A stretch of DNA of 64,000 nucleotides from Waterburya sp. (lineage in GTDB: Bacteria > Cyanobacteriota > Cyanobacteriia > Cyanobacteriales > Xenococcaceae): positions 3,520,001 to 3,584,000 of the forward strand of contig CBDCJV010000002.1 of NCBI GenBank assembly GCA_965217895.1, in the 5' to 3' direction. Of the stretch, positions 1 to 64,000 are shown in pieces (position 1 is the stretch's first letter; each line of letters starts with the position of its first letter). Both the position numbers and the translations under genes were made by a program. The notes below the pieces were generated by a model, which was given only the letters and a program-made list of their open reading frames with translations, was not told the origin of the DNA and ran no database searches.

Positions 1-268
1 TAATAAGTCGTTTTTTATCTATAGAGCGAATTTGATTGAGCAATACTACAGAATTATTACTAAGTCCGCCTTCGGGAGGTTCAATGAAAACTTCAGTAGG
101 ATAGAGATTGTCATCATACTGAGAAGTAATAGCTGCAACAATTGTAATAGGGCTAAATTCATTGCCGATGTCGTTTTGGAGAATTAAAGCAGGACAAGTT
201 TTTTTTATTTCTGAACCAATAGTAGGATCGAAATTAACTAAATACACTTCACCACGTTTCGGTAACAT
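1..268 (-). CDS. PemK/MazF-family toxin (runs off the window edge)
   Basis: Manual translation from ATG 268: MLPKRGEVYLVNFDPTIGSEIKKTCPALILQNDIGNEFSPITIVAAIT...LNQIRSIDKKRL. Start overlaps the antitoxin stop (TAATG). Confidence 0.9.
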   Translation of the reverse strand, partial: MLPKRGEVYLVNFDPTIGSEIKKTCPALILQNDIGNEFSPITIVAAITSQYDDNLYPTEVFIEPPEGGLSNNSVVLLNQIRSIDKKRLI

Positions 269-513
269 TATTTTTGGTTTTCGAGCCATACCTCTTCTTC
301 GAGATCGAACCAAGTTTCAGCCAGATTTAAGTCTCTTTGCGATCTTTCAATAGCTCCCTGTCTTAACTGTTCTCTTAGTTTTTTCTTTTCAACTTCAGTA
401 ATATAATATTTGACTGCATCGTTGATAAAACGACTGCGATCGCCTTTGGGAACTATGTGATTAAGTAATTCAATAGTTTCGTTTGGCAAAGTGATATTAA
501 TGCGACGATTCAT
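268..513 (-). CDS. Ribbon-helix-helix antitoxin
   Basis: RRINITLP...RSRFINDAV RHH pattern; coupled to the downstream MazF. Confidence 0.85.
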   Translation of the reverse strand: MNRRINITLPNETIELLNHIVPKGDRSRFINDAVKYYITEVEKKKLREQLRQGAIERSQRDLNLAETWFDLEEEVWLENQK

Positions 514-543
514 TTTCCATCTTGTTTCAATAAGTATTTTTAA

Positions 544-562
544 TACACATTATTAGTGTGTA
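544..562. promoter_or_regulatory. Inverted repeat, putative TA autoregulatory operator
   Basis: TACACA-N7-TGTGTA just upstream of the antitoxin start. Confidence 0.5.
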
Positions 563-611
563 GATTTAATATAGCAAAAATATTACAGCTTAGAATGACT
601 TCAATGTGATG

Positions 612-719
612 GTGCGATGTGTTGATAATTAACAACATTGGCGTTGTGCCGATCATTAATCGTAGGGGCGATCGCGCGTTGCGAAGCTATGCCGTAGGCT
701 TATCGCCCTGACAGGGTTT
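612..719 (+). repeat. Direct-repeat copy A flanking RAYT; its REP is interrupted by a small insert
   Basis: 612-671 matches 1314-1373 at 57/60 nt; both copies end in ACAGGGTTT. Insert GCGAAGCTATGCCGTAGGCTTATCGC at 681-706. Confidence 0.85.
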
Positions 720-722
720 TAC

Positions 723-1277
723 TTACCATTTTGATGGGTTATTTGGATGCAATTGATCTATTGACCAGGATTGGGGATTATTGATGATGTATTGGCGTAT
801 TTTATTCATTGCGTCCTGGTTACGGATAATGTGTTCGTAATAATTGCGTTGCCATAACGTTGTTCCTGGCGCGTCACGTAATATATTGATTTTTTTGGTG
901 GTGATTGATTTGAAACCTGCCATTAATGATGATAATGATTTTGGTTTCATTTGTGATGGCGAAATATCCCGTAGGGGCGAACGGCCGTTCGCCCCTACAT
1001 GGTTGTCGTTGGTAATCATTACAATTCCGTGAAAATGGTTGGGCATCATCACCCATCGATCCAATTCAATTTCCCGTCGAATTACGGATGATTTTTGCCA
1101 TTCATCGGCGACAATTGCACCATATTGATTCAAAACCATTTGCCCATCAACCACATCACCAAACAAACATTGTCGTCGATACGCGCAAATGGTCACAAAA
1201 TACGCCCCTGATTGGCTGTAATCATATCCTGGTAATCGGATCGATCGCCTGTGGTGTTTGTCGGGATCATATTTCAT
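723..1277 (-). mobile_element. REP-associated tyrosine transposase (RAYT, Y1 HUH family)
   Basis: RRSIRLPGYDYSQSGAYFVTIC, HUH motif MPNHFHGI, LWQRNYYEHIIR, catalytic-Tyr region YIINNP; flanked by GTAG REPs. Confidence 0.93.
971..998. repeat. REP, 28-bp perfect palindrome, inside the RAYT ORF
   Basis: GTAGGGGCGAACGGCCGTTCGCCCCTAC, read as VGANGRSPL in the protein. Confidence 0.95.
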
Positions 1278-1313
1278 GGATTTTAATTATGGTTGGGTTG
1301 ATTAATTGCGATC

Positions 1314-1398
1314 GTGCGATGTGTTGATAATTAACAACATTGGCATTGTGTCGATCATTTATCGTAGGGGCGAACGGCCGTTCGCCCCTACAGGGTTT
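1314..1398 (+). repeat. Direct-repeat copy B with intact REP (1364-1391)
   Basis: Matches copy A and contains the perfect 28-bp palindrome. Confidence 0.9.
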
Positions 1399-1489
1399 GA
1401 CGGTATTCGTACAAGATTGATCGCCATTCATCGTAATGATGGGAACACGATTGGTAATGGCGATCGCTTAATTATTTAATTATTTCAAT

Positions 1490-2278
1490 TTAAGATTTGC
1501 TTGTCTTGGGCGGGATAGCTTCAACTCTGCCATCAGGATAAACCTTTAATTCACCACCAAGTTTTTCAATATTTTCCTGTGCTGCTTCACGGGTCATTTT
1601 TTCTTTGCTGTTTACCCAAACTTGAAACCAAATGCCTACTTGAGCTTGGGTTGTATCAGGATTTGTAGCTAAAAATTTGACTGTCTTACTGGCTGATTGA
1701 GCTATTTTCTTATCTTTTGCAATGGTTGCCCATTCTGCGGCTTTTTCGTAGGATTTTCTAGCATTTTTTAAGTCTCCAAAAAACAAAATTTCGTCTGTTC
1801 CTTTATATAGCCAAACAAAATAGGCATAGGGCATATCAGGGGTAAGATGTTTAAGTCCTCGATCCATTAGTTCTAAGGTGCGTTTTGGAGTGCCACCAAA
1901 TACAGAAGATGCAGGAGAAATAATCATATAAGCAGTGCTAAATCGTGGGTCTTTATTGGTAATAACTTCTAGATAATCTGCACTCAAGGAATAACCCGTT
2001 TCTTTTCTAGCTTCTCCATCACCAAAATATTGCATAAACTCTAGCATTGACCAATCTGCAATCAGATTATCAAAGCCAAAGGCTGGCATTTTTTTGAGAA
2101 AAGATAATTGTATATTTTTACTTTTATCTTGTTTTAAATAAATATCTTTTGTTAAAGTTTTTTCTGATATTCTTTCAATTTGAGCAGACTGCAATTTAAT
2201 AGTTAAAAATAAACAGGATGATCCTAAACATAATGCTAAAAATTGCTTGATAAACCGAGATGATAACTTTCTGGTCAT
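1490..2278 (-). CDS. Pilin-operon-associated protein with TPR-like helices (Sll1696-like)
   Basis: N-terminal TM; PAFGFDNLIADW..F.QYFGD motif; directly downstream of two pilins, as in the Synechocystis pilA1-pilA2 operon. Confidence 0.65.
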   Translation of the reverse strand: MTRKLSSRFIKQFLALCLGSSCLFLTIKLQSAQIERISEKTLTKDIYLKQDKSKNIQLSFLKKMPAFGFDNLIADWSMLEFMQYFGDGEARKETGYSLSADYLEVITNKDPRFSTAYMIISPASSVFGGTPKRTLELMDRGLKHLTPDMPYAYFVWLYKGTDEILFFGDLKNARKSYEKAAEWATIAKDKKIAQSASKTVKFLATNPDTTQAQVGIWFQVWVNSKEKMTREAAQENIEKLGGELKVYPDGRVEAIPPKTSKS

Positions 2279-2318
2279 AGTCTTTAATAATAAGCAAAAT
2301 TATGAATAAATAATTTAA

Positions 2319-2834
2319 TCAAAAAACAGGAGTGGTTCCAGCAGTGCAAGCAGGAACACCCGCAGTAACGGTTGCAGGAATCGGCGCGATTGCACCATCA
2401 GCCGTGTTTTGCTCGCAGATAAATGCTTTGAAAACACCTGAAGAAGTTTGACCAACAGCAGAAGAATAATCCTTGAGGTCATTTTGAAAGGTATCTACTA
2501 CGGTTGCTATCTGAACCGCTCTTTCGGAATTAGGAGTTCCGCTATCAGCATAAGTATAATAATTACCTGCAATGCTCAACTGTAGATTAGGAATAGTAGT
2601 AAATGAGCCTGTTTGAAAACGATGAGCTTGCTGCGCTCTATTAATATTACCAAGAAAAACTTTTGCTTCTGTTTGTCTACCTTTTTCTATTTGCTTAAAA
2701 AGACTTGGCATAGCAACTGCTGATAAAATACCCAGAATTATTACTACTACTAATAATTCAATTAAGGTAAAGCCTTGGTTATTTATCTTCTTGGTTTTTC
2801 TAGACAAAATTAAGTCTAATTTATATTTAATCAT
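2319..2834 (-). CDS. pilA: Type IV pilin (PilA2-like)
   Basis: Class III signal QG|FTLIELLVVVIILGILSAVAMP; C-terminal Cys pair. Confidence 0.9.
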   Translation of the reverse strand: MIKYKLDLILSRKTKKINNQGFTLIELLVVVIILGILSAVAMPSLFKQIEKGRQTEAKVFLGNINRAQQAHRFQTGSFTTIPNLQLSIAGNYYTYADSGTPNSERAVQIATVVDTFQNDLKDYSSAVGQTSSGVFKAFICEQNTADGAIAPIPATVTAGVPACTAGTTPVF

Positions 2835-2847
2835 AATAAAAAATATC

Positions 2848-2885
2848 AAAAAAAAAGAGCATTTTAGCTAAACTTAAAATGCTCT
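2848..2885 (-). terminator. Intrinsic terminator between the pilin genes
   Basis: AGAGCATTTTA...TAAAATGCTCT hairpin followed by a T-run on the minus strand. Confidence 0.8.
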
Positions 2886-2916
2886 AGATATATACTTTGA
2901 ACAGTAACAGTTAAAC

Positions 2917-3468
2917 TTACTGTTTTATAGCAGTAGATCCTGTACCACAAGTGATAGTACCAAGAGTAGCGCCTTCAACGGCATCAACGGCAGTAGTAGC
3001 TCCGTCAACTACACTGTTTTCGCAGATTAGGGCAGTGAAAGCACCAGCAACAGTTTGACCCACTGCTCCAGTGTAATCCTTAACATCAGCTTGGTAAGCG
3101 GTTCTTGCGGTAGCGTCTACAGCAGCAAATGTACCAGATGGAGTACCTTGGTTAGTAAATGCATAATTATTACCAGTACCAGGAGTAGTACCAGCATCAA
3201 GAACTATACCAATTGGTAAAGCTTCAATAGCAGAGAACGTACCATTTTGTAGTCTTTCAGCCTGTTGTGAACGATTGATAGAACCGACAGTTGTTTTTGC
3301 TTCTGACTGTCTTGCTTTACCAACTTGACCAAGTAAGTTAGGTAGAGCAATGGCAGCCAATACACCGATAATGATTACAACAACTAATAGTTCGATTAAT
3401 GTAAAACCTTTGTTGCCTTTTTTGTTATTTAGGTTTTGTAGTAATTTAGCAGTAAATACGTTATTCAT
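2917..3468 (-). CDS. pilA: Major type IV pilin (PilA1-like)
   Basis: KG|FTLIELLVVVIIIGVLAAIALPNLLGQVGKARQSEAK; followed by a terminator. Confidence 0.93.
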   Translation of the reverse strand: MNNVFTAKLLQNLNNKKGNKGFTLIELLVVVIIIGVLAAIALPNLLGQVGKARQSEAKTTVGSINRSQQAERLQNGTFSAIEALPIGIVLDAGTTPGTGNNYAFTNQGTPSGTFAAVDATARTAYQADVKDYTGAVGQTVAGAFTALICENSVVDGATTAVDAVEGATLGTITCGTGSTAIKQ

Positions 3469-3540
3469 GGTTATATCCTTCAATTAATAAGAGTTTGTGT
3501 TTTGGGTGTTTGTTTTAGGTTTTTCTTTCCTATTTAGAAA

Positions 3541-3546
3541 TTACCC
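3541..3546 (-). promoter_or_regulatory. Putative SigF promoter element
   Basis: GGGTAA ~75 nt upstream of the pilin ATG. This motif is known for SigF-dependent pilA1 promoters. Confidence 0.55.
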
Positions 3547-3695
3547 AAGCGATCATCAAAACATATCATCATGAAAAAGTTTTTTTTGGGAATATTTGCT
3601 AGTAATAACTAATAGTATTAACAGCGATCCAAATCACATTTTTGGTGTTGATTTGAAGAAGATTAAATTAATGGTTTTGTTTGCCCCGTTGTTTT

Positions 3696-3998
3696 TTATT
3701 TTCGGGTAATACCGATATTCCCCGTAGGGGCGAACGGCCGTTCGCCCCTACATCAATGTGCGGTGGTGCGATGTTGACATATGTAGAGAATTGGGGAAAG
3801 GCGATCGCCTGAACGTATGCAGGGTTGGTTAAAGGCGATCGCATTTGTAATGTAGAATATTTTGGGATATGCGATCGCATTTGTGGATCATTTCAATTTT
3901 CGGGTAATACCGATAAACCTCGTAGGGGCGAATGGCCATTCGCCCCTACATATGGTGCGATCGCCTGAACGTATGAAGGGTTGGGGAAAGGCGATCGC
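3696..3998 (+). repeat. REP/HIP1 mosaic block 1
   Basis: REPs at 3724-3751 and 3922-3949; HIP1 at 3801, 3835, 3871, 3957, 3991; sub-units shared with block 2. Confidence 0.9.
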
Positions 3999-4036
3999 TC
4001 TTTTATTTTAACTGTGTTAAATTTAAAATAGAATAA

Positions 4037-4054
4037 TGTAGTCTACAAGCTACA
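4037..4054. promoter_or_regulatory. Inverted repeat upstream of addiction module
   Basis: TGTAG-N8-CTACA immediately before the toxin ATG. Confidence 0.45.
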
Positions 4055-4059
4055 AATAA

Positions 4060-4404
4060 ATGGAAGCTCAAGAAAAAACTATACTTACCTATGTAAAAGA
4101 CAACGGTTTTGTACCCTTCAACGATTGGCTTGAATCTTTGCGAGATAGAAAATCAAGAGCAATAATCAGAACTAGAATCAACCGCCTTCGGCTGGGTAAT
4201 TTGGGAGACTGTAAGAGTGTCGATGGAGGAGTAAGCGAACTAAGAATTAATTTTGGTTCTGGCTATCGAATTTATTTTGTTCAGCAAGGAAACACAGTAA
4301 TAATTTTGCTATCAGGTGGAGATAAAAGCAGTCAGGACAAAGATATTAAACAGGCAAAACTATATTGGCAAGATTATAAGAGGCGTGGTGATGAACAGAA
4401 GTAG
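4060..4404 (+). CDS. RelE/HigB-type addiction module killer toxin
   Basis: PFNDWLESLRD...RLRLGNLGDCKSVDGGVSELRINFGSGYRIYF...GGDKSSQDKDI. Confidence 0.9.
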   Translation: MEAQEKTILTYVKDNGFVPFNDWLESLRDRKSRAIIRTRINRLRLGNLGDCKSVDGGVSELRINFGSGYRIYFVQQGNTVIILLSGGDKSSQDKDIKQAKLYWQDYKRRGDEQK

Positions 4405-4690
4405 AAGCTATCGAGAAGATTTGCTAAAATCTTTGAGCGATCCTGAAGAAGCCAGGGAATATCTTAATGCTGCTTTGGAAGATGAAAATCCCGAAGTATT
4501 TTTATTGGCACTAAAAGATATAGTTGATGCTAACAGCAGCATGAGTAAATTAGCACAGGCAACTAATCGCAATCGAGAAAGTTTGTATAAAACTCTCTCG
4601 GAAAAAGGCAATCCGCAGTTAAATAGTATTCGCAGTATTTTAAACAATTTGGGGTTTAAATTAGCGGTAGAAGTTAATTCTTCTCCCTAA
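4391..4690 (+). CDS. Addiction module antidote protein (HTH)
   Basis: EYLNAALED...MSKLA...RESLYKTLSEKGNP; overlaps the toxin stop. Confidence 0.88.
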   Translation: MNRSRSYREDLLKSLSDPEEAREYLNAALEDENPEVFLLALKDIVDANSSMSKLAQATNRNRESLYKTLSEKGNPQLNSIRSILNNLGFKLAVEVNSSP

Positions 4691-4737
4691 AATTGTTTAC
4701 ATCAAGGATTTATTTATATAGGGCGATCTCTGTCAAA

Positions 4738-5067
4738 TCATAATCCCAACCAGCTTCGTAAGGAACTTTCTAGTTTTTGAGCATCGGCTTTTGAAAGTTT
4801 ACCAATGACTTTTATCACTAGCTTTTTTTCGACTGTATATAAACCTCTTTTTGCTGCGGTAGGAACATTTAATCCTTCTTTTAACCAATCGAGAAGAACA
4901 AACTCGCCTGACAATAACCGAGTAGTTTTACTAGTTAAGGGTACGATAATAACATCTTGAGAAGTAGATGCTGTACTAACAATAACAGCAGGTCTTACCT
5001 TAGAATTAGATAAATCAGAAAAAGGATAACGGACTAGAATAATATCATTCTTCAAGTAATTTGGCAT
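4738..5067 (-). CDS. PemK/MazF-family toxin
   Basis: DIILVRYPFSDLSNSKVRPAVIVS...IIVPLTS. Confidence 0.88.
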   Translation of the reverse strand: MPNYLKNDIILVRYPFSDLSNSKVRPAVIVSTASTSQDVIIVPLTSKTTRLLSGEFVLLDWLKEGLNVPTAAKRGLYTVEKKLVIKVIGKLSKADAQKLESSLRSWLGL

Positions 5068-5248
5068 AAACATCATCCTCTGTGTTGTCCCAAACTTTGT
5101 CTAATGATGCTTTGCTAGATTGATTCCAAAACTCAATTTCTTCATCTGGTAGTACTGTAATTAGAACTCTCGTACCTTCTGAAAGTTCAAGCTGTTCTGG
5201 TATTTCAATTTTTCCTTGATGGACAGTAGCTAACACTGTTTTTAACAT
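5045..5248 (-). CDS. Putative antitoxin
   Basis: Small protein overlapping the toxin start; acidic C-terminus WDNTEDDVY. Confidence 0.75.
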   Translation of the reverse strand: MLKTVLATVHQGKIEIPEQLELSEGTRVLITVLPDEEIEFWNQSSKASLDKVWDNTEDDVYAKLLEE

Positions 5249-5310
5249 AGGAATTTTATGGTGTGTAGATATATTTTAATTTAGCTTGTTGCAGTATAAA
5301 TTTGAGAAAT

Positions 5311-5540
5311 GCGATCGCATTTGTATGTAGAAGATTTTGGGATATGCGATCGTGATTGCGTATAAAGGGTTTAAAAAAGGCGATCGCCCTTTCTGGTAGA
5401 AAATTAATTAAAGGCGATCGCCTTGGGGATTATTTCAATTTCCTGGTAATACCGATAAACCTCGTAGGGGCGAACGGCCGTTCGCCCTTACATATGGTGC
5501 GATCGCCTGAACGTATAAAGGGTTGGGATAAGGCGATCGC
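5311..5540 (+). repeat. REP/HIP1 mosaic block 2
   Basis: HIP1 at 5311, 5346 (GCGATCGT), 5380, 5414, 5499, 5533; REP at 5464-5491; 5430-5540 is near-identical to 3888-3998. Confidence 0.9.
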
Positions 5541-5549
5541 ACAAATTAC

Positions 5550-5927
5550 CTACCAATTAATGACTGTTAGATCGTTAACCTTGTCTAATTGAACATCGCG
5601 AGTAACTAGCTTCGCTGATTTTTCTCTTGCCGTTGCAGCGATAACTGCATCTGGTAATTTTAAGCGGTATTGTTGACGAATAAAAATAATTTGCCCAATT
5701 AGCCATTCATCTTGACTAGATAAACTAATAACTTCTACTCGTTGTAAAAACTGTTGAAAAAGCAATATATCCGCTTCAGTTAAGCCTGAGAAAGCAAGAA
5801 ACTCGATTTGACTAATTACAGAAATTCCGACCCATTCTGCATCTTTGAGTAATTGAACCAGGCTGGAGTCTTTTTGCAGCAGCGCAATGATAGCATTGGT
5901 ATCTAACAAATAGCGATTACCATTCAT
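5550..5927 (-). CDS. vapC: VapC/PIN-domain toxin
   Basis: YLLDTNAII, SVISQIEFL, LKLPDAVIAATA, LVTRD. Confidence 0.9.
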   Translation of the reverse strand: MNGNRYLLDTNAIIALLQKDSSLVQLLKDAEWVGISVISQIEFLAFSGLTEADILLFQQFLQRVEVISLSSQDEWLIGQIIFIRQQYRLKLPDAVIAATAREKSAKLVTRDVQLDKVNDLTVINW

Positions 5928-6141
5928 CTCTTAATTTTCTTTGTGTTGCCACAGCATCACCTTGCCAGTTGAGTTCTCCTCCCAAATCTGAAAAATCATA
6001 GGTAGCTTGTTTTTGATCCTTCTCTACAACACGATTAACGACTACTACTAAATCCACTTTGCCAGCTTTTAGATTAGTTGGCAGATTAATATTCAACTGT
6101 CCTGTGTCATCAATCTCAGTTGTGAGTTTTAGAACTTCCAT
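5917..6141 (-). CDS. Putative antitoxin of the PIN toxin
   Basis: Overlaps the toxin start; C-terminal DAVATQRKLRDEW motif. Confidence 0.75.
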   Translation of the reverse strand: MEVLKLTTEIDDTGQLNINLPTNLKAGKVDLVVVVNRVVEKDQKQATYDFSDLGGELNWQGDAVATQRKLRDEW

Positions 6142-6349
6142 TGTTTTCTATATTTTAGTAAAAGCTTTACTCTATGGTAGCAATTTGACAATTCAAGAAG
6201 GCGATCGCACTTTGAAAGTCAAAAGTTTTAAAGGCTTAAGCTGCATGGAGTAAAAAAGAATTATGGTTTAAGGCTTTGGGATAACAACTTTATTAAAAAT
6301 CTCGCTAGGATGAAAGCAGATCATCAGGCTCTAAGGCAGAGGAAAAGCA

Positions 6350-8239
6350 ATGAAATCCATTAAACCTTGGCAGGTAGGAATTTTAATCTTGCCGATTGCA
6401 ACTATCGTCATTTTTCTATTAGTTGCAGCAGGTTCACAAATTCATAATTGGGGTATTAATTGGATTTGGGGTGTCGTCGTCTTAGTATTTGCTTTATGGC
6501 GATGGTTACTGGTGAAGTGGACAAAGCCTCCTTTAGCTGAGATTCAAGAGGCGATAGACGAAATTAATCAGGAATTGTCACAAGAGCCAGAGATAGAAGC
6601 AGTAGGAAGTAAGGAAAAGCAATTACAAGCCTCTTTAGAACAAATTATTGCTAAAACCAGAGCCGATGAACCAGTTTGGGAAGATTGGCAGACTTTTTGG
6701 CAACGGTGTCAAGAGTTGTTAGTTGCGATCGCTCATATATATAATCCCAGTGTTAAACGTCCTTTGCTTAATATTTACATTCCCCAGGCTTACGGCTTGA
6801 TTCGTGGGACGGTAGATGACACGGATCGCATGATGCAAAAGCTTTCCCCTGTTTTAAACCGAGTATCTATCGGACAGGCTTATGAAGCTTATGAAGTTTA
6901 TCGTCGGCTAGAGCCATCGGTACGTAAACTAGGTCAGGTATTTGATTGGTCACAATGGTTAATTAATCCCGCAGTAGCAGTTGCCAAAGGAGCTACCAAG
7001 AAATTTAGCAACCAGGCAAATCAAGAACTATTGCTTAATCTGGGTCAATTAATGCGGGAAACGGCATTAAAAAATTTGGCACAACAGGCGATCGCTCTTT
7101 ATGGTGATGAAACCATTACTATTCCTGAAGTCGCCTCGAATTATGCCCTGCCGAAAACCGAAACTCAAACTCTTAAGCAAATTCTAGAGTCTGCCGAATC
7201 ACCTCAAAAAGTAGCCCAAAAGCCCGTCAATATTATTTTAGTAGGGCGTACAGGTGCAGGCAAAAGCAGCCTGATTAATACTCTGTTTCAAGCCGACAAA
7301 GCTGAAGTAGATGTTTTGCCCAGTACCGATAAAATTAAAAACTATCGTTGGCAAACTCCTAGGGGAGAAGTTCTGAATTTACTAGATACTCCTGGTTATG
7401 AACAGGTAAATCGTTCTGAATTGCGAGAAAAAGTTTTAGACTATGCAGCTACAGCAGACTTGCTATTATTGGTTACTCCCGCTCTCGATCCTGCTCTACA
7501 AATGGATCTTGATTTCTTAGAAACCTTAAAAAAGGATCTGCCTGATTTAAGTGCTGTAGGAATTGTTACCCAAGTCGATCGCCTGCGCCCAATTCGTGAG
7601 TGGAATCCTCCTTATAACTGGCAAGAAGGGACAAAACCCAAAGAAATATCTATCCGAGAGGCAACTATTTATCGCGCCGAATTATTAGGAAATATCTGCG
7701 ATTTGATTTTACCAATAGTCACAGAAGATCGCACCAGCGATCGCGCTGCTTGGGGTGCAGAAGCCTTGTCTAAGGAGTTAATCCAGGCGATCGCACCAGC
7801 TAAACAGCTTCGTCTAGCAAGATTTTTACGGGATTTGGAAGCTCGCAGCACAGCAGCAGCTAAAATTATCGATCGTTATACTCGTCAAATGGCAACTAGC
7901 CAGGGTTTAACTGCTTTTCTTAAAAGCCCCGTACTGCAATTTATTTCCACTATGACTACAGGAAATCCCACCCTCGCCTATGTTTTAGCCGAGCAAATTC
8001 CTGTAGAACAGTTGCCCGTGGTTATTGGTAAACTACAAATGGCTTATGACTTATATATGTTGCTCAAGGATGAACCCAATCTCAGCAACTTTGATTTACG
8101 TTCTTTATGGTCATTGCTTTTAGACGACAATGAAGTAGAAAATCTCAACACCTGGGCTTTTGGTCACGCTTTAGTCGAATATTGGACTAAAAATCTCAAT
8201 TCCCAGCAACTGCGCGAGCGCTATCAATTCTATATTTAG
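6350..8239 (+). CDS. Membrane-anchored GTPase family protein
   Basis: Two N-terminal TMs; G1 GRTGAGKSS, G3 DTPG, G4-like TQVD. The extreme C-terminus abuts a foreign fragment. Confidence 0.85.
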   Translation: MKSIKPWQVGILILPIATIVIFLLVAAGSQIHNWGINWIWGVVVLVFALWRWLLVKWTKPPLAEIQEAIDEINQELSQEPEIEAVGSKEKQLQASLEQIIAKTRADEPVWEDWQTFWQRCQELLVAIAHIYNPSVKRPLLNIYIPQAYGLIRGTVDDTDRMMQKLSPVLNRVSIGQAYEAYEVYRRLEPSVRKLGQVFDWSQWLINPAVAVAKGATKKFSNQANQELLLNLGQLMRETALKNLAQQAIALYGDETITIPEVASNYALPKTETQTLKQILESAESPQKVAQKPVNIILVGRTGAGKSSLINTLFQADKAEVDVLPSTDKIKNYRWQTPRGEVLNLLDTPGYEQVNRSELREKVLDYAATADLLLLVTPALDPALQMDLDFLETLKKDLPDLSAVGIVTQVDRLRPIREWNPPYNWQEGTKPKEISIREATIYRAELLGNICDLILPIVTEDRTSDRAAWGAEALSKELIQAIAPAKQLRLARFLRDLEARSTAAAKIIDRYTRQMATSQGLTAFLKSPVLQFISTMTTGNPTLAYVLAEQIPVEQLPVVIGKLQMAYDLYMLLKDEPNLSNFDLRSLWSLLLDDNEVENLNTWAFGHALVEYWTKNLNSQQLRERYQFYI

Positions 8240-8543
8240 CTTCCAAGCGGTTTTACTCTCGTTAGCACTACCTAAAAAACTGGTTTCACTGCCGTCTGTA
8301 TATGTAATAATTCCTGCCTTACCGTGAATTAGCCCAAATACTTCATCGGGAAGTACCCGCACCTGCATTTTGTCCTGAGCTAGAAACTCGAACAGTCGGG
8401 CAAAGCGAGGATGAGATAGTTCTGGTAATTTTTTGGGTTTACCTGCACACCAAGAACGACGGATGGCGGTACGGGAAGCTTTAGCGGTTTCTACATCTTG
8501 GACGAAAAGATCGGAGTTACAAACTACTCTAATTGTTCCATCA
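8225..8543 (-). pseudogene. Internal fragment of a PLD-nuclease domain (PLD-SNF2 helicase, anti-phage-type)
   Basis: Reads GTIRVVCNSDL.VQDVETAKA...SWCAGKP...FGLIHGKAGII...FLGSANES.TAWKLN (HxK, GSxN); no start and no helicase part. Confidence 0.65.
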
Positions 8544-8758
8544 TCAAAAAAGAACTACTAGCCGCCATTGAAGTTGCTTCTGATGAAGTACTTGCCCAGA
8601 CTCTTTTCCTTAAAAAATCTTTAAACACAGTAGGAAATACATCTTTATCTAGAGAGTACCCAAGTTCACTTGATCGTTTTACAAAATTTTTGCAATCTGA
8701 AGGTTTTTATGAAGATGAGTATATTGATCGCTGCATGGCAGAAATCGAAAATAAATGA
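8541..8758 (+). pseudogene. 5'-truncated antitoxin-like gene
   Basis: IKKELLAAIEVASDEVLAQTL resembles small cyanobacterial antitoxin N-termini; overlaps the PIN start (ATGA); its own start is replaced by the PLD fragment. Confidence 0.5.
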
Positions 8759-9294
8759 TTGTCGCAGTTATTGATTCCTGCATCATTTTCGGAATGCCTT
8801 TGTGCGATACACTTTTGAGAGCCGCAGAACAAAATTTATATCGAATTATTCTATTTCAAAAAATACTTGAAGATGCCACTCGCAACATGGTTATCAAAAG
8901 TAAACTCAAAAGCGATCAAGAGCAATATTACCAGCAACAAATTCTAAATGCCTTTGCCGATTGTTTTGTAGAAGCTCCACCAAACCTGATTGAATCGATA
9001 ACTAATGCCACATCTGATCGCCACGTTGCGGCAACTGCGATCGCTAGCAATGCTAGTTATATTGTAACTTTCAATCTCAAAGATTTTTCTCAGACTTCCC
9101 TCGCTAACTACGATCTCGATGCCATACACCCCGATCTGTTTTTAAAATTATTATGCGATCGATGGGGAGATGAAAGATTATACCGACTGATTTGTCAACA
9201 ATCGAACGCTCTCCAAAATCCCCCTATTTCTCCTGAGTTACTTTTGAATAAACTAGCGCGTCAACAATGCGATCATTCAAATTTGAAGTTTTGA
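8755..9294 (+). CDS. PIN-domain protein
   Basis: AVIDSCI...DRHVAATAI...IVTFNLKDF...HPDLFL. Confidence 0.85.
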   Translation: MIVAVIDSCIIFGMPLCDTLLRAAEQNLYRIILFQKILEDATRNMVIKSKLKSDQEQYYQQQILNAFADCFVEAPPNLIESITNATSDRHVAATAIASNASYIVTFNLKDFSQTSLANYDLDAIHPDLFLKLLCDRWGDERLYRLICQQSNALQNPPISPELLLNKLARQQCDHSNLKF

Positions 9295-9372
9295 TTTATT
9301 TTGTCTTGCGGAGCAAATTCTCCTCTATAGAGGCGATGTCCAGTTTTCCTATGAGATCGCCATAAATAACAA

Positions 9373-9650
9373 TTATCTAATAGTCACCGAATGTTCTAGA
9401 TTTTCCGAGAAGGAAGCCCAATCAATTGCACCTTCGGTATCGGCTTTTGGAGATGCCCTAATTTTGCTCAAATCTGGTTTATAAGTTACTCTGACGTACT
9501 CGGTAAGGCTTCTTGATGTCGAATGTATCTTGCCACCTGTTCGGCTTTTACCTTGAATGATTCACCAGTAGAAAGCCAAGTCGCAAAGGTTTCTTGTAGC
9601 CCTTCTTCTCGTTCTTCTCCAGTCAAAGATTCATCGTCGGCGATCGCACT
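9373..9650 (-). pseudogene. Internally deleted phage Gp157-like gene remnant
   Basis: AIADDESLTGEERE..LQETF..WL.TGESFKVKAEQVARYIRHQEAL, then in another frame EYVRVTYKPDLSKIRA...SVTIR*. Family call is from memory of cyanobacterial Gp157 proteins. Confidence 0.5.
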
Positions 9651-10262
9651 AATCGCATCATCTACAACTAACCCTGTGGCTAGAATCAAGCCAAACAAAG
9701 TCAAACTATTGAGTGAAAATCCAAAGATAAAAGCAAACCCCAATGCACCTATTAGTGATACGGGAATTGCCACGGCGGGAATAACGGTGGTGCGCCAATC
9801 TTGGAGGAAGATAAAGATAATGATGATTACTAGAGCGATCGCCTGAAGTAAGGTTATAAAAATCTCAAAATTTTAACTACCAAATTTTCAAACTCAGCTT
9901 TACCTTGAAGACGACCTTGAATCTTAACTGGTAGCTCATAATCTTGATCTCCAGGGTTAGGCTCTTGACCGATAGAACCTGCACCCACTACTACGTTTTG
10001 CGAACTAACCGCTTGAGATACATCCAATACGGTTAATCCTCTAGCTGCTAAAGCTTGAGAGTCTAGCCAGAGACGCATCGCATTTTGTTTTGCGCCGAAT
10101 ACGGTAACGTCTCCAACCCCCTCAATCCGCTTTAAAACATTAGTGACATTGGCATCAACATAGTTACTAACGAAAATGTCATTGTAGACTCCTTTTTCAC
10201 TATAAATACCAAAGATCAAGAGGATGCTACTAGATGCTGCTTCAGTAGTAACCCCCCAAGTT
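9650..10262 (-). pseudogene. Two fragments of an RND (AcrB/HAE1) efflux permease
   Basis: FLQDWRTTVIPAVAIPVSLIG...LTLFGLILATGLVVDDAI and LKRIEGVGDV.VFG..AMRLWLD...QGRL; the intervening and flanking parts are missing. Confidence 0.85.
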
Positions 10263-10264
10263 TG

Positions 10265-10872
10265 GTAGGGCTGTTTCATTCTAAAGCTAAAGTGGGTTAA
10301 ATTGATTTAAAGAACTAATTTAACCGCTTAATGACTTTAAAAAACTTTGATAAAAGCTTAATTGACTATCTAAAACAAATACCTGATGAACGAAAAGCTG
10401 GTGGTCGAAGGCATTCTTTGTGGCTGATATTATTGATAACGATTTTAGGCATAATGAGCGGTTATTGGGGATATCGAGGTTTGGGCAGATTTGTCGAACG
10501 GCATCGCCGTCAATTAATTGAAACGCTCAAAATCCCACAAGCTAGAGTTCCATCTTATTCGACAATGAGAAGGGTAATGATGAGCTTAGACTATGAGGCA
10601 GTAACTCAAGTATTTAATGAATGGGCATCTCAGTATACTCACAATAGTCAAGGTCAATGGATTGCAATTGATGGCAAAAGTTTGAAAAATACTGTCAACG
10701 ACTGTTATGGACAACAGCAAAACTTCGTCATGATGGTTTCGATTCTATGACCGAGGCAATCAGTTATTTAAGCCATAATTTGCCATTATTACTTCCTTTG
10801 TGCCACTGATAGGAATAGTAAATATACTTATTCGCGATCGCATTTCTTTTTTAGAGAATGAAACAGCCCTAC
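10265..10872 (+). mobile_element. Internally deleted ISAs1-family IS
   Basis: 18-bp perfect terminal IRs GTAGGGCTGTTTCATTCT (10265-10282 and 10855-10872). Transposase N-terminus at 10331-10750 (IPDER..GRRH, PSYST, IAIDGKSLK) is joined to a short C-terminal stub. Confidence 0.85.
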
Positions 10873-11065
10873 TCCTCAACGGGGGGAGAGACTTGGGTTT
10901 GTATGATGACTAGTCATAATCCTTGTTATAGGAGTTCCTGCACTCTCACGGATATTCAGTTATCATGGTTCAGATTTGACTTGCTGTATAGCAATTAGCC
11001 ATTACCATGTTAGTAGTCCTCGTACTAAATAATTAATACTTTTATACTAAACGAGTCGCACGTAT

Positions 11066-11563
11066 ATGATTCCGTTGAAACCAGAAATCGAGCAGGAGTC
11101 ATATCAACATTTAATTACAAAAACAGATTTATTTGAATTGATAAACAATTTATGCAGGAGATATCATCGAGATCTGGTGAACAAAAACTTTGCTCATATC
11201 AGGCAATATTTTCCAAGGTTTGCTACTGAGCAAAAATATAGAGATTATCAAAAATACTTTACTAATAATTTTGATATTATTTATCTGCCTAAAATTCTAG
11301 AGATAGCTGTAGTTAGCTTTAAAGCTGAAGCTAATATTTTTAGAGTTCAAATTAATGCAGAGATAATAAATTTTGCCATTTCTGCTTCAGGATATGTGTT
11401 GGCTGGTGAACCGCAAACTCAAAAATACAGCGAATATTGGGATATTGAAATTATTGCCAATGATGAATATTACATTAAAGAAATTAGTGACACAGTGGCT
11501 ACTCAAATTTTGCAAGGAGATTTGCAAGCAAAGCGAGAAACTTATCAAATAGGTGGTGTTTAA
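11066..11563 (+). CDS. Hypothetical protein (Tim44-like C-terminal pattern)
   Basis: Clean ORF; RVQINAEIINF...YSEYWDI. Confidence 0.5.
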   Translation: MIPLKPEIEQESYQHLITKTDLFELINNLCRRYHRDLVNKNFAHIRQYFPRFATEQKYRDYQKYFTNNFDIIYLPKILEIAVVSFKAEANIFRVQINAEIINFAISASGYVLAGEPQTQKYSEYWDIEIIANDEYYIKEISDTVATQILQGDLQAKRETYQIGGV

Positions 11564-12094
11564 AACGGGTGCATTATATCAATTGAGAATTAACAATTAA
11601 CAATTAAAACTATTTTCTAAGCGACAGGATGACAGACTTCTATTGATGTAAAATCGACAAAATTAATCTCTATTACTTTACCTGTACAGATAGATTTGTA
11701 GAAAAGCGATGCTACCTCGCTGGAATTTCCCCAGTATGATAAAGGACTTGTCCGTATATAGCAACTGACCTGCGCCCCCCTCTCGTTCAATACTTAAATT
11801 CTCTTGTTTTAACCAGAGGTAAAACTTTTGACTTTTCAGCCTTTCTTTCAATTTTTGTCGAACTCTCACCTGTGTTGCTAAGTCATATTGCGGATTTTTT
11901 GCTCATATTTAGAGCATTTAGTTAAGTCAAATGACTGATGTTTTGCTCAACCACAACACTTAATATGATTAAAGATACTTCTCGAACATTTCCAGAGCTT
12001 ACATAGTGAGAATAAATTGTAGGCTCTGGTTTTACTTTTTACCCATTGCTATCTAAACTGAGCATAATAGCTATTATTGTTTATTATTCGACTA

Positions 12095-12892
12095 TTGGCG
12101 AAACAGCGATTAGATAAATTATTAGTCAGTCTTGAACTTTGTGATTCTCGCGCTTTGGCACAAAGTTTAATTAGAGCAGGAAAAGTAAAAGTCAATCAAG
12201 AAATTATTGATAAGCCAGGCACTGAAGTAAAGCTTGATGCCCAAATTGAGGTCAAGGAAAAGCCTCCTTATGTATCTCGTGGCGGTAAGAAATTAATCAA
12301 AGCTCTGCAAGCCTTTAATATTGATGTGCAAGACCGAATTTGTTTAGACGGTGGGATCTCTACAGGAGGATTTACCGACTGCTTATTACAGTCTGGAGCA
12401 AAGCTAGTTTACGGAATTGATGTCGGTTATGGACAGGTTGCCTGGAGCATTCGTACGTGCGATCGCGTTATCCTCAAAGAAAGAACTAACATACGCCATT
12501 TAGCTCCTAATCAGCTATACAACGATGGGACAATGGCAGATCTAGGAGTAATGGACTTATCGTTTATCTCTTTAACTAAAGTACTTGAGCCTTTGTGGAA
12601 TCTATTAACGACTCCAAAAGAAGCAGTACTTTTAGTCAAACCTCAGTTTGAAGTAGGACGAGCCAGAGTGGGCAAAAAAGGTGTGGTGCGTAACCTCGAT
12701 GATCGAGCCTCCGCTATCTTACAGGTTTGGCAATCAGCCCAAAAGCTAGGTTGGCAATACCAAGGACTGACCAGATCTCCCATTACTGGGCCTGCGGGTA
12801 ATGTCGAGTATTTATTATGGTTAAAAGCTGACCCTGCTTTAGAACCTAAATCCTTAGATTTGGCAAAAATCAAACAGATAGTTGATGAGTAA
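12095..12892 (+). CDS. tlyA: TlyA-family rRNA methyltransferase
   Basis: S4 domain KQRLDKLL; YVSRGG, DGGISTGGFTDCLLQ, LVKPQFE, GPAGNVEYL. Confidence 0.93.
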   Translation: MAKQRLDKLLVSLELCDSRALAQSLIRAGKVKVNQEIIDKPGTEVKLDAQIEVKEKPPYVSRGGKKLIKALQAFNIDVQDRICLDGGISTGGFTDCLLQSGAKLVYGIDVGYGQVAWSIRTCDRVILKERTNIRHLAPNQLYNDGTMADLGVMDLSFISLTKVLEPLWNLLTTPKEAVLLVKPQFEVGRARVGKKGVVRNLDDRASAILQVWQSAQKLGWQYQGLTRSPITGPAGNVEYLLWLKADPALEPKSLDLAKIKQIVDE

Positions 12893-12922
12893 AAACTAAT
12901 GAGTTTACTTGACGACTAACGA

Positions 12923-13312
12923 CTAACTAATCAAAGTATCTTTAGCACCTTTTGGTTGTCGTCTTTTTGACTGTTCGCTCTTAGAGCTTGATTGATCTTG
13001 ACCAGATGATGTTTCTATTTTGATTAAAATTTTTGGTCCAGAAGCTGCCAGACGAAAAATCATGCCATCAAGAGCTTTAGTTTGTTCAACCCGTTGCCCA
13101 TCTATATAAGTGCCGTTAGAACCGAGATTTACTACTTCCCACTCATCTTCTCCTGATTTTCTAATCTCAACATGATTGCGAGATACGACAGCACTATAGA
13201 GAACCACCTCATTATTGGTGGCACGACCAATTTTGATACTTGGTTCGTCATGAAAACTCCAGCTTTGAACTGCTACTGATTGAAGAGGATGTAATAAAGT
13301 TAATGTAATCAC
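12923..13312 (-). CDS. FHA-domain protein
   Basis: IGR...VSRNH...NGTYIDG. Confidence 0.88.
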   Translation of the reverse strand: MITLTLLHPLQSVAVQSWSFHDEPSIKIGRATNNEVVLYSAVVSRNHVEIRKSGEDEWEVVNLGSNGTYIDGQRVEQTKALDGMIFRLAASGPKILIKIETSSGQDQSSSKSEQSKRRQPKGAKDTLIS

Positions 13313-13538
13313 AGATACGTCCTTTAAAGGAGAGCTTATGGTCTAAAAGCCAGAAGAAAAAGTTCTGGTGATAAATGTATTTAGGACACTATATATTTGG
13401 GCATATTTTTAATTCAGAACATAAAAATAAGCAAATTTACAATTTCAATACTAGCCGATCGCGACAATTGTGTCTTATATTTGGCTGCATAGTGGGTAAA
13501 ATATAGCAAAAATTACAGCAGCCTGACGCTAATTATCG

Positions 13539-13862
13539 TTAACGCCAATTTTTATTCTCTAAATCTCTTATTTGACGCTCAAGGCGATCGATACGTCCTC
13601 GTAACTCATCCATTTCTGCCTGACGTGGTACTCCCAAATCTTGGAGCATATTTTTCATCTGTCTTTCAACCTGCTTTTGCACTCCCCCAGACTCCGTATT
13701 TAGCTGAGACATAAAATCGTCTACCAAGGATTTTGCCTGATCGGAATTAAGTTTGCCGTCTCTAACCCATTCATCACTAACTTCTTTGATTTTTTCTGCC
13801 ACTAAAGAAGTTGTGCCAATCCCAACCATTAGTAACTGCTTTAGCCAATCATTATTATCCAT
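13539..13862 (-). CDS. Phasin-family protein
   Basis: LLMVGIG...DEWVRDGKL...DELRGRIDRLE. Confidence 0.75.
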   Translation of the reverse strand: MDNNDWLKQLLMVGIGTTSLVAEKIKEVSDEWVRDGKLNSDQAKSLVDDFMSQLNTESGGVQKQVERQMKNMLQDLGVPRQAEMDELRGRIDRLERQIRDLENKNWR

Positions 13863-13948
13863 TCGTATATATCCTCATCTTTATTTACTATGTTATTAGA
13901 TCGTAGAATAGCTCAACGTAAATATAACTAATTTCTTTGTAAAATTAT

Positions 13949-14269
13949 ATGGTTATTGAATGGCTCAAGTTTAGAGTAGACCCTAAATCGCGGGAACAGT
14001 TTATCCAACAAGATGAAGCGATCTGGACTGCTGCACTTTCAACTTATCCTGGCTATATCGGCAAAGAAGTTTGGATTGAACCGACTGCACCTGCCAAAGT
14101 AATTTTTATTATTCGTTGGCAAACTCGCCAACAGTGGAAATCAATTCCGATGAAGGATTTGGCAGCTATTGAACAAAAGTTTTCCCAAGCAATGCGAAAA
14201 ATGAACATCAGCTACAAAATGACGGAAAGTAAAGAATTTCAAATCCGCAAATTCCCCTCAAATCAATGA
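13949..14269 (+). CDS. Cyanobacterial ABM-like protein (TIGR03792-like)
   Basis: MVIEWLKF.V...EQFIQQDEAIWT..L..YPG..GKEVW. Confidence 0.75.
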   Translation: MVIEWLKFRVDPKSREQFIQQDEAIWTAALSTYPGYIGKEVWIEPTAPAKVIFIIRWQTRQQWKSIPMKDLAAIEQKFSQAMRKMNISYKMTESKEFQIRKFPSNQ

Positions 14270-14354
14270 ACAATGATCAATAAACAATTATCAATTCTTT
14301 GCTCATCCATACATACGACTCAAGCCTTTGTCCCTTATCCATCATCCCTTTACA

Positions 14355-14717
14355 ATGCTTACTTGTCCCAGATGTAAACAGCCTGTAGATTCTCAAGCAG
14401 CCACTTGTCCTCACTGTAACAATCAGTTAAAAGCTTTTGGTCATCCAGGTATGCCTTTGTACCAATCAACAAACAAAGAAGCGTTGTGCGATCGCTGTAC
14501 CTATCACCTTGATGATACCTGCAATTTCCCTCAACGCCCTAATGCTCAAAGCTGTACCCTCTTTCATGACTATTCAATACCTTTAGTCCCAGAAGCGGAT
14601 ATTCCTGCCAGCAAAGAGGGTTGGGCAGGAATTAAAAACCGGCTCTATCGCCATCGGGGTTTAGTTGCGATCGCACTTTTGATTCTTGTATGTGTGATAT
14701 TTGTTTGGGCTAGATAA
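14355..14717 (+). CDS. Zinc-ribbon membrane protein
   Basis: CPRC, CPHC, CDRC motifs; C-terminal TM. Confidence 0.75.
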   Translation: MLTCPRCKQPVDSQAATCPHCNNQLKAFGHPGMPLYQSTNKEALCDRCTYHLDDTCNFPQRPNAQSCTLFHDYSIPLVPEADIPASKEGWAGIKNRLYRHRGLVAIALLILVCVIFVWAR

Positions 14718-14723
14718 AATAAT

Positions 14724-15959
14724 TCAAGATTTTATTTTTTTCTGATCTAAGCGTGCTGCTGCTTCTAGTGCGGATTTGTTCCTAGCCCTTTGAGCATAAT
14801 GCTCTAGCTGCTTTATTTCCATCCCGCCTAAAATACTCAAGTCTTCTAAGTCTATTCCTCTCATTAGCATTTCTACACACCAGGTTTGTCTGGCTTGTTC
14901 AATTGTAGGCGGTTCTCCTTGAGGCGTTAACAAGTCTGCGGTTAGCTTTTGCCAAGTGCTGGCTAATTCTGCCCTGGCGATCGCCTCACCTGCATCACTA
15001 ATAAATATTGCTGCTCGATCGTCTTTACGGCTTTTGAGCCATTGAGTCAAAGGATTGATAGAACTTGAGCCATAGCGGTAGCCCATAATCCAGCGATTTA
15101 TAGGCACTTGACGCACTTTTCCATAATTAATTTGTAAGATATTTTGCTGGGGTTCAACCACCGAATGCGATCGCTCTAGGTGCAAGACTTCTTCTACAGA
15201 CAAGCCTGCGCCGAACAAAACATACATCAGAGCAAATTCCTGTCTGCCAGCTTTTTTTGCCTGACGAAACAGCGATCGCACTAAGCTGGCTGGTAAATCA
15301 GCTACTTCTGGCGGTTCGACTTTGACAATACTAGTTTCGCTAACCTCTAATTCGGAAGCAGATGTAGTAAAACCTTGTAAAAATAAAGTCACCAGACTGG
15401 CTAAAAAATCATCCTGTTCATCCCAAAGAGTATAGCCTTCGCAGCTAGACTGGACGACAAAATAACCCATCAAGATAAAGTTTAGGAGGTTGACAATTTG
15501 CTCAGGAGTTAAACTGCTATCTAACTCTTCTTTGGCGATCGCTTCTTCTAAATACTCGGCTACATAACGATTAGCTTCACTCAACCCTTTTCCCAAAGCT
15601 AAACGATTTTCGATAGGATAGTTTCCCGATTCCCCGACAATAGAACGAACTAAATCTGGTGCTTTTTCTAGGGTACGCAAGCTTTCTTGAGCATATTCCT
15701 GTAGAAACTCTGCCACACTATCTTTAGCATTTGCCTGTTCTACTAAGGCATGAACTAGTCTAGCAAATACCGCTGAATCTTCGATCACGGCTAAAAGCAA
15801 GCGATACTTGTTGCCAAAATTGCGAAATAGAGTTACTTCATTTACCTGAGCGCGTTCAGCAACAGCTTTAGTAGTAGTTTCGGTAACACCTCGCTCGGCA
15901 AATAAGTCTAAGGCAGCTTCAATTAATCGGGCTTTGGTGGATTTTCGGGGGGTTGACAT
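14724..15959 (-). CDS. TetR-family regulator fused to a degenerate tyrosine-recombinase-like domain
   Basis: N-terminal TetR HTH (LFAERG...AERAQVNEVTLFRNFGNK); C-terminal FALMYVLFGAGLSVEEVLHL...RQVPI...ARQTWCVEMLMRG.DL..L..L.G...HY. Confidence 0.85.
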   Translation of the reverse strand: MSTPRKSTKARLIEAALDLFAERGVTETTTKAVAERAQVNEVTLFRNFGNKYRLLLAVIEDSAVFARLVHALVEQANAKDSVAEFLQEYAQESLRTLEKAPDLVRSIVGESGNYPIENRLALGKGLSEANRYVAEYLEEAIAKEELDSSLTPEQIVNLLNFILMGYFVVQSSCEGYTLWDEQDDFLASLVTLFLQGFTTSASELEVSETSIVKVEPPEVADLPASLVRSLFRQAKKAGRQEFALMYVLFGAGLSVEEVLHLERSHSVVEPQQNILQINYGKVRQVPINRWIMGYRYGSSSINPLTQWLKSRKDDRAAIFISDAGEAIARAELASTWQKLTADLLTPQGEPPTIEQARQTWCVEMLMRGIDLEDLSILGGMEIKQLEHYAQRARNKSALEAAARLDQKKIKS

Positions 15960-16077
15960 AAAGATGAAATCGATATCTAAGACAAACTCGCTCAAGCTGA
16001 ACATCATTTATTTCAGCTATTTGCCTCTATTTTAGGCAAACATATAATTTTCATGACTGTTAGTTTAAACTAAAGAA

Positions 16078-16142
16078 TGCAAGTACTACTTGCAAAAAAA
16101 AAATGCACCTGCTAAACTGCAATTATGTAAGTGACACTTGCA
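16078..16142. promoter_or_regulatory. Twin 17-bp palindromic operators around a -10 element
   Basis: TGCAAGTACTACTTGCA (16078-16094) and TGTAAGTGACACTTGCA (16126-16142), with TGcTAAACT between them. Confidence 0.75.
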
Positions 16143-16251
16143 GAACTTATTTAAAGTAAAAACTATAAGCACAGCGAGAGTCTCATAGTATACGCGACCA
16201 GCGTAATCCCTAAAGCTCACAACTTAGAATATTTTTAGGATTAGTTTAATA

Positions 16252-17106
16252 ATGACACAGCAATTAATTGCTCCCAAGAGTCAGCCATCAAGCCAGCCAG
16301 TGGCTCAACCAGAAGAAAAACTAAAATTATCTTGGGTTAACATCTTCTTTTTCGCTGCATTTCATCTTATTGCCTTAACCGCACCTTGGTTTTTCTCTTG
16401 GTCTGCTTTAGGTGTAGCAATCTTTTTTCATTGGTTGTGCGGTAGCATTGGTATCTGTTTGGCATATCACCGCATCTTAACTCATCACAGTTTGGAAGTA
16501 CCTAAATGGTTAGAGCGTATTTTAGTGACCTGCGGCGCGCTGGCACTCCAAGGTGGTCCTATTTTTTGGGTAGCAGGACATAGTTTGCACCACGCTCACA
16601 CAGAAGATAACGATAAAGATCCTTACTCGGCAAAAAAAGGTTTTTGGTGGAGTCACATGGGCTGGTTGATGTATAAGCAAGACAAATATTTTGACTACGA
16701 CCAATACAAGAAATATGCACCTCGCGCAGACAGAGATCCCTACTATCGTTGGTTAAACAAGTACTATATCCTAGTACAAATCGCTCTTGGTTTAGCCTTA
16801 TTAGCTATAGGCGGTTGGTCTTTTGTTATTTACGGTATCTTTGTCAGAGCAGTGACATTGTGGCACTGTACTTGGCTTGTCAATAGTGCAACTCACTTCT
16901 GGGGCTACAAAAACTTTGAATGTGAAGATGGTTCTCTAAACAATTGGTGGGTAGGTATATTGGCTTATGGCGAAGGCTGGCACAACAACCACCACTTCAA
17001 TCCTCGTGTTGCCAAAGCTGGTCAACGCTGGTGGGAAGTTGATGTTACCTGGTGGGCAATTAAAGTCCTAAAAAGTTTAGGATTAGCCAAGAAAGTCGTG
17101 ATGTAA
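16252..17106 (+). CDS. Delta-9-type fatty acid desaturase (DesC/Ole1-like)
   Basis: His boxes HRILTH, HSLHH, HNNHH; GEGWHNNHH. Confidence 0.92.
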   Translation: MTQQLIAPKSQPSSQPVAQPEEKLKLSWVNIFFFAAFHLIALTAPWFFSWSALGVAIFFHWLCGSIGICLAYHRILTHHSLEVPKWLERILVTCGALALQGGPIFWVAGHSLHHAHTEDNDKDPYSAKKGFWWSHMGWLMYKQDKYFDYDQYKKYAPRADRDPYYRWLNKYYILVQIALGLALLAIGGWSFVIYGIFVRAVTLWHCTWLVNSATHFWGYKNFECEDGSLNNWWVGILAYGEGWHNNHHFNPRVAKAGQRWWEVDVTWWAIKVLKSLGLAKKVVM

Positions 17107-17126
17107 AATTAACTGAAAAATTTATA

Positions 17127-17155
17127 GCGATCGCGAAGATAGCCGAAGGCATCGC
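17127..17155. repeat. HIP1-associated small dispersed repeat
   Basis: GCGATCGCGAAGATAGCCGAAGGCATCGC, similar to the 681-706 insert. Confidence 0.55.
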
Positions 17156-17187
17156 TTTTGTTTAAGGTCTATTTACCGTATGTAACT

Positions 17188-17229
17188 AGCTGAGATACTC
17201 GAATTATGTTTCCAGAAGAGTATCTCAGC
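17188..17229. terminator. Hairpin between convergent genes
   Basis: GCTGAGATACTC...GAGTATCTCAGC followed by T-rich sequence. Confidence 0.6.
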
Positions 17230-17301
17230 CTTTGTTTTCTTTCTCATTTTCGTCGAACTCACGTCAAAAAGAGAAGAAAGGCATCAAGTTATGACTTTTG
17301 A

Positions 17302-19560
17302 CTACAATGATATTTGTGCCACATTAATGGCATTGATTTTCGGGTTGCGATCGAATAATACTTTTGGTCGTAATAAAATTTTGCACAGCAGCCACAAAGA
17401 ATGTAATTCTCCTGGGGTGTTTCTTCTTTTCCATTGTCCAGGGCGACAAAATAAAAGGGCAATCAGCTTTCTTTCTTGCTCTAAGGTTGGGGTATTAAAA
17501 TTTAGGTGAACTGTAAAAAAATCTTCACAGATATCGGCTGCGGTGATGTTTCCTGACAAGTCAATATTTTCTTCGAGAATTAATATATTTACAGGTATGG
17601 TTTCCCCCTCAATTAACCTGCCAATTCCTGCTTGAGTTAGGGAAATATCCGCTCCTACTTCCGAGATACGGGTAGTTATACCATAGTAAGTTTTCTGGTT
17701 GGCTTCTTTTAGCTCCAGTTTAATCAATCGCCGTAGGTTAAACCACTCATTGACATCAGGTTTTGGTACATCTAATAAAATCAATAGTGCTGCGCCAATA
17801 GAAACTAAATTATAGGTACTCCAAATCCAGCCCAAATTTAAGCCCTGCATCTTTTCTGCCATTGCAGGAGAATCGTGCATTGTAGCAAAAGCACAGGCAT
17901 AAAGGTTTGACCAAAAACTGACGGCGGTAAATATAAAGAGGATCAGTAAAGGAGAAGCTAGCTTCCAGTTAAAAGAAAAGCGATCGCTTTTTGTCCCTTT
18001 AGGGGTAACTTTAAAGCCTTTAGAGAAGGGATTAAGCATGACCTGAATTACCGTCACGGCTAAGGGAAACGCCAAGACTAAACCATAGATACCAGATAAA
18101 ATAGCCGATCGCGATCGATAGTTTAGCCAAGAAAAAACCGTTATTTGAGTTATGTAATAAGGTAAGAAGAAAAAGAGAAACTCATCGGTAGTTGCCCTGA
18201 CGGGAATTATGTGCAAAAAGGCATATGCTAAAGGCATAAGCAGGAAAAACACGCTGGAGATACTGGTAAACCAATGAAGTAAACCTTCTAAGTGTGCCAA
18301 TCTTTGCAAAGGATTTAAACCAGGAATGGTTAAAGGATTGGATTTAATAAAAAACGCCTGTAAAGTTCCCCTTGCCCAACGCAGTCTTTGGGTAGCATGG
18401 GCGGCAATGTTTTCCGCAGCCAAACCTGCACTTAGCTTCTCATCAATATATGCCAAACGATAACCCTGCGCCGATAGACGAATACCCGTAAAATAATCCT
18501 CACTCAGAGAATCCGTCACAAAACCACCAATAGATTTTAAAGCTTTGCGTCGCACCACAAAAGAAGTCCCAGAGCAAACTACGCTTCCCGCACCATCTTT
18601 GACGGGCTGTAGCTGACGATAGAATACTTCTTCTTCTGGAGTCAATACATCTTCTAAACCTAAATTACGGGCAATAGGATCGGTGTTATAAAAACTCTGA
18701 GGAGTTTGCACCAAAGCCAAATTATCATCCTGAAAAAAGCCCAAAGTCCGCTCTAGAAAATTCTTAGTAGGAATAAAGTCGGCATCAAAAATAGCAATAA
18801 ATTCTCCATCAGTTAGGGGAATAGCATGATTGATATTTCCTGCTTTTGCATGATAATTATTAGAACGGGTTAGATATTTACAGCCCAATTCTGCTGCTAG
18901 CTGGGCAACGTTTTGGCGTTTGGTATCGTCTAATAGGTAAATAGTTTTGGGTTCATATTCGATCGCCTGACAGCCAATAATTGTCCGTCGTAAAATAAAT
19001 TCTGGCTCATCAAAAGTCGGTACAAAAATATCAACTGTGGGGCGGAAATTACCAGCAATTACTGGTGCAGACAGATGATCTACTTCTCGTCGTCTGTCTT
19101 TAACCTTTAACATTAAAAATAGCTGAAGACTGCTGCTAAATAGAGCAAACATCTCTAAGACAAATAAGCCAATGCTAAATGTCCCCTCCAATGGACCGCT
19201 CAAATTTAAAGTAGAAAGCGATCGCCACTGCACATAACGAAAAGTTAAATACAATAAAACTCCAATTACAATAAATCTTGACCACCTTCTAGGTTCAGGA
19301 GAAACTTTGGTAATTATAAATACCAATAGAAATACGGCGATCGCTGGTAAAAGCAAAAACCGACTCATAACCATCGGTGCTTCTACCCACATAGGAGGGT
19401 TTTCCTGCAATAAATTTAAGTAGGTAAAAATATTTGTAACGACTCCTATGCCAATTGCCCAAAGAATAGCAACCATCGCTGCAACCAGGACAATTCCTAC
19501 CAAAAGTAAAGTAGCCAATTGTGGTCGAATAGTTTTGGCGGTAGTTTTGAGCATAGTCAT
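17302..19560 (-). CDS. Cellulose-synthase-like GT2 glycosyltransferase with PilZ-like C-terminus
   Basis: DD, HAKAGN, FDAD, QTPQ, SED, QRLRW motifs; multiple TMs. Confidence 0.9.
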   Translation of the reverse strand: MTMLKTTAKTIRPQLATLLLVGIVLVAAMVAILWAIGIGVVTNIFTYLNLLQENPPMWVEAPMVMSRFLLLPAIAVFLLVFIITKVSPEPRRWSRFIVIGVLLYLTFRYVQWRSLSTLNLSGPLEGTFSIGLFVLEMFALFSSSLQLFLMLKVKDRRREVDHLSAPVIAGNFRPTVDIFVPTFDEPEFILRRTIIGCQAIEYEPKTIYLLDDTKRQNVAQLAAELGCKYLTRSNNYHAKAGNINHAIPLTDGEFIAIFDADFIPTKNFLERTLGFFQDDNLALVQTPQSFYNTDPIARNLGLEDVLTPEEEVFYRQLQPVKDGAGSVVCSGTSFVVRRKALKSIGGFVTDSLSEDYFTGIRLSAQGYRLAYIDEKLSAGLAAENIAAHATQRLRWARGTLQAFFIKSNPLTIPGLNPLQRLAHLEGLLHWFTSISSVFFLLMPLAYAFLHIIPVRATTDEFLFFFLPYYITQITVFSWLNYRSRSAILSGIYGLVLAFPLAVTVIQVMLNPFSKGFKVTPKGTKSDRFSFNWKLASPLLILFIFTAVSFWSNLYACAFATMHDSPAMAEKMQGLNLGWIWSTYNLVSIGAALLILLDVPKPDVNEWFNLRRLIKLELKEANQKTYYGITTRISEVGADISLTQAGIGRLIEGETIPVNILILEENIDLSGNITAADICEDFFTVHLNFNTPTLEQERKLIALLFCRPGQWKRRNTPGELHSLWLLCKILLRPKVLFDRNPKINAINVAQISL

Positions 19561-19783
19561 GGCATTGTTGATTAAAAATATGAAATAAACAGTGTTACCG
19601 TTTGTAGCTCATGGCTGACAAGCACCTGAACCTACTCTATAAAAAAGGTTTAATGTTATTGCGTTTAATTAATTTTAGTCGGACACAATTTAATTCTGGA
19701 TAATGAGTCGAAGCTTAAATTGAACTAAGTGCTAAAGCAAAAGTTATTGAGGTAGAAAACAAACTAATTTTGGAGATCGCTGT

Positions 19784-20173
19784 TTAACTTCCAGAAGACT
19801 TAACCACAATACCAATAAAGGCAAATATCCCTGTGACAAAGATTGATATGGCGACAACAAAAGCCAAAGAAGAACGAGATTTGTATCTATAGTTTTCGCG
19901 CTGAATATGTCGTAATTCTTGGCGATGTTCAAAGGCTGCTAGGAAAATTGCGCAAGTGCCGATGCCGATAAAAGAAAGACCCAAAATTCGGGTTACATGA
20001 AGCGAATCGTCCATATAATCTTTTTGCAATGTCGTTACAATACGATCTACCCCAAATCCAAAGCTAATCAGCGACAAACAGGTACGAATCCACGCCATGA
20101 GAGTACGTTCTGCTGCTGCACGGTTACGCTCTTTAGCCAATTCAGTATTTGTATTCGGCGTATTATTAGACAT
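19784..20173 (-). CDS. YidH/DUF202 membrane protein
   Basis: LAKERNRAAAERTLMAWIRT. Confidence 0.88.
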   Translation of the reverse strand: MSNNTPNTNTELAKERNRAAAERTLMAWIRTCLSLISFGFGVDRIVTTLQKDYMDDSLHVTRILGLSFIGIGTCAIFLAAFEHRQELRHIQRENYRYKSRSSLAFVVAISIFVTGIFAFIGIVVKSSGS

Positions 20174-20273
20174 GACTTTAAAGTAATAAGTAATTATTAA
20201 ATACCCCTAGCGTGAATATAGTCATAAAATATATTTATAGGCTGTATTGCTATCAAGATATAGAGATTGTATT

Positions 20274-20867
20274 ATGTCCCTCAAAATTACGGCAAAGATT
20301 CTGTTAACTTTAACTAGTATGGAAATCTTGTTGCTGTTTAGTGCCTTAACTCCCGTAGCCAAAACGCAAAATATTTATTCGCCAGCCTCCATATCTGCTG
20401 AATCGGTTAAGTCGGCGACAGAATTATCTCAGCGTGGAAAAGCGAAGCTAGAACAGGAAAACTATCGAGGTGCGATCGCTGATTTTAGTCAGGCAATACA
20501 GCTAAATCCTAACAATGCAGAATTTTATTATGAGCGGGGTTCAATTTTAGGCAAGCTAGGGGACAAAGAAGGAGCTATTAGAGATTTTGACAATGCAATT
20601 CTGCGAAATCCTCATTATGCGCGGGCGTACCTAAAAAGAGGAGGAATGTCCATAGACTTAGGATTGGATCAGCGAGTCACAGATTCTAGAGGCGTATATT
20701 TTAGAACCGTGGATTTTAGAGTTAGAAATTCTAGAGCTATACTAGATTTAAGAACTGCAAGAGACTTGTTTGCTCAACAAGGCGATCGCGAAGGATATCA
20801 AACGGCAAATGATTTAATTCAACACTTTGCAGGCAGTTTAGAACCAGAAAAGAACCAAAAATTCTAG
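20274..20867 (+). CDS. Exported TPR protein
   Basis: Signal peptide; GAIADFSQAIQLNPNNAEFYYERG repeats. Confidence 0.85.
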   Translation: MSLKITAKILLTLTSMEILLLFSALTPVAKTQNIYSPASISAESVKSATELSQRGKAKLEQENYRGAIADFSQAIQLNPNNAEFYYERGSILGKLGDKEGAIRDFDNAILRNPHYARAYLKRGGMSIDLGLDQRVTDSRGVYFRTVDFRVRNSRAILDLRTARDLFAQQGDREGYQTANDLIQHFAGSLEPEKNQKF

Positions 20868-20876
20868 CTATTTCAA

Positions 20877-22811
20877 TCAACAACGTTCAACACGGTTTCG
20901 TCCCTGTGCCTTAGCCTGATATAAAGCCTTGTCCGCAGCGCGAATTAGACCATCGGCATTGATACTATCGTCGGGAAAACAACTAACGCCAATAGAAATA
21001 CTAATTGATTCTAGCTTTTTGCCTTCGTGTTCTAAATTCAAATTCTTAATTCCTGTTCTAATTGCCTCAGCACGAATAATGGCATCTTCAATTGCAGCAT
21101 CGGGCATAATAACTATTAATTCTTCTCCACCATAGCGACAGGCAACATCGTATTTGCGAACTTGAGACAGAAGAAAAGCGGCTACTTTTTTTAACACCAG
21201 ATCTCCGGCACTATGACCATGAATATCATTAAAACGTTTGAAATGGTCAATATCCATCATTAAAACGCTGATAAACTGCTGTTTTCGATGAGCGCGGTTA
21301 ATTTCTTTGGCTAGAGATTCTTCGAGATAGCGACGATTAAATAAACCAGTTAGAGGATCTTGAAGACTTTGATATCTCAATTTCTCTTGAAGTCTCAAAT
21401 TAGCAAAGGACATAGCAATATTTTGGGCTACGGTTTCGGCTAATTCTTGGGTTGTTCGCTCAATTGTTTTATACTCGTTAAAACACAAATAGAGCATTCC
21501 CAAAGTCTCCCCTTTGGCAATCATCGGTAAACATAAAGTCTGACTATAGTTTGTGTTATGGGCAATATGACCGCAGTATAAACCTGGGGTATCAGAATGA
21601 ACTAGATGGGAATCCCCCCGTCTTAATGCCCAGCATTCTTTTAGCTCAAAGCTGCTATAACTATTAGCCATTCCCCAAGCTGCGATCGCCTTTAATAACT
21701 TTTTGTTGTTGACTAGATATACCGCACCATGACTATCAGGAAATAAAGGACGCAGCAAATCTGCCAGCACTTCTTCTGCTTCAACCAAACTGGCGCAAGC
21801 CTGAATAAATTCATTCATCTGCGCTAATTTGATTCTGGCTTGATTATTTTTTTCCAAAGCCAAGACTTTTTCTTCCAGTTTTTGAGTTAATGTCTCCGCT
21901 TGATCGCGAATTTTCTTACTTTTAGTAATATCTCTGGCTATACCCAAAATCTGCTTTGGTTTGCCATCAGCATTTCTGCTAAAAATAGTATTTTTATCAT
22001 GCAACCAATACCATTGTCCTTGATAATCTCTAATGCGATATTTTATTTCTAAATAATTCTCGTCTTTGAGCAACAGGCAATTCTGAAAATGTTGTTTGAT
22101 TCCCTCCAAATCTTCTGGATGAATTAGTTCATCTAATATTCCAGATTGAAATTTCTCTAAATCTAAGGGACTATACCCTAATAGTTCGCTGATAAAAGAA
22201 TTACAGTAGACGTTACGATTTGACTCTAGATCGTAAATATAGAGAATATTAGGAGTTGAATTTACTATCTTTTCTCTAAATAGTATGCTTTGTTGCAGGT
22301 CTTGATTGACTTTGACCAAAGCAGCAGTTTTTTCATCTACTCTCCGTTCTAATTCTTGATTAAGCTGATGTATTTTTTGTTGAGCAGCTTCTTTTGAATC
22401 TATCTGCTTTTGAAGCTGTTGATTTAAATTTTCTAATTCTTGGGTCGAGGGCAAGCTAAGTGCTTGTGGTATTAGAGGGATTAAGGATAAAGCCGTATAT
22501 AGAGAAATTAGAGCCGTAAATGCCTTAACTATTCCCGATAGCCAATAATCAGAATGCCATAAAGTCCAAATAGATAACAGATGAGTCGTCCCACAGAACA
22601 ATATAAACGCACTAAAAAGAATAAAAATACTTTTGTAGGGTAAGTCTTGGCGATTGCGAACAAAATAAATTAGAGCCAGCGGGATCGAATAATAGGCGAT
22701 CGCAATTAGAGCATCAGCAGCAACATGAAGCCAAATCAAAGAGGGTTGCCATAAATAACAATGACCATGAGGAATATACTGCAAAGCTGACAATACCTGG
22801 GGTACGATCAT
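20877..22811 (-). CDS. Diguanylate cyclase: ethylene-binding-type TM domain + PAS + GAF + GGDEF
   Basis: DALIAIAYYSIP and FILFCGTTHL; IHPED PAS; GGEEL active site with RKYD I-site. Confidence 0.88.
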   Translation of the reverse strand: MIVPQVLSALQYIPHGHCYLWQPSLIWLHVAADALIAIAYYSIPLALIYFVRNRQDLPYKSIFILFSAFILFCGTTHLLSIWTLWHSDYWLSGIVKAFTALISLYTALSLIPLIPQALSLPSTQELENLNQQLQKQIDSKEAAQQKIHQLNQELERRVDEKTAALVKVNQDLQQSILFREKIVNSTPNILYIYDLESNRNVYCNSFISELLGYSPLDLEKFQSGILDELIHPEDLEGIKQHFQNCLLLKDENYLEIKYRIRDYQGQWYWLHDKNTIFSRNADGKPKQILGIARDITKSKKIRDQAETLTQKLEEKVLALEKNNQARIKLAQMNEFIQACASLVEAEEVLADLLRPLFPDSHGAVYLVNNKKLLKAIAAWGMANSYSSFELKECWALRRGDSHLVHSDTPGLYCGHIAHNTNYSQTLCLPMIAKGETLGMLYLCFNEYKTIERTTQELAETVAQNIAMSFANLRLQEKLRYQSLQDPLTGLFNRRYLEESLAKEINRAHRKQQFISVLMMDIDHFKRFNDIHGHSAGDLVLKKVAAFLLSQVRKYDVACRYGGEELIVIMPDAAIEDAIIRAEAIRTGIKNLNLEHEGKKLESISISIGVSCFPDDSINADGLIRAADKALYQAKAQGRNRVERC

Positions 22812-22962
22812 ATTTATTGATACTTAATGTTACTCAATTTACATTTTGTCTCATTAAGTTAACTTATCTAATTTATCAGCGTCTACAGTCATTCGATAGA
22901 AAATGATCTTCAGGTTTATGTAGGAGCGAAACGCCCTTCGCAATTACAATTCATATTGCCCT

Positions 22963-24073
22963 TTAAACCATTTGATTTTCCTGGCGCAAATAAGCCTCAA
23001 TAAAAGGATCTAAGTTACCATCCATCACATCGTTGATATCCGTGGTTTCAGTTTCCGTCCGTAAATCTTTAACCATCTGATAGGGATGAAAGACATAGTT
23101 ACGAATTTGATTACCCCAGGCAGCATCAACGATATCACCACGAATTTCGGCAATTTCTTGCGCTCGTTGTTCTTCGGCAATAATCAGTAACTTGGCTTTT
23201 AAAAGGGCTAAAGCTCGCTCTTTGTTTTGTAGCTGAGAACGTTCTTCGGTACAGCGTACGGCAATTTTGGTTGGTAGGTGAACAATTTGTACGGCGGTTT
23301 CAACTTTATTTACGTTTTGTCCTCCCGCACCACCAGAACGAGAAGTTTTAATTTCTAAATCTTTGTCAGGGATTTCGAGATTAAGCTCTTCATCTCCCAG
23401 GTTGGGCATAATTTCCACCCCTGCAAAACTAGTTTGCCTTTTCCCGTTAGCGTTAAAGGGTGAGATTCTGACCAGACGATGAGTTCCTTTTTCGGCTTTT
23501 AAATAGCCATAGGCATAACGCCCCTCTACCTCTAGGGTAGCTGATTTAATTCCTGCTTCATCTCCTGGAGAAGATTCTGCTAAACTGACTTTGTAGCCTT
23601 GTTTTTCGCTCCAGCGAGTATACATTCTCAAAAGCATTTCTGCCCAATCCTGAGCGTCTGTACCACCAGCACCAGCGTTAATAGTTAATACAGCCCCTTT
23701 AGTGTCGTATGTGCCAGACAAAAGCTGCTGCAATTCCCAAAGTTCCAAGTCTTTAGCAAGCTGTTCTAAATTGGTTTGGGCTTCTGTGGCTAGGGCTTCA
23801 TCGGCTTCTAATTCTAGTAGTTCAGCGATCGCTTTACTGTCTTCAAGGGTACTCTGCCAATGCTGATATTGTTCCAAACTAGACTTAAGCTCGTTTAGCT
23901 CTTGTAAAACTTTTTGGGCAGTATCTTGATCGTCCCAAAACTCTGGCTGTGCTGCCCTTTGCTCTAAATCCTGTATTTTAGCAGTGATGGCAGGAGGGTC
24001 AAAGATACTCCTGAGTTTTACCCAGGCGTTGAGAAATAGCTTCGATATTACGCTTTAATTCTGATACTTCCAT
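22963..24073 (-). CDS. prfB: Peptide chain release factor 2 with programmed +1 frameshift
   Basis: ATG 24073, 24 codons to CTT-TGA-C (24004-23998) preceded by AGGAG; SPF and GGQ motifs. Confidence 0.96.
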
Positions 24074-24094
24074 TATCAATTATCAAATTGTTAT

Positions 24095-25018
24095 TTAGGT
24101 AAAAGCCACATTGGATAATAGTTTGAGGGGAGTTAGTTCTTTTAGTAATTCTAACGAGGCGCGGTCGCGCACAAATAGAGAGCCTGCAAAACCTAGTGAA
24201 TTAATTGGTATATTTTGATATGATTCTTGGGAGCGTGGCACAACTAACATCCAATCTCTAGTAGCCAAAAAATTATATGCTCCTGGCTGTTTGTTAGCCT
24301 GACCAATGTCTAAACCAACCTCATTTAATAAATTATAATACTGCTTCAGCATGATTTTAGCAGCTTTAGTCGGTGAATCATGAGGTGATAAATCCAAAGA
24401 GGCGATCGCATGGCGAAAAGGAAAGCTGGCAAGTGTACCTAAAGAATTCTTAAAATCAATTTTGGCAATCGCCTGTTCTAACGGCAAGTGAACCACATCG
24501 GCTAAAAACGGCAGGGGAATTAGTTGAAGATGCTTGTGTCGCTGAGAAGCACCAGCAGCCTTTCCCCCGTTGAAAAAGGCTAACCCGTCTATTTCCTGCA
24601 TACAAAACCACAAAGCATTAAAGTCTTGCAGATTGAGTAAATCTGTTTGCTCTCTAAAAGCACGAGTTACAATCAGCAGATGATTATCAACCACATTAAA
24701 TTTGTTGAGCAAACATATATGAGTTTGGGAAATGTCACCAACAAATAAGTCAGGCTCGTAAGGCAAAAAAGGATCGATTCGCTTACCTATTTTTTCTTGC
24801 TGTTTTTGTTGCTTTTGTGCCTGTTCTTTGCGGGCTATATTACCTAGGGTGCGAACCACAAAAGAAATATCATTCTGTTGAATTATATGATACTCAGTTT
24901 CAATCGATTTAAGCGCGCCACACTCGCGGGCAAACTTGGTTTTTTGCGCAGTTTTTGACCATAAAGTATTAGGTTGTAACATAAGGTCGGCGATCGCTTT
25001 GGTTGCTGATTCTTCCAT
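24095..25018 (-). CDS. ATP adenylyltransferase / Ap4A phosphorylase
   Basis: DPFLPYEPDL, LLNKFNV, GASQRHKHLQ, NSLGFAG. Confidence 0.88.
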   Translation of the reverse strand: MEESATKAIADLMLQPNTLWSKTAQKTKFARECGALKSIETEYHIIQQNDISFVVRTLGNIARKEQAQKQQKQQEKIGKRIDPFLPYEPDLFVGDISQTHICLLNKFNVVDNHLLIVTRAFREQTDLLNLQDFNALWFCMQEIDGLAFFNGGKAAGASQRHKHLQLIPLPFLADVVHLPLEQAIAKIDFKNSLGTLASFPFRHAIASLDLSPHDSPTKAAKIMLKQYYNLLNEVGLDIGQANKQPGAYNFLATRDWMLVVPRSQESYQNIPINSLGFAGSLFVRDRASLELLKELTPLKLLSNVAFT

Positions 25019-25063
25019 AATCGATAATGGGAGCAATAACTATCTATTGTGCATCGTCAATTA

Positions 25064-25992
25064 TCAATTGTTTAAGGCTGCTTGACAATCTTTAGTAATT
25101 TGCTGCTTTAATTCTTCTACAGAGTCAAACTTTTGTTCTGGGCGTAAAAAATCAAGTAAATTCACTTTTAAAGTTTGACCATAAAGATTTCCTGACCAGT
25201 CAAGTAAATGAACTTCAATAGTCGGAGTTTTTCCCGCCACCGTCGGACGACAGCCAATATTCAGCACTCCTTTAACTGTAGCTCGATCCACAAATACATC
25301 CACTGCATACACGCCAAATCGGGGTAAAAACTTTTCAGCAGGAGGCTTGATGTTAGCCGTAGGAAAGCCAATAGTTCTGCCCAACTGTTGTCCTGAAACA
25401 ACTTCCCCAATTAGGCTATAAGGTCTACCCAACAAAGTATTAGCAGAAGTAATTTCTCCATTTGATAAAGCTTGTCTAATTAAAGAACTACTTACTCTTA
25501 CTGCATCACCAGCAGCATCTTGATATTTGCGCAGAGAGTTAAGCTGTACTGTAATGCCAAAATCAGCAGCGATATTACGTAAGTCTTCCCCCGTCCCTTT
25601 TCTTTGCCAACCAAAACGAAAATCTGAGCCAACGCTAATTTGTCTAGCCTGTAGCTGCTGAACTATGATTTGCTCAACAAACTGCTGGGGGCTAAGAGAA
25701 GCCAAATTGCGATCAAATGGTAAAAGAATTAGCTGCTCGATTCCCATACTAGCTAGCAAGTCTGCTTTTTCGGCAACAGGAGTCAGCAGTTGCACCTGTC
25801 CACCTGTAAAAAATTCGCGAGGATGGGGAGTGAAGCTAACGACAGAAGGACATACATGGCTATTCTTTTGAGATTGTCCAGAGTCGATAATTGGTTGCAG
25901 CACCGTCTGATGCCCTTGATGAATGCCGTCAAAATTACCAAGAGCGATCGCTGTAGGGGTTGAAACTGTTCTGTTGAAGATGCAATTAACAC
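25064..25992 (-). CDS. ribF: Bifunctional riboflavin kinase/FAD synthetase (apparent 1-nt frameshift near 25969)
   Basis: GNFDGIHQGH, SSSLIR, GRTIGFPTAN, EVHLLD, LRPEQKF. The likely GTG start (MLIASSTE) is out of frame with the gene body. Confidence 0.9.
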
Positions 25993-26027
25993 GCTTTACA
26001 TTTTGACACAATTTATGACCCGCAATC

Positions 26028-26100
26028 AAAAAAAACCCCTAGGTACCAAACTAGGGGCAATTTATGTAACAGATATTATCTGTTCCATAGCTCTATCTCT
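26028..26100 (-). ncRNA. Candidate sRNA with intrinsic terminator upstream of ribF
   Basis: Hairpin TATGGAACAGAT-AAT-ATCTGTTACATA, then CCCCTAG-N8-CTAGGGG-T8. Confidence 0.4.
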
Positions 26101-26338
26101 TCTCTAATATCATCTGTATTTCAGTAAAAGATGATGATCCAGGTCACACTTAAAAGATGAGTTTGATCGATGATTACTGATCTAAGGGCGAACGGTGAGA
26201 CAGCGCGTCGCCGTCAGGCGCGAAGGAACGCTGACAAGCGCAAGGGAATGCTCGACTTGCGGGTCAGCTATTGCCCACAACAAATGTTAATTGTTAGAGT
26301 AATACAGCCTAAACCTATTGAGATAAATTATTAAGCTA

Positions 26339-27061
26339 ATGATGAATTTAACTCAGGAACTAGCAAGCAGTGTAGCTCAAATGTTTCCTGATGCTATTTT
26401 CTATAAAAAAACTACCGAAAAAGTAGTTGCTTTAACTATTGATGATGCGCCCTGTTATCAGGATCGAGAAGATGTTGGTACTAAACTGATTTTAAAAGCG
26501 ATCGCGACCCATAATAAGCAATATAGTCATTTAGAACCGGCCAGAGCCACCTTTTTTATCATTAGCAGTCATTTGTGTCCAGATTCGCAAATTGTACCCG
26601 AAATTATCGCCAATGGTCATGAAATAGGCAATCATGGTGTTATTGATGAGACTCATGCGTGGTTGACTCCCCAACAGTTTGAACAACAGTTAAAAGAAGC
26701 TCATGAAAAATTATTAGAGCTTACAGGGAATAATGAGATTCGCTGGTATCGCCCTGGAAGAGGCTTGTATAATCAAAAAATGCTCCAGGCGATCGCCAAT
26801 TTGACGGCAGCAGAAAATTATGATCTCAGGCTTGTGCTGGCTTCGATGATTCCTTTTGATACTTTCGATTTTGCTAATAATCCTTGGTTAACGGCAATGT
26901 ATACCAGACAGATGATTTTTCCTGGGGCAATTTTAGTCTTTCATGCCAATTCTTTCAAAGTAGCCCAAAATACGGCGATCGCTTTAGAAACTATTTTAAG
27001 AGATTTAAGACAAAGAGATTATCGTATTGTCACCGTCAGCGAACTGTTAGACAAAGCATAA
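26339..27061 (+). CDS. Polysaccharide deacetylase (CE4)
   Basis: ALTIDDAP, ATFF, HEIGNH, YRPG, ILVFH. Confidence 0.88.
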   Translation: MMNLTQELASSVAQMFPDAIFYKKTTEKVVALTIDDAPCYQDREDVGTKLILKAIATHNKQYSHLEPARATFFIISSHLCPDSQIVPEIIANGHEIGNHGVIDETHAWLTPQQFEQQLKEAHEKLLELTGNNEIRWYRPGRGLYNQKMLQAIANLTAAENYDLRLVLASMIPFDTFDFANNPWLTAMYTRQMIFPGAILVFHANSFKVAQNTAIALETILRDLRQRDYRIVTVSELLDKA

Positions 27062-27120
27062 ATTATAAATAAATTATAGCGATCGCTCAAACAATTAATC
27101 ATTTAAAATGTTTGACGAGC

Positions 27121-27210
27121 GATGCAGCGCGTTGTAAAGCCAGTCCTTTGCGGGTGTTCCGCCCGTTATAGGAACTGGCGCGGGGTTTCCCCCATTGTAG
27201 CGACTGCATC
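27121..27210. repeat. Nested small dispersed repeat
   Basis: Outer GATGCAG...CTGCATC IR; inner CAGTCC...GGAACTG unit shared with 35609 and 41684. Confidence 0.7.
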
Positions 27211-27248
27211 AACAAAGGCTTAAGCTGCATGTAGCGATCTCTATAATC

Positions 27249-28745
27249 TTAACTTCGATACATTTGCGCTTTCTCTTCTGAACGTACGCGTCTTGCAGCT
27301 TTATTTCCTCCTGTCAGATTAGAGACGATAATAAATGCAGCCAATCCTACCAAAGGACTAATCAGAGTGGGAAAACCGTCAAAATCTGCTGTGAAAATAC
27401 CGTTAGGAATATATAACAGCGTGTTGTCGATACCGAAGGTAACAGGCATTAATACAAAGAAAATTAATCGCGTTAGCGAACCAAGAATAATACAGGATAG
27501 CGCACCTTGCCAAGTCCCTTTATTCCAATAAATACCACCAGCTAGAGGTACTAAAAGACCTGCAAAACCTAAGTCGAAAGCGAGTAATAGCAAAACTCCA
27601 GTTTGGGGTATTTTTAAAGCAAAAAAGACTCCTAACGCCGTAATTAAAAAAGCCATAATGCGGGTAATTAATAACAATCTGTCTCCTGCTGCATTATGGT
27701 CATCAGAACGAATACCGATTATGTTGTGGGCGATGACGGAAGAAGTACCTAGAATTGCCCCGTCGGCAGTAGAAAGAGAAGCAGAAAGGATTGCCATAAT
27801 AACTATCAATCCCAGTAAGGGAGGTACCACACCATCAATTAGGGCATAAAGGATGGGACCATCAGGAGTAATCCCCGCATCGGCGAGAATTTGGGGTGCA
27901 GAAAGAGCAATTAAAGAAAAAGGGATACCAATAATCAAAGTACCAGCACAGCCAATTAAACAGGCTCTTTGGGCGGTTTCAGGGCTTTTGGCTGCAAATA
28001 TACGCGCCATAAAGTCAATCGCGACAATATCTCCTAATCCTAATGCAAGTAAAGTTGCCCAGTTAACTACTGCACCAGCACCAGGATCGCTTAGTTGTGC
28101 AAAAGCCAATGGACCAGTATCGGCAGGCACATCTAAGCCAAAGTTTACAGCGATAAAAGCCAGTAAGCTTAATGAACCGATAAGAGCGATCGCCACTTGA
28201 ATCGCATCAGTATATGCCACGGCAAATAATCCACCGCTAGCAGTATAGATAAAGACCACAATTGCCAACAGCATCACTCCAGCTATATAGCTTGTGCCTA
28301 AAAAAGCTTGAAATAAATATCCTCCTGCCACCAAATTACCAGCTAGCAAAAAGGAAAAACTCAACACCATTAAACATGATGCCACTACTTCGGTTGAGCG
28401 ATTATATTTAACCCGATAAAAGTCTGGCAGAGTGATTAAACCCATACGGTTCATCGGTTTAGCAAAAAACATAGCGGTCAAAAATAAGCACAGTGCTAAC
28501 CCAATTGGTAAAGATGCCCCAGCCCAAAAACCAAACTCGGCTGCTAAATCTGTATTGCCCAAGGTAGCGTTAGAGTCTACTGACTGTGCCATCAAAGTCG
28601 CTGCTGCTAAAGGTAAAACTAGCCCTCGTCCTGCAACCAGATAGTTTTCGCTGTCTCCCTTTACTTGTTTGGCTGCCCATATTCCAATCGCTAGAGTAGC
28701 AACTAAAAATAAAATAATTCCCCAGAAGAGCAATTTTGTTGTCAT
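27249..28745 (-). CDS. Sodium:solute symporter (SSS family); candidate guanidine importer
   Basis: YLVAGR, GGLFAVAYTDAIQ, SASLSTADG; many TMs; last gene of the riboswitch-controlled operon. Confidence 0.85.
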   Translation of the reverse strand: MTTKLLFWGIILFLVATLAIGIWAAKQVKGDSENYLVAGRGLVLPLAAATLMAQSVDSNATLGNTDLAAEFGFWAGASLPIGLALCLFLTAMFFAKPMNRMGLITLPDFYRVKYNRSTEVVASCLMVLSFSFLLAGNLVAGGYLFQAFLGTSYIAGVMLLAIVVFIYTASGGLFAVAYTDAIQVAIALIGSLSLLAFIAVNFGLDVPADTGPLAFAQLSDPGAGAVVNWATLLALGLGDIVAIDFMARIFAAKSPETAQRACLIGCAGTLIIGIPFSLIALSAPQILADAGITPDGPILYALIDGVVPPLLGLIVIMAILSASLSTADGAILGTSSVIAHNIIGIRSDDHNAAGDRLLLITRIMAFLITALGVFFALKIPQTGVLLLLAFDLGFAGLLVPLAGGIYWNKGTWQGALSCIILGSLTRLIFFVLMPVTFGIDNTLLYIPNGIFTADFDGFPTLISPLVGLAAFIIVSNLTGGNKAARRVRSEEKAQMYRS

Positions 28746-28788
28746 AATTTAATCCTGGTCAATTTTGACCGTAATGTATTTGATATTT

Positions 28789-28816
28789 GTTGGGGCGAAT
28801 GGCAGTTCACCCCAAC
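28789..28816. repeat. Degenerate REP
   Basis: GTTGGGGCGAATGGCAGTTCACCCCAAC. Confidence 0.7.
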
Positions 28817-28820
28817 TTTT

Positions 28821-29522
28821 TTAAACGTGCGTTGTTAACTGTTTGGCTTGGTTTTGAGATAGGCGATCGCTAATCCAGTCAAACCACTGTTGTAAACCTT
28901 CGCCTGTTTTCCCTGAAAGATAAATAATAGTTACGTGGGGGTTCATCTGCCGTACATTGTCAGCAATGCGATCGCAATCTATATCTAAATAGGGTGCTAA
29001 ATCGGTTTTGGTAATTAGCAGGCAATCTGCTTGCTGGAACATCACGGGATACTTTAAGGGCTTGTCTTCTCCTTCGGTGATGCTAAGTAAAGCAACCTTG
29101 GCGTGTTCGCCTACTTCAAATTCTGCCGGACAAACCAAGTTACCCACGTTTTCTACCAAAACTAAATCGAAATCGCTGGGATTGTATTGATGTTGAAGAG
29201 TGTGAATGCCTCCCGCGACCATCTTGGAATCTAAATGGCAAGAACGCCCCGTATTAATCGGAATTACAGGAACATCATATTTACGAAGGCGATCGGCATC
29301 TAGTTCGGTGGTCATATCTCCTTCAATGACTACGAGCTTAAATTTAGCTTTTAATGCAGCTAAAGTTTGTTCGAGAAGAACAGTTTTTCCTGCCCCAGGA
29401 CTGCTCATAATATTGAGACAGGTAATACCCCAGCGATCGAAGTGTTCTCGGTTATGGTCTGCCCCTTCTTGGTTAGCGTGAAGTAGATTTAGTTCTAGTG
29501 CAGCGTCAAATGTTTGGTGCAT
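28821..29522 (-). CDS. hypB: HypB-type Ni-insertion GTPase (guanidine hydrolase accessory)
   Basis: [32 protein letters not shown]. Confidence 0.92.
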
Positions 29523-29622
29523 TTTTTCAATTATCAATAAACAATTATCAATGAACAGTAGGCGCGAACGGTGAGGTAGTTGAGGTGGGTCATTTGCCCT
29601 GTATTGTTTAGCAGTTTAGGTT

Positions 29623-29721
29623 GTAGAGGCGTGTCTTGGTCAGCATACATGCGGGAAGTACCCCTTTGTCTTGCGTCTTACGCCGACGCGGAGTCTGACC
29701 GCTTTTGCGAAACGCCCTTAC
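29623..29721. repeat. REP-derived composite repeat overlapping the hypA 3' end
   Basis: GTAGAGGC...GCGTCTTACGCCGACGC...GCGAAACGCCCTTAC; homologous to 35555-35735. Confidence 0.75.
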
Positions 29722-30094
29722 AATAATCGCCCTGACAATCATTTGTAGAAGAATATTCAATGCGGTCAATTTTCAATTCTCGACCAGAGCGAATATCTTC
29801 CATAGGTGCATTACAGTCAGGACAGCTATATTGCAGTCCAATTTCGGGTGTATACTCTTGTTGACAGGTGTGACAAAAAGCAATTAAAGGAATATCACGG
29901 ATGGCTAGTTCGACTCCTTCTAAAAAGGTATTGCGAGTTTGAACTTCAAAGGCAAACTGCAAACTAACTGGTTCGACACAGGTAAACTTGCCAACTACTA
30001 AATGAATTTTGTCTATTTTTGGCTGTTCTGGTTGGGAGTGATACCAATCTTTAACCGACAAGATTAAAGCCTTGGTCATATCAGTTTCGTGCAT
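29678..30094 (-). CDS. hypA: HypA-type Ni metallochaperone
   Basis: MHE start, CHTC/CPDC, GRELKI. Confidence 0.92.
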   Translation of the reverse strand: MHETDMTKALILSVKDWYHSQPEQPKIDKIHLVVGKFTCVEPVSLQFAFEVQTRNTFLEGVELAIRDIPLIAFCHTCQQEYTPEIGLQYSCPDCNAPMEDIRSGRELKIDRIEYSSTNDCQGDYCKGVSQKRSDSASA

Positions 30095-30105
30095 AGTTTT
30101 ACTTA

Positions 30106-30870
30106 TTAGTAAGAGGACAAATAAACGCTGGTTTGATATTGCAGGTAAACTAAACCCCATTTATCGCTATATTTTTGGTGTAAATTAGTTAAATTATTAA
30201 CCAGTTGTTGATGTATTTCTCCTCTTTTAGGTATATATGAAGCACTAAGGGCTAACCCAATTAATTGTTCTTTAGTCATAGCTTGCTGATAGGGAAAACT
30301 ATAGCGAACCAGATTGGTAAACCAAGAATTAATTAGCTCAGAACTATATTCATCGAGACGAGAGTGAATGGCACTATTACCAGATGCTTGAGTAATAATC
30401 TTTCCATGTTGACGAGTAAATTCGTCTTTTCCATTGATGTCGCGGTCATTCCAAGCTAGAGCAATTTTGCCCTGAGATTTAAGAATACGAGCAAATTCGG
30501 CTAATGTTGGTTTGGGATTAAACCAGTGAAAAGCTTGAAAACAAGTAACCAAATCGACTGAATTGTCATTTAATTTAGTACTTTCAGCACTGCCATCTTT
30601 AAACTCCACTAATAGATGAGATGTTGCTGCTTCTCTCATAGCTGCATTAGGCTCGATCGCAATTACTTTAACTCCCCTATCGGCTAACAAACAGGAAGAG
30701 ATAGCAGTCCCCGCACCAATATCGGCAGCTATTAACCCATTTGGTGCGCCCAATCCCTCCAAAATACAGTCAATAGCTTCTGGTGGATAACTAGGACGGT
30801 ATTTAGCATAATCCACAGCGCGATCGCTAAATCGCTCTTGAGGATTCATTTGATACAGATTGTCAGACAT
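30106..30870 (-). CDS. Class I SAM-dependent methyltransferase
   Basis: YRPSYP, DIGAGT, QAFHWF. Confidence 0.88.
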   Translation of the reverse strand: MSDNLYQMNPQERFSDRAVDYAKYRPSYPPEAIDCILEGLGAPNGLIAADIGAGTAISSCLLADRGVKVIAIEPNAAMREAATSHLLVEFKDGSAESTKLNDNSVDLVTCFQAFHWFNPKPTLAEFARILKSQGKIALAWNDRDINGKDEFTRQHGKIITQASGNSAIHSRLDEYSSELINSWFTNLVRYSFPYQQAMTKEQLIGLALSASYIPKRGEIHQQLVNNLTNLHQKYSDKWGLVYLQYQTSVYLSSY

Positions 30871-30889
30871 TTATCTCATCCTTATTACT

Positions 30890-32083
30890 TTACTGCCAAG
30901 GTTCATCAACTACTTGAGCTTCATCGTGAATATAAGCGGGCTTTTCTGTACGAGGTAACTGTCCCGATATAATTAAATGTGCCATCGTGTCGCAAATGAC
31001 GCGGGTTGCCATTAATGCCGTCATATCGCTTACGTCATAGGGTGGAGAAACTTCAACCACTTCTATCCCACAAACAGTAGTGTTTTGAACAATTCTTTTG
31101 AGTAAATGCAAAACTTCGCGGGGTAATAAACCACCAGGTTCGGGCCAACCAGTACCAGGGACAAAACCAGCATCAATACAGTCAATATCAAAGCTAATCC
31201 AAACGCAATCGGTGCCGTCTGTAGCTTTGGCTATGGCAAAATCGGCTGCTGCATCTAAGCCCATCTCCACAATGTCGGTGACGGTTAAGATGTTAGTCGC
31301 TCTTTCCCGACATACTTTCACTCCTGGGCGAGGTACTTGCCAGCCACCGATGCCCATTTGAACTAAGTTTTTGGCAGGAGCATTTGCTATATTGGTAGCG
31401 TGAAACCAAGGGCAGGTGTGCATTCTTTCATCTAAATCGGTTTCTTGGGTATCGGCATGGCGATCAAAGTGAATAATACCAACTTTCTTATCTCCTAGAT
31501 GACGACAAACAGCCCTAACCGTCGGAAAACCAATGGAATGATCTCCACCTAAGATAATTGGAAATGCCCCCGAACTAAATACATGAGCGACACCTTTGGA
31601 AATCTGATCGAAAGACTTTTCATTATTAGCAGGAATAGTAAATATATCTCCTACATCGCAGAGGGTAATTTGTTCGCGTAAATCTACTCCCAACTCAAAG
31701 TTATATGGCGTATATAAAGCAGAAATTTTGCGAATACCTTGAGGGCCAAACCTCGTGCCAGGGCGGTAGGTAGTCCCAGAATCATGAGGCACACCAATAA
31801 TTGCTACATCGTAATTGCCTACTTGATTTACGTTTTCCAAATAGGGAGCTTTCATGAAAGTATTAATTCCTGCATAGTGGGGCAATTCTCCCCGCGAAAA
31901 AGTAGAAATAGTTCGGTCATTTATACTTTCTGCTGCTTCTAAACCATATTCTAAGCCTTGATCTACTTCTTGTTGCCAACCTGTAAGAGGTAGCTGACGT
32001 TCTTTAGCTAAAGCTTTTTGCGCTTCACTGCTGTATTCATTTTCATTGTTATTTGGTGGTTGAAATGGGGGTTGTCCGCTCAT
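30890..32083 (-). CDS. gdmH: Ni-dependent guanidine hydrolase (ureohydrolase family, Sll1077/GdmH-like)
   Basis: GGDHS, DRHAD, SFDIDCIDAGFVPGTGWPEPGG; N-terminal extension; adjacent to hypA/hypB and the riboswitch. Confidence 0.88.
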   Translation of the reverse strand: MSGQPPFQPPNNNENEYSSEAQKALAKERQLPLTGWQQEVDQGLEYGLEAAESINDRTISTFSRGELPHYAGINTFMKAPYLENVNQVGNYDVAIIGVPHDSGTTYRPGTRFGPQGIRKISALYTPYNFELGVDLREQITLCDVGDIFTIPANNEKSFDQISKGVAHVFSSGAFPIILGGDHSIGFPTVRAVCRHLGDKKVGIIHFDRHADTQETDLDERMHTCPWFHATNIANAPAKNLVQMGIGGWQVPRPGVKVCRERATNILTVTDIVEMGLDAAADFAIAKATDGTDCVWISFDIDCIDAGFVPGTGWPEPGGLLPREVLHLLKRIVQNTTVCGIEVVEVSPPYDVSDMTALMATRVICDTMAHLIISGQLPRTEKPAYIHDEAQVVDEPWQ

Positions 32084-32114
32084 TAAATTATTCCTCTACG
32101 ATTTATTTCAAATG

Positions 32115-32290
32115 CAAAAAGCCCAGAAAGATCGAAGCTGTGTTTCAAGCATCGAATCCTCCCGGGCTTTTTTCCCGCCGTGGAGCTACCTAGCAGTAAA
32201 ATCTACTAAAATCATTAACTTTGTAGGTAGCTTGCTTCTCTTGGACCAGCCATTTATTAGTTTGCCTTAAATCGGAACCCTAGAAGCTAT
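32115..32290 (-). ncRNA. Guanidine-I (ykkC) riboswitch with terminator
   Basis: CUAGGGUUCCG...GCUGGUCCAAGAG...CACGGCGGGAAAAAAGCCCGGGAG, then UCUUUCUGGGCUUUUU. Confidence 0.92.
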
Positions 32291-32310
32291 CTGAAATTTT
32301 TCTTATACTC

Positions 32311-32352
32311 AAGATACTTACTTGCTGTATTCAAAAATGTATAAGTTGTTAC
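32311..32352 (-). promoter_or_regulatory. Canonical NtcA-activated promoter
   Basis: GTAACAACTTATAC (32352-32339), exactly 22 nt, then TATCTT -10 (32316-32311). Confidence 0.8.
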
Positions 32353-32489
32353 CGTAGTTCCATCTAAATGTTATGGTTTACTAACTAAAATTAAGCTGGA
32401 AAAAATCATGTATGGAGAGTAGACTCTTGAGGATATACGTATAACCTAGAAATTCAATAACAGCAATTAGCCTCATTTCTTAAATATTT

Positions 32490-33464
32490 ATGGTCAAAGT
32501 TAGTGTAATTATTCCTGCTTACAATGGCGATCGCTTTATTAGTGAGGCTATAGATGGTATTTTGGCTCAAACCTATACAGACTATGAAATTATAGTAGTA
32601 GATGATGGCTCGACGGATAACACCCATCAAGTTGTTAAACAATATGGTGATCAGATTCAATATCTCAGCCAAGTCAATCAAGGAGTGGCTGCTAGCCGTA
32701 ATCTGGGCTTGAAAGTATCTCAAGGGGAATATATTGCTTTTTTGGATCAGGATGATATTTTTCTGCCTCACAAGCTGGCTTCTCAAGTAGCTTTACTAGA
32801 GCAAAATTCCTCTTTGGGTATGGTTAATAGCGGTTGGCAAATCGTTAATGAGCAAGGCGAAGTTGAGGCTGCGGTGCAGCCCTGGCAACAAATCCCCAAT
32901 CTCGATTTTGCTGATTTAATTATCTGGAAACCTGTGTTTTTGGGGGCAATGTTGTTTCGTGCTGACTGGCTAAAGCGATCGCTAGGCTTTGATACCAGCT
33001 TGGAACAAACCCCAGATGTAGATTTGGTATTACGCTTGGCTGCTATGGGTTGTACGGCTGCCTGGGTAGAACAAACGACTGTAAAATATCGCCAGCATGA
33101 AGCGAATGCCTCTAACAATACCCTGCTACAGGCTCAAGAATTAGATCAGATTGTCACCAGATTTTTTGCTCAATCGAATTTACCTCCAAAAGTTAAAGCC
33201 TTAGAGGCGAAATCCCGTTGCCAAACTCTAATCTGGAGTGCTTGGCGATTATATCAAACAGGACATTTGACCAAAATGAATTACTATCTTTATCAGTCTT
33301 GGTTTTACAGTCCAAAATATCCGACAAAAATTATTTTTAATTGGCTCGAATCTTTTAAAAACTATTCGGCTGAATATGGCAAAGAGTTTGATGTTCTTTC
33401 TCTTACTTCATCCCTTGAGTGGCAACATCTGATGCAAAAATGTATTTTTTTTAGTGCAGTTTGA
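32490..33464 (+). CDS. GT2 glycosyltransferase
   Basis: VSVIIPAYN, VVDDGSTD, FLDQDD. Confidence 0.9.
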   Translation: MVKVSVIIPAYNGDRFISEAIDGILAQTYTDYEIIVVDDGSTDNTHQVVKQYGDQIQYLSQVNQGVAASRNLGLKVSQGEYIAFLDQDDIFLPHKLASQVALLEQNSSLGMVNSGWQIVNEQGEVEAAVQPWQQIPNLDFADLIIWKPVFLGAMLFRADWLKRSLGFDTSLEQTPDVDLVLRLAAMGCTAAWVEQTTVKYRQHEANASNNTLLQAQELDQIVTRFFAQSNLPPKVKALEAKSRCQTLIWSAWRLYQTGHLTKMNYYLYQSWFYSPKYPTKIIFNWLESFKNYSAEYGKEFDVLSLTSSLEWQHLMQKCIFFSAV

Positions 33465-33592
33465 AGATTATGCCCACAGTAAATATGACTATAAATAGGC
33501 AACAGTGGCTGGACAATTCCGTAAAATCATGTATAACAGAAGTATGATAATCGTGCCTCTTTTTTATTCGCTACTCTAAAATAGTTAAATCA

Positions 33593-33865
33593 ATGCAAAA
33601 TCAAGAATTGAAAACCAATCACAATTCTTTGTCTTATTACTTATCCCTTCAATATTCTATTAGCGTTTATCCAGAAGAACGAGGTTTTACAGTCATGATT
33701 CCTGACTTGCCTGGATGTATGAGTCAGGGGACAACCTTAGACGAAGCGATTGTTAATATCAAAAAAGCCCAGCAGCTATGGCTAAAGACGGTTTACGCTA
33801 CTGATGCTAATTCAATTCCTCTGCCTTGCCCCACTAGTACTGCTTCGCTTAAGCCTGTGCTTTAG
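33593..33865 (+). CDS. HicB-family protein (no adjacent hicA seen)
   Basis: IPDLPGCMSQGTTLDEA. Confidence 0.8.
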   Translation: MQNQELKTNHNSLSYYLSLQYSISVYPEERGFTVMIPDLPGCMSQGTTLDEAIVNIKKAQQLWLKTVYATDANSIPLPCPTSTASLKPVL

Positions 33866-34082
33866 ACTAAAAAAATCAACGCTAAAAAGTGTTTTTTCTC
33901 TGGCAGGAAGACAGTTTCAGTAAAACGCTCTGATTGATGAAGCGATCGATACACTTGCTACTTTACCTCCACAAGAGTTAGGCAAGACGGTCAAGAGTAA
34001 AGATACCCCCTAGCGAGAATATTGTTTTAAACAACTCGTTTACTGTATCGTGAGTTATTGTCTCAAATTAAATCTTAGATAG

Positions 34083-35537
34083 ATGTACCAAGGAAGTATA
34101 AAAGAGTTACATCAGCAACTAGTCAATAAAGAACGTTCGGCAGTCGAAATTGCCCAGGCAACTTTAAAACAGATTGAAACAGTCGAACCGAAAGTAAAGG
34201 CGTTTCTAACTGTAACCGCCGATCGCGCTTTAGCCACCGCTCAAGAAGTAGATAACAAGATTGCAGCAGGCGAATCTATTGGAATGCTAGAAGGTATTCC
34301 TGTGGGTATTAAAGATAATATGTGTACCAAAGGGATTAAAACTACCTGCGCTTCACAGATTTTGGCTAACTTTGTGCCTCCTTATGAATCTACCGTCACC
34401 CAGAAACTAAAGGATGCAGGTGCGGTACTTATAGGTAAAACAAATCTGGATGAATTCGCTATGGGAGGCTCTACAGAAAACTCTAGTTTTCAGGTGACAG
34501 CCAATCCTTGGGATTTGGAAAGAGTACCTGGAGGTTCTTCTGGAGGATCTGCTGCTGCTGTTGCTGCTGGAGAGTGTGTAGTTTCTCTCGGTTCAGATAC
34601 AGGGGGTTCAATTCGCCAGCCAGCTTCTCTTTGTGGAGTAGTGGGAATGAAGCCAACTTATGGTTTAGTTTCTCGTTTTGGCTTGGTGGCTTTTGGTTCA
34701 TCTTTGGATCAAATTGGACCATTTGCTCGTAATGTAGAAGATGCCGCAATTGTATTGAGAGAAATTGCAGGACATGATCCTCATGATTCTACTAGTCTTA
34801 AAGTAGATATTCCTGACTATACTCAATATCTGCAACCAAAACTCAAAAAAGGCTTGAAAGTAGGCATCATTACTGAAACCTTTGGAGATGGAGTAGATTC
34901 TGTAGTTGCCGAAACAGTAAAAAAAGCGATCGCCCAGTTAGAAGAGTTGGGGGCAGAAGTTAAAGAAATTTCCTGTCCTCGTTTTCGCTATGGTATAGCA
35001 GCATACTATATTATTGCTCCTTCAGAAGCCTCAGCAAATTTAGCTCGTTATGATGCGGTTAAATATGGTTTGCGCCAGGAATCAGATAACCTGCTGGAGA
35101 TGTATACTAACACTCGCGCTGCTGGTTTTGGGGCGGAAGTAAAACGGCGCATAATGATTGGTACTTATGCACTTTCTTCAGGATACTACGACGCTTATTA
35201 TCTCAAAGCACAAAAGGTACGTACCTTAATTAAACAAGATTTTGAGCAGGCATTTGCAGATGTAGATGTTTTGGTTGCACCTACTGCGCCCACCACAGCA
35301 TTTAAAGCAGGAGATAAAACTACAGATCCTCTTAGTATGTATCTTCTAGACTTAATGACCATTCCTGTTAACTTAGCAGGTTTACCAGGCATGAGTATTC
35401 CCTGTGGTTTTGACGAGGCAGGTTTGCCTATTGGTTTACAGTTGATTAGTAATGTCTTGCGAGAAGATGTTCTATTTCATACTGCTTATGCCTACGAACA
35501 AGCAACTCAATGGCATAAAAAGCAACCAAAGATTTAA
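34083..35537 (+). CDS. gatA: Asp/Glu-tRNA amidotransferase subunit A
   Basis: [30 protein letters not shown]. Confidence 0.97.
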
Positions 35538-35554
35538 CAAGGGATGAGGGATAA

Positions 35555-35735
35555 GTAGGGGCTTGTCTTGGTGAGCATTCCCTGGCGGCAAAGTGTGGTC
35601 TTGCGAGACAGTCCGTTGCGGAGGTTCCCTCCGTTGAAGGAACTGTCGAGGGCGGGGGTTTCCTCCATGAGCAACTTTTTCAAGACGCGTCTTACGCCGA
35701 CGCAGGGTCTCACCGCTTTCGCGAAACGCCCCTAC
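35555..35735. repeat. Multiply nested REP/small dispersed repeat
   Basis: GTAGGGGC...CGAAACGCCCCTAC shell containing GGGGTTTCCTCCATGAGC and CAGTCCGTTGCGGAGG...GGAACTG units. Confidence 0.8.
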
Positions 35736-35744
35736 TTGTCATAC

Positions 35745-35948
35745 TTAAATATCGTCGGGCATTACCCACTTAGGGGGTTCTGACATTTTTTTCATTCTAG
35801 CTATCTCTGCCATTTCCAACATTTTGTCTAAAGAAGTCTCTTGAATAAAATTAGAGGCTTCATTTTTATACTCAGTATTCGGACAGCGATCGCCTAATAC
35901 GCAGCCATTAACGCAATCTACAGCGCAATTTACTTGATCGGGGTTCAT
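35745..35948 (-). CDS. Small Cys-rich hypothetical protein
   Basis: NCAVDCVNGCVLGDRCPN...PPKWV. Confidence 0.7.
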   Translation of the reverse strand: MNPDQVNCAVDCVNGCVLGDRCPNTEYKNEASNFIQETSLDKMLEMAEIARMKKMSEPPKWVMPDDI

Positions 35949-36124
35949 GTTATTATTCTAAAATTCGTCTTCAAGTATTTTAGTATTTTCTAACTGCTGT
36001 GTAGTAGACCACAAAGTTATTTTATGCCTACAGCAGCTTTCAATTGGATGGACTACGTTTTTAATTTACTGGTTTTTAGCTGATAGCCACCTCAACAGAC
36101 TAATCGTGTCAATCCGAACTCAGG

Positions 36125-39100
36125 TTAGTTTGATACTTGCAAGGTAGAACCTTTGTCTCCTTTATAGACTTCAATTCTGGTTTGAAATGCCTCTTTAAAC
36201 TGGGGCATATGAGTGACGGTAAGGATACAGGCAAAATCTGAAGCGATCGCATTTATTGCCCCCACCAGTCGGCTACAGCCTTCAGCATCCTGTGTGCCAA
36301 AACCTTCATCGACAATTAGCATTTGTAGGGATGTGCCTGAGCGTTGAGCGAGTAATTTTGCTAAAGCCAAGCGTATGGAAAAGTTAATCCGAAAGGCTTC
36401 CCCACCAGAATAGGTTTCATAGGCACGAGTGCCACTGGCATCGGCTATCAAAATGTCTAAAGTATCAATAAGCTTAGTTTTTTTCTTAGATGTTCCTTTG
36501 CTAGCTCTTTGAGTCAGAAACTGGACATGAAATTGGTTGCCCGTCAATCGAGCTAAAATTTGGTTAGCCTCAGCTTCTAACTGAGGCAGAATGTTTTCAA
36601 TGGTCAATGCCTGAATGCCGTTTTTACCGAATGCCTGAGTCAATTCTTGATAGATGCGATATTGTTTTTCGTCTTCTTTGAGTTGTTGTTCTGCATTTTG
36701 ATGTTGAACTTGTAAGTTGTCTAGCTGGGTTAAAGATTGTTGAAGCCTACCGCTACGAGAAATTAGCTCGTCTAGCTGTTGACGGCGTTGATGAATTTGT
36801 AGATCTAAAGCCTGTATTTCCTGACGCTTATCAGCAATGTTGTCTTTTTGAGCCAAATGATATTCTAGTTGTGATTGGCTACTTTCCTTACTCTGTAGTC
36901 TTTGTCGTAATAGCTGTTCTAATTCAGCTAGCTTGGCTAGAAATTGAGGATAATCCTGCTGCGCCTTTTGTAATTCTTGGTGTTTTAGCTGCCAAGATTG
37001 AGACTGCCTAAGGGAAGTTAATAGGTTTTGGTGAGTATGGCGATCGTATCCCAATTCTTGGATCTGTTGCTCTAGGAAATTAATTTGCTGCTGGATATCA
37101 GAGTTGACGTACAGTTTTTCTAGGGTGGTTTGCAGATCGCTAAGTTCTTTGAGTAGCTTGGGTTTTTGTGCGTCTAGTTTTCCCTGACGTTTTTTGGCAT
37201 CTTCAATTTTTGCCTGTTTAATTTCTGCCCAATGTAAACTGTTTACTTCGCCTCGGACTAAAGCATGAGTTTTTTCATCGTAACTTAGAGTTTTAAGTTC
37301 TCGATCAACCTGCTGAATTTCTGCCTGCAAGTTCACCGCATAGTGACCATTTTTGAGAGATAGTTCTAGATTTTGCTGTTCTTCTTGAATAGTCTGTAGC
37401 TGTTCATAAATTGCTTCGGTGGCTTCTAGTTGAGCCTCTAGCTGTCCATATTGCTGTTGTAAAGCATCATAAGGAGAAATTTCACGGGATATATCTTGAT
37501 ATTCTTGAATTAATAGCTGTATTTCCTGATCGCAAGTAGATAGCTGTTCTCTTATTACCCAGATTTGTTCTTTGATTTCCTGCTGTTGCTTTTGAGTTTT
37601 GCCGACTACCTGATGCAGATGATGTTCGTCTAATTCGCGATCGCACAAAGGACAGGTGGCATCTGGGTTATCAAGCATCTGTATTTTTTGCAGAAGTTCA
37701 TGTAGCTGTCTTTCATAGATGCGTTGATTTTCCTGTAATTTAGTCTGAAACTCCCTTCTTTCTGTGCCTTTTTCTTTGACTCTATTTTGATATATTCGTT
37801 TTTTATTTAATTCTTCAATTTGGGCATCTACGGTTAATAGCTGATTACGCTTTTCAGGCACTTTTTCAATATCTGATGCCAGCTTTTGAGTGGAATAGTG
37901 TATTTGTTCTAGTTTCGCCGAGAGTTTCGCTTCTTCGCGATTTATTTGTGTCTGTAGCTCGTTTTTTTGCTTAATTAAAGGAGAAATAAGCTCTTGAACT
38001 TTGTCTAATTCTGCTAGCTGTTTACGACTTGCCTCCAGCTTGATTAATGCCGATTCTACGTCTTGAGTTTTAGCGAGAACTTTGGTAATTTCTTGTTCTT
38101 GTTGTTCGATACTTTCGATGCGAGTTTGAATCTGATTAATTTGTAGATTCAACTGGTTTTTTTGCTTTTCTAACTGCTTTTCTAGCTGCTGTTTTTGCTG
38201 TTGGGTTTCTTGGTGAATCGCAAACTTACCCGACAGTTCCTTTTCTTGATTTTGCCAGCTTAGTAGCTGGTTGTAGCCTGTAGTTATTTCTGTTTCTTGT
38301 TTGAGTAAATTATCTGTAGCTGCTAATTGTCCTTGAAAAGCGTTAATATCCTTAGTAGCGCGATCGCAATCTTGGGTTAAATTTTGATACTGAGTTTGTT
38401 GAAAGGCTAGCTGTTTTTCCCAATTGAGTCGCTGATATTCGACTGCCTGTAGCTGTTGAAGCTTAATGCGATCGCCATCTTGAATAGCCTGTAATTGAGT
38501 CAATTCTTGCTTTAACTGAGCTAAATCATCGGCAATCTCTTTTCTTTGAGCTAATTTTTCCACTATCGGCTCTAGACTTTGCTTTAGCTGTTCTATCTTG
38601 CCTTTATATTCTTTTGCCGTATCTTTAGCTTTGATTGCTAACTCTTCATAGCGGTCTAGCTTTAACAGATCTGCTAAGATCTGTTTACGCTCATTTGGAC
38701 GACGCAACATAAATTCATCTGCTCTTCCCTGACGCAAGTATGCAGAGTTAGTAAAAGTATCATAATCTAATTTCAAACAGGAGATAATTTCATCTTGGGT
38801 AGCCCGTAACCCTTTTGCTGTCAGAGAGCGAAAATTACCAGCCTTTGTTTCTACCTGAAATTCTAAAGAACTGCTTTTGCCTCTAGCGCGCGTTCTGATC
38901 ACCCGATAAGTTTGTTGATTGCAGCTAAAATCAAAATCAACGCGGACATTATTACCACCGCTATGAATCACATCATCTTCTGTTCCCGCACGGCTTTTAC
39001 CCCAAATCACCCAGGTGATTGCTTCTAAAAGTGATGACTTGCCTGCACCATTGGCACCACAAATACAGGCGGTATGTAAGCCTCTAAAGTCTAAAGAAGC

Positions 39101-39148
39101 ATCTCGGTAACTGAGAAAGTTTTTTAAGGTTAGCTGCAACGGAATCAT
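36125..39148 (-). CDS. sbcC: SbcC/Rad50 ATPase
   Basis: GANGAGKS, CPLC zinc hook, YSGGE, VDEGFG. Confidence 0.95.
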   Translation of the reverse strand: MIPLQLTLKNFLSYRDASLDFRGLHTACICGANGAGKSSLLEAITWVIWGKSRAGTEDDVIHSGGNNVRVDFDFSCNQQTYRVIRTRARGKSSSLEFQVETKAGNFRSLTAKGLRATQDEIISCLKLDYDTFTNSAYLRQGRADEFMLRRPNERKQILADLLKLDRYEELAIKAKDTAKEYKGKIEQLKQSLEPIVEKLAQRKEIADDLAQLKQELTQLQAIQDGDRIKLQQLQAVEYQRLNWEKQLAFQQTQYQNLTQDCDRATKDINAFQGQLAATDNLLKQETEITTGYNQLLSWQNQEKELSGKFAIHQETQQQKQQLEKQLEKQKNQLNLQINQIQTRIESIEQQEQEITKVLAKTQDVESALIKLEASRKQLAELDKVQELISPLIKQKNELQTQINREEAKLSAKLEQIHYSTQKLASDIEKVPEKRNQLLTVDAQIEELNKKRIYQNRVKEKGTERREFQTKLQENQRIYERQLHELLQKIQMLDNPDATCPLCDRELDEHHLHQVVGKTQKQQQEIKEQIWVIREQLSTCDQEIQLLIQEYQDISREISPYDALQQQYGQLEAQLEATEAIYEQLQTIQEEQQNLELSLKNGHYAVNLQAEIQQVDRELKTLSYDEKTHALVRGEVNSLHWAEIKQAKIEDAKKRQGKLDAQKPKLLKELSDLQTTLEKLYVNSDIQQQINFLEQQIQELGYDRHTHQNLLTSLRQSQSWQLKHQELQKAQQDYPQFLAKLAELEQLLRQRLQSKESSQSQLEYHLAQKDNIADKRQEIQALDLQIHQRRQQLDELISRSGRLQQSLTQLDNLQVQHQNAEQQLKEDEKQYRIYQELTQAFGKNGIQALTIENILPQLEAEANQILARLTGNQFHVQFLTQRASKGTSKKKTKLIDTLDILIADASGTRAYETYSGGEAFRINFSIRLALAKLLAQRSGTSLQMLIVDEGFGTQDAEGCSRLVGAINAIASDFACILTVTHMPQFKEAFQTRIEVYKGDKGSTLQVSN

Positions 39149-39431
39149 ACTCTAAACATTGAGCATTGAACATTAAATATTAAACATTTTTGGTTTCAAA
39201 GCAAATAACCAATGATAATTGATAGATGTTAAATGATAAGACACAATTCTATTTAGTATCTTTACACTAATTTTTAGTCTATGGGCTTAAATCTCCTGGA
39301 TTTTAGCCTTTTATCCCAGGATTACACAAAAATTTACAAAGCGCGACTATAAATAGTTAGGACAAATTAATCAGAAGATAGTCTCAGCAATGAGGCTTGA
39401 GGCTCTAGTTTTCTTTTGATCGGGCAAAAAT

Positions 39432-39977
39432 TCACTTTTCAAATAATTTTGACACTGATATTTCAAGATCTTGAAAAGCAATTGGTTTGACTATTCCTGC
39501 TGACAACTCTAATTGAACCTGATAAGTACCGTTTCCAGGCTGAGTAAAAACAATCAACTCTTGCTTTTTGATGTTTAATACCCAATATTCCTGAATATTT
39601 TCTAAAGCATAAATTTCTTTTTTTTTGCTTAAATCATAAGCTAAAGTTGTATCAGCGATTTCTATTAGCCAAAAAATATCTTGAGGATCGGGATGATGCT
39701 GAAAGTATTTGCTTCTAGATAATTTGACTATCGCAATATCTAGTTCGGGTTCTGAGTTGGAGAGAACAATAGGATGCGCCTCTCGAATCCAGGCTTTGCC
39801 CACAAGCATTTGACGCAAATAATCAGCTATACTTCCACCGTAAGCAGCATGAATCGCACCTTCAGGACTCATCTCTACTAATTCTCCATCAATTAATTGA
39901 ATATGGCGATCGCGGAATATCCCAGCTTCAATCATCTTATGATAATCGGCGAGCGACCATTTTGCTAAAGTCACCAT
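39432..39977 (-). CDS. Uma2-family endonuclease
   Basis: LIDGELVEMSP, EPELDI, IEIADTT, EYWV. Confidence 0.9.
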   Translation of the reverse strand: MVTLAKWSLADYHKMIEAGIFRDRHIQLIDGELVEMSPEGAIHAAYGGSIADYLRQMLVGKAWIREAHPIVLSNSEPELDIAIVKLSRSKYFQHHPDPQDIFWLIEIADTTLAYDLSKKKEIYALENIQEYWVLNIKKQELIVFTQPGNGTYQVQLELSAGIVKPIAFQDLEISVSKLFEK

Positions 39978-40107
39978 GTTGTCATTGTTGCTTACTTTCT
40001 TATCTATAATATTGCAGTATGATTAAGCAAAATTAAGTTCGTAGTTTGTAGTTGGTAGTTAGTAGTCAAAGAAAATTATTTACTACCCACTATCCATTAA
40101 AAGCTAA

Positions 40108-40881
40108 ATGGTAAATGAAATAACAAGAATTGATCGAAGCAATGCTTTGATTGTAGGGGCAAGTCAGGGTATTGGTTTAGGGTTTGTTCGGTCTTTGTTA
40201 CAGCAAGAGAATATTGCTAAAATTTACGCTACCTATCGGCAAAGAGAAACCGCAGATCGGCTATTTGAACTAGAAGCAAAGTTTGGCGATCGCTTAGAAT
40301 GTTTGCAGGTTGATGTCACCGTAGAATCAGATATAGCAGCGGCAGTAGCACACATAAAAGAGTCAAGTAAGCAAATACATCTAGCTATTTATTGCGTTGG
40401 GGTACTCCACGAAGGAGATTTAACCCCAGAAAAAAGCTTAAAACAAATCAACCCTGAGAATTTGCTTTACTCTTTTCAGGTTAATAGTATCGGGGCGGTA
40501 TTGCTAGCTAAACACCTAATGCCTTTATTTAAGAAGGGTCAAACCAGTGTTTTTGCCAGTATTTCCGCCAAAGTTGGCAGTATTGGCGATAATCGCTTAG
40601 GAGGCTGGTATGGCTATCGTGCCTCAAAAGCAGCATTAAATATGTTTCTGAAGACTACGGCGATCGAGTATAGTCGTAGATGCCCCCAAACTATCGTTCT
40701 AGCTTTACATCCAGGTACGACTGATACAAGATTGTCTCAGCCATTTCAAAAAAATGTTCCCCCAGGTAAACTTTTTGCTGTAGAACATACGGTTAAGCTG
40801 TTATCAGAAGTAATTCAACAAGCGGATATTAAAGATAGCGGTAAGTTCTTTTCTTGGGATGGGAGTGAATTACCCTGGTGA
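40108..40881 (+). CDS. SDR oxidoreductase (CsgA/C-factor-like)
   Basis: GASQGIG, YGYRASK, LHPGTTDT. Confidence 0.9.
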   Translation: MVNEITRIDRSNALIVGASQGIGLGFVRSLLQQENIAKIYATYRQRETADRLFELEAKFGDRLECLQVDVTVESDIAAAVAHIKESSKQIHLAIYCVGVLHEGDLTPEKSLKQINPENLLYSFQVNSIGAVLLAKHLMPLFKKGQTSVFASISAKVGSIGDNRLGGWYGYRASKAALNMFLKTTAIEYSRRCPQTIVLALHPGTTDTRLSQPFQKNVPPGKLFAVEHTVKLLSEVIQQADIKDSGKFFSWDGSELPW

Positions 40882-40893
40882 TCGATTATCAAT

Positions 40894-43680
40894 TTAACGC
40901 CAAATAAGAGGCTGAGGTCGCTCGATGCCATATCCTTGAGCATAATCAATACCAATTTGTCTTAGGTTTTGCAGAATAGCTTTGCTCTCGACAAATTCGG
41001 CTATGGTCTTGATGTTCATAATTTGGCTGATATGATTAAAGCATTCTACGGTAGCGTAATCAATTTCATCTTCAGCAATGTTGGTCACAAAACTACCATC
41101 AATTTTTAGATAATCTACAGGTAAATTCTTAAGATAGGTCAGAGAACTCATCCCGCTACCAAAATCATCTAAAGCAATGGAGCAACCCAACTCCTTTAAT
41201 TGCCTGATTAAGATTACGGCATCATTAAGATTGGCGATCGCCACTGTCTCGGTTATTTCAAAGCAAATCGTGGCGGGGGAAATAGCATAGCGAGCAAACT
41301 GCTGCTGGAGAAAAGCATTAAACTCCAGGCTGTTAATGCTTGCCCCTGAAAGATTAATTGTATATAGATGGGAAATAGGCTCTAACTTTTGTTCTTGTCT
41401 TGACTGACAATAGATCTCATAGCCAGTCAAAAAAGTAGTTATCACCCAGCGATCTATAGCTGGCATCAAGCCATAACGCTCGGCAGCAGGAAGAAATGCG
41501 CCAGGGGCAATTATCTTTCCTGAATCATCTATTAAGCGTAAAAGTATTTCATAATGAGAGCAGCCTAGTACATCTTTTGCTTGAGAGCTAGTATCCTGCT
41601 GAAAAGTGCGATCGCCATCTTTTTCAATCGCCATTATTTTTTGAGCGTAAAGGCAGAAGCGATGAGACCCCCTAAAGGGTTCAGCAGTTCCTACAACGGA
41701 GGAAACCTCCGCAACGGACTGCTTCACCGCGCCGCCGACAGGCGCACTGGGTAGCGCATCAAGAGAACGATCTTCTTCTAAGGCTCGGTTTAATTTTTCA
41801 ATCCACTGTCTTTCACCACGCTGTTGAGCTACCAAAATATCATGTTCGTGATATAAATAAACACAATTGCCACCTCTTTCTTTGGCTGCATAACAGGCTG
41901 CATCGGTTGTGCTTAGTAAGTTGGTTAAGCTTTGGGTGGTTGCGGTTATTTCTACCAAACCAATACTAACTCCAACCCGAAATACTTTATCTTCCCAAAC
42001 AAAACGAAATTCTTCAATTAGCTGCCTTAGTTGATTGGCAATAGTTTGTGCCATTTTGATCGAGCATTGATGAAACAAAATCCCAAATTCGTCTCCGCCT
42101 ACACGGGCAAAAACATCTAGAGTCCGAATTCTTTTACTTAATAATTTAGATATTTGTCTTAGTAGTTCATCTCCAGCAGCATGACCACAGGTATCGTTAA
42201 CAATCTTAAATCGATCTAGATCTAGATAACAAAGAGCGTGATGAGATTGGCGATAGCGAGCATCTTTAATCGCCCTAGCTACATATTCCTCAAACTTGCT
42301 TCGATTGCATAATCTGGTCAAGGGATCGTGACTTGCTTGCCAAGCTAATTTACGAGCTATTCGTCGCGCTTGGGTAACATCTCGAAAGGTAATAACTGCT
42401 CCAATTATTTTGCCTTGGCGATCTTTGATGGGTGATACTAAACCTTCGATCGCATATTTTTTTTTGCCATTACGGGCAATTAGCAAGTTTTTGCCAGGAA
42501 GCCGATAGACATTATTCTCTTGAACAACTTTCTCGATTGGATTGATTACAGGCTTTTGGGTCGATTCCTGAATCATCTGAAAAACCTTAGCTAAAGGTTT
42601 TCCCAGAGCTTCTTCAGATTGCCAGCCTGTTAAATGTTCGCCAATCGGATTAATATATTTGACTCGACCATAATCGTCGGTAGTAATAACAGCATCACCA
42701 ATGGACTCTAGAGTTACTTGAGCTAGTTCTTTTTCGATAAACAGATTATTTAACTCGGCTTCTTTACGTTGAGTGATGTCTTTTGCCACCCAGATAACAC
42801 TAGTTTCGGATACAGGAGCAATATCAACACAAAACCAGATTAGCAAATCATCAAGCTGTAAGCTATATTCAAAATCTATTCCTTGCTGAGTTTGCAAGAT
42901 TTTCTGGATCAGTGTTTGATATTTATTAGCTATAGGATCGTGAAATAGTTGGGCTTGGGTTTTTTCAATAATTTGATTGACGATGATGTCATCATATAAA
43001 TCAAAAAATTTGGTAGGCAAAATCAGAATCGAATTACTATTGAGTTCGACGGTAAAGACCAACTCATTCATACCTGCAAATACAGCCCGCATTTGAGCCT
43101 CGCAAGACTTTAACTTTTCCTGTAACAATATTTTTTCAATATTTAGTTGCGAAAATATTAATAAGCCACTAATTTGTCCTGCAAAATTGCGCCAAGGATG
43201 TATTTCCCAAAGCAGCTTGTCTATTTTGCCATCGGACTTGCCGAAATCTTTTTCATGCTTTAAAACTTCTACCTTGCCCGCTATACAGTCTTGATAATCT
43301 TGTCTCCAGTCTGGAGGAATTTTAGGAAAAACTTTGTAATGAGTCAAACCAATAATATTTTTTTTTAGCTGATAATCATCAACAAAGCGATCGCTAACTG
43401 CTAAATAGTGCATTTCTCGGTCTAATATGGCGATCGCCACTGGAATATGCAAAATAAATGAACTCAATAGCTGCTGATTGTCTTGCACCATCAGTTCGCT
43501 ATTTTTCTGTTGTTCAATTGCCTGCCTTAATTGCTCTGTTTGTTGTTTTAAAATGTTAAATAGATTACAAATATTCTCCTGATTCAAAACTTTAGTTGTT
43601 TGAGAAAAGTTTAATTCGTGAGAATCGATTATTTCTTCAAGCTTAGATAATAGAATTTCTAAATTACTATCGCTAGACAT
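40894..43680 (-). CDS. PAS-GGDEF-EAL c-di-GMP enzyme
   Basis: Several PAS domains, GGDEF, EIL, DDFGSG; carries a 36-aa repeat-derived insert. Confidence 0.92.
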   Translation of the reverse strand: MSSDSNLEILLSKLEEIIDSHELNFSQTTKVLNQENICNLFNILKQQTEQLRQAIEQQKNSELMVQDNQQLLSSFILHIPVAIAILDREMHYLAVSDRFVDDYQLKKNIIGLTHYKVFPKIPPDWRQDYQDCIAGKVEVLKHEKDFGKSDGKIDKLLWEIHPWRNFAGQISGLLIFSQLNIEKILLQEKLKSCEAQMRAVFAGMNELVFTVELNSNSILILPTKFFDLYDDIIVNQIIEKTQAQLFHDPIANKYQTLIQKILQTQQGIDFEYSLQLDDLLIWFCVDIAPVSETSVIWVAKDITQRKEAELNNLFIEKELAQVTLESIGDAVITTDDYGRVKYINPIGEHLTGWQSEEALGKPLAKVFQMIQESTQKPVINPIEKVVQENNVYRLPGKNLLIARNGKKKYAIEGLVSPIKDRQGKIIGAVITFRDVTQARRIARKLAWQASHDPLTRLCNRSKFEEYVARAIKDARYRQSHHALCYLDLDRFKIVNDTCGHAAGDELLRQISKLLSKRIRTLDVFARVGGDEFGILFHQCSIKMAQTIANQLRQLIEEFRFVWEDKVFRVGVSIGLVEITATTQSLTNLLSTTDAACYAAKERGGNCVYLYHEHDILVAQQRGERQWIEKLNRALEEDRSLDALPSAPVGGAVKQSVAEVSSVVGTAEPFRGSHRFCLYAQKIMAIEKDGDRTFQQDTSSQAKDVLGCSHYEILLRLIDDSGKIIAPGAFLPAAERYGLMPAIDRWVITTFLTGYEIYCQSRQEQKLEPISHLYTINLSGASINSLEFNAFLQQQFARYAISPATICFEITETVAIANLNDAVILIRQLKELGCSIALDDFGSGMSSLTYLKNLPVDYLKIDGSFVTNIAEDEIDYATVECFNHISQIMNIKTIAEFVESKAILQNLRQIGIDYAQGYGIERPQPLIWR
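41660..41771. repeat. 108-bp in-frame composite repeat insertion
   Basis: CGAT repeated at 41660 and 41768; GC-rich insert whose core matches 35609-35647. Confidence 0.8.
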
Positions 43681-44433
43681 AATGTAATGCAATATTTGCC
43701 GATGTAAAATTAGTAGTGTTTTAACTGTTCAAAATATAGAATTAATCAGGACTGGTTTAAAAAAATCAAGTATTTCATTAAGCAATTTTGAACTAAGATA
43801 AACTTTTAATTAAAAAGCGAAGGTTATATTTAAACTTACTATTCCCATTTAATTGTCTTTAGTAACGTTAAAACTGATACAAAACTAAAACCAATAGTGG
43901 TTATATTAGTATTCTATTGTCAATTGATTTTTAGATTGAGATTTGATCATGCCGTTTATTGTTATTTTTAGTTTAAAGCAGATAGGTTGCATTGCCATAA
44001 TAAAACTTTTATGGTGAATAAAGTTGCTACCGCGATTAGGAGAAAAATATAAACAAAATATTAAGCCTTGCTAATTAAGCCCTGCTCAATATCTAATTAA
44101 GTATTTTCACCGTTAACTTATTGTTTCATTGTCACTACTATTATCTACAACCTGCTTAAAATCAGCCGATTTTGAGAAGTTCTGACCAAGCAAAGCATTT
44201 GCCAGCAATAATAAATTAGGCATTAGCCCTCAATTATTGCTGACAAACTAATACTTCAAATACTACTAAAGTATGATGATGCAAATTTTGTGAAAGAATA
44301 TATTACTAGCAATATCAGAACAAAATAGAAAAGTAGTCTGTATTCTCAAAGTCAGGATTGATCGGTAAGAATTCATTTGGCATCAAGACCAGATATTATC
44401 TTTCTAACCACTAAGTTCTTTAAATTAAAAATT

Positions 44434-44634
44434 ATGATTCCTCTTCCTCTTGAATCTGAGTTACAGGTTATTCGTCTCAAACGCTACTTAGATAAATATC
44501 CTGAAGAAGCTTTCGAGCTAGCAATACAGCATTACGAAGACTTTCTTGCTTTAGCAGTGGAGTATAAAAAGCTCAAAGCAGAATTAAAATTGATGCCGAT
44601 GCCTGTGAGTAATCTTAGTAACTCTCAAAAGTAA
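44434..44634 (+). CDS. Small hypothetical protein
   Basis: MIPLPLESELQ... helical ORF. Confidence 0.45.
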   Translation: MIPLPLESELQVIRLKRYLDKYPEEAFELAIQHYEDFLALAVEYKKLKAELKLMPMPVSNLSNSQK

Positions 44635-44862
44635 CTAAACTAGGGCAGCAATAAAATAAACTGTTAGATTAAATCCTGTTTGGATTGAATACTTTAAAGT
44701 GATGTAAGCTGATTGACTAACAAAACTTGTAAAACTTTTGGCTTGTCGTAGGTTAGGTTACGCTACCGCTAACTCAACAAAATTAATCAAGCTACTGGGT
44801 TTCACGTTATTTTACCCACCTGCAATCCATTTTCATAAATTAAAGTACTTTATGAATCAGAC

Positions 44863-45702
44863 TTAACTTTTGTGAGCCATCTGCATCATAGAAAGGTAAG
44901 TCAACTGTAGCTGATTGTCAAAGTTAAGTTGCAAAATCTGCCTCAACTCAGCAAAAAAACGATCTTTCTGCTCTGTTTGCAACCTAATATACGGCGATAG
45001 GGTACTCAACAGAGTTAGATAATCATCAATGCTGTAGTTAACCTTGTTGATTAAATATTCTTCTGTTAAATCTTCAAAATAGCCCGAATTAATTACTTCC
45101 TGTCCCATTTTGCCCAGGTTTTCTTGGTAATTTGCCAAAGTTTCATATTTATTTAACTCAGGTGCATGATTCTGATAAATGTCTGTCAGTGCTTGGTACA
45201 CTTTGTAATTAAGTTGAGGCGGTGTATTCCACAGTAAAATTAACAAGCCATCTTCTTTTAAAGCTGCTGCTGTTTTTTGCGTTCTAATTTCTGGAGTTAG
45301 CCAGTGAAAAGAAGTTGTCGCCACCACCAGATCAAATTTTTGGTTAGTTAACTCCCAATCTTCAAAAGTGGTATTAATAAACTGGACATTTGGATAAGCT
45401 GCACATTTTTGTTGAGCTAATTTACAGGCTGGGAGACTCGGCTCAAGACAGATCATGTCCACGCCCATTTTGGCAAATTCAATACTAGCAATACCTGGTC
45501 CCGCACCGATTTCTAGCACGGCTTTTAATGAGTGTAACTGAGCTATTTCTTGCAGATGTGCCAGGATTTTTGCAGGGTAGCGCGGTCTAGTGCGCTCATA
45601 AGCCTGTGCTACTTCACTATACCAATTATTTTTGTCGCCACAGCGATAAATATTATTTAATATATTTGATAGGTTTGAATTCGAGGCTTCTGAGTCGCTC
45701 AT
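44863..45702 (-). CDS. Class I SAM-dependent methyltransferase
   Basis: RPRYP, EIGAGPG, SFHW. Confidence 0.88.
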   Translation of the reverse strand: MSDSEASNSNLSNILNNIYRCGDKNNWYSEVAQAYERTRPRYPAKILAHLQEIAQLHSLKAVLEIGAGPGIASIEFAKMGVDMICLEPSLPACKLAQQKCAAYPNVQFINTTFEDWELTNQKFDLVVATTSFHWLTPEIRTQKTAAALKEDGLLILLWNTPPQLNYKVYQALTDIYQNHAPELNKYETLANYQENLGKMGQEVINSGYFEDLTEEYLINKVNYSIDDYLTLLSTLSPYIRLQTEQKDRFFAELRQILQLNFDNQLQLTYLSMMQMAHKS

Positions 45703-45889
45703 AATTTTTTAATTTAAATAATAAAATTTACATAATTTAATAATTGTTGCTATAATCAGATACATAAGTTAACAAACACGAATTTGTAACAACTTATATA
45801 TTTAGTTTTTATTTTGAACTATTAACTTAATTTTGCTCTAAGAGCGATGCTCAGAGCGAACTATCTTCTCAAAAAGAATTTCTCCTATG

Positions 45890-45918
45890 TAACCTCAGTC
45901 TGGTAGCTGAGGTTTTTT
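45890..45918 (+). terminator. Intrinsic terminator
   Basis: AACCTCAG-N8-CTGAGGTTTTTT. Confidence 0.7.
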
Positions 45919-45988
45919 CATTGACTGAAGTTATAAGTTAGCAATTTGCTAGTATGTTTCTAACTCATAATTTAAGATCAAATAGTCA

Positions 45989-46636
45989 GTGACAATTAAA
46001 TTAGATCATCTATTCATTTATTGCCAGGTAAATGCACCAGAAATTGAGCGAATTCTAGACCTGGGAATAACTGAGGGGCGATCGAATACTCACCCAGGAC
46101 AAGGTACAGCTAATCGATGTATTTTTTTTGAGAATGCAATGCTAGAATTTCTTTGGGTGATGGACAAAGAGGAAGTTTCTAGCCCAACTGTTGCACCAAC
46201 AAAACTTGAGGAAAGATCGCGTTATCATGAAACAGGTTATTCTCCTGTCGGAATTGGTTTTCGTCGTAGCAAGATAGGAGAAGCTTTACCGTTTAATACC
46301 TGGGCATACCGTCCTGCTTATTTGCCTGCTCAACTTCAAATTGATATAGCTAGAGGTATTAAACCTCATGAACCACTACTGTTTGCGATTCCTTTTAGTG
46401 AAAAGACTTATAGTAAATCTATAAATCATGCCAGTGGCATCAAAAAGGTTACGAATGTAGAAATTATTATTCTCTCTCCTCAACCATTTTCTGATGCGAT
46501 TAATATAGTTCAACAGTCTGATCTGGTTAAATTTATTGCAGGAAAAGAGCATTTATTAACCATAGAGTTTGATCGATCCATTCAACAACAGACCATAGAC
46601 TTTAGACCTCATCTACCTCTGCAATTTCGTTGGTAG
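45989..46636 (+). CDS. VOC/glyoxalase-like protein
   Basis: LDHLFI, HPGQGTANRCIFF..MLEFL. Confidence 0.8.
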   Translation: MTIKLDHLFIYCQVNAPEIERILDLGITEGRSNTHPGQGTANRCIFFENAMLEFLWVMDKEEVSSPTVAPTKLEERSRYHETGYSPVGIGFRRSKIGEALPFNTWAYRPAYLPAQLQIDIARGIKPHEPLLFAIPFSEKTYSKSINHASGIKKVTNVEIIILSPQPFSDAINIVQQSDLVKFIAGKEHLLTIEFDRSIQQQTIDFRPHLPLQFRW

Positions 46637-46654
46637 TTGATTAATTTGATTGGT

Positions 46655-47278
46655 TTATTCTATTGATTCAGGAATAGCTGAGAAACCATTGTAACGATTC
46701 ATAGATTTTTCTACCCCTTCTTTTAAACTCAATTCGATCGCTTTGATCGCAGCGCATAATACCTCTTCAATAGCTGGAATTTCTTGGGGAGTAAACTTGC
46801 CTAAAACGTGATTTATAGTTTCTTTCTTGCCATCAGATTTACCAATACCAATTCTTAAACGAGGAAAGTCTTTGACTCCCAAATGAGCAATAATTGACTT
46901 CGTACCATTATGTCCCCCAGCCGATCCCGATTGCCGTATTCGTAATCTGCCAACAGGTAAATCGAGATCATCATAGATAACCAATACAGATTGAGCCTGA
47001 ATTTTATACCAGTCTGTCACTGCTCTTACTGATTGTCCTGAGCGATTCATATAGGTTAGGGGTTTGAGCAAACGAACTTTTGTTCCTCCTGGTGCAATTC
47101 CCTCAGCAAACAAACCTTGAAAACGTTTGTTTTCTTGCAACGGCATTTGCCAAATTTTAGCTAATTCATCAACTGCTGCGAAGCCAATATTATGCCTGGT
47201 GCGATCGTATTTTGGTTCAGGATTACCCAAACCAATAATTAGTTCGGGAAAAACAGGTGCAGTTGAATCGGAAGTCAC
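46655..47278 (-). CDS. pth: Peptidyl-tRNA hydrolase
   Basis: GLGNP, TRHNIG, KPLTYMN.SG, GGHNG. Confidence 0.96.
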   Translation of the reverse strand: MTSDSTAPVFPELIIGLGNPEPKYDRTRHNIGFAAVDELAKIWQMPLQENKRFQGLFAEGIAPGGTKVRLLKPLTYMNRSGQSVRAVTDWYKIQAQSVLVIYDDLDLPVGRLRIRQSGSAGGHNGTKSIIAHLGVKDFPRLRIGIGKSDGKKETINHVLGKFTPQEIPAIEEVLCAAIKAIELSLKEGVEKSMNRYNGFSAIPESIE

Positions 47279-47394
47279 AAGATTCTTAACGAGGAATGAA
47301 TGATTAGGGATAAAGGATGAGGATTTTTTAAAACACTATCTCTCATCCCGATCGACAAAAGTTGGGTAAGTGGTATCTAACTCTTTATTTCAGT

Positions 47395-47616
47395 TTAGTT
47401 AGATTGAAATAAAGTTTCTAAATAAACTCTGGCACAGGCGCGATAGTTTTGAGATGATTCAGTGGTTTGTCCATTGTTGTTTTGTAACAAGAACAAAGAT
47501 AAAGCAGCAGCAAAAACGCGGTCTTGATCCCAATGAGGATGATTTTCAAGATAGTTCTTTAACGACAAATGAAGTTCTTCAGGGATTTCAGCCAAAATAG
47601 TTACATTCGAGTTCAT
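47395..47616 (-). CDS. DUF2811-family protein
   Basis: AEIPEELH..L..YLE.HP.WDQDRVF.AALSLFL. Confidence 0.82.
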   Translation of the reverse strand: MNSNVTILAEIPEELHLSLKNYLENHPHWDQDRVFAAALSLFLLQNNNGQTTESSQNYRACARVYLETLFQSN

Positions 47617-47933
47617 AGTTGGTAAACTGCTCCAGTTAATATGATTTTTAATGGGATATGAGGACTGTTTTCAAATCTAGAAAACAGATGCGCGATCGCG
47701 CTTAAGAAAAGCTTTTAATTTAGAAACAAAGCTAAAAAATAGCCTTGTGTATTATGTAGCTCTACATAAGTAGCTGTTGCTCTTTTGTTTTAGTGAAGAT
47801 TTGTGGTTCTTCAAGTGGATGTTGATACATTGTCGTCTTAAAAGGGGGCTATTTGTCAATGCTACAAAATGTTACGAGATTTGTTAAATCATTATTTTAC
47901 TTACGAAAGCATAAGTATTTAAGCCTGTTTTTT

Positions 47934-47951
47934 GTTACTTTACTTTACAAA
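47934..47951. promoter_or_regulatory. HLR1-like (RpaB) direct repeat
   Basis: GTTACTTT-AC-TTTACAAA; a second, weaker copy at 47861-47878. Confidence 0.45.
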
Positions 47952-48034
47952 ACTGCTTTAAGAAACAGTTAATATTCGGTAAATTTATAAAATCCCCTAT
48001 TTCAGACTCAAGACTTTATTGCTGCGTTATGACC

Positions 48035-48095
48035 TGTGGAAAAAGCTGGGTAAAATGTGGATAACTATGAAAAAGCTTGGGAAAACAGTGGGGAA
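48035..48095. promoter_or_regulatory. DnaA-box-like array
   Basis: TGTGGAAAA (48035), perfect TGTGGATAA (48056) and degenerate copies at ~10-11 bp period. Confidence 0.55.
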
Positions 48096-48214
48096 TTTAT
48101 GGGGTAAAGTAGTCCTTAAAAATAAGAAATAATAACTTTTCCTTGACTTTTTGAGAAAAGTAAAAAGGTACTAATCATTTCATTGAACATTGAACATTGA
48201 ACATTAAACAGCGA

Positions 48215-49726
48215 TTATGTTTTTTGTTCTTGCCACCATTTTGCAGCCAGGAAGCTTATTTCTTGGGCTTCGATGTCAGGCATTCGTTTAAGATGGCTTA
48301 AAACCAGGTTCATTCTGCCTAAAGAATGTAGACGATCGCGATGACGGATGAGAAAATCCCAGTAAAAGAAGTTAAAGGGACAGGCTCGATCTCCAGTGCG
48401 ATCGCTTTTATTATATTGACAACCGCTACAGTAATCGCTCATCTTGTTGATATAGTTAGCAGACGCTGCATAGGGTTTAGAAGCCAAAACACCGCCATCG
48501 GCGAATTGTCCCATACCAATGACATTAGTTTGCATTACCCAGTCGTAAGCGTCAATAAAAGCACTATGAAACCAGTTTTCAATCTCCTGGGGAGAAATTC
48601 CTGAAATGAGGGCAAAGTTGCTCAACACCATCAATCTTTGAATATGGTGTCCGTAAGCTGTTGATTCTATCTGAGTTAGAGTCTGACGCAAACAGTTCAT
48701 CTCGGTTTTGCTGGCATCCCAAAAGAAATCTGGCAAAGGGTGATGATGTTCAAACCAATTACTTTGGCTGTAGCCTTCAGGTTGGTGGTAATAAATACCG
48801 TGCATATATTCTCGCCACCCCATTACCTGACGAATAAAACCTTCTACACAATTTAAGGGTAATTCCTGTTGATAATAAGCAGTTTCTACCGCATCAATTA
48901 CCTCCATTGGCTCAAGCAAACCCAGGTTTAAATAGGGAGATATCAAGCCATGCCACATAGTATATTCCCCTGTAATCATGGCATCTTGATATGTACCAAA
49001 GTTGGGCAAACATTCCTGCACAAAATAAGCCAAAACCGATTTAGCCTGTTGTCTAGTTACACCCCAATTAAAAGGTTCAATTTTGCCATAGTCGGAAAAC
49101 TTTTTTTGTTTTACCCAATCAATTACTTCTTGGGTAATAGCATCGGCTTTAAAAGTTAAAGGTTCAGGTGTTTGCAGATTTTCCTTGGGTGGCTGACGGT
49201 TATCTTTGTCATAATTCCACTTACCACCAACGGGCTTTTTACCGTCCATCAAGATATTAAATCTTTTTCTGCCTTCTCGATAAAAATCCTCCATTAATAG
49301 TCTTTTACGAGATTTCGACCAAGTGATAAACTCATCTTTACTCCACAAAAAATGATTATCGGGTAAAAACGTTATTTCACAATTCAAATTCAAGTCTTGA
49401 ATCAGCTTTAAAAAAGGGCGATCGCAAGGACTAGTTATTTGTAATTCAGTAATCTGGTTTTGTTTTATCCATGCTTGCAAAGGGGTGGCAAAATCAGCAC
49501 TAATTTCATAACTTATCTGCCAGTTATCTGCCTTTAATTCTGCGGCAAAATGACGCATTGCCGACCAAACTAAAACCAACTTTTGCAGATGATATGGTCT
49601 TTGTCTAACATAGTTACTAGACTCAATCAAAATCACAGGCGTTTGCTGTTTACGAGCTTGATTGTTTTGTAAAGTTAACTGATTTGTTGTCAGGCGATCG
49701 CCTAATATCCAAATGCCGATTGTCAT
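48215..49726 (-). CDS. Fe-S bacterial cryptochrome/(6-4) photolyase (PhrB/CryB-like)
   Basis: GGKWNYDKDNR, HHIQRLM, ASKPYAAS.NYINKMSDYC..C, ACPF. Confidence 0.9.
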   Translation of the reverse strand: MTIGIWILGDRLTTNQLTLQNNQARKQQTPVILIESSNYVRQRPYHLQKLVLVWSAMRHFAAELKADNWQISYEISADFATPLQAWIKQNQITELQITSPCDRPFLKLIQDLNLNCEITFLPDNHFLWSKDEFITWSKSRKRLLMEDFYREGRKRFNILMDGKKPVGGKWNYDKDNRQPPKENLQTPEPLTFKADAITQEVIDWVKQKKFSDYGKIEPFNWGVTRQQAKSVLAYFVQECLPNFGTYQDAMITGEYTMWHGLISPYLNLGLLEPMEVIDAVETAYYQQELPLNCVEGFIRQVMGWREYMHGIYYHQPEGYSQSNWFEHHHPLPDFFWDASKTEMNCLRQTLTQIESTAYGHHIQRLMVLSNFALISGISPQEIENWFHSAFIDAYDWVMQTNVIGMGQFADGGVLASKPYAASANYINKMSDYCSGCQYNKSDRTGDRACPFNFFYWDFLIRHRDRLHSLGRMNLVLSHLKRMPDIEAQEISFLAAKWWQEQKT

Positions 49727-49967
49727 ATTCAAAGGGATTAAGAGATAAGAAAAGAAATTTATCTGTGACTTTGGGGACGAATCAGGATTTTACTCGTGCG
49801 ATCGCACCACTCAAGCAACATAAACAACGAAAAATTAAAATAAAAGTGTAACAATATTTACCTAAACATTACAGATTATTACTTTGTTTTTAATAAAGGA
49901 GACTCTAATAGGGTCAATATTTTATCTTCAATATTGGTAGATGAATTTAAAACATCTATCAAATTAG

Positions 49968-50561
<594 letters not shown>

Positions 50562-50653
50562 GCATCTTTTGGCTTAGTCTCAATGCTCATGAACTTTTTG
50601 AAGCATTGAAAATATACCATACTTCGATTACAAGCAATTCAGGAGATATTTAA

Positions 50654-51151
<498 letters not shown>

Positions 51152-51354
51152 GAGTTTGATTAGTAGTTTAATCTTGAAAAAAACAGATAGCATTTCTGTT
51201 TGATTGATAGTGGCTTTAGGTCTGTTGCTTTGACTTGAATTAGTTTGAGTGTCAGTCTTAAAGCTACTGTTGTTTATAGAAGTTCTGGGGTCAAAAGCTT
51301 TTATTTTCATTTGACCTGCAAAAACATTAACAAGCAGCTACAAAATTTAATTTG

Positions 51355-51960
51355 ATGACTATAGACGCTTTATTTGAAAAGCTCAAACATCCTAATCCCA
51401 ATTTGCGTAGTAAAGCGATGTGGGAAATTGCGGACGCGAGAGACGAAAATACTATCCCTCGTTTAATGAGTATTCTCAATCAAGAAGATGTAAGCTATAG
51501 AAGAGCAGCAGTTAAAACTTTGGGAGTAATTGGTGCAGATGTCGTTCCTTCGGTAGTAGATTCTTTGCTAAACAGTGATAATCCCACAGTACGCTCTAGC
51601 TGTGCTAAAGCTTTGGCTCAAATTGTGGTCAATTATCCAGATATACCTATGCCCGATGAGGGTATCCAGGGATTGAAACAAGCACTTGATGATCCTAACC
51701 CTGTAGTAAATATTCCTGCGGTGATGACTCTTGGTGAAATAGGCTCTCCTGTTTTTGATTTATTAGTAGAAACTCTTCACACTACTGATAATCTCGCTGT
51801 GGGAGTAGCAATACTTAATGCTCTTGGTTCAATGGGCGATCCTAGAGGAATAGAAGTATTGACGCAGCTTAGTAATGATAAATCAGCCGATGTCTATCTT
51901 CAAGAATCGGCAACTAGTGCATTATCTCGTTTAGAAATGGTGATGAAGTACAACAATTAA
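51355..51960 (+). CDS. cpeZ: HEAT-repeat phycoerythrin lyase-associated protein
   Basis: LKHPNPNLR, YRRAAVK, VRSSCAKALAQ; downstream of cpeA. Confidence 0.78.
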   Translation: MTIDALFEKLKHPNPNLRSKAMWEIADARDENTIPRLMSILNQEDVSYRRAAVKTLGVIGADVVPSVVDSLLNSDNPTVRSSCAKALAQIVVNYPDIPMPDEGIQGLKQALDDPNPVVNIPAVMTLGEIGSPVFDLLVETLHTTDNLAVGVAILNALGSMGDPRGIEVLTQLSNDKSADVYLQESATSALSRLEMVMKYNN

Positions 51961-52124
51961 AATAGCAATTTTCACAAGCGAATGAGCATTATTTTGCTGG
52001 GGTAATCTATAATTTTTAATTATTTAATTTAACTTAGTAAAATTAATTGTTTAAAGCATTAAGTATTCAATTTTATTAAGGCATTTGAGACAATTAACAG
52101 AATAATTTTGGGAAAACTGAGAGT

Positions 52125-52781
52125 ATGTTGAAACAATTACTTTCGGTATTTCTAGAATCTCGTTGTGAATTTTGTCAGCGTGCTGCTTCAAAAACTCTTT
52201 GTGCATATTGTCAAAAAAAGCTAGCTAGTTGTCGGTTAAAAGAAGAAGATCGCCTGACATCAGCTTACAATTTGCCCATTTTTGCTTGGGGTAAATATGA
52301 TGGACAATTAAAAAGAGCGATCGCTCTGATGAAATACGATAATAAACCAGAAATGGGCAGAGTATTAGGGCAATTATTAGGACAAGCATGGTTGGATAGG
52401 GGTTTGGTTAAACCTCAGCAAAAAATGACCGTCATTCCTATTCCCTTGCATAGTAAAAAGCTTAAAGATAGAGGGTTTAATCAGGCGGAAATAATTGCTA
52501 TAAGTTTTTGTCAATTAACAGGATATGGTTTAGATACAAAGAGTTTGGTTCGGGTACGGAATACGCAAGCAATGTTTAACTTAAGCCCAGAAGACAGAGT
52601 TAAAAACCTCCACAATGCTTTTCGACTAGTAGGCAAATTACCCAAACATCCTGTTTTATTGCTGGATGATATTTATACAATGGGAACTACGATTAAAGAA
52701 TCAGCTAATGTTTTACAACAACATAATATTAAAGTGATGGGTGCAGTGGTATTAGCAAAAACAATGATTGATAATCAATAA
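52125..52781 (+). CDS. comF: ComF-family protein
   Basis: CxxC pairs, RGFNQA, LLDDIYTMGTT. Confidence 0.9.
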   Translation: MLKQLLSVFLESRCEFCQRAASKTLCAYCQKKLASCRLKEEDRLTSAYNLPIFAWGKYDGQLKRAIALMKYDNKPEMGRVLGQLLGQAWLDRGLVKPQQKMTVIPIPLHSKKLKDRGFNQAEIIAISFCQLTGYGLDTKSLVRVRNTQAMFNLSPEDRVKNLHNAFRLVGKLPKHPVLLLDDIYTMGTTIKESANVLQQHNIKVMGAVVLAKTMIDNQ

Positions 52782-53128
52782 CTAATAAAATATTCGTGCT
52801 AGTTTAAGACATAGAAAAGAAGTATGAAATATTAGACTAACCACTTATTTAAAGAAAGTAATTTAAAGACTTTGTAAGGGTTTGTAGTTCTGTGAGAGAA
52901 ATCACATTGCCTTTCTATTTTCTGATATAAGTAAATAGTGGATTTATTTACGTTTAAGTCTATCAGCGATCGCCCTATAAGCAATTTTCTCAAGGCGATC
53001 TTCATTCTAGGAAAAATTTAAAAATATTGATGCTGTTGAAAAATAAACTGTGGTGAAAATTTTTAACTTTGTTATCTATGGTTGAATAAATAGTGTTGTT
53101 CTCAAACAATGTTTAAATACTTTTCCTT

Positions 53129-54430
53129 ATGGCTATTTCTAATCCTAGTTTAAATTTGCATGGTGAACCCCATAAACGATCGCTTTCGGTCGATCATCAG
53201 AGTTTGAGTCAAATATTGAGTGAGCAAGAAAATATTCTAATTATTCAAGATCTTGACGGTGTATGTATGGGTTTGGTTAAAGATCCTCTGACGCGAAGAA
53301 TGGAGATTAAATATTTGCAAGCTGCTAAGTCTTTAGGCGATCGCTTTTTTGTATTAACCAACGGTGAACATATCGGCAAACGAGGCGTTAACGGCATCAT
53401 TGAAAAAGCCTTTAACAATTTAAACCAAATCAAAGAACAAGGCTTATATCTACAAGGTTTAGCTGGAGGCGGGGTACAGTGGCAAGACTGTTTTGGTAAT
53501 GTCTCTCATCCTGGAGTCAGCGATGAGGAAATGGCTTTTTTGGAGACAGTACCGCAGAAAATGGCAGATTCTTTGAGAGCAGTAGTTACACAGCCTCAAT
53601 ATGGCTTGAATCAGATGCAGATTGAGGAATGTATCCAAGCAGCAATATTAGATAATAAAGTTTCCCCTTCAGCCAACTTAAATATCTTTCACGAAACCTT
53701 TAGTCAGTCTCCTGAGCTATACGCTGAGTTGCAGCAAGAGACAAAATCTTTGATGGATAGGCTACTTCAAGAAGCACAACAAGGTTTAGCAGATTCCTTT
53801 TTCGTACATTATGCTCCCAATTTGGGTAGAGATGGTTCAGGCAAAGAAATTATGCAGCCATCTCAAGGTCAAGATTCGGGAACAACAGACTTTCAGTTTA
53901 TGCTCAGAGGAGCAATTAAAGAAGTGGGAGTTTTGGTAATTCTCAATTATTACTACTTCTTGCAAACAGGTAGCTATCCTCTGGGTAAAGATTTTAATGC
54001 TCGACAAGCTCCGAGACAACATCAAGCACTACTAAAGCTGGTTAAAGATAATTTCGATCCTGCTATCATGCCTACCATAGTGGGAGTGGGGGACACGGTA
54101 ACAAGCAAGGCAGTAGAAAATGAAAATAAGCTAGAATTTAAACGAGGTGGGAGCGATCGCGGATTTCTCGAATTGATTCAAGAATTGGGTAAAGAATTTA
54201 ACACCAACAACGTTGTAATTTATGTAGACAGCAGCGCAGGAGAGGTTAAAAATCGTCAGGCTCTTAAGTTAGATCGCTCTAATACTCAAGAAATTAAAGT
54301 CATTCAAGGTCCTGGAGATCCTAGAGATGCAGAAGATCCTTTAACTTTGAATATCGTCTTTCCTGGAGGGTATCAAGAATATGTTGATTTTTTCTGTCAG
54401 ACAGCTAAACAAAGAAAATTGGCTCAATAG
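53129..54430 (+). CDS. stpA: Glucosylglycerol 3-phosphatase
   Basis: IIQDLDGVCM.LVKDPLTR, GVGDTVTS, RGGSDRGFL. Confidence 0.92.
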   Translation: MAISNPSLNLHGEPHKRSLSVDHQSLSQILSEQENILIIQDLDGVCMGLVKDPLTRRMEIKYLQAAKSLGDRFFVLTNGEHIGKRGVNGIIEKAFNNLNQIKEQGLYLQGLAGGGVQWQDCFGNVSHPGVSDEEMAFLETVPQKMADSLRAVVTQPQYGLNQMQIEECIQAAILDNKVSPSANLNIFHETFSQSPELYAELQQETKSLMDRLLQEAQQGLADSFFVHYAPNLGRDGSGKEIMQPSQGQDSGTTDFQFMLRGAIKEVGVLVILNYYYFLQTGSYPLGKDFNARQAPRQHQALLKLVKDNFDPAIMPTIVGVGDTVTSKAVENENKLEFKRGGSDRGFLELIQELGKEFNTNNVVIYVDSSAGEVKNRQALKLDRSNTQEIKVIQGPGDPRDAEDPLTLNIVFPGGYQEYVDFFCQTAKQRKLAQ

Positions 54431-54837
54431 TCAGAGGTCAGAGGTTCATTGTTAAGCTTGAGTGAATATATGGAGAAATGTTCTATTGAAGCATCTTTGA
54501 TGAAGACTACCAGACATTTATTATTGACGCTACTTTCTGCCTCAAGATCTATTTGATATTTTTTTTTAATTTTCAAATTGAGCATCTTAAACCAAAAATT
54601 TTGTTTTGGTATATAAGCAACTGGATGATGTACCGTTAGCTCCTGTTCTTTTTCTGGCTGATAATTACCTATGTCTATATCATCGTAAATATCGGTTTTT
54701 AATAATAATAAATTGACTACTATGACTCCATCACCCCAAAACTTGTGGTTTTTGAGAGCATACTCTTTTAAGAAAAACTTATTGTTAATTACAAAACTTT
54801 TATTTTTTCGTTTATTTACAGACGAGCTATGAACCAT
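54424..54837 (-). CDS. Hypothetical protein
   Basis: ORF only. Confidence 0.35.
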   Translation of the reverse strand: MVHSSSVNKRKNKSFVINNKFFLKEYALKNHKFWGDGVIVVNLLLLKTDIYDDIDIGNYQPEKEQELTVHHPVAYIPKQNFWFKMLNLKIKKKYQIDLEAESSVNNKCLVVFIKDASIEHFSIYSLKLNNEPLTSDY

Positions 54838-55138
54838 GGGACATTTCCGCTGAAAATGGGTCTAAAGATATTTATTAACCTAATAATTTATTGCCCTATA
54901 ACGTTGCCTAATCTCATCTGATTAAAATCCGCCCATAAGGAATGAATACAGCTTTCAATAACCTTAAATAGTTATTAGTAAGGCGCAGAAACATGATCTT
55001 GCTATCAAGATTAACAAAAAAACTAGCTGATGCCTAGAGTAATAATCTTGAAAAACTATTGCGAGTCCTAAGTTAAATATGCAAAATTAATTAGAAAATA
55101 GTCTCAGCAATCAAACCCTAACTATTATCTACGTCTAT

Positions 55139-55705
55139 CTACTTAAAAAAATCGGTAATAACTTTTTCAATTGACCTTTCTACTCCTTTTTGAACACCGT
55201 TTACCATTATTCTTTCTATTCCAGAAGATCTTTTGGCTGATTCTCGATCGGATGAAGTAGAATTTTCTGTCTGGGTTATTTTCTCGCCAACAAACGAAAA
55301 GCTGATATCGCTTTCTCGATGATCCTGACTAGTAATATTGTTTTTATAGCTTCCTGTATAGAACTTTTGTCCTTTAAGCAATTCTATAGTTACTTCTCCT
55401 CCTTCTTGGGCGACAATCATCCCTGAATGAACAGCAGTAGTGCAGATGTCTGAATTAACGGTATAAATATTTGTTCCCCAGATAGGAGAATAAATCTGGT
55501 CTTCTGATGCAGCCTGACAATAAAAGGTGTATCTTGTGCCAATATCATCAGGCTTATCTAATCCCATACTGCTCAATCTACTACTCCAGCCAATTTCAGG
55601 AACTTCAGTATTTTGAGCATTGACTGGTTTTAAAGAAGTTATATTCATGGCGATTGTTATACCAGCAACAATAAATTTTAAGCTGTTAATTTTAAAGGTT
55701 TTCAT
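55139..55705 (-). CDS. Exported LCCL-domain protein
   Basis: IWGTNIYTVNSDICTTAVHSG...Y.GS..N.I.S. Confidence 0.85.
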   Translation of the reverse strand: MKTFKINSLKFIVAGITIAMNITSLKPVNAQNTEVPEIGWSSRLSSMGLDKPDDIGTRYTFYCQAASEDQIYSPIWGTNIYTVNSDICTTAVHSGMIVAQEGGEVTIELLKGQKFYTGSYKNNITSQDHRESDISFSFVGEKITQTENSTSSDRESAKRSSGIERIMVNGVQKGVERSIEKVITDFFK

Positions 55706-55881
55706 AGAGCAGTTTTCCTGAAGTTATATTCAGTTTGTTTGATTAAAAAACGTATCTTATTAGCATTAATCTAAAAGAGATTAATCTGAAACTTAGGTGA
55801 ATTTAATAGCCTTTTATAATTAAAAACATCGAAACTTTATACTATTATTAACATCAATAAAGTTTTCTTTGTCAGTGATAC

Positions 55882-57369
55882 TCAGCACTTGCCAGCACGG
55901 TCTAAAATCACAGTTATTCGATCGATTGCTTGTCTTATTTTTTGGCTCGATAGCTCAGAATTATTGAGCAAAATACTAAAAACTATAGTTTGCCCTTCAG
56001 ATGTAGTTAAATATCCTGACAATGTGCCAACTCCTGTTAAGGTGCCAGTTTTGCCAATTAAATTATTTTTGATAGCAGTATCTATAAAGCGGTTTTTTAA
56101 AGTGCCGTTGACTCCAGCAATTGCTAAAGAACGACGAAAAGCTTTGTCATTAGCAGAGCGAGACATTAATCTTAATACTGTGACTAATGCTTTAGGAGTA
56201 ACCAAATTTTGACGAGACAAACCAGAGGCATCAACCAAAACATAATCCTCTGAGTTTATACCTAAGTTATTCAAGCTTTTATTGATAGCTTCAATCGGAG
56301 TTTTTACCTTTAATTCTTTAGCTAGAACACGAGCTAAAACTTCAGCAAATAAATTATTACTTTCTTGATTAGTTTTGGCTATAATTTGCTGCATCGGTAG
56401 AGAAGTAATTGCCATTAATTCAGTTTCTAGTTTATTTGAAGCGGGTTTTTTGATTACTATTCCTTGGGTAACTTTGATGTCAGATTGAGCTAAATACAGA
56501 CGGAGTGATTCTAAAAAATAATTACCAGGATCGACTATGGCTAAATTCCAAACGTCCGCAGGTTCATTAACGGCTAGCTTTCCCCTAATTTGTAAAGTAG
56601 GCTTTCCTAGATCTCCATCAATTTCAATCTCATAAGGAAGATTCACAGCCCCAGTTGTCGCCTCATTAATTACCTGCCATTGTCTAGCGGCGATCGCATC
56701 ACTCCAATAAAATTCAACTGGCTGTCCTACCTGCTGTGGTAATACAGTTAGAGTGACCGTATTTTGATTGAGAATCGTACTATTTACCGCCGTGGCAAAG
56801 TAACTATGGACATCTAACCATTCCCAAGTAGGGTTAATTGCCGGTGGCTCAAAGTAGCTATCATCGATTATTAACTTTTCGATCCGTTTGATTTTTAAGA
56901 TCTGCAACTGATGTACTATATCTTTTAGGCTTTGGCTCGATATAGTGGGATCTCCTTGTCCTTTTAGGCGCAGAGAAGTTAAATTTGGTGGATTACCCAC
57001 ACCATAAATAGGCGTACGAAAGCGATAGTCTGCACCTAATGCCGAAAGCACAGCAGCAGTCGTTAAAAGTTTGGCACTAGAGGCGGGGGTAAAGAATTTA
57101 TCTCCATTCAGGCTGTATAAAGACTCCCCATCAAGGGTTTGGACTTCAATTCCCCAACGCGATCGCCTGAACTCCGAGCGGTTAATAACATTCTCAATAG
57201 CGTTAGATAAATCTTGGTGACAAAGCCTGGAAGCATCGTCAGCTGTATTATTCTCGACACTTGACTTAAAATCTTTATCCTGTGCCAGAGTTTCTTGATT
57301 AATTGTTGATGTACCAAACAGCAGAAAAAGTAAACTAAAAAACTTCAACCACTCAAAAACTAATTTCAT
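55882..57369 (-). CDS. dacB: D-Ala-D-Ala carboxypeptidase/endopeptidase (PBP4)
   Basis: PASSAK, SNN, GKTGTL. Confidence 0.92.
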   Translation of the reverse strand: MKLVFEWLKFFSLLFLLFGTSTINQETLAQDKDFKSSVENNTADDASRLCHQDLSNAIENVINRSEFRRSRWGIEVQTLDGESLYSLNGDKFFTPASSAKLLTTAAVLSALGADYRFRTPIYGVGNPPNLTSLRLKGQGDPTISSQSLKDIVHQLQILKIKRIEKLIIDDSYFEPPAINPTWEWLDVHSYFATAVNSTILNQNTVTLTVLPQQVGQPVEFYWSDAIAARQWQVINEATTGAVNLPYEIEIDGDLGKPTLQIRGKLAVNEPADVWNLAIVDPGNYFLESLRLYLAQSDIKVTQGIVIKKPASNKLETELMAITSLPMQQIIAKTNQESNNLFAEVLARVLAKELKVKTPIEAINKSLNNLGINSEDYVLVDASGLSRQNLVTPKALVTVLRLMSRSANDKAFRRSLAIAGVNGTLKNRFIDTAIKNNLIGKTGTLTGVGTLSGYLTTSEGQTIVFSILLNNSELSSQKIRQAIDRITVILDRAGKC

Positions 57370-57854
57370 TGGTGGCAATATAATTGAGTAACTTAAAATT
57401 CCATGATCTCTTAATCAGAAATAGTAAAAGATTCAAATTTAAAACAAAATGTTAGCCAATCTAATTTTTTCTTCAACTGCCGACGAGCAATACGCTACTA
57501 GTACCACTCCGCTTAAGTAGCGAGTAACAAGTTAGATTTCGCTACTAGTTTAAAGCTAAATAAATGACTACTTTATTTAAGCCCACATCTATTAATTAAA
57601 GAGAGATCGATGCAAGTTAGAGTGAAAAAATAAGCGATCGCGGTAAAACAAATTCTATCTTAGCTGGCTTAGACTGTCTCCCTCGATAATTCTCAACCGC
57701 TACCATTTATCAAGAAAAGGCTTTGATTACTGCACCTTTTTATCAGGGTAAAATAGGGCATCCACTATTATTTTTTGAGCAATTATTCCTCAAACTCAAA
57801 AAGATAAGTAAGTCGAGTTTGGGATTTTGCAAATTGCTATTTACTACTTCCTAC

Positions 57855-58760
57855 TTACTTTAGAGGATGATGTTTGAGCCAATGTTGAGCAAGATCCAAA
57901 CGACGGCAAATCCAAACTCGCTCATGGCTTTGAACGTAATCAATAAACCGAGCTAAAGCTGCAATACGTCCTGGTTTTCCTGCGAGCCTAGCATGAAGTC
58001 CAACTGACATCATTTTAGGTGCGGTTTCGCCTTCAGTGTATAAAACATCAAAAGCATCTTTGAGATAAGTATAGAAATCATTACCACTATTAAAACCAGG
58101 AGCAACGCAGTACTTCATGTCATTGTTATCTAAGGTGTAAGGAATTACTAAATGAGGTTTATTTTCTACTTCTACCCAGTAAGGCAAATCATCATTATAA
58201 GCATCAGAGTCATATAAAAACCCGCCTTCTTCAACTATTAAACGACGAGTATTTAAACTAGGTGCATAACGACAGTACCATCCTACAGGGCGATCGCCTG
58301 TAAGTTTTTTAAGAGAAGCTACCGCTTTTTTAATATGTTCTCTTTCTTCGGCTTCATCTAATAAATGATAGCCAATCCACCGCCAACCATGACAGCAAAT
58401 ATCATAGCCTGCCTCGACAATTGCCCTTGCTGCTGCGGGATTTCTCTCTAATGCCAAAGCCGCGCCAAAAATAGTTACCTGAATATCTTTAGCTTTAAAC
58501 AGGCGCATTAATCGCCAAAATCCTGCTCGACTGCCATATTCATAGACAGATTCTACCTGTAAGTCTCGCATTCCCTTGCCCATGGTCGAACCAGGAACTT
58601 CCCTAAGATATATTTCTGAAGTATCATCCCCGTCAGGAATTGAATATTCAGAACCTTCCTCGTAATTAAGAACTATTTGTAAAGCTATTTTGGCATCTCC
58701 TGGCCATTTCGGATGGGGTGGATTTGCACCATAACCAACTAAATCTCTGGGATAAGTCAT
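57855..58760 (-). CDS. puuE: Allantoinase PuuE
   Basis: YPRDLVGYG, LNYEEG, YEYGSRAGFWR, MSVGLH.R..G.PGR. Confidence 0.88.
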   Translation of the reverse strand: MTYPRDLVGYGANPPHPKWPGDAKIALQIVLNYEEGSEYSIPDGDDTSEIYLREVPGSTMGKGMRDLQVESVYEYGSRAGFWRLMRLFKAKDIQVTIFGAALALERNPAAARAIVEAGYDICCHGWRWIGYHLLDEAEEREHIKKAVASLKKLTGDRPVGWYCRYAPSLNTRRLIVEEGGFLYDSDAYNDDLPYWVEVENKPHLVIPYTLDNNDMKYCVAPGFNSGNDFYTYLKDAFDVLYTEGETAPKMMSVGLHARLAGKPGRIAALARFIDYVQSHERVWICRRLDLAQHWLKHHPLK

Positions 58761-59001
58761 TTATCATTTAACGTTTATCATTTAACATTCAAGCAAATCA
58801 TCGATCGCTATTTGATTTAGAGTACCTGTATACAGTATTCAGAAAAATAAAGCTTGGCAAACTTCTATGATCCTTACGCAAACAAGCTTTTGAGGCTTAA
58901 TAGTATTATGTTCGGATGTTAGCACCTAGCTTTTGAATTTATCTCAAGATAATATAAAAATATAAATAAACAGTATATTTTGTTACAGAAAGAAGAACAA
59001 T

Positions 59002-59202
59002 ATGTCTATCAACAGCAACATAACATCTAACAACCAAAACTGGAATACAGCCAAGCTAATCGGGCTTAGTGACAATTTGGGAATAGCCTACAACCCTGGA
59101 TTGAATAACTCTAAATCTGACAGAAAATCAGATGTCTGGACTACAGAAAAGTTTATCAACATGAGCAGACACTTGAGTTCTGCCTATAGCATAGATTTCT
59201 AA
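59002..59202 (+). CDS. Small protein with an internal duplicated motif
   Basis: WNTAKLIGLSDNLGIAY / WTTEKFINMSRHLSSAY. Confidence 0.55.
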   Translation: MSINSNITSNNQNWNTAKLIGLSDNLGIAYNPGLNNSKSDRKSDVWTTEKFINMSRHLSSAYSIDF

Positions 59203-59444
59203 TCTAAGTTTAGATCGACAAAACATTTTATTTTGCTCAAAGGAAAAATTTCTTCTGATTATGGAGGAACATTCATTATCAACAGTTAGGACAGTTTAAA
59301 ACCTCAATTTACCGTTAGCTACCTTAATCTCAAACAAGGGTCAAACACCTATTGTTTCGTTAACAATAAAATTTTGTCCGAACCATTGATTTAATAAAAA
59401 ATGATTTTGATCGCTAACAATACTCAATCCGATCTAGCTTAAAA

Positions 59445-61847
59445 TTATTTCCAATCGCTCAAAACACCATAAATACCCCAGATAGCCATCGCTCTTAAAT
59501 AATGACTGGCTCTAAAAGTACCAACCGCCGTAATTGCTTCGGGAGTGCGAAACTGTAAACCATTTTCATATACTTGCTTAATCACAGTTTCGGTTAGTTT
59601 AAACGCCTCTTCCTTCATGTCCATTTGCAGCATAAAGGCAGCTAAACCAAAGTTAATTCCTGTCCATACTTCTAGGGGATGAGTGTCATCGGGGTTGACG
59701 GGACTACCATCAGGTAATACACCATTGGCTGCGCCATACTTACCGTTATGAAACTTGAGGAAACAAGAGTCGTAGATTTTGTTCAAGGTGGATTTGGTAT
59801 ATTGTTCTTCCACTACGTCGGGTAAACCTAATAAACGAGCGTAAAACTGTCCACAGAGTTGATCTGCCATGACTACATTTGAGCCACTTTCGGTATCGAG
59901 GCGGTAGTATTCACCATTCCAGAGAGCATCGTGATAAAGCGATCGCGCCTGATGTAGCCAGCTACGATAGGTATTAAGTGTATTCTCTATACCTGCGGGA
60001 AAATAATCAAGCCGTAGGTTAGGATTTGTCGGTGGGTTGGCAATTAGTATTTCGCCGATTTTGATAGCTGCTTCTAAGGCTGCTATCCACAAACCACCAC
60101 AGTAAGCACTAACACCCTTTAGTCTCCAGTCGTCAAAGGTTTGATCGGGCGCGCCAGAGTTTTCGGGGATGCCATCGCGATCGCGGTCAAATTTCTTTAG
60201 ATATGCCAAGGTTTGAGTAATACTGTCCCAACATTCCCAGAGGAAGTTAATATCTGCGCCATCGGTTAGGACATAATCTCGATATACCTGCAGGACAAAA
60301 TCACTGGGTAAGTCTTTCCACTGGTTGCAATCTTGATAAGAAGTATAGTTAGCTTCTTCCCAAGGATGTTCGTTGGGTGCGCCGAGGTCATGGGGAGTTG
60401 CGCCACCTTCTTTCCTAATAGCACTTGAGCCATCGTAACCTACAATGCGGGGTGTATCATCGTGGTGAGGAATAGTTCTGGCAAAAGCTTCTAAGACGGA
60501 TTTATCGAGGCGCGACCAAAGCATCATTAGACCAAATGAGCCGTATAGACGCACATCTAAGCTTTCGTACCAGCGATAGTCCATACATTCCAAGACCCCA
60601 AACTGTCCTACAGGGTCGTTTTCTGTGGCTGCCGTCCAGAGAGTCCCACCGTCTGCGAGTAAATATAGCTCATTAAACAGTGCCATTTTAAACCAGTCGG
60701 GTAAGTCATCCCGTTGCAAAATAGGTTTTTGCCAAGCTGCTATTTTCTCTTTCCATAAGTCACCGTGTTTGAGAGAAGTCCTGACCATACTCCAGGCATT
60801 TTTACCGTTGCGTCCAAAAAAGTCCGTATAGCGACGAAAATAGTTAATTCCCTGCTTAAATTCGGTTACAGGCAAGTCCCAAGCCAAAGTAAAGGGAATT
60901 TGCTTAGTTTTTCCTGGTTTAATTGTAAACCGAATGGCGATCGCACAGGCAATTTGTTCCCCAGGATCGGCGGGAGTTTCGTCTTGCTGGTCAGGTAATG
61001 AACCATCGGCTGCAAAGTAATCCCAAACTTGGGAACCATCACCATCAGGATTCCAGCGACTGAGATAAAATACTTCTAGACTAGGATTAAATACAGATGC
61101 GATCGCAATTTGTCCATCTCCTTCTTGTACCTCCTCATGTGCCTGGACTCGATTCAACAAGCAACCGACTCGATAATTATCCTCAATCCATTCGTTATAG
61201 TTACCCGTACTGTCTCGCCATTTAGGCTGATATTCATATTCTGGACTACCATCATCTCGCACCTTGACTGTTGGCGATTTTATAGCATTAGTAAACCAGC
61301 CGATAACATTCTGCCAAGTGAGCATAATACTCAGGGTTATCGGCTTATCTGTTGGATTATGCACCGTCCAGTCAAAGTTAACTATCGGATAGCTAGACTC
61401 TTGATAATTTTGCGCCCAAATTGGTGAAAACTGTTCACAGGTAAGATCCGCAGTAAATACACCTTCATATTCAAACCAACTGCGAGGATATAGCGCACCG
61501 TAAGTACCTTTTTCTTGGGGATACCAAGACCAACGAGACAAGGTATCATCTTCTGGGGCTTCCGTACACAAAGCATAAGCCTGAGTCGCTGATTCTGTCT
61601 GTTCAAAGATACTAAACTGACAGGCAGGCAGAGACTTAAAGATATGCTCTCCTCCATCTAAATGCCAAAGATTAAAATCCCCTTTAGTGGATCTCCCAAT
61701 ACAGCCTGCACCCATTCCACCCAAAGGCATTCCGTGCCAAGGACCGTCATCCAAATTACTTGCATAGCGAACAGTATAGGGTTTTGACCATCCTTTTCCT
61801 ATGGGACGTTGCCAAGCACAATGAGGAATCTGAGAGTTAGGTGTCAT
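59445..61847 (-). CDS. GH116 (GBA2-like) beta-glucosidase
   Basis: GMPLGGMGAG, ECMDY.WYESLDV, PHDLG, DQTFDDW, FRTPEA. Confidence 0.9.
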   Translation of the reverse strand: MTPNSQIPHCAWQRPIGKGWSKPYTVRYASNLDDGPWHGMPLGGMGAGCIGRSTKGDFNLWHLDGGEHIFKSLPACQFSIFEQTESATQAYALCTEAPEDDTLSRWSWYPQEKGTYGALYPRSWFEYEGVFTADLTCEQFSPIWAQNYQESSYPIVNFDWTVHNPTDKPITLSIMLTWQNVIGWFTNAIKSPTVKVRDDGSPEYEYQPKWRDSTGNYNEWIEDNYRVGCLLNRVQAHEEVQEGDGQIAIASVFNPSLEVFYLSRWNPDGDGSQVWDYFAADGSLPDQQDETPADPGEQIACAIAIRFTIKPGKTKQIPFTLAWDLPVTEFKQGINYFRRYTDFFGRNGKNAWSMVRTSLKHGDLWKEKIAAWQKPILQRDDLPDWFKMALFNELYLLADGGTLWTAATENDPVGQFGVLECMDYRWYESLDVRLYGSFGLMMLWSRLDKSVLEAFARTIPHHDDTPRIVGYDGSSAIRKEGGATPHDLGAPNEHPWEEANYTSYQDCNQWKDLPSDFVLQVYRDYVLTDGADINFLWECWDSITQTLAYLKKFDRDRDGIPENSGAPDQTFDDWRLKGVSAYCGGLWIAALEAAIKIGEILIANPPTNPNLRLDYFPAGIENTLNTYRSWLHQARSLYHDALWNGEYYRLDTESGSNVVMADQLCGQFYARLLGLPDVVEEQYTKSTLNKIYDSCFLKFHNGKYGAANGVLPDGSPVNPDDTHPLEVWTGINFGLAAFMLQMDMKEEAFKLTETVIKQVYENGLQFRTPEAITAVGTFRASHYLRAMAIWGIYGVLSDWK

Positions 61848-62071
61848 GTACTTAAATAAGTAATTAAGCAAAATTCAGGATAACAGTTAAATCCTTGATT
61901 AACCAGAATATCTTTTAATTTGATGCTCGAATTAAAAAATAGCTAAATTATTATTAATAAATTTTGCCGATTCAGCAAGATATTATTGTTACATCAACCT
62001 GGTTGTGGTGCGATTACACCCAATTGAGATAGTCTGAGGAAGACAGTTTTTTTCTATTTTTTTATAACCTG

Positions 62072-63106
62072 ATGACCGCTATAAATACTAATTCAACTAA
62101 TAAATCTCAACCTTCAAATCCTCCTGCTGACTCCAAAGAACAAGTTAGCCAGTTTATGAAACAGCTACAGGACGAAATTTGTGCTGGCTTAGAAGAAGTT
62201 GATGGCAAAGGAAAATTTAAAGAAGATAGCTGGGAGAGAGAAGAAGGCGGTGGTGGGCGATCGCGTATATTAACCGATGGAAGTATTTTAGAACAGGGCG
62301 GAGTAAATTTTTCTGAAGTATGGGGAAGCCATTTACCCCCTTCCATTCTTAAACAACGACCTGAAGCCGAAGGACATGGTTTTTATGCTACAGGAACGTC
62401 AATGGTATTGCATCCCCGCAGCCCCTATATTCCTACGGTTCACCTCAACTTCCGTTACTTTGAAGCTGGTCCAGTTTGGTGGTTTGGTGGCGGTGTCGAT
62501 TTAACCCCTTACTATCCTTTCGCCGAAGATGCGGCACACTTCCATCGTACCCTAAAAGCAAGTTGCGATCGCCATCATCCTGAATATCATCCTGTATTTA
62601 AATACTGGTGTGACGAATATTTTTATCTCAAGCATCGCCAAGAAACTAGAGGGGTAGGCGGATTATTTTTTGATTATCAAGATGGTACGGGCAAACTTTA
62701 CAAAGGGCCTCATCCTGATAAAGCAGCAGCAGCCCATAGCGATAAACTAGGAGAAATAGAACATCGCAGTTGGGATGACATTTTTAGCTTTATTCAAGAC
62801 TGCGGTAAAAGCTTCTTACCTGCTTATCTGCCAATTATCCAAAGGCGTAAAGATCTAGAATATGGTGAGCGAGAAAGAAACTTTCAGCTATACCGTCGCG
62901 GACGCTATGTAGAGTTTAATTTGGTCTACGATCGCGGTACTATTTTTGGACTGCAAACCAATGGACGTACTGAGTCAATTCTTATGTCTTTACCTCCTTT
63001 AGTTCGTTGGCAATATAATTATCAGCCCGAACCAAATAGTCCTGAAGCTGAACTATACGAAACTTTTCTTAAGCCTCAAGACTGGGTAAATTGGCAAGCT
63101 TCTTAA
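62072..63106 (+). CDS. hemF: Oxygen-dependent coproporphyrinogen III oxidase
   Basis: [28 protein letters not shown]. Confidence 0.96.
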
Positions 63107-63112
63107 AAATTA

Positions 63113-63180
63113 AGTTTGTAGTTTGTAGTTTGTAGTTTGTAGTTTTTTACACCTACCTACTACCTACTACCTACTACCTA
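63113..63180. repeat. Heptamer tandem repeats (STRR-like)
   Basis: (AGTTTGT)x4 followed by ~4 copies of CTACCTA. Confidence 0.8.
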
Positions 63181-63198
63181 GTAAATGATAATTAAAGC

Positions 63199-63375
63199 TT
63201 ACATTAAACCAAGCCAGGCTAAAAGACCTTTTCCTGTTACGTATTCAATGATAATAATCGCTGCAAATCCAACCATGGCAGCACGAGAATTTAAACGTTC
63301 TGCATAGGAGTTGAAGCCAAATTTAGGCTCTTCTAACTCAGGTGTGACGCTAGGTGTAATATCTTCAGTTTTCAT
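63199..63375 (-). CDS. hli: High-light-inducible protein (58 aa; below the ORF-track cutoff)
   Basis: MKTEDITPSVTPELEEPKFGFNSYAERLNSRAAMVGF... Confidence 0.92.
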   Translation of the reverse strand: MKTEDITPSVTPELEEPKFGFNSYAERLNSRAAMVGFAAIIIIEYVTGKGLLAWLGLM

Positions 63376-63557
63376 TGCTTGGTTTTATTTGGTTAACAAA
63401 TCTTTACCTTTGTATTGTAGTAGTTTTTCTTTGGATGAACCATTTAACAAGGTCGGTTTTTTTAATAAATAAGCTCGTCGTTAGTAGTTGGTAGATAACA
63501 GGTAGTTGATATCCGACTACGAACGACAGACTACGAACTACAAACTCTTTGATAAAA

Positions 63558-63962
63558 CTATGATTTTTGATGATGCACTTCAATTACCGTGTGAACATTG
63601 CCTCTGGGGGTAAAGTCGCCTTTGACAGTTGCCTCAAGCGGATCGCAAGCAGCCACAAAATCGTCTAAAATTTGATTTACTACTTCCTCATGGGGAATAT
63701 AGCGATCGCGATAGCTATTGATATAAAGCTTTAAGCCTTTTAGTTCTACTACTGTTCGATCGGGTGAGTAGGTAAGATAAATCGTCGCAAAATCAGGATA
63801 GCCAGAAAAAGGACACTTACAGGTGAATTCTGGCAGAGTAATATTTATATCGTATTTACGACCAATTCTGGGGTTGGGAAAGGTAATTAATTCGCCTTCG
63901 GCGATCGCTCTTTCCCCATATTTCATTTCGTCTTCGGTGATCGATTCTGGAGAAGTTGTCAT
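63558..63962 (-). CDS. queF: PreQ1 synthase
   Basis: EFTCKCPFSGYPDFA, ELK.LKLY, HEE, PRG. Confidence 0.95.
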   Translation of the reverse strand: MTTSPESITEDEMKYGERAIAEGELITFPNPRIGRKYDINITLPEFTCKCPFSGYPDFATIYLTYSPDRTVVELKGLKLYINSYRDRYIPHEEVVNQILDDFVAACDPLEATVKGDFTPRGNVHTVIEVHHQKS

Positions 63963-64000
63963 AAAAAACTGCTAAGTAAACCTCATTTTATTTTAATACT

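Follow-up and report, generated by a model that had tools for sequence, protein, structure and literature searches.

To our knowledge, no function has been settled for HIP1, the palindromic octamer GCGATCGC, in three decades, and its connection with recombination comes from a few laboratory events. The systems that come closest to the locus described here are chromosomal integrons and CALIN (clusters of attC sites with no integrase), e.g., those of Vibrio, in which cassettes have a fixed orientation, a variable content and order, a directional repeat at their ends and toxin–antitoxin (TA) cargo; their repeats are more alike within arrays than between arrays, as is also the case here (PMC4889954; this and the other sources given by number are cited in part). 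The dif modules of Acinetobacter (pdif/XerCD) are likewise small, often carry TA genes, have short sites and are shuffled by host functions, with no recombinase encoded in the array, which is also the case here (PMC13141974).

Other described systems share parts of the locus rather than its architecture. Breakpoints at the HIP1 octamer are known from the smtB deletion, from plasmid recombination in Synechococcus PCC 7002 and from HIP1-enhanced transformation (PMC13756078, PMC4390886, bioRxiv 10.1101/2024.09.10.611283). In RAYT/REP (REPIN) systems, GTAG-type REP hairpins flank a Y1 transposase and are also dispersed over the genome (PMC5581495), and units of our array carry such REPs. Finally, Nostoc has SDR5 (Elhai et al. 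2008), a repeat of very small size that is associated with HIP1 (PMC4390886, PMC5861425).

The locus was noticed in a window of 64,000 nucleotides from the cyanobacterium Waterburya sp. (assembly GCA_965217895.1, contig CBDCJV010000002.1; this genome is called G000 below), and all coordinates refer to this window.

The Array Upstream of pilA

Three type II TA operons lie upstream of pilA and are set apart by 34–36-bp HIP1-to-HIP1 repeats and by REP-bearing units (Table 1). They are of the Gp49/HI1420 (HigBA-like), the PemK/MazF plus partner and the PIN plus partner types; neither the MazF partner nor the PIN partner has a Pfam or NCBIfam match. Exact HIP1 octamers occur at 3801, 3835, 3871, 3957, 3991, 5311, 5380, 5414, 5499, 5533 and 6201, and the sites at 5346 and 4723 are HIP1 copies with one mismatch. 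The parts of the array are those that the original prediction had read from the sequence: HIP1 recurs with a near-constant period of 34–36 bp, each block has one REP-bearing unit of 85 or 86 bp, two unit types are present in three copies (3801, 3957 and 5499) and in two copies (3835 and 5311), and whole TA operons sit between HIP1 or, at 4723, near-HIP1 sites. In addition, a 118-bp direct repeat (3881-3998 and 5423-5540, 92% identity) brackets two of the three operons. The right flank of the head REP unit ends in a repeat whose left HIP1 has decayed, and the HIP1 at 3801 follows. A GTPase gene is joined to the array about 80 bp beyond the last HIP1. The interval from pilA to this gene had been proposed for comparison across strains, but the GTPase is not a conserved right flank and is located elsewhere in the relatives.

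Table 1. Features of the pilA-side array and its neighbourhood (positions in the window).
Feature	Position	Strand	Remarks
RAYT-like Y1 transposase	723..1277	-	Y1_Tnp match; uninterrupted reading frame; neighbour, likely source of the REP-unit flanks, outside the shuffled array
Type IV pilin gene (pilA-like)	2917..3483	-	Pilin_GH and N_methyl; conserved anchor, array head
Head REP unit	3693..3808	+	left flank, REP hairpin 3724-3751, right flank, HIP1 3801
Two tandem HIP1-to-HIP1 repeats, 34 and 36 bp	3801..3878	+	
86-bp REP unit (hairpin 3922-3949) and 34-bp repeat	3871..3998	+	direct repeat of 5414-5540
RelE/HigB-like toxin, cassette 1	4060..4404	+	Gp49, HI1419 family
HI1420-family antitoxin, cassette 1	4391..4690	+	
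Partial repeat	4693..4730	+	ends in near-HIP1 4723, where the 98% block shared with G052 begins
PemK/MazF-like toxin, cassette 2	4738..5076	-	sequence family match
Putative antitoxin, cassette 2	5045..5248	-	assigned from size and position; no family match
Three tandem repeats, 35, 34 and 34 bp	5311..5421	+	HIP1 5311, 5380, 5414; near-HIP1 5346
85-bp REP unit (hairpin 5464-5491) and 34-bp repeat	5414..5540	+	
PIN/VapC-like toxin, cassette 3	5550..5927	-	sequence family match
Putative antitoxin, cassette 3	5917..6141	-	assigned from size and position; no family match
Last HIP1, closes cassette 3	6201..6208	.	

The 29 full repeats have a length of 30 to 36 bp, and they have no dyad symmetry past HIP1 and 2-3 flanking bases. 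When the repeat is folded, HIP1 pairs with HIP1 plus a few adjacent bases; hence, the hairpin forms mainly because there are two copies of a palindrome, and hairpin folding was rejected as a property of the repeat. The repeat sequence corresponds to the 3' end of the head REP unit. A CRISPR array was also considered and rejected, as the repeats are diverged, often head-to-tail and spaced by 500-900-bp operons. A search of positions 1-7000 against Rfam gave no match of note.

The number of HIP1 sites at the locus is not unusual in itself; 11 or more per 2.5 kb were found in 311 of 500 gap shuffles. However, close pairs of HIP1 cluster significantly, since the five pairs in 2.5 kb were equalled in only three of the 500 shuffles. 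Elsewhere in the genome, six close pairs are present at a second TA array (see below) and every other stretch of this size has at most two. The 34-bp peak that had been predicted for HIP1 distances genome-wide is absent (gaps of 33-36 bp number 20 over these four lengths, where the mean is 4.8 for each length), and the 34-bp repeat is locus-specific and one-directional. With a profile built from the repeats of relatives only (45 sites from eight relatives), window sites rank 1-4, 6 and 11 among the 11,755 HIP1 flanks scored in the genome, and all of these top-ranking window sites are on the + strand. HIP1 flanking is not a general trait of TA genes. Only two of 34 TA-like loci outside the arrays, an incomplete set collected by similarity, lie within 400 bp of a close HIP1 pair, and two of the 34 have HIP1 on both sides; therefore, the trait belongs to the arrays.

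Comparison with Relatives

The repeat family is present at the pil locus in 11 of the 26 relatives examined and absent at pilA in 15, two of which end at a contig edge. The array is directly upstream of pilA in 10 relatives and detached from it in one. The content and order of the cassettes differ between genomes, their orientation is constant, and the junctions carry HIP1 and a one-directional repeat. Each of the 12 cassette families in the 12 arrays has a single orientation in all of its copies (46 of 46), and the two members of every shared block of at least 350 nt are co-oriented (42 of 42). Both orders were seen for 10 of the 32 cassette pairs that co-occur in at least two arrays, and 29 of 34 adjacencies among array cassettes are distinct. 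Because the same TA pairs appear in different orders in different species, it is likely that the HIP1 repeats serve as joints in a TA array that resembles an integron but has no adjacent integrase. An assembly artefact is unlikely, as independent assemblies show this architecture too.

For at least one cassette, two distant genomes are far more similar than they are in their other genes. The MazEF block at 4723-5331 of the window is 98% identical to its counterpart in G052, whereas non-array gene blocks of G052 and G000 are only 74-78% identical; the left end of the shared MazEF block is at the near-HIP1 site, and its right end is at 5331, 13 nt into the next repeat. A ParDE block of G022 and G043 is 98-99.6% identical, compared with 80% at pilA, and starts at HIP1. 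Other differences between relatives also involve these sites. For example, G008 has MazEF2 joined to ParDE via one near-HIP1 site, and where G008 has one such site, G019 has a repeat and an MNT/HepT cassette between two near-HIP1 sites. In G020, a HIP1-bounded unit of 33 bp is present in three perfect tandem copies. Copies of one cassette family differ in how far the gene is from HIP1, which would imply that the first capture did not occur at a fixed site.

HIP1 with at most one mismatch is present at 36 of the 38 junctions (34 exact), while exact HIP1 is present in 6-28% of the intergenic stretches of G000. The repeat was found at 33 of the 38 junctions, always on the + strand and never scored on the - strand, although these counts are partly circular in the eight relatives on which the profile was trained; at junctions of arrays outside the training set, it was found at seven of eight. 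The ends of the shared blocks are less telling. Of the non-coding ends, which are not independent of each other, 18 of 58 have HIP1 no more than 5 nt away in both sequences, compared with 19% of the non-coding positions; this modest statistic cannot tell HIP1 from the adjoining repeat. In several cases, the breakpoint is exactly at HIP1. HIP1 is described as conserved by selection (PMC5861425, in part), and alignments may stop at HIP1 for that reason. Some of the array sites separately contain SDR5-like inserts.

These patterns are not confined to pilA. The second TA array is present in G000 and in relatives and is built on different HIP1-bracketed repeats without a repeated REP. Its head gene codes for an Ig/cadherin-like surface protein and adjoins a P-II gene, and no recombinase was found beside the array. 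Similar arrays are present in other cyanobacterial families, again on other HIP1-bracketed, non-REP repeats. Taken together, the comparison supports the original prediction of an integron-like cassette array without an integrase; its HIP1-bounded units are gained, lost and placed in new orders from one genome to another.

How the Arrays May Have Formed

We think it probable that host recombination at HIP1-containing direct repeats would shuffle the cassettes, that TA addiction likely retains them and that the RAYT likely provided a scaffold only. Direct repeats with HIP1 at both ends would join the TA operons, with no dedicated recombinase. Incoming DNA would be derived from other cyanobacteria, probably via natural transformation, and would be integrated by crossing over, either inside the 30-40-bp repeats or right at the HIP1 octamer; HIP1 methylation may help. 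Cassette orientation would be fixed by the asymmetric middle of the repeat, since a bare palindrome would permit inversions. Unequal crossovers would multiply the repeats, and most cargo would be deleted again between repeats. The TA operons would persist because the loss of one would poison the cell, and as other cargo is deleted, the arrays would come to contain almost only TA operons. Other loci would use other local sequence as the repeat.

Published observations on HIP1, from sources cited in part, are consistent with this proposal; they include a deletion between HIP1 sites at smtB (PMC13756078), a tie of HIP1 to site-specific recombination (PMC4390886) and transformation raised by homologous and methylated HIP1 (bioRxiv 10.1101/2024.09.10.611283). 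The genome has an intact comEC and C5 methyltransferase genes. The dprA gene is frameshifted in this assembly, and so, the strain may transform poorly now. Compared with a RecA MEPS of 25-35 bp (PMC6382021, in part), repeats of 30-36 bp with an identity of 60-80% are short and diverged for RecA.

The arrays could also have accumulated passively, i.e., TA operons arrived singly by unrelated illegitimate events at a hot spot beside a variable surface gene, the repeats multiplied by slippage and HIP1 is at the junctions only through its conservation. The variable HIP1-to-gene distance and the modest block-end statistic would fit such a history, as would the triplication in G020, which shows that the repeats can amplify on their own, and the position of both G000 arrays next to a pilin or an Ig/cadherin-like surface gene; the title of Robinson et al. 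1997 also states that HIP1 promotes excision equally in E. coli. We nevertheless consider passive accumulation unlikely because independent insertions predict both orientations and every copy is concordant although the order changes. Furthermore, a cassette-sized block that is nearly identical between distant genomes ends in repeats, and G008 and G019 differ from HIP1 to HIP1.

Two enzymes might do the shuffling instead, and we regard either as quite improbable. One is the neighbouring RAYT, suspected in the original prediction, which would cut single-stranded DNA at REP hairpins and so mobilise REP-linked TA modules. The candidate RAYT has an uninterrupted frame, is 2.4 kb away from the array and scores 65.5 bits with NF047646, under the cut-off of 80; REP hairpins are at 971 and 1364, there are 58 REP-like matches across the genome, and the locus agrees in this respect with a RAYT/REP system. 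A split second copy is just beyond the window, RAYT fragments lie between TA operons left of the pil genes, REP-unit remnants are present at eight of the 38 junctions, and an association of REPs with a variable TA locus is described for E. coli (PMC3184786, in part). However, a REP hairpin is present at only one of the 38 junctions and near none of the 58 block ends (5.5% of non-coding positions are that close), and the second array and those of other families repeat non-REP sequence. With this query, no RAYT was found in the array-bearing G017 and G022 (99% complete drafts) and G023 (one contig), where one may have been present in the past. What can be kept is a different role. The REP units of the array share flank sequence with the RAYT and are its closest matches in the genome; therefore, the RAYT likely supplied the scaffold by seeding the REP unit from which the repeat of this locus would be derived.

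The other candidate is a dedicated site-specific recombinase encoded elsewhere, either a tyrosine recombinase of the genome or an unknown enzyme, that reads the repeat as a directional site in the manner of IntI/attC or XerCD/pdif. A directional site at cassette ends, a fixed orientation and TA cargo do resemble integrons and dif modules (PMC4889954, PMC13141974, both in part), and the genome has ten tyrosine-recombinase matches. However, no PF00589 match is present within about 400 kb of the array, the nearest tyrosine recombinase being about that far off, and no genome match exceeds the cut-off of the integron integrase model TIGR02249 (best 54.7 versus 265 bits). The repeat varies from 30 to 36 bp, has neither attC cores nor a dyad beyond the immediate surroundings of HIP1, and does not fit the 28-bp two-arm pattern of a dif-like site, which was not found; a lox-like reading was rejected as well. 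In a search with the core motif, attC core pairs are absent from both strands of four junction regions. The repeat is also unrelated from locus to locus, and one enzyme is unlikely to read all of them unless HIP1 alone is read.

Host recombination at the repeats can be extended to a broader proposal, which is tentative and which we would not yet expect to hold. HIP1 might be the working signal of an order-wide, recombinase-free cassette system in which a duplicated HIP1-bracketed segment becomes a locus-specific directional joint. Species that are too far apart for ordinary homologous recombination could then exchange whole operons, and the TA arrays would be the most visible product.

Comparison with Known Systems

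We found no description of HIP1-punctuated TA arrays in the literature searched, mostly papers available without subscription; Elhai et al. 2008 may describe related small repeats. The arrays represent natural, repeated gain, loss and reordering with HIP1 at the joints, across genomes that are about 25% diverged, and they suggest how cyanobacteria pile up TA operons. The 34-bp repeat is a defined substrate for a direct test of the role of HIP1 in recombination. If HIP1-bracketed repeats do direct integration with less than 40 bp of homology, they would also give cyanobacterial genetics a simple tool.

The known HIP1 recombination events, as far as the cited parts describe them (PMC13756078, PMC4390886, bioRxiv 10.1101/2024.09.10.611283), are single laboratory events, whereas here tandem HIP1 repeats punctuate a natural multi-cassette array that is exchanged between species. 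SDR5 is dispersed and consists of 21 nt inserted into a single HIP1 (PMC4390886, PMC5861425, in part); the array repeat lies between two HIP1 copies and belongs to one locus only. REPINs spread as small repeats, and gene cassettes are not among their known cargo in the cited part of PMC5581495; the array junctions are at HIP1, not at REP.

The Acinetobacter pdif sites have 28 bp (11+6+11), alternate in orientation and give inversions (PMC13141974, in part), whereas the array sites vary in length and are all direct, and no inversion was seen among the arrays. Like an integron or a CALIN, the array has a fixed orientation, a variable order and a directional site at the cassette ends. It differs in that its genome has no IntI, its repeat lacks attC cores or a long hairpin and is a 30-36-bp, HIP1-bounded and often tandem element, and its cargo is almost only TA operons transcribed in either direction. 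The locus is thus a cassette array that fails the tests for both integrons and dif modules and yet behaves like both.

Repeat, REP Unit and Array

The HIP1 sites, spacings and unit types of the original prediction were all found in the window, the sites at 5346 and 4723 being HIP1 with one mismatch. The basic repeat is bounded by a HIP1 at each end (30-36 bp; 29 full copies), with a middle that is asymmetric and rich in A/T and G. The same sequence forms the 3' end of a longer REP unit, which consists of HIP1, a left flank, a REP hairpin, a right flank, the repeat with a decayed left HIP1, and HIP1; copies may have one hairpin or two, or have lost it. The left flank is homologous, in inverted orientation, to the sequence next to the REP at 1364 of the REP-associated transposase (RAYT), and the RAYT's REPs are the best matches outside the array. 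The array starts about 230 bp upstream of pilA; at that position, relatives have this REP unit or another hairpin repeat, one associated with a DUF559 gene.

This DUF559 nuclease gene carries its own G/C-run hairpin repeat, on which a literature search found no paper. About a dozen DUF559-type copies (149-163 bp, HIP1 to HIP1) stand in tandem upstream of pilA in G023, and hairpin units of this type separate TA operons in G044. Short inserts that split HIP1-like or REP sequence at three places presumably resemble SDR5.

Features of the arrays and their surroundings (plain coordinates are window positions; G000 is the source genome, and other G and L numbers are compared genomes and labelled stretches)
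Feature	Position	Description
RAYT	723..1277 (-)	reading frame uninterrupted
pilA	2917..3483 (-)	
First TA array	~3696..6208	upstream of pilA
Operon 1		Gp49/HI1419 toxin, HI1420 antitoxin
Operon 2		PemK/MazF toxin, putative partner (by size and position only)
Operon 3		PIN toxin, putative partner (by size and position only)
Region right of array	8498-9294, 9486-10279, 10331-10855	further PIN-type pair, efflux-pump-like gene fragments (called from translation alone), ISAs1-type transposase gene with 18-bp inverted repeats
TA cluster left of pil genes	G000:C2:3517000-3520500 (L052:13000-16600, into window 1-600)	Uma2, PIN pair, split second RAYT, MazEF
Short inserts	680-704; L016:8331-8360; L017:6279-6310	
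DUF559 hairpin repeat	L020 (G023:C1:4922000-4941000); L017:4300-5360	
Second TA array	G000:C2:2380100-2385600 (L053:4150-9600)	behind Ig/cadherin-like surface-protein gene adjoining P-II gene
Array in another family	L113:1300-11500 (G096:C14)	~10 kb, behind gene with calcium-binding RTX repeats
DUF2887 array	L114:5700-9000 (G147:C1)	three tandem paralogues

The source genome is rich in HIP1 (5,798 sites on the 5.2-Mb contig). The genome-wide 34-bp spacing peak that had been expected is absent from the count of inter-HIP1 gaps: 20 gaps are 33-36 bp long, the mean being 4.8 per length, and there is no genome-wide period. The HIP1 density of the array is not above chance either, as 11 HIP1 per 2.5 kb occurred in 311 of 500 gap shuffles. 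Close HIP1 pairs do cluster significantly: five in 2.5 kb were reached by 3 of 500 shuffles, the sole denser cluster in the genome (six pairs) is the second TA array, and every other interval has at most two. When 11,755 HIP1 flanks of the genome were scored with a repeat profile trained on 45 repeats from eight relatives, G000 excluded, the sites of the window ranked 1-4, 6 and 11, all on the + strand; therefore, the repeat is locus-specific and directional.

Cassette Content and Order in Relatives

The pil locus was retrieved from 26 of the 38 other genomes of the genus, the remaining 12 giving no pilA-level match among those listed. The repeat family is present in 11 of the 26 (G007, G008, G014, G017, G019, G020, G022, G023, G043, G044 and G052); in G020, the array lies apart from pilA, next to an ISAs1-type element. 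Two of the loci that lack the family are cut off by a contig edge; the others show DUF559 or RAYT units, a small number of TA genes, or no similar sequence. A degenerate repeat pattern matched eight stretches in a species-level genome collection (titles Pleurocapsa, Hyellaceae and unclassified cyanobacteria).

Pfam typing (122 of 152 listed ORFs submitted) identified the cargo as HicAB, MNT/HepT, ParE/RelB, two MazEF types, two PIN types, DUF433/DUF5615, DUF4926/DUF6883 and DUF4160/DUF2442, with a few exceptions (an IS605-type TnpB and one unknown ORF). Cassettes of 12 families (11 TA-like and the unknown ORF, some copies partial) were compared across 12 arrays. Content and order differ, as expected if units are gained, lost and reordered: both orders occur for 10 of the 32 pairs that two or more arrays share, and 29 different adjacencies occur among 34. 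Orientation is constant in all 46 cassette copies, and each of the 42 shared blocks of 350 nt or longer has the same orientation in the genomes that share it. Such order differences with fixed orientation and distinct adjacencies rule out loss from one ancestral order.

The pil locus itself looks hypervariable. For example, the pilin genes of G023 match only piecewise and have an O-antigen-ligase-like (Wzy_C) gene upstream (L020), and a TPR/glycoside-hydrolase gene takes that upstream place in G017 and G050 (L016). On the left side of the pil genes, the operons of the TA cluster are separated by pieces of the RAYT gene or its flank in G000, G007, G008, G010 and G043. The pilA-GTPase stretch proved not to be a conserved interval: the GTPase at 6350 sits elsewhere in relatives, and its homology begins about 80 bp after the HIP1 at 6201.

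Junctions and Shared Blocks

HIP1 with at most one mismatch is present in 36 of 38 junctions between neighbouring modules (34 exact), and exact HIP1 occurs in 6-28% of G000 intergenic stretches of like length. One of the two other junctions is a side of an IS insertion; at the other, the gene match overlaps a HIP1 visible in the sequence. The repeat scores at 33 of the 38, never on the minus strand, a count that is partly circular because of the profile's training set; in arrays outside that set, it is present at seven of eight.

Some single cassettes are far more alike between genomes than other genes are. The MazEF block at 4723-5331 is 98% identical to that of G052, as against 74-78% for non-array gene blocks; the identity starts at the near-HIP1 site, where the left neighbours differ, and stops within the repeat that follows HIP1 5311, 13 nt in. 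Similarly, four cassettes common to G019 and G052 share 90-92% identity and pilA 77%, and ParDE is 98-99.6% identical between G022 and G043 (pilA 80%) in a block that begins at HIP1. In G008, MazEF2 is joined to ParDE at a single near-HIP1 site, and at the same position G019 has the repeat and an MNT/HepT cassette between two near-HIP1 sites.

Two results weigh against a reading in which breakpoints fall sharply at HIP1. Only 18 of 58 non-coding block ends, which are not independent, have HIP1 no more than 5 nt away in both sequences, compared with 19% of non-coding positions (omitting blocks below 85% identity, the 18 ends that fall inside genes and one end at a contig edge), and the HIP1-to-gene distance varies among copies of one cassette family.

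How the Cassettes May Move

We favour, with some confidence, host recombination at HIP1-containing direct repeats as what shuffles the cassettes. Foreign DNA would be taken up by transformation, crossovers would fall inside the repeat or HIP1, the asymmetric middle of the repeat would set orientation, and addiction would retain the TA cassettes. In G000, comEC is intact, C5 methyltransferase genes are present, and dprA lies in two frames at G000:C2:1742166-1742796 (a frameshift or an assembly error). Published support is indirect: the sources describe a deletion at smtB with HIP1 sites as its ends, and gains in integration that depend on methylation (PMC13756078), a tie of HIP1 to site-specific recombination as well as SDR5 insertion (PMC4390886), transformation enhanced by HIP1 (bioRxiv 10.1101/2024.09.10.611283), and the limits of short homology together with homology-facilitated illegitimate recombination (PMC6382021).

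It is unlikely that TA operons accumulated passively and the repeats grew secondarily. That the RAYT drives cassette movement, as originally suggested, is quite improbable: the REP hairpin is in one of 38 junctions (REP-unit remnants in eight) and within 15 nt of none of the 58 block ends, and the query found no RAYT in the array-bearing G017, G022 and G023, and only partial matches elsewhere in G019. We give equally little credence to a dedicated recombinase acting in trans. No integron integrase matched above the cut-off in G000, and the nearest of its ten tyrosine-recombinase matches is about 400 kb from the array. The repeats examined have neither attC cores nor dif-like symmetry and fold mainly by pairing HIP1 with HIP1, and an Rfam search of the array region gave nothing of note.

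Other Arrays

The second array contains BrnT/BrnA, HicA-type genes, DUF6888/6887, two DUF433/DUF5615 pairs and DUF29. Its HIP1 units (17-19 bp and 30-33 bp) are unrelated to those of the first array, and its TA content differs among relatives. Outside the arrays, TA-like loci rarely have such flanks (two of 34). In G020 (L122, L077), the pieces of the second array are tens of kb distant from one another and still have its repeats on their flanks; in one of them, a new 33-bp unit bounded by HIP1 stands in three perfect tandem copies.

G000 is one of 102 genomes, among 151 of the order, that have three HIP1 sites in close succession. TA-family Pfam matches lie within 1.5 kb at nine of 30 such loci, the first listed in each of 30 of these genomes, or at 11 with XisH/XisI (123 of 136 ORFs submitted), figures that stand without a matched control from those genomes. 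Nine extended stretches, picked for repeats or TA matches, include multi-module arrays, each with its own repeats. For example, about eight TA-like modules and DUF559 make up the G096 array, where tandem HIP1 repeats of 24-32 bp stand between them, and in G147 the cargo between 35-bp HIP1 repeats is non-TA.

Relation to Known Systems

Our literature searches found no description of HIP1-punctuated TA arrays, and the available part of one study treats HIP1 spacing at the kilobase scale, not as such repeats (PMC5861425). The function of HIP1, long an open question, could be tested directly on these arrays. They work like integron arrays (PMC4889954) and dif-module arrays (PMC13141974), although they do not pass the tests for the defining site and enzyme of either, and, judging from the available parts of PMC5581495 and PMC3184786, their junctions differ from those of REP/RAYT elements.
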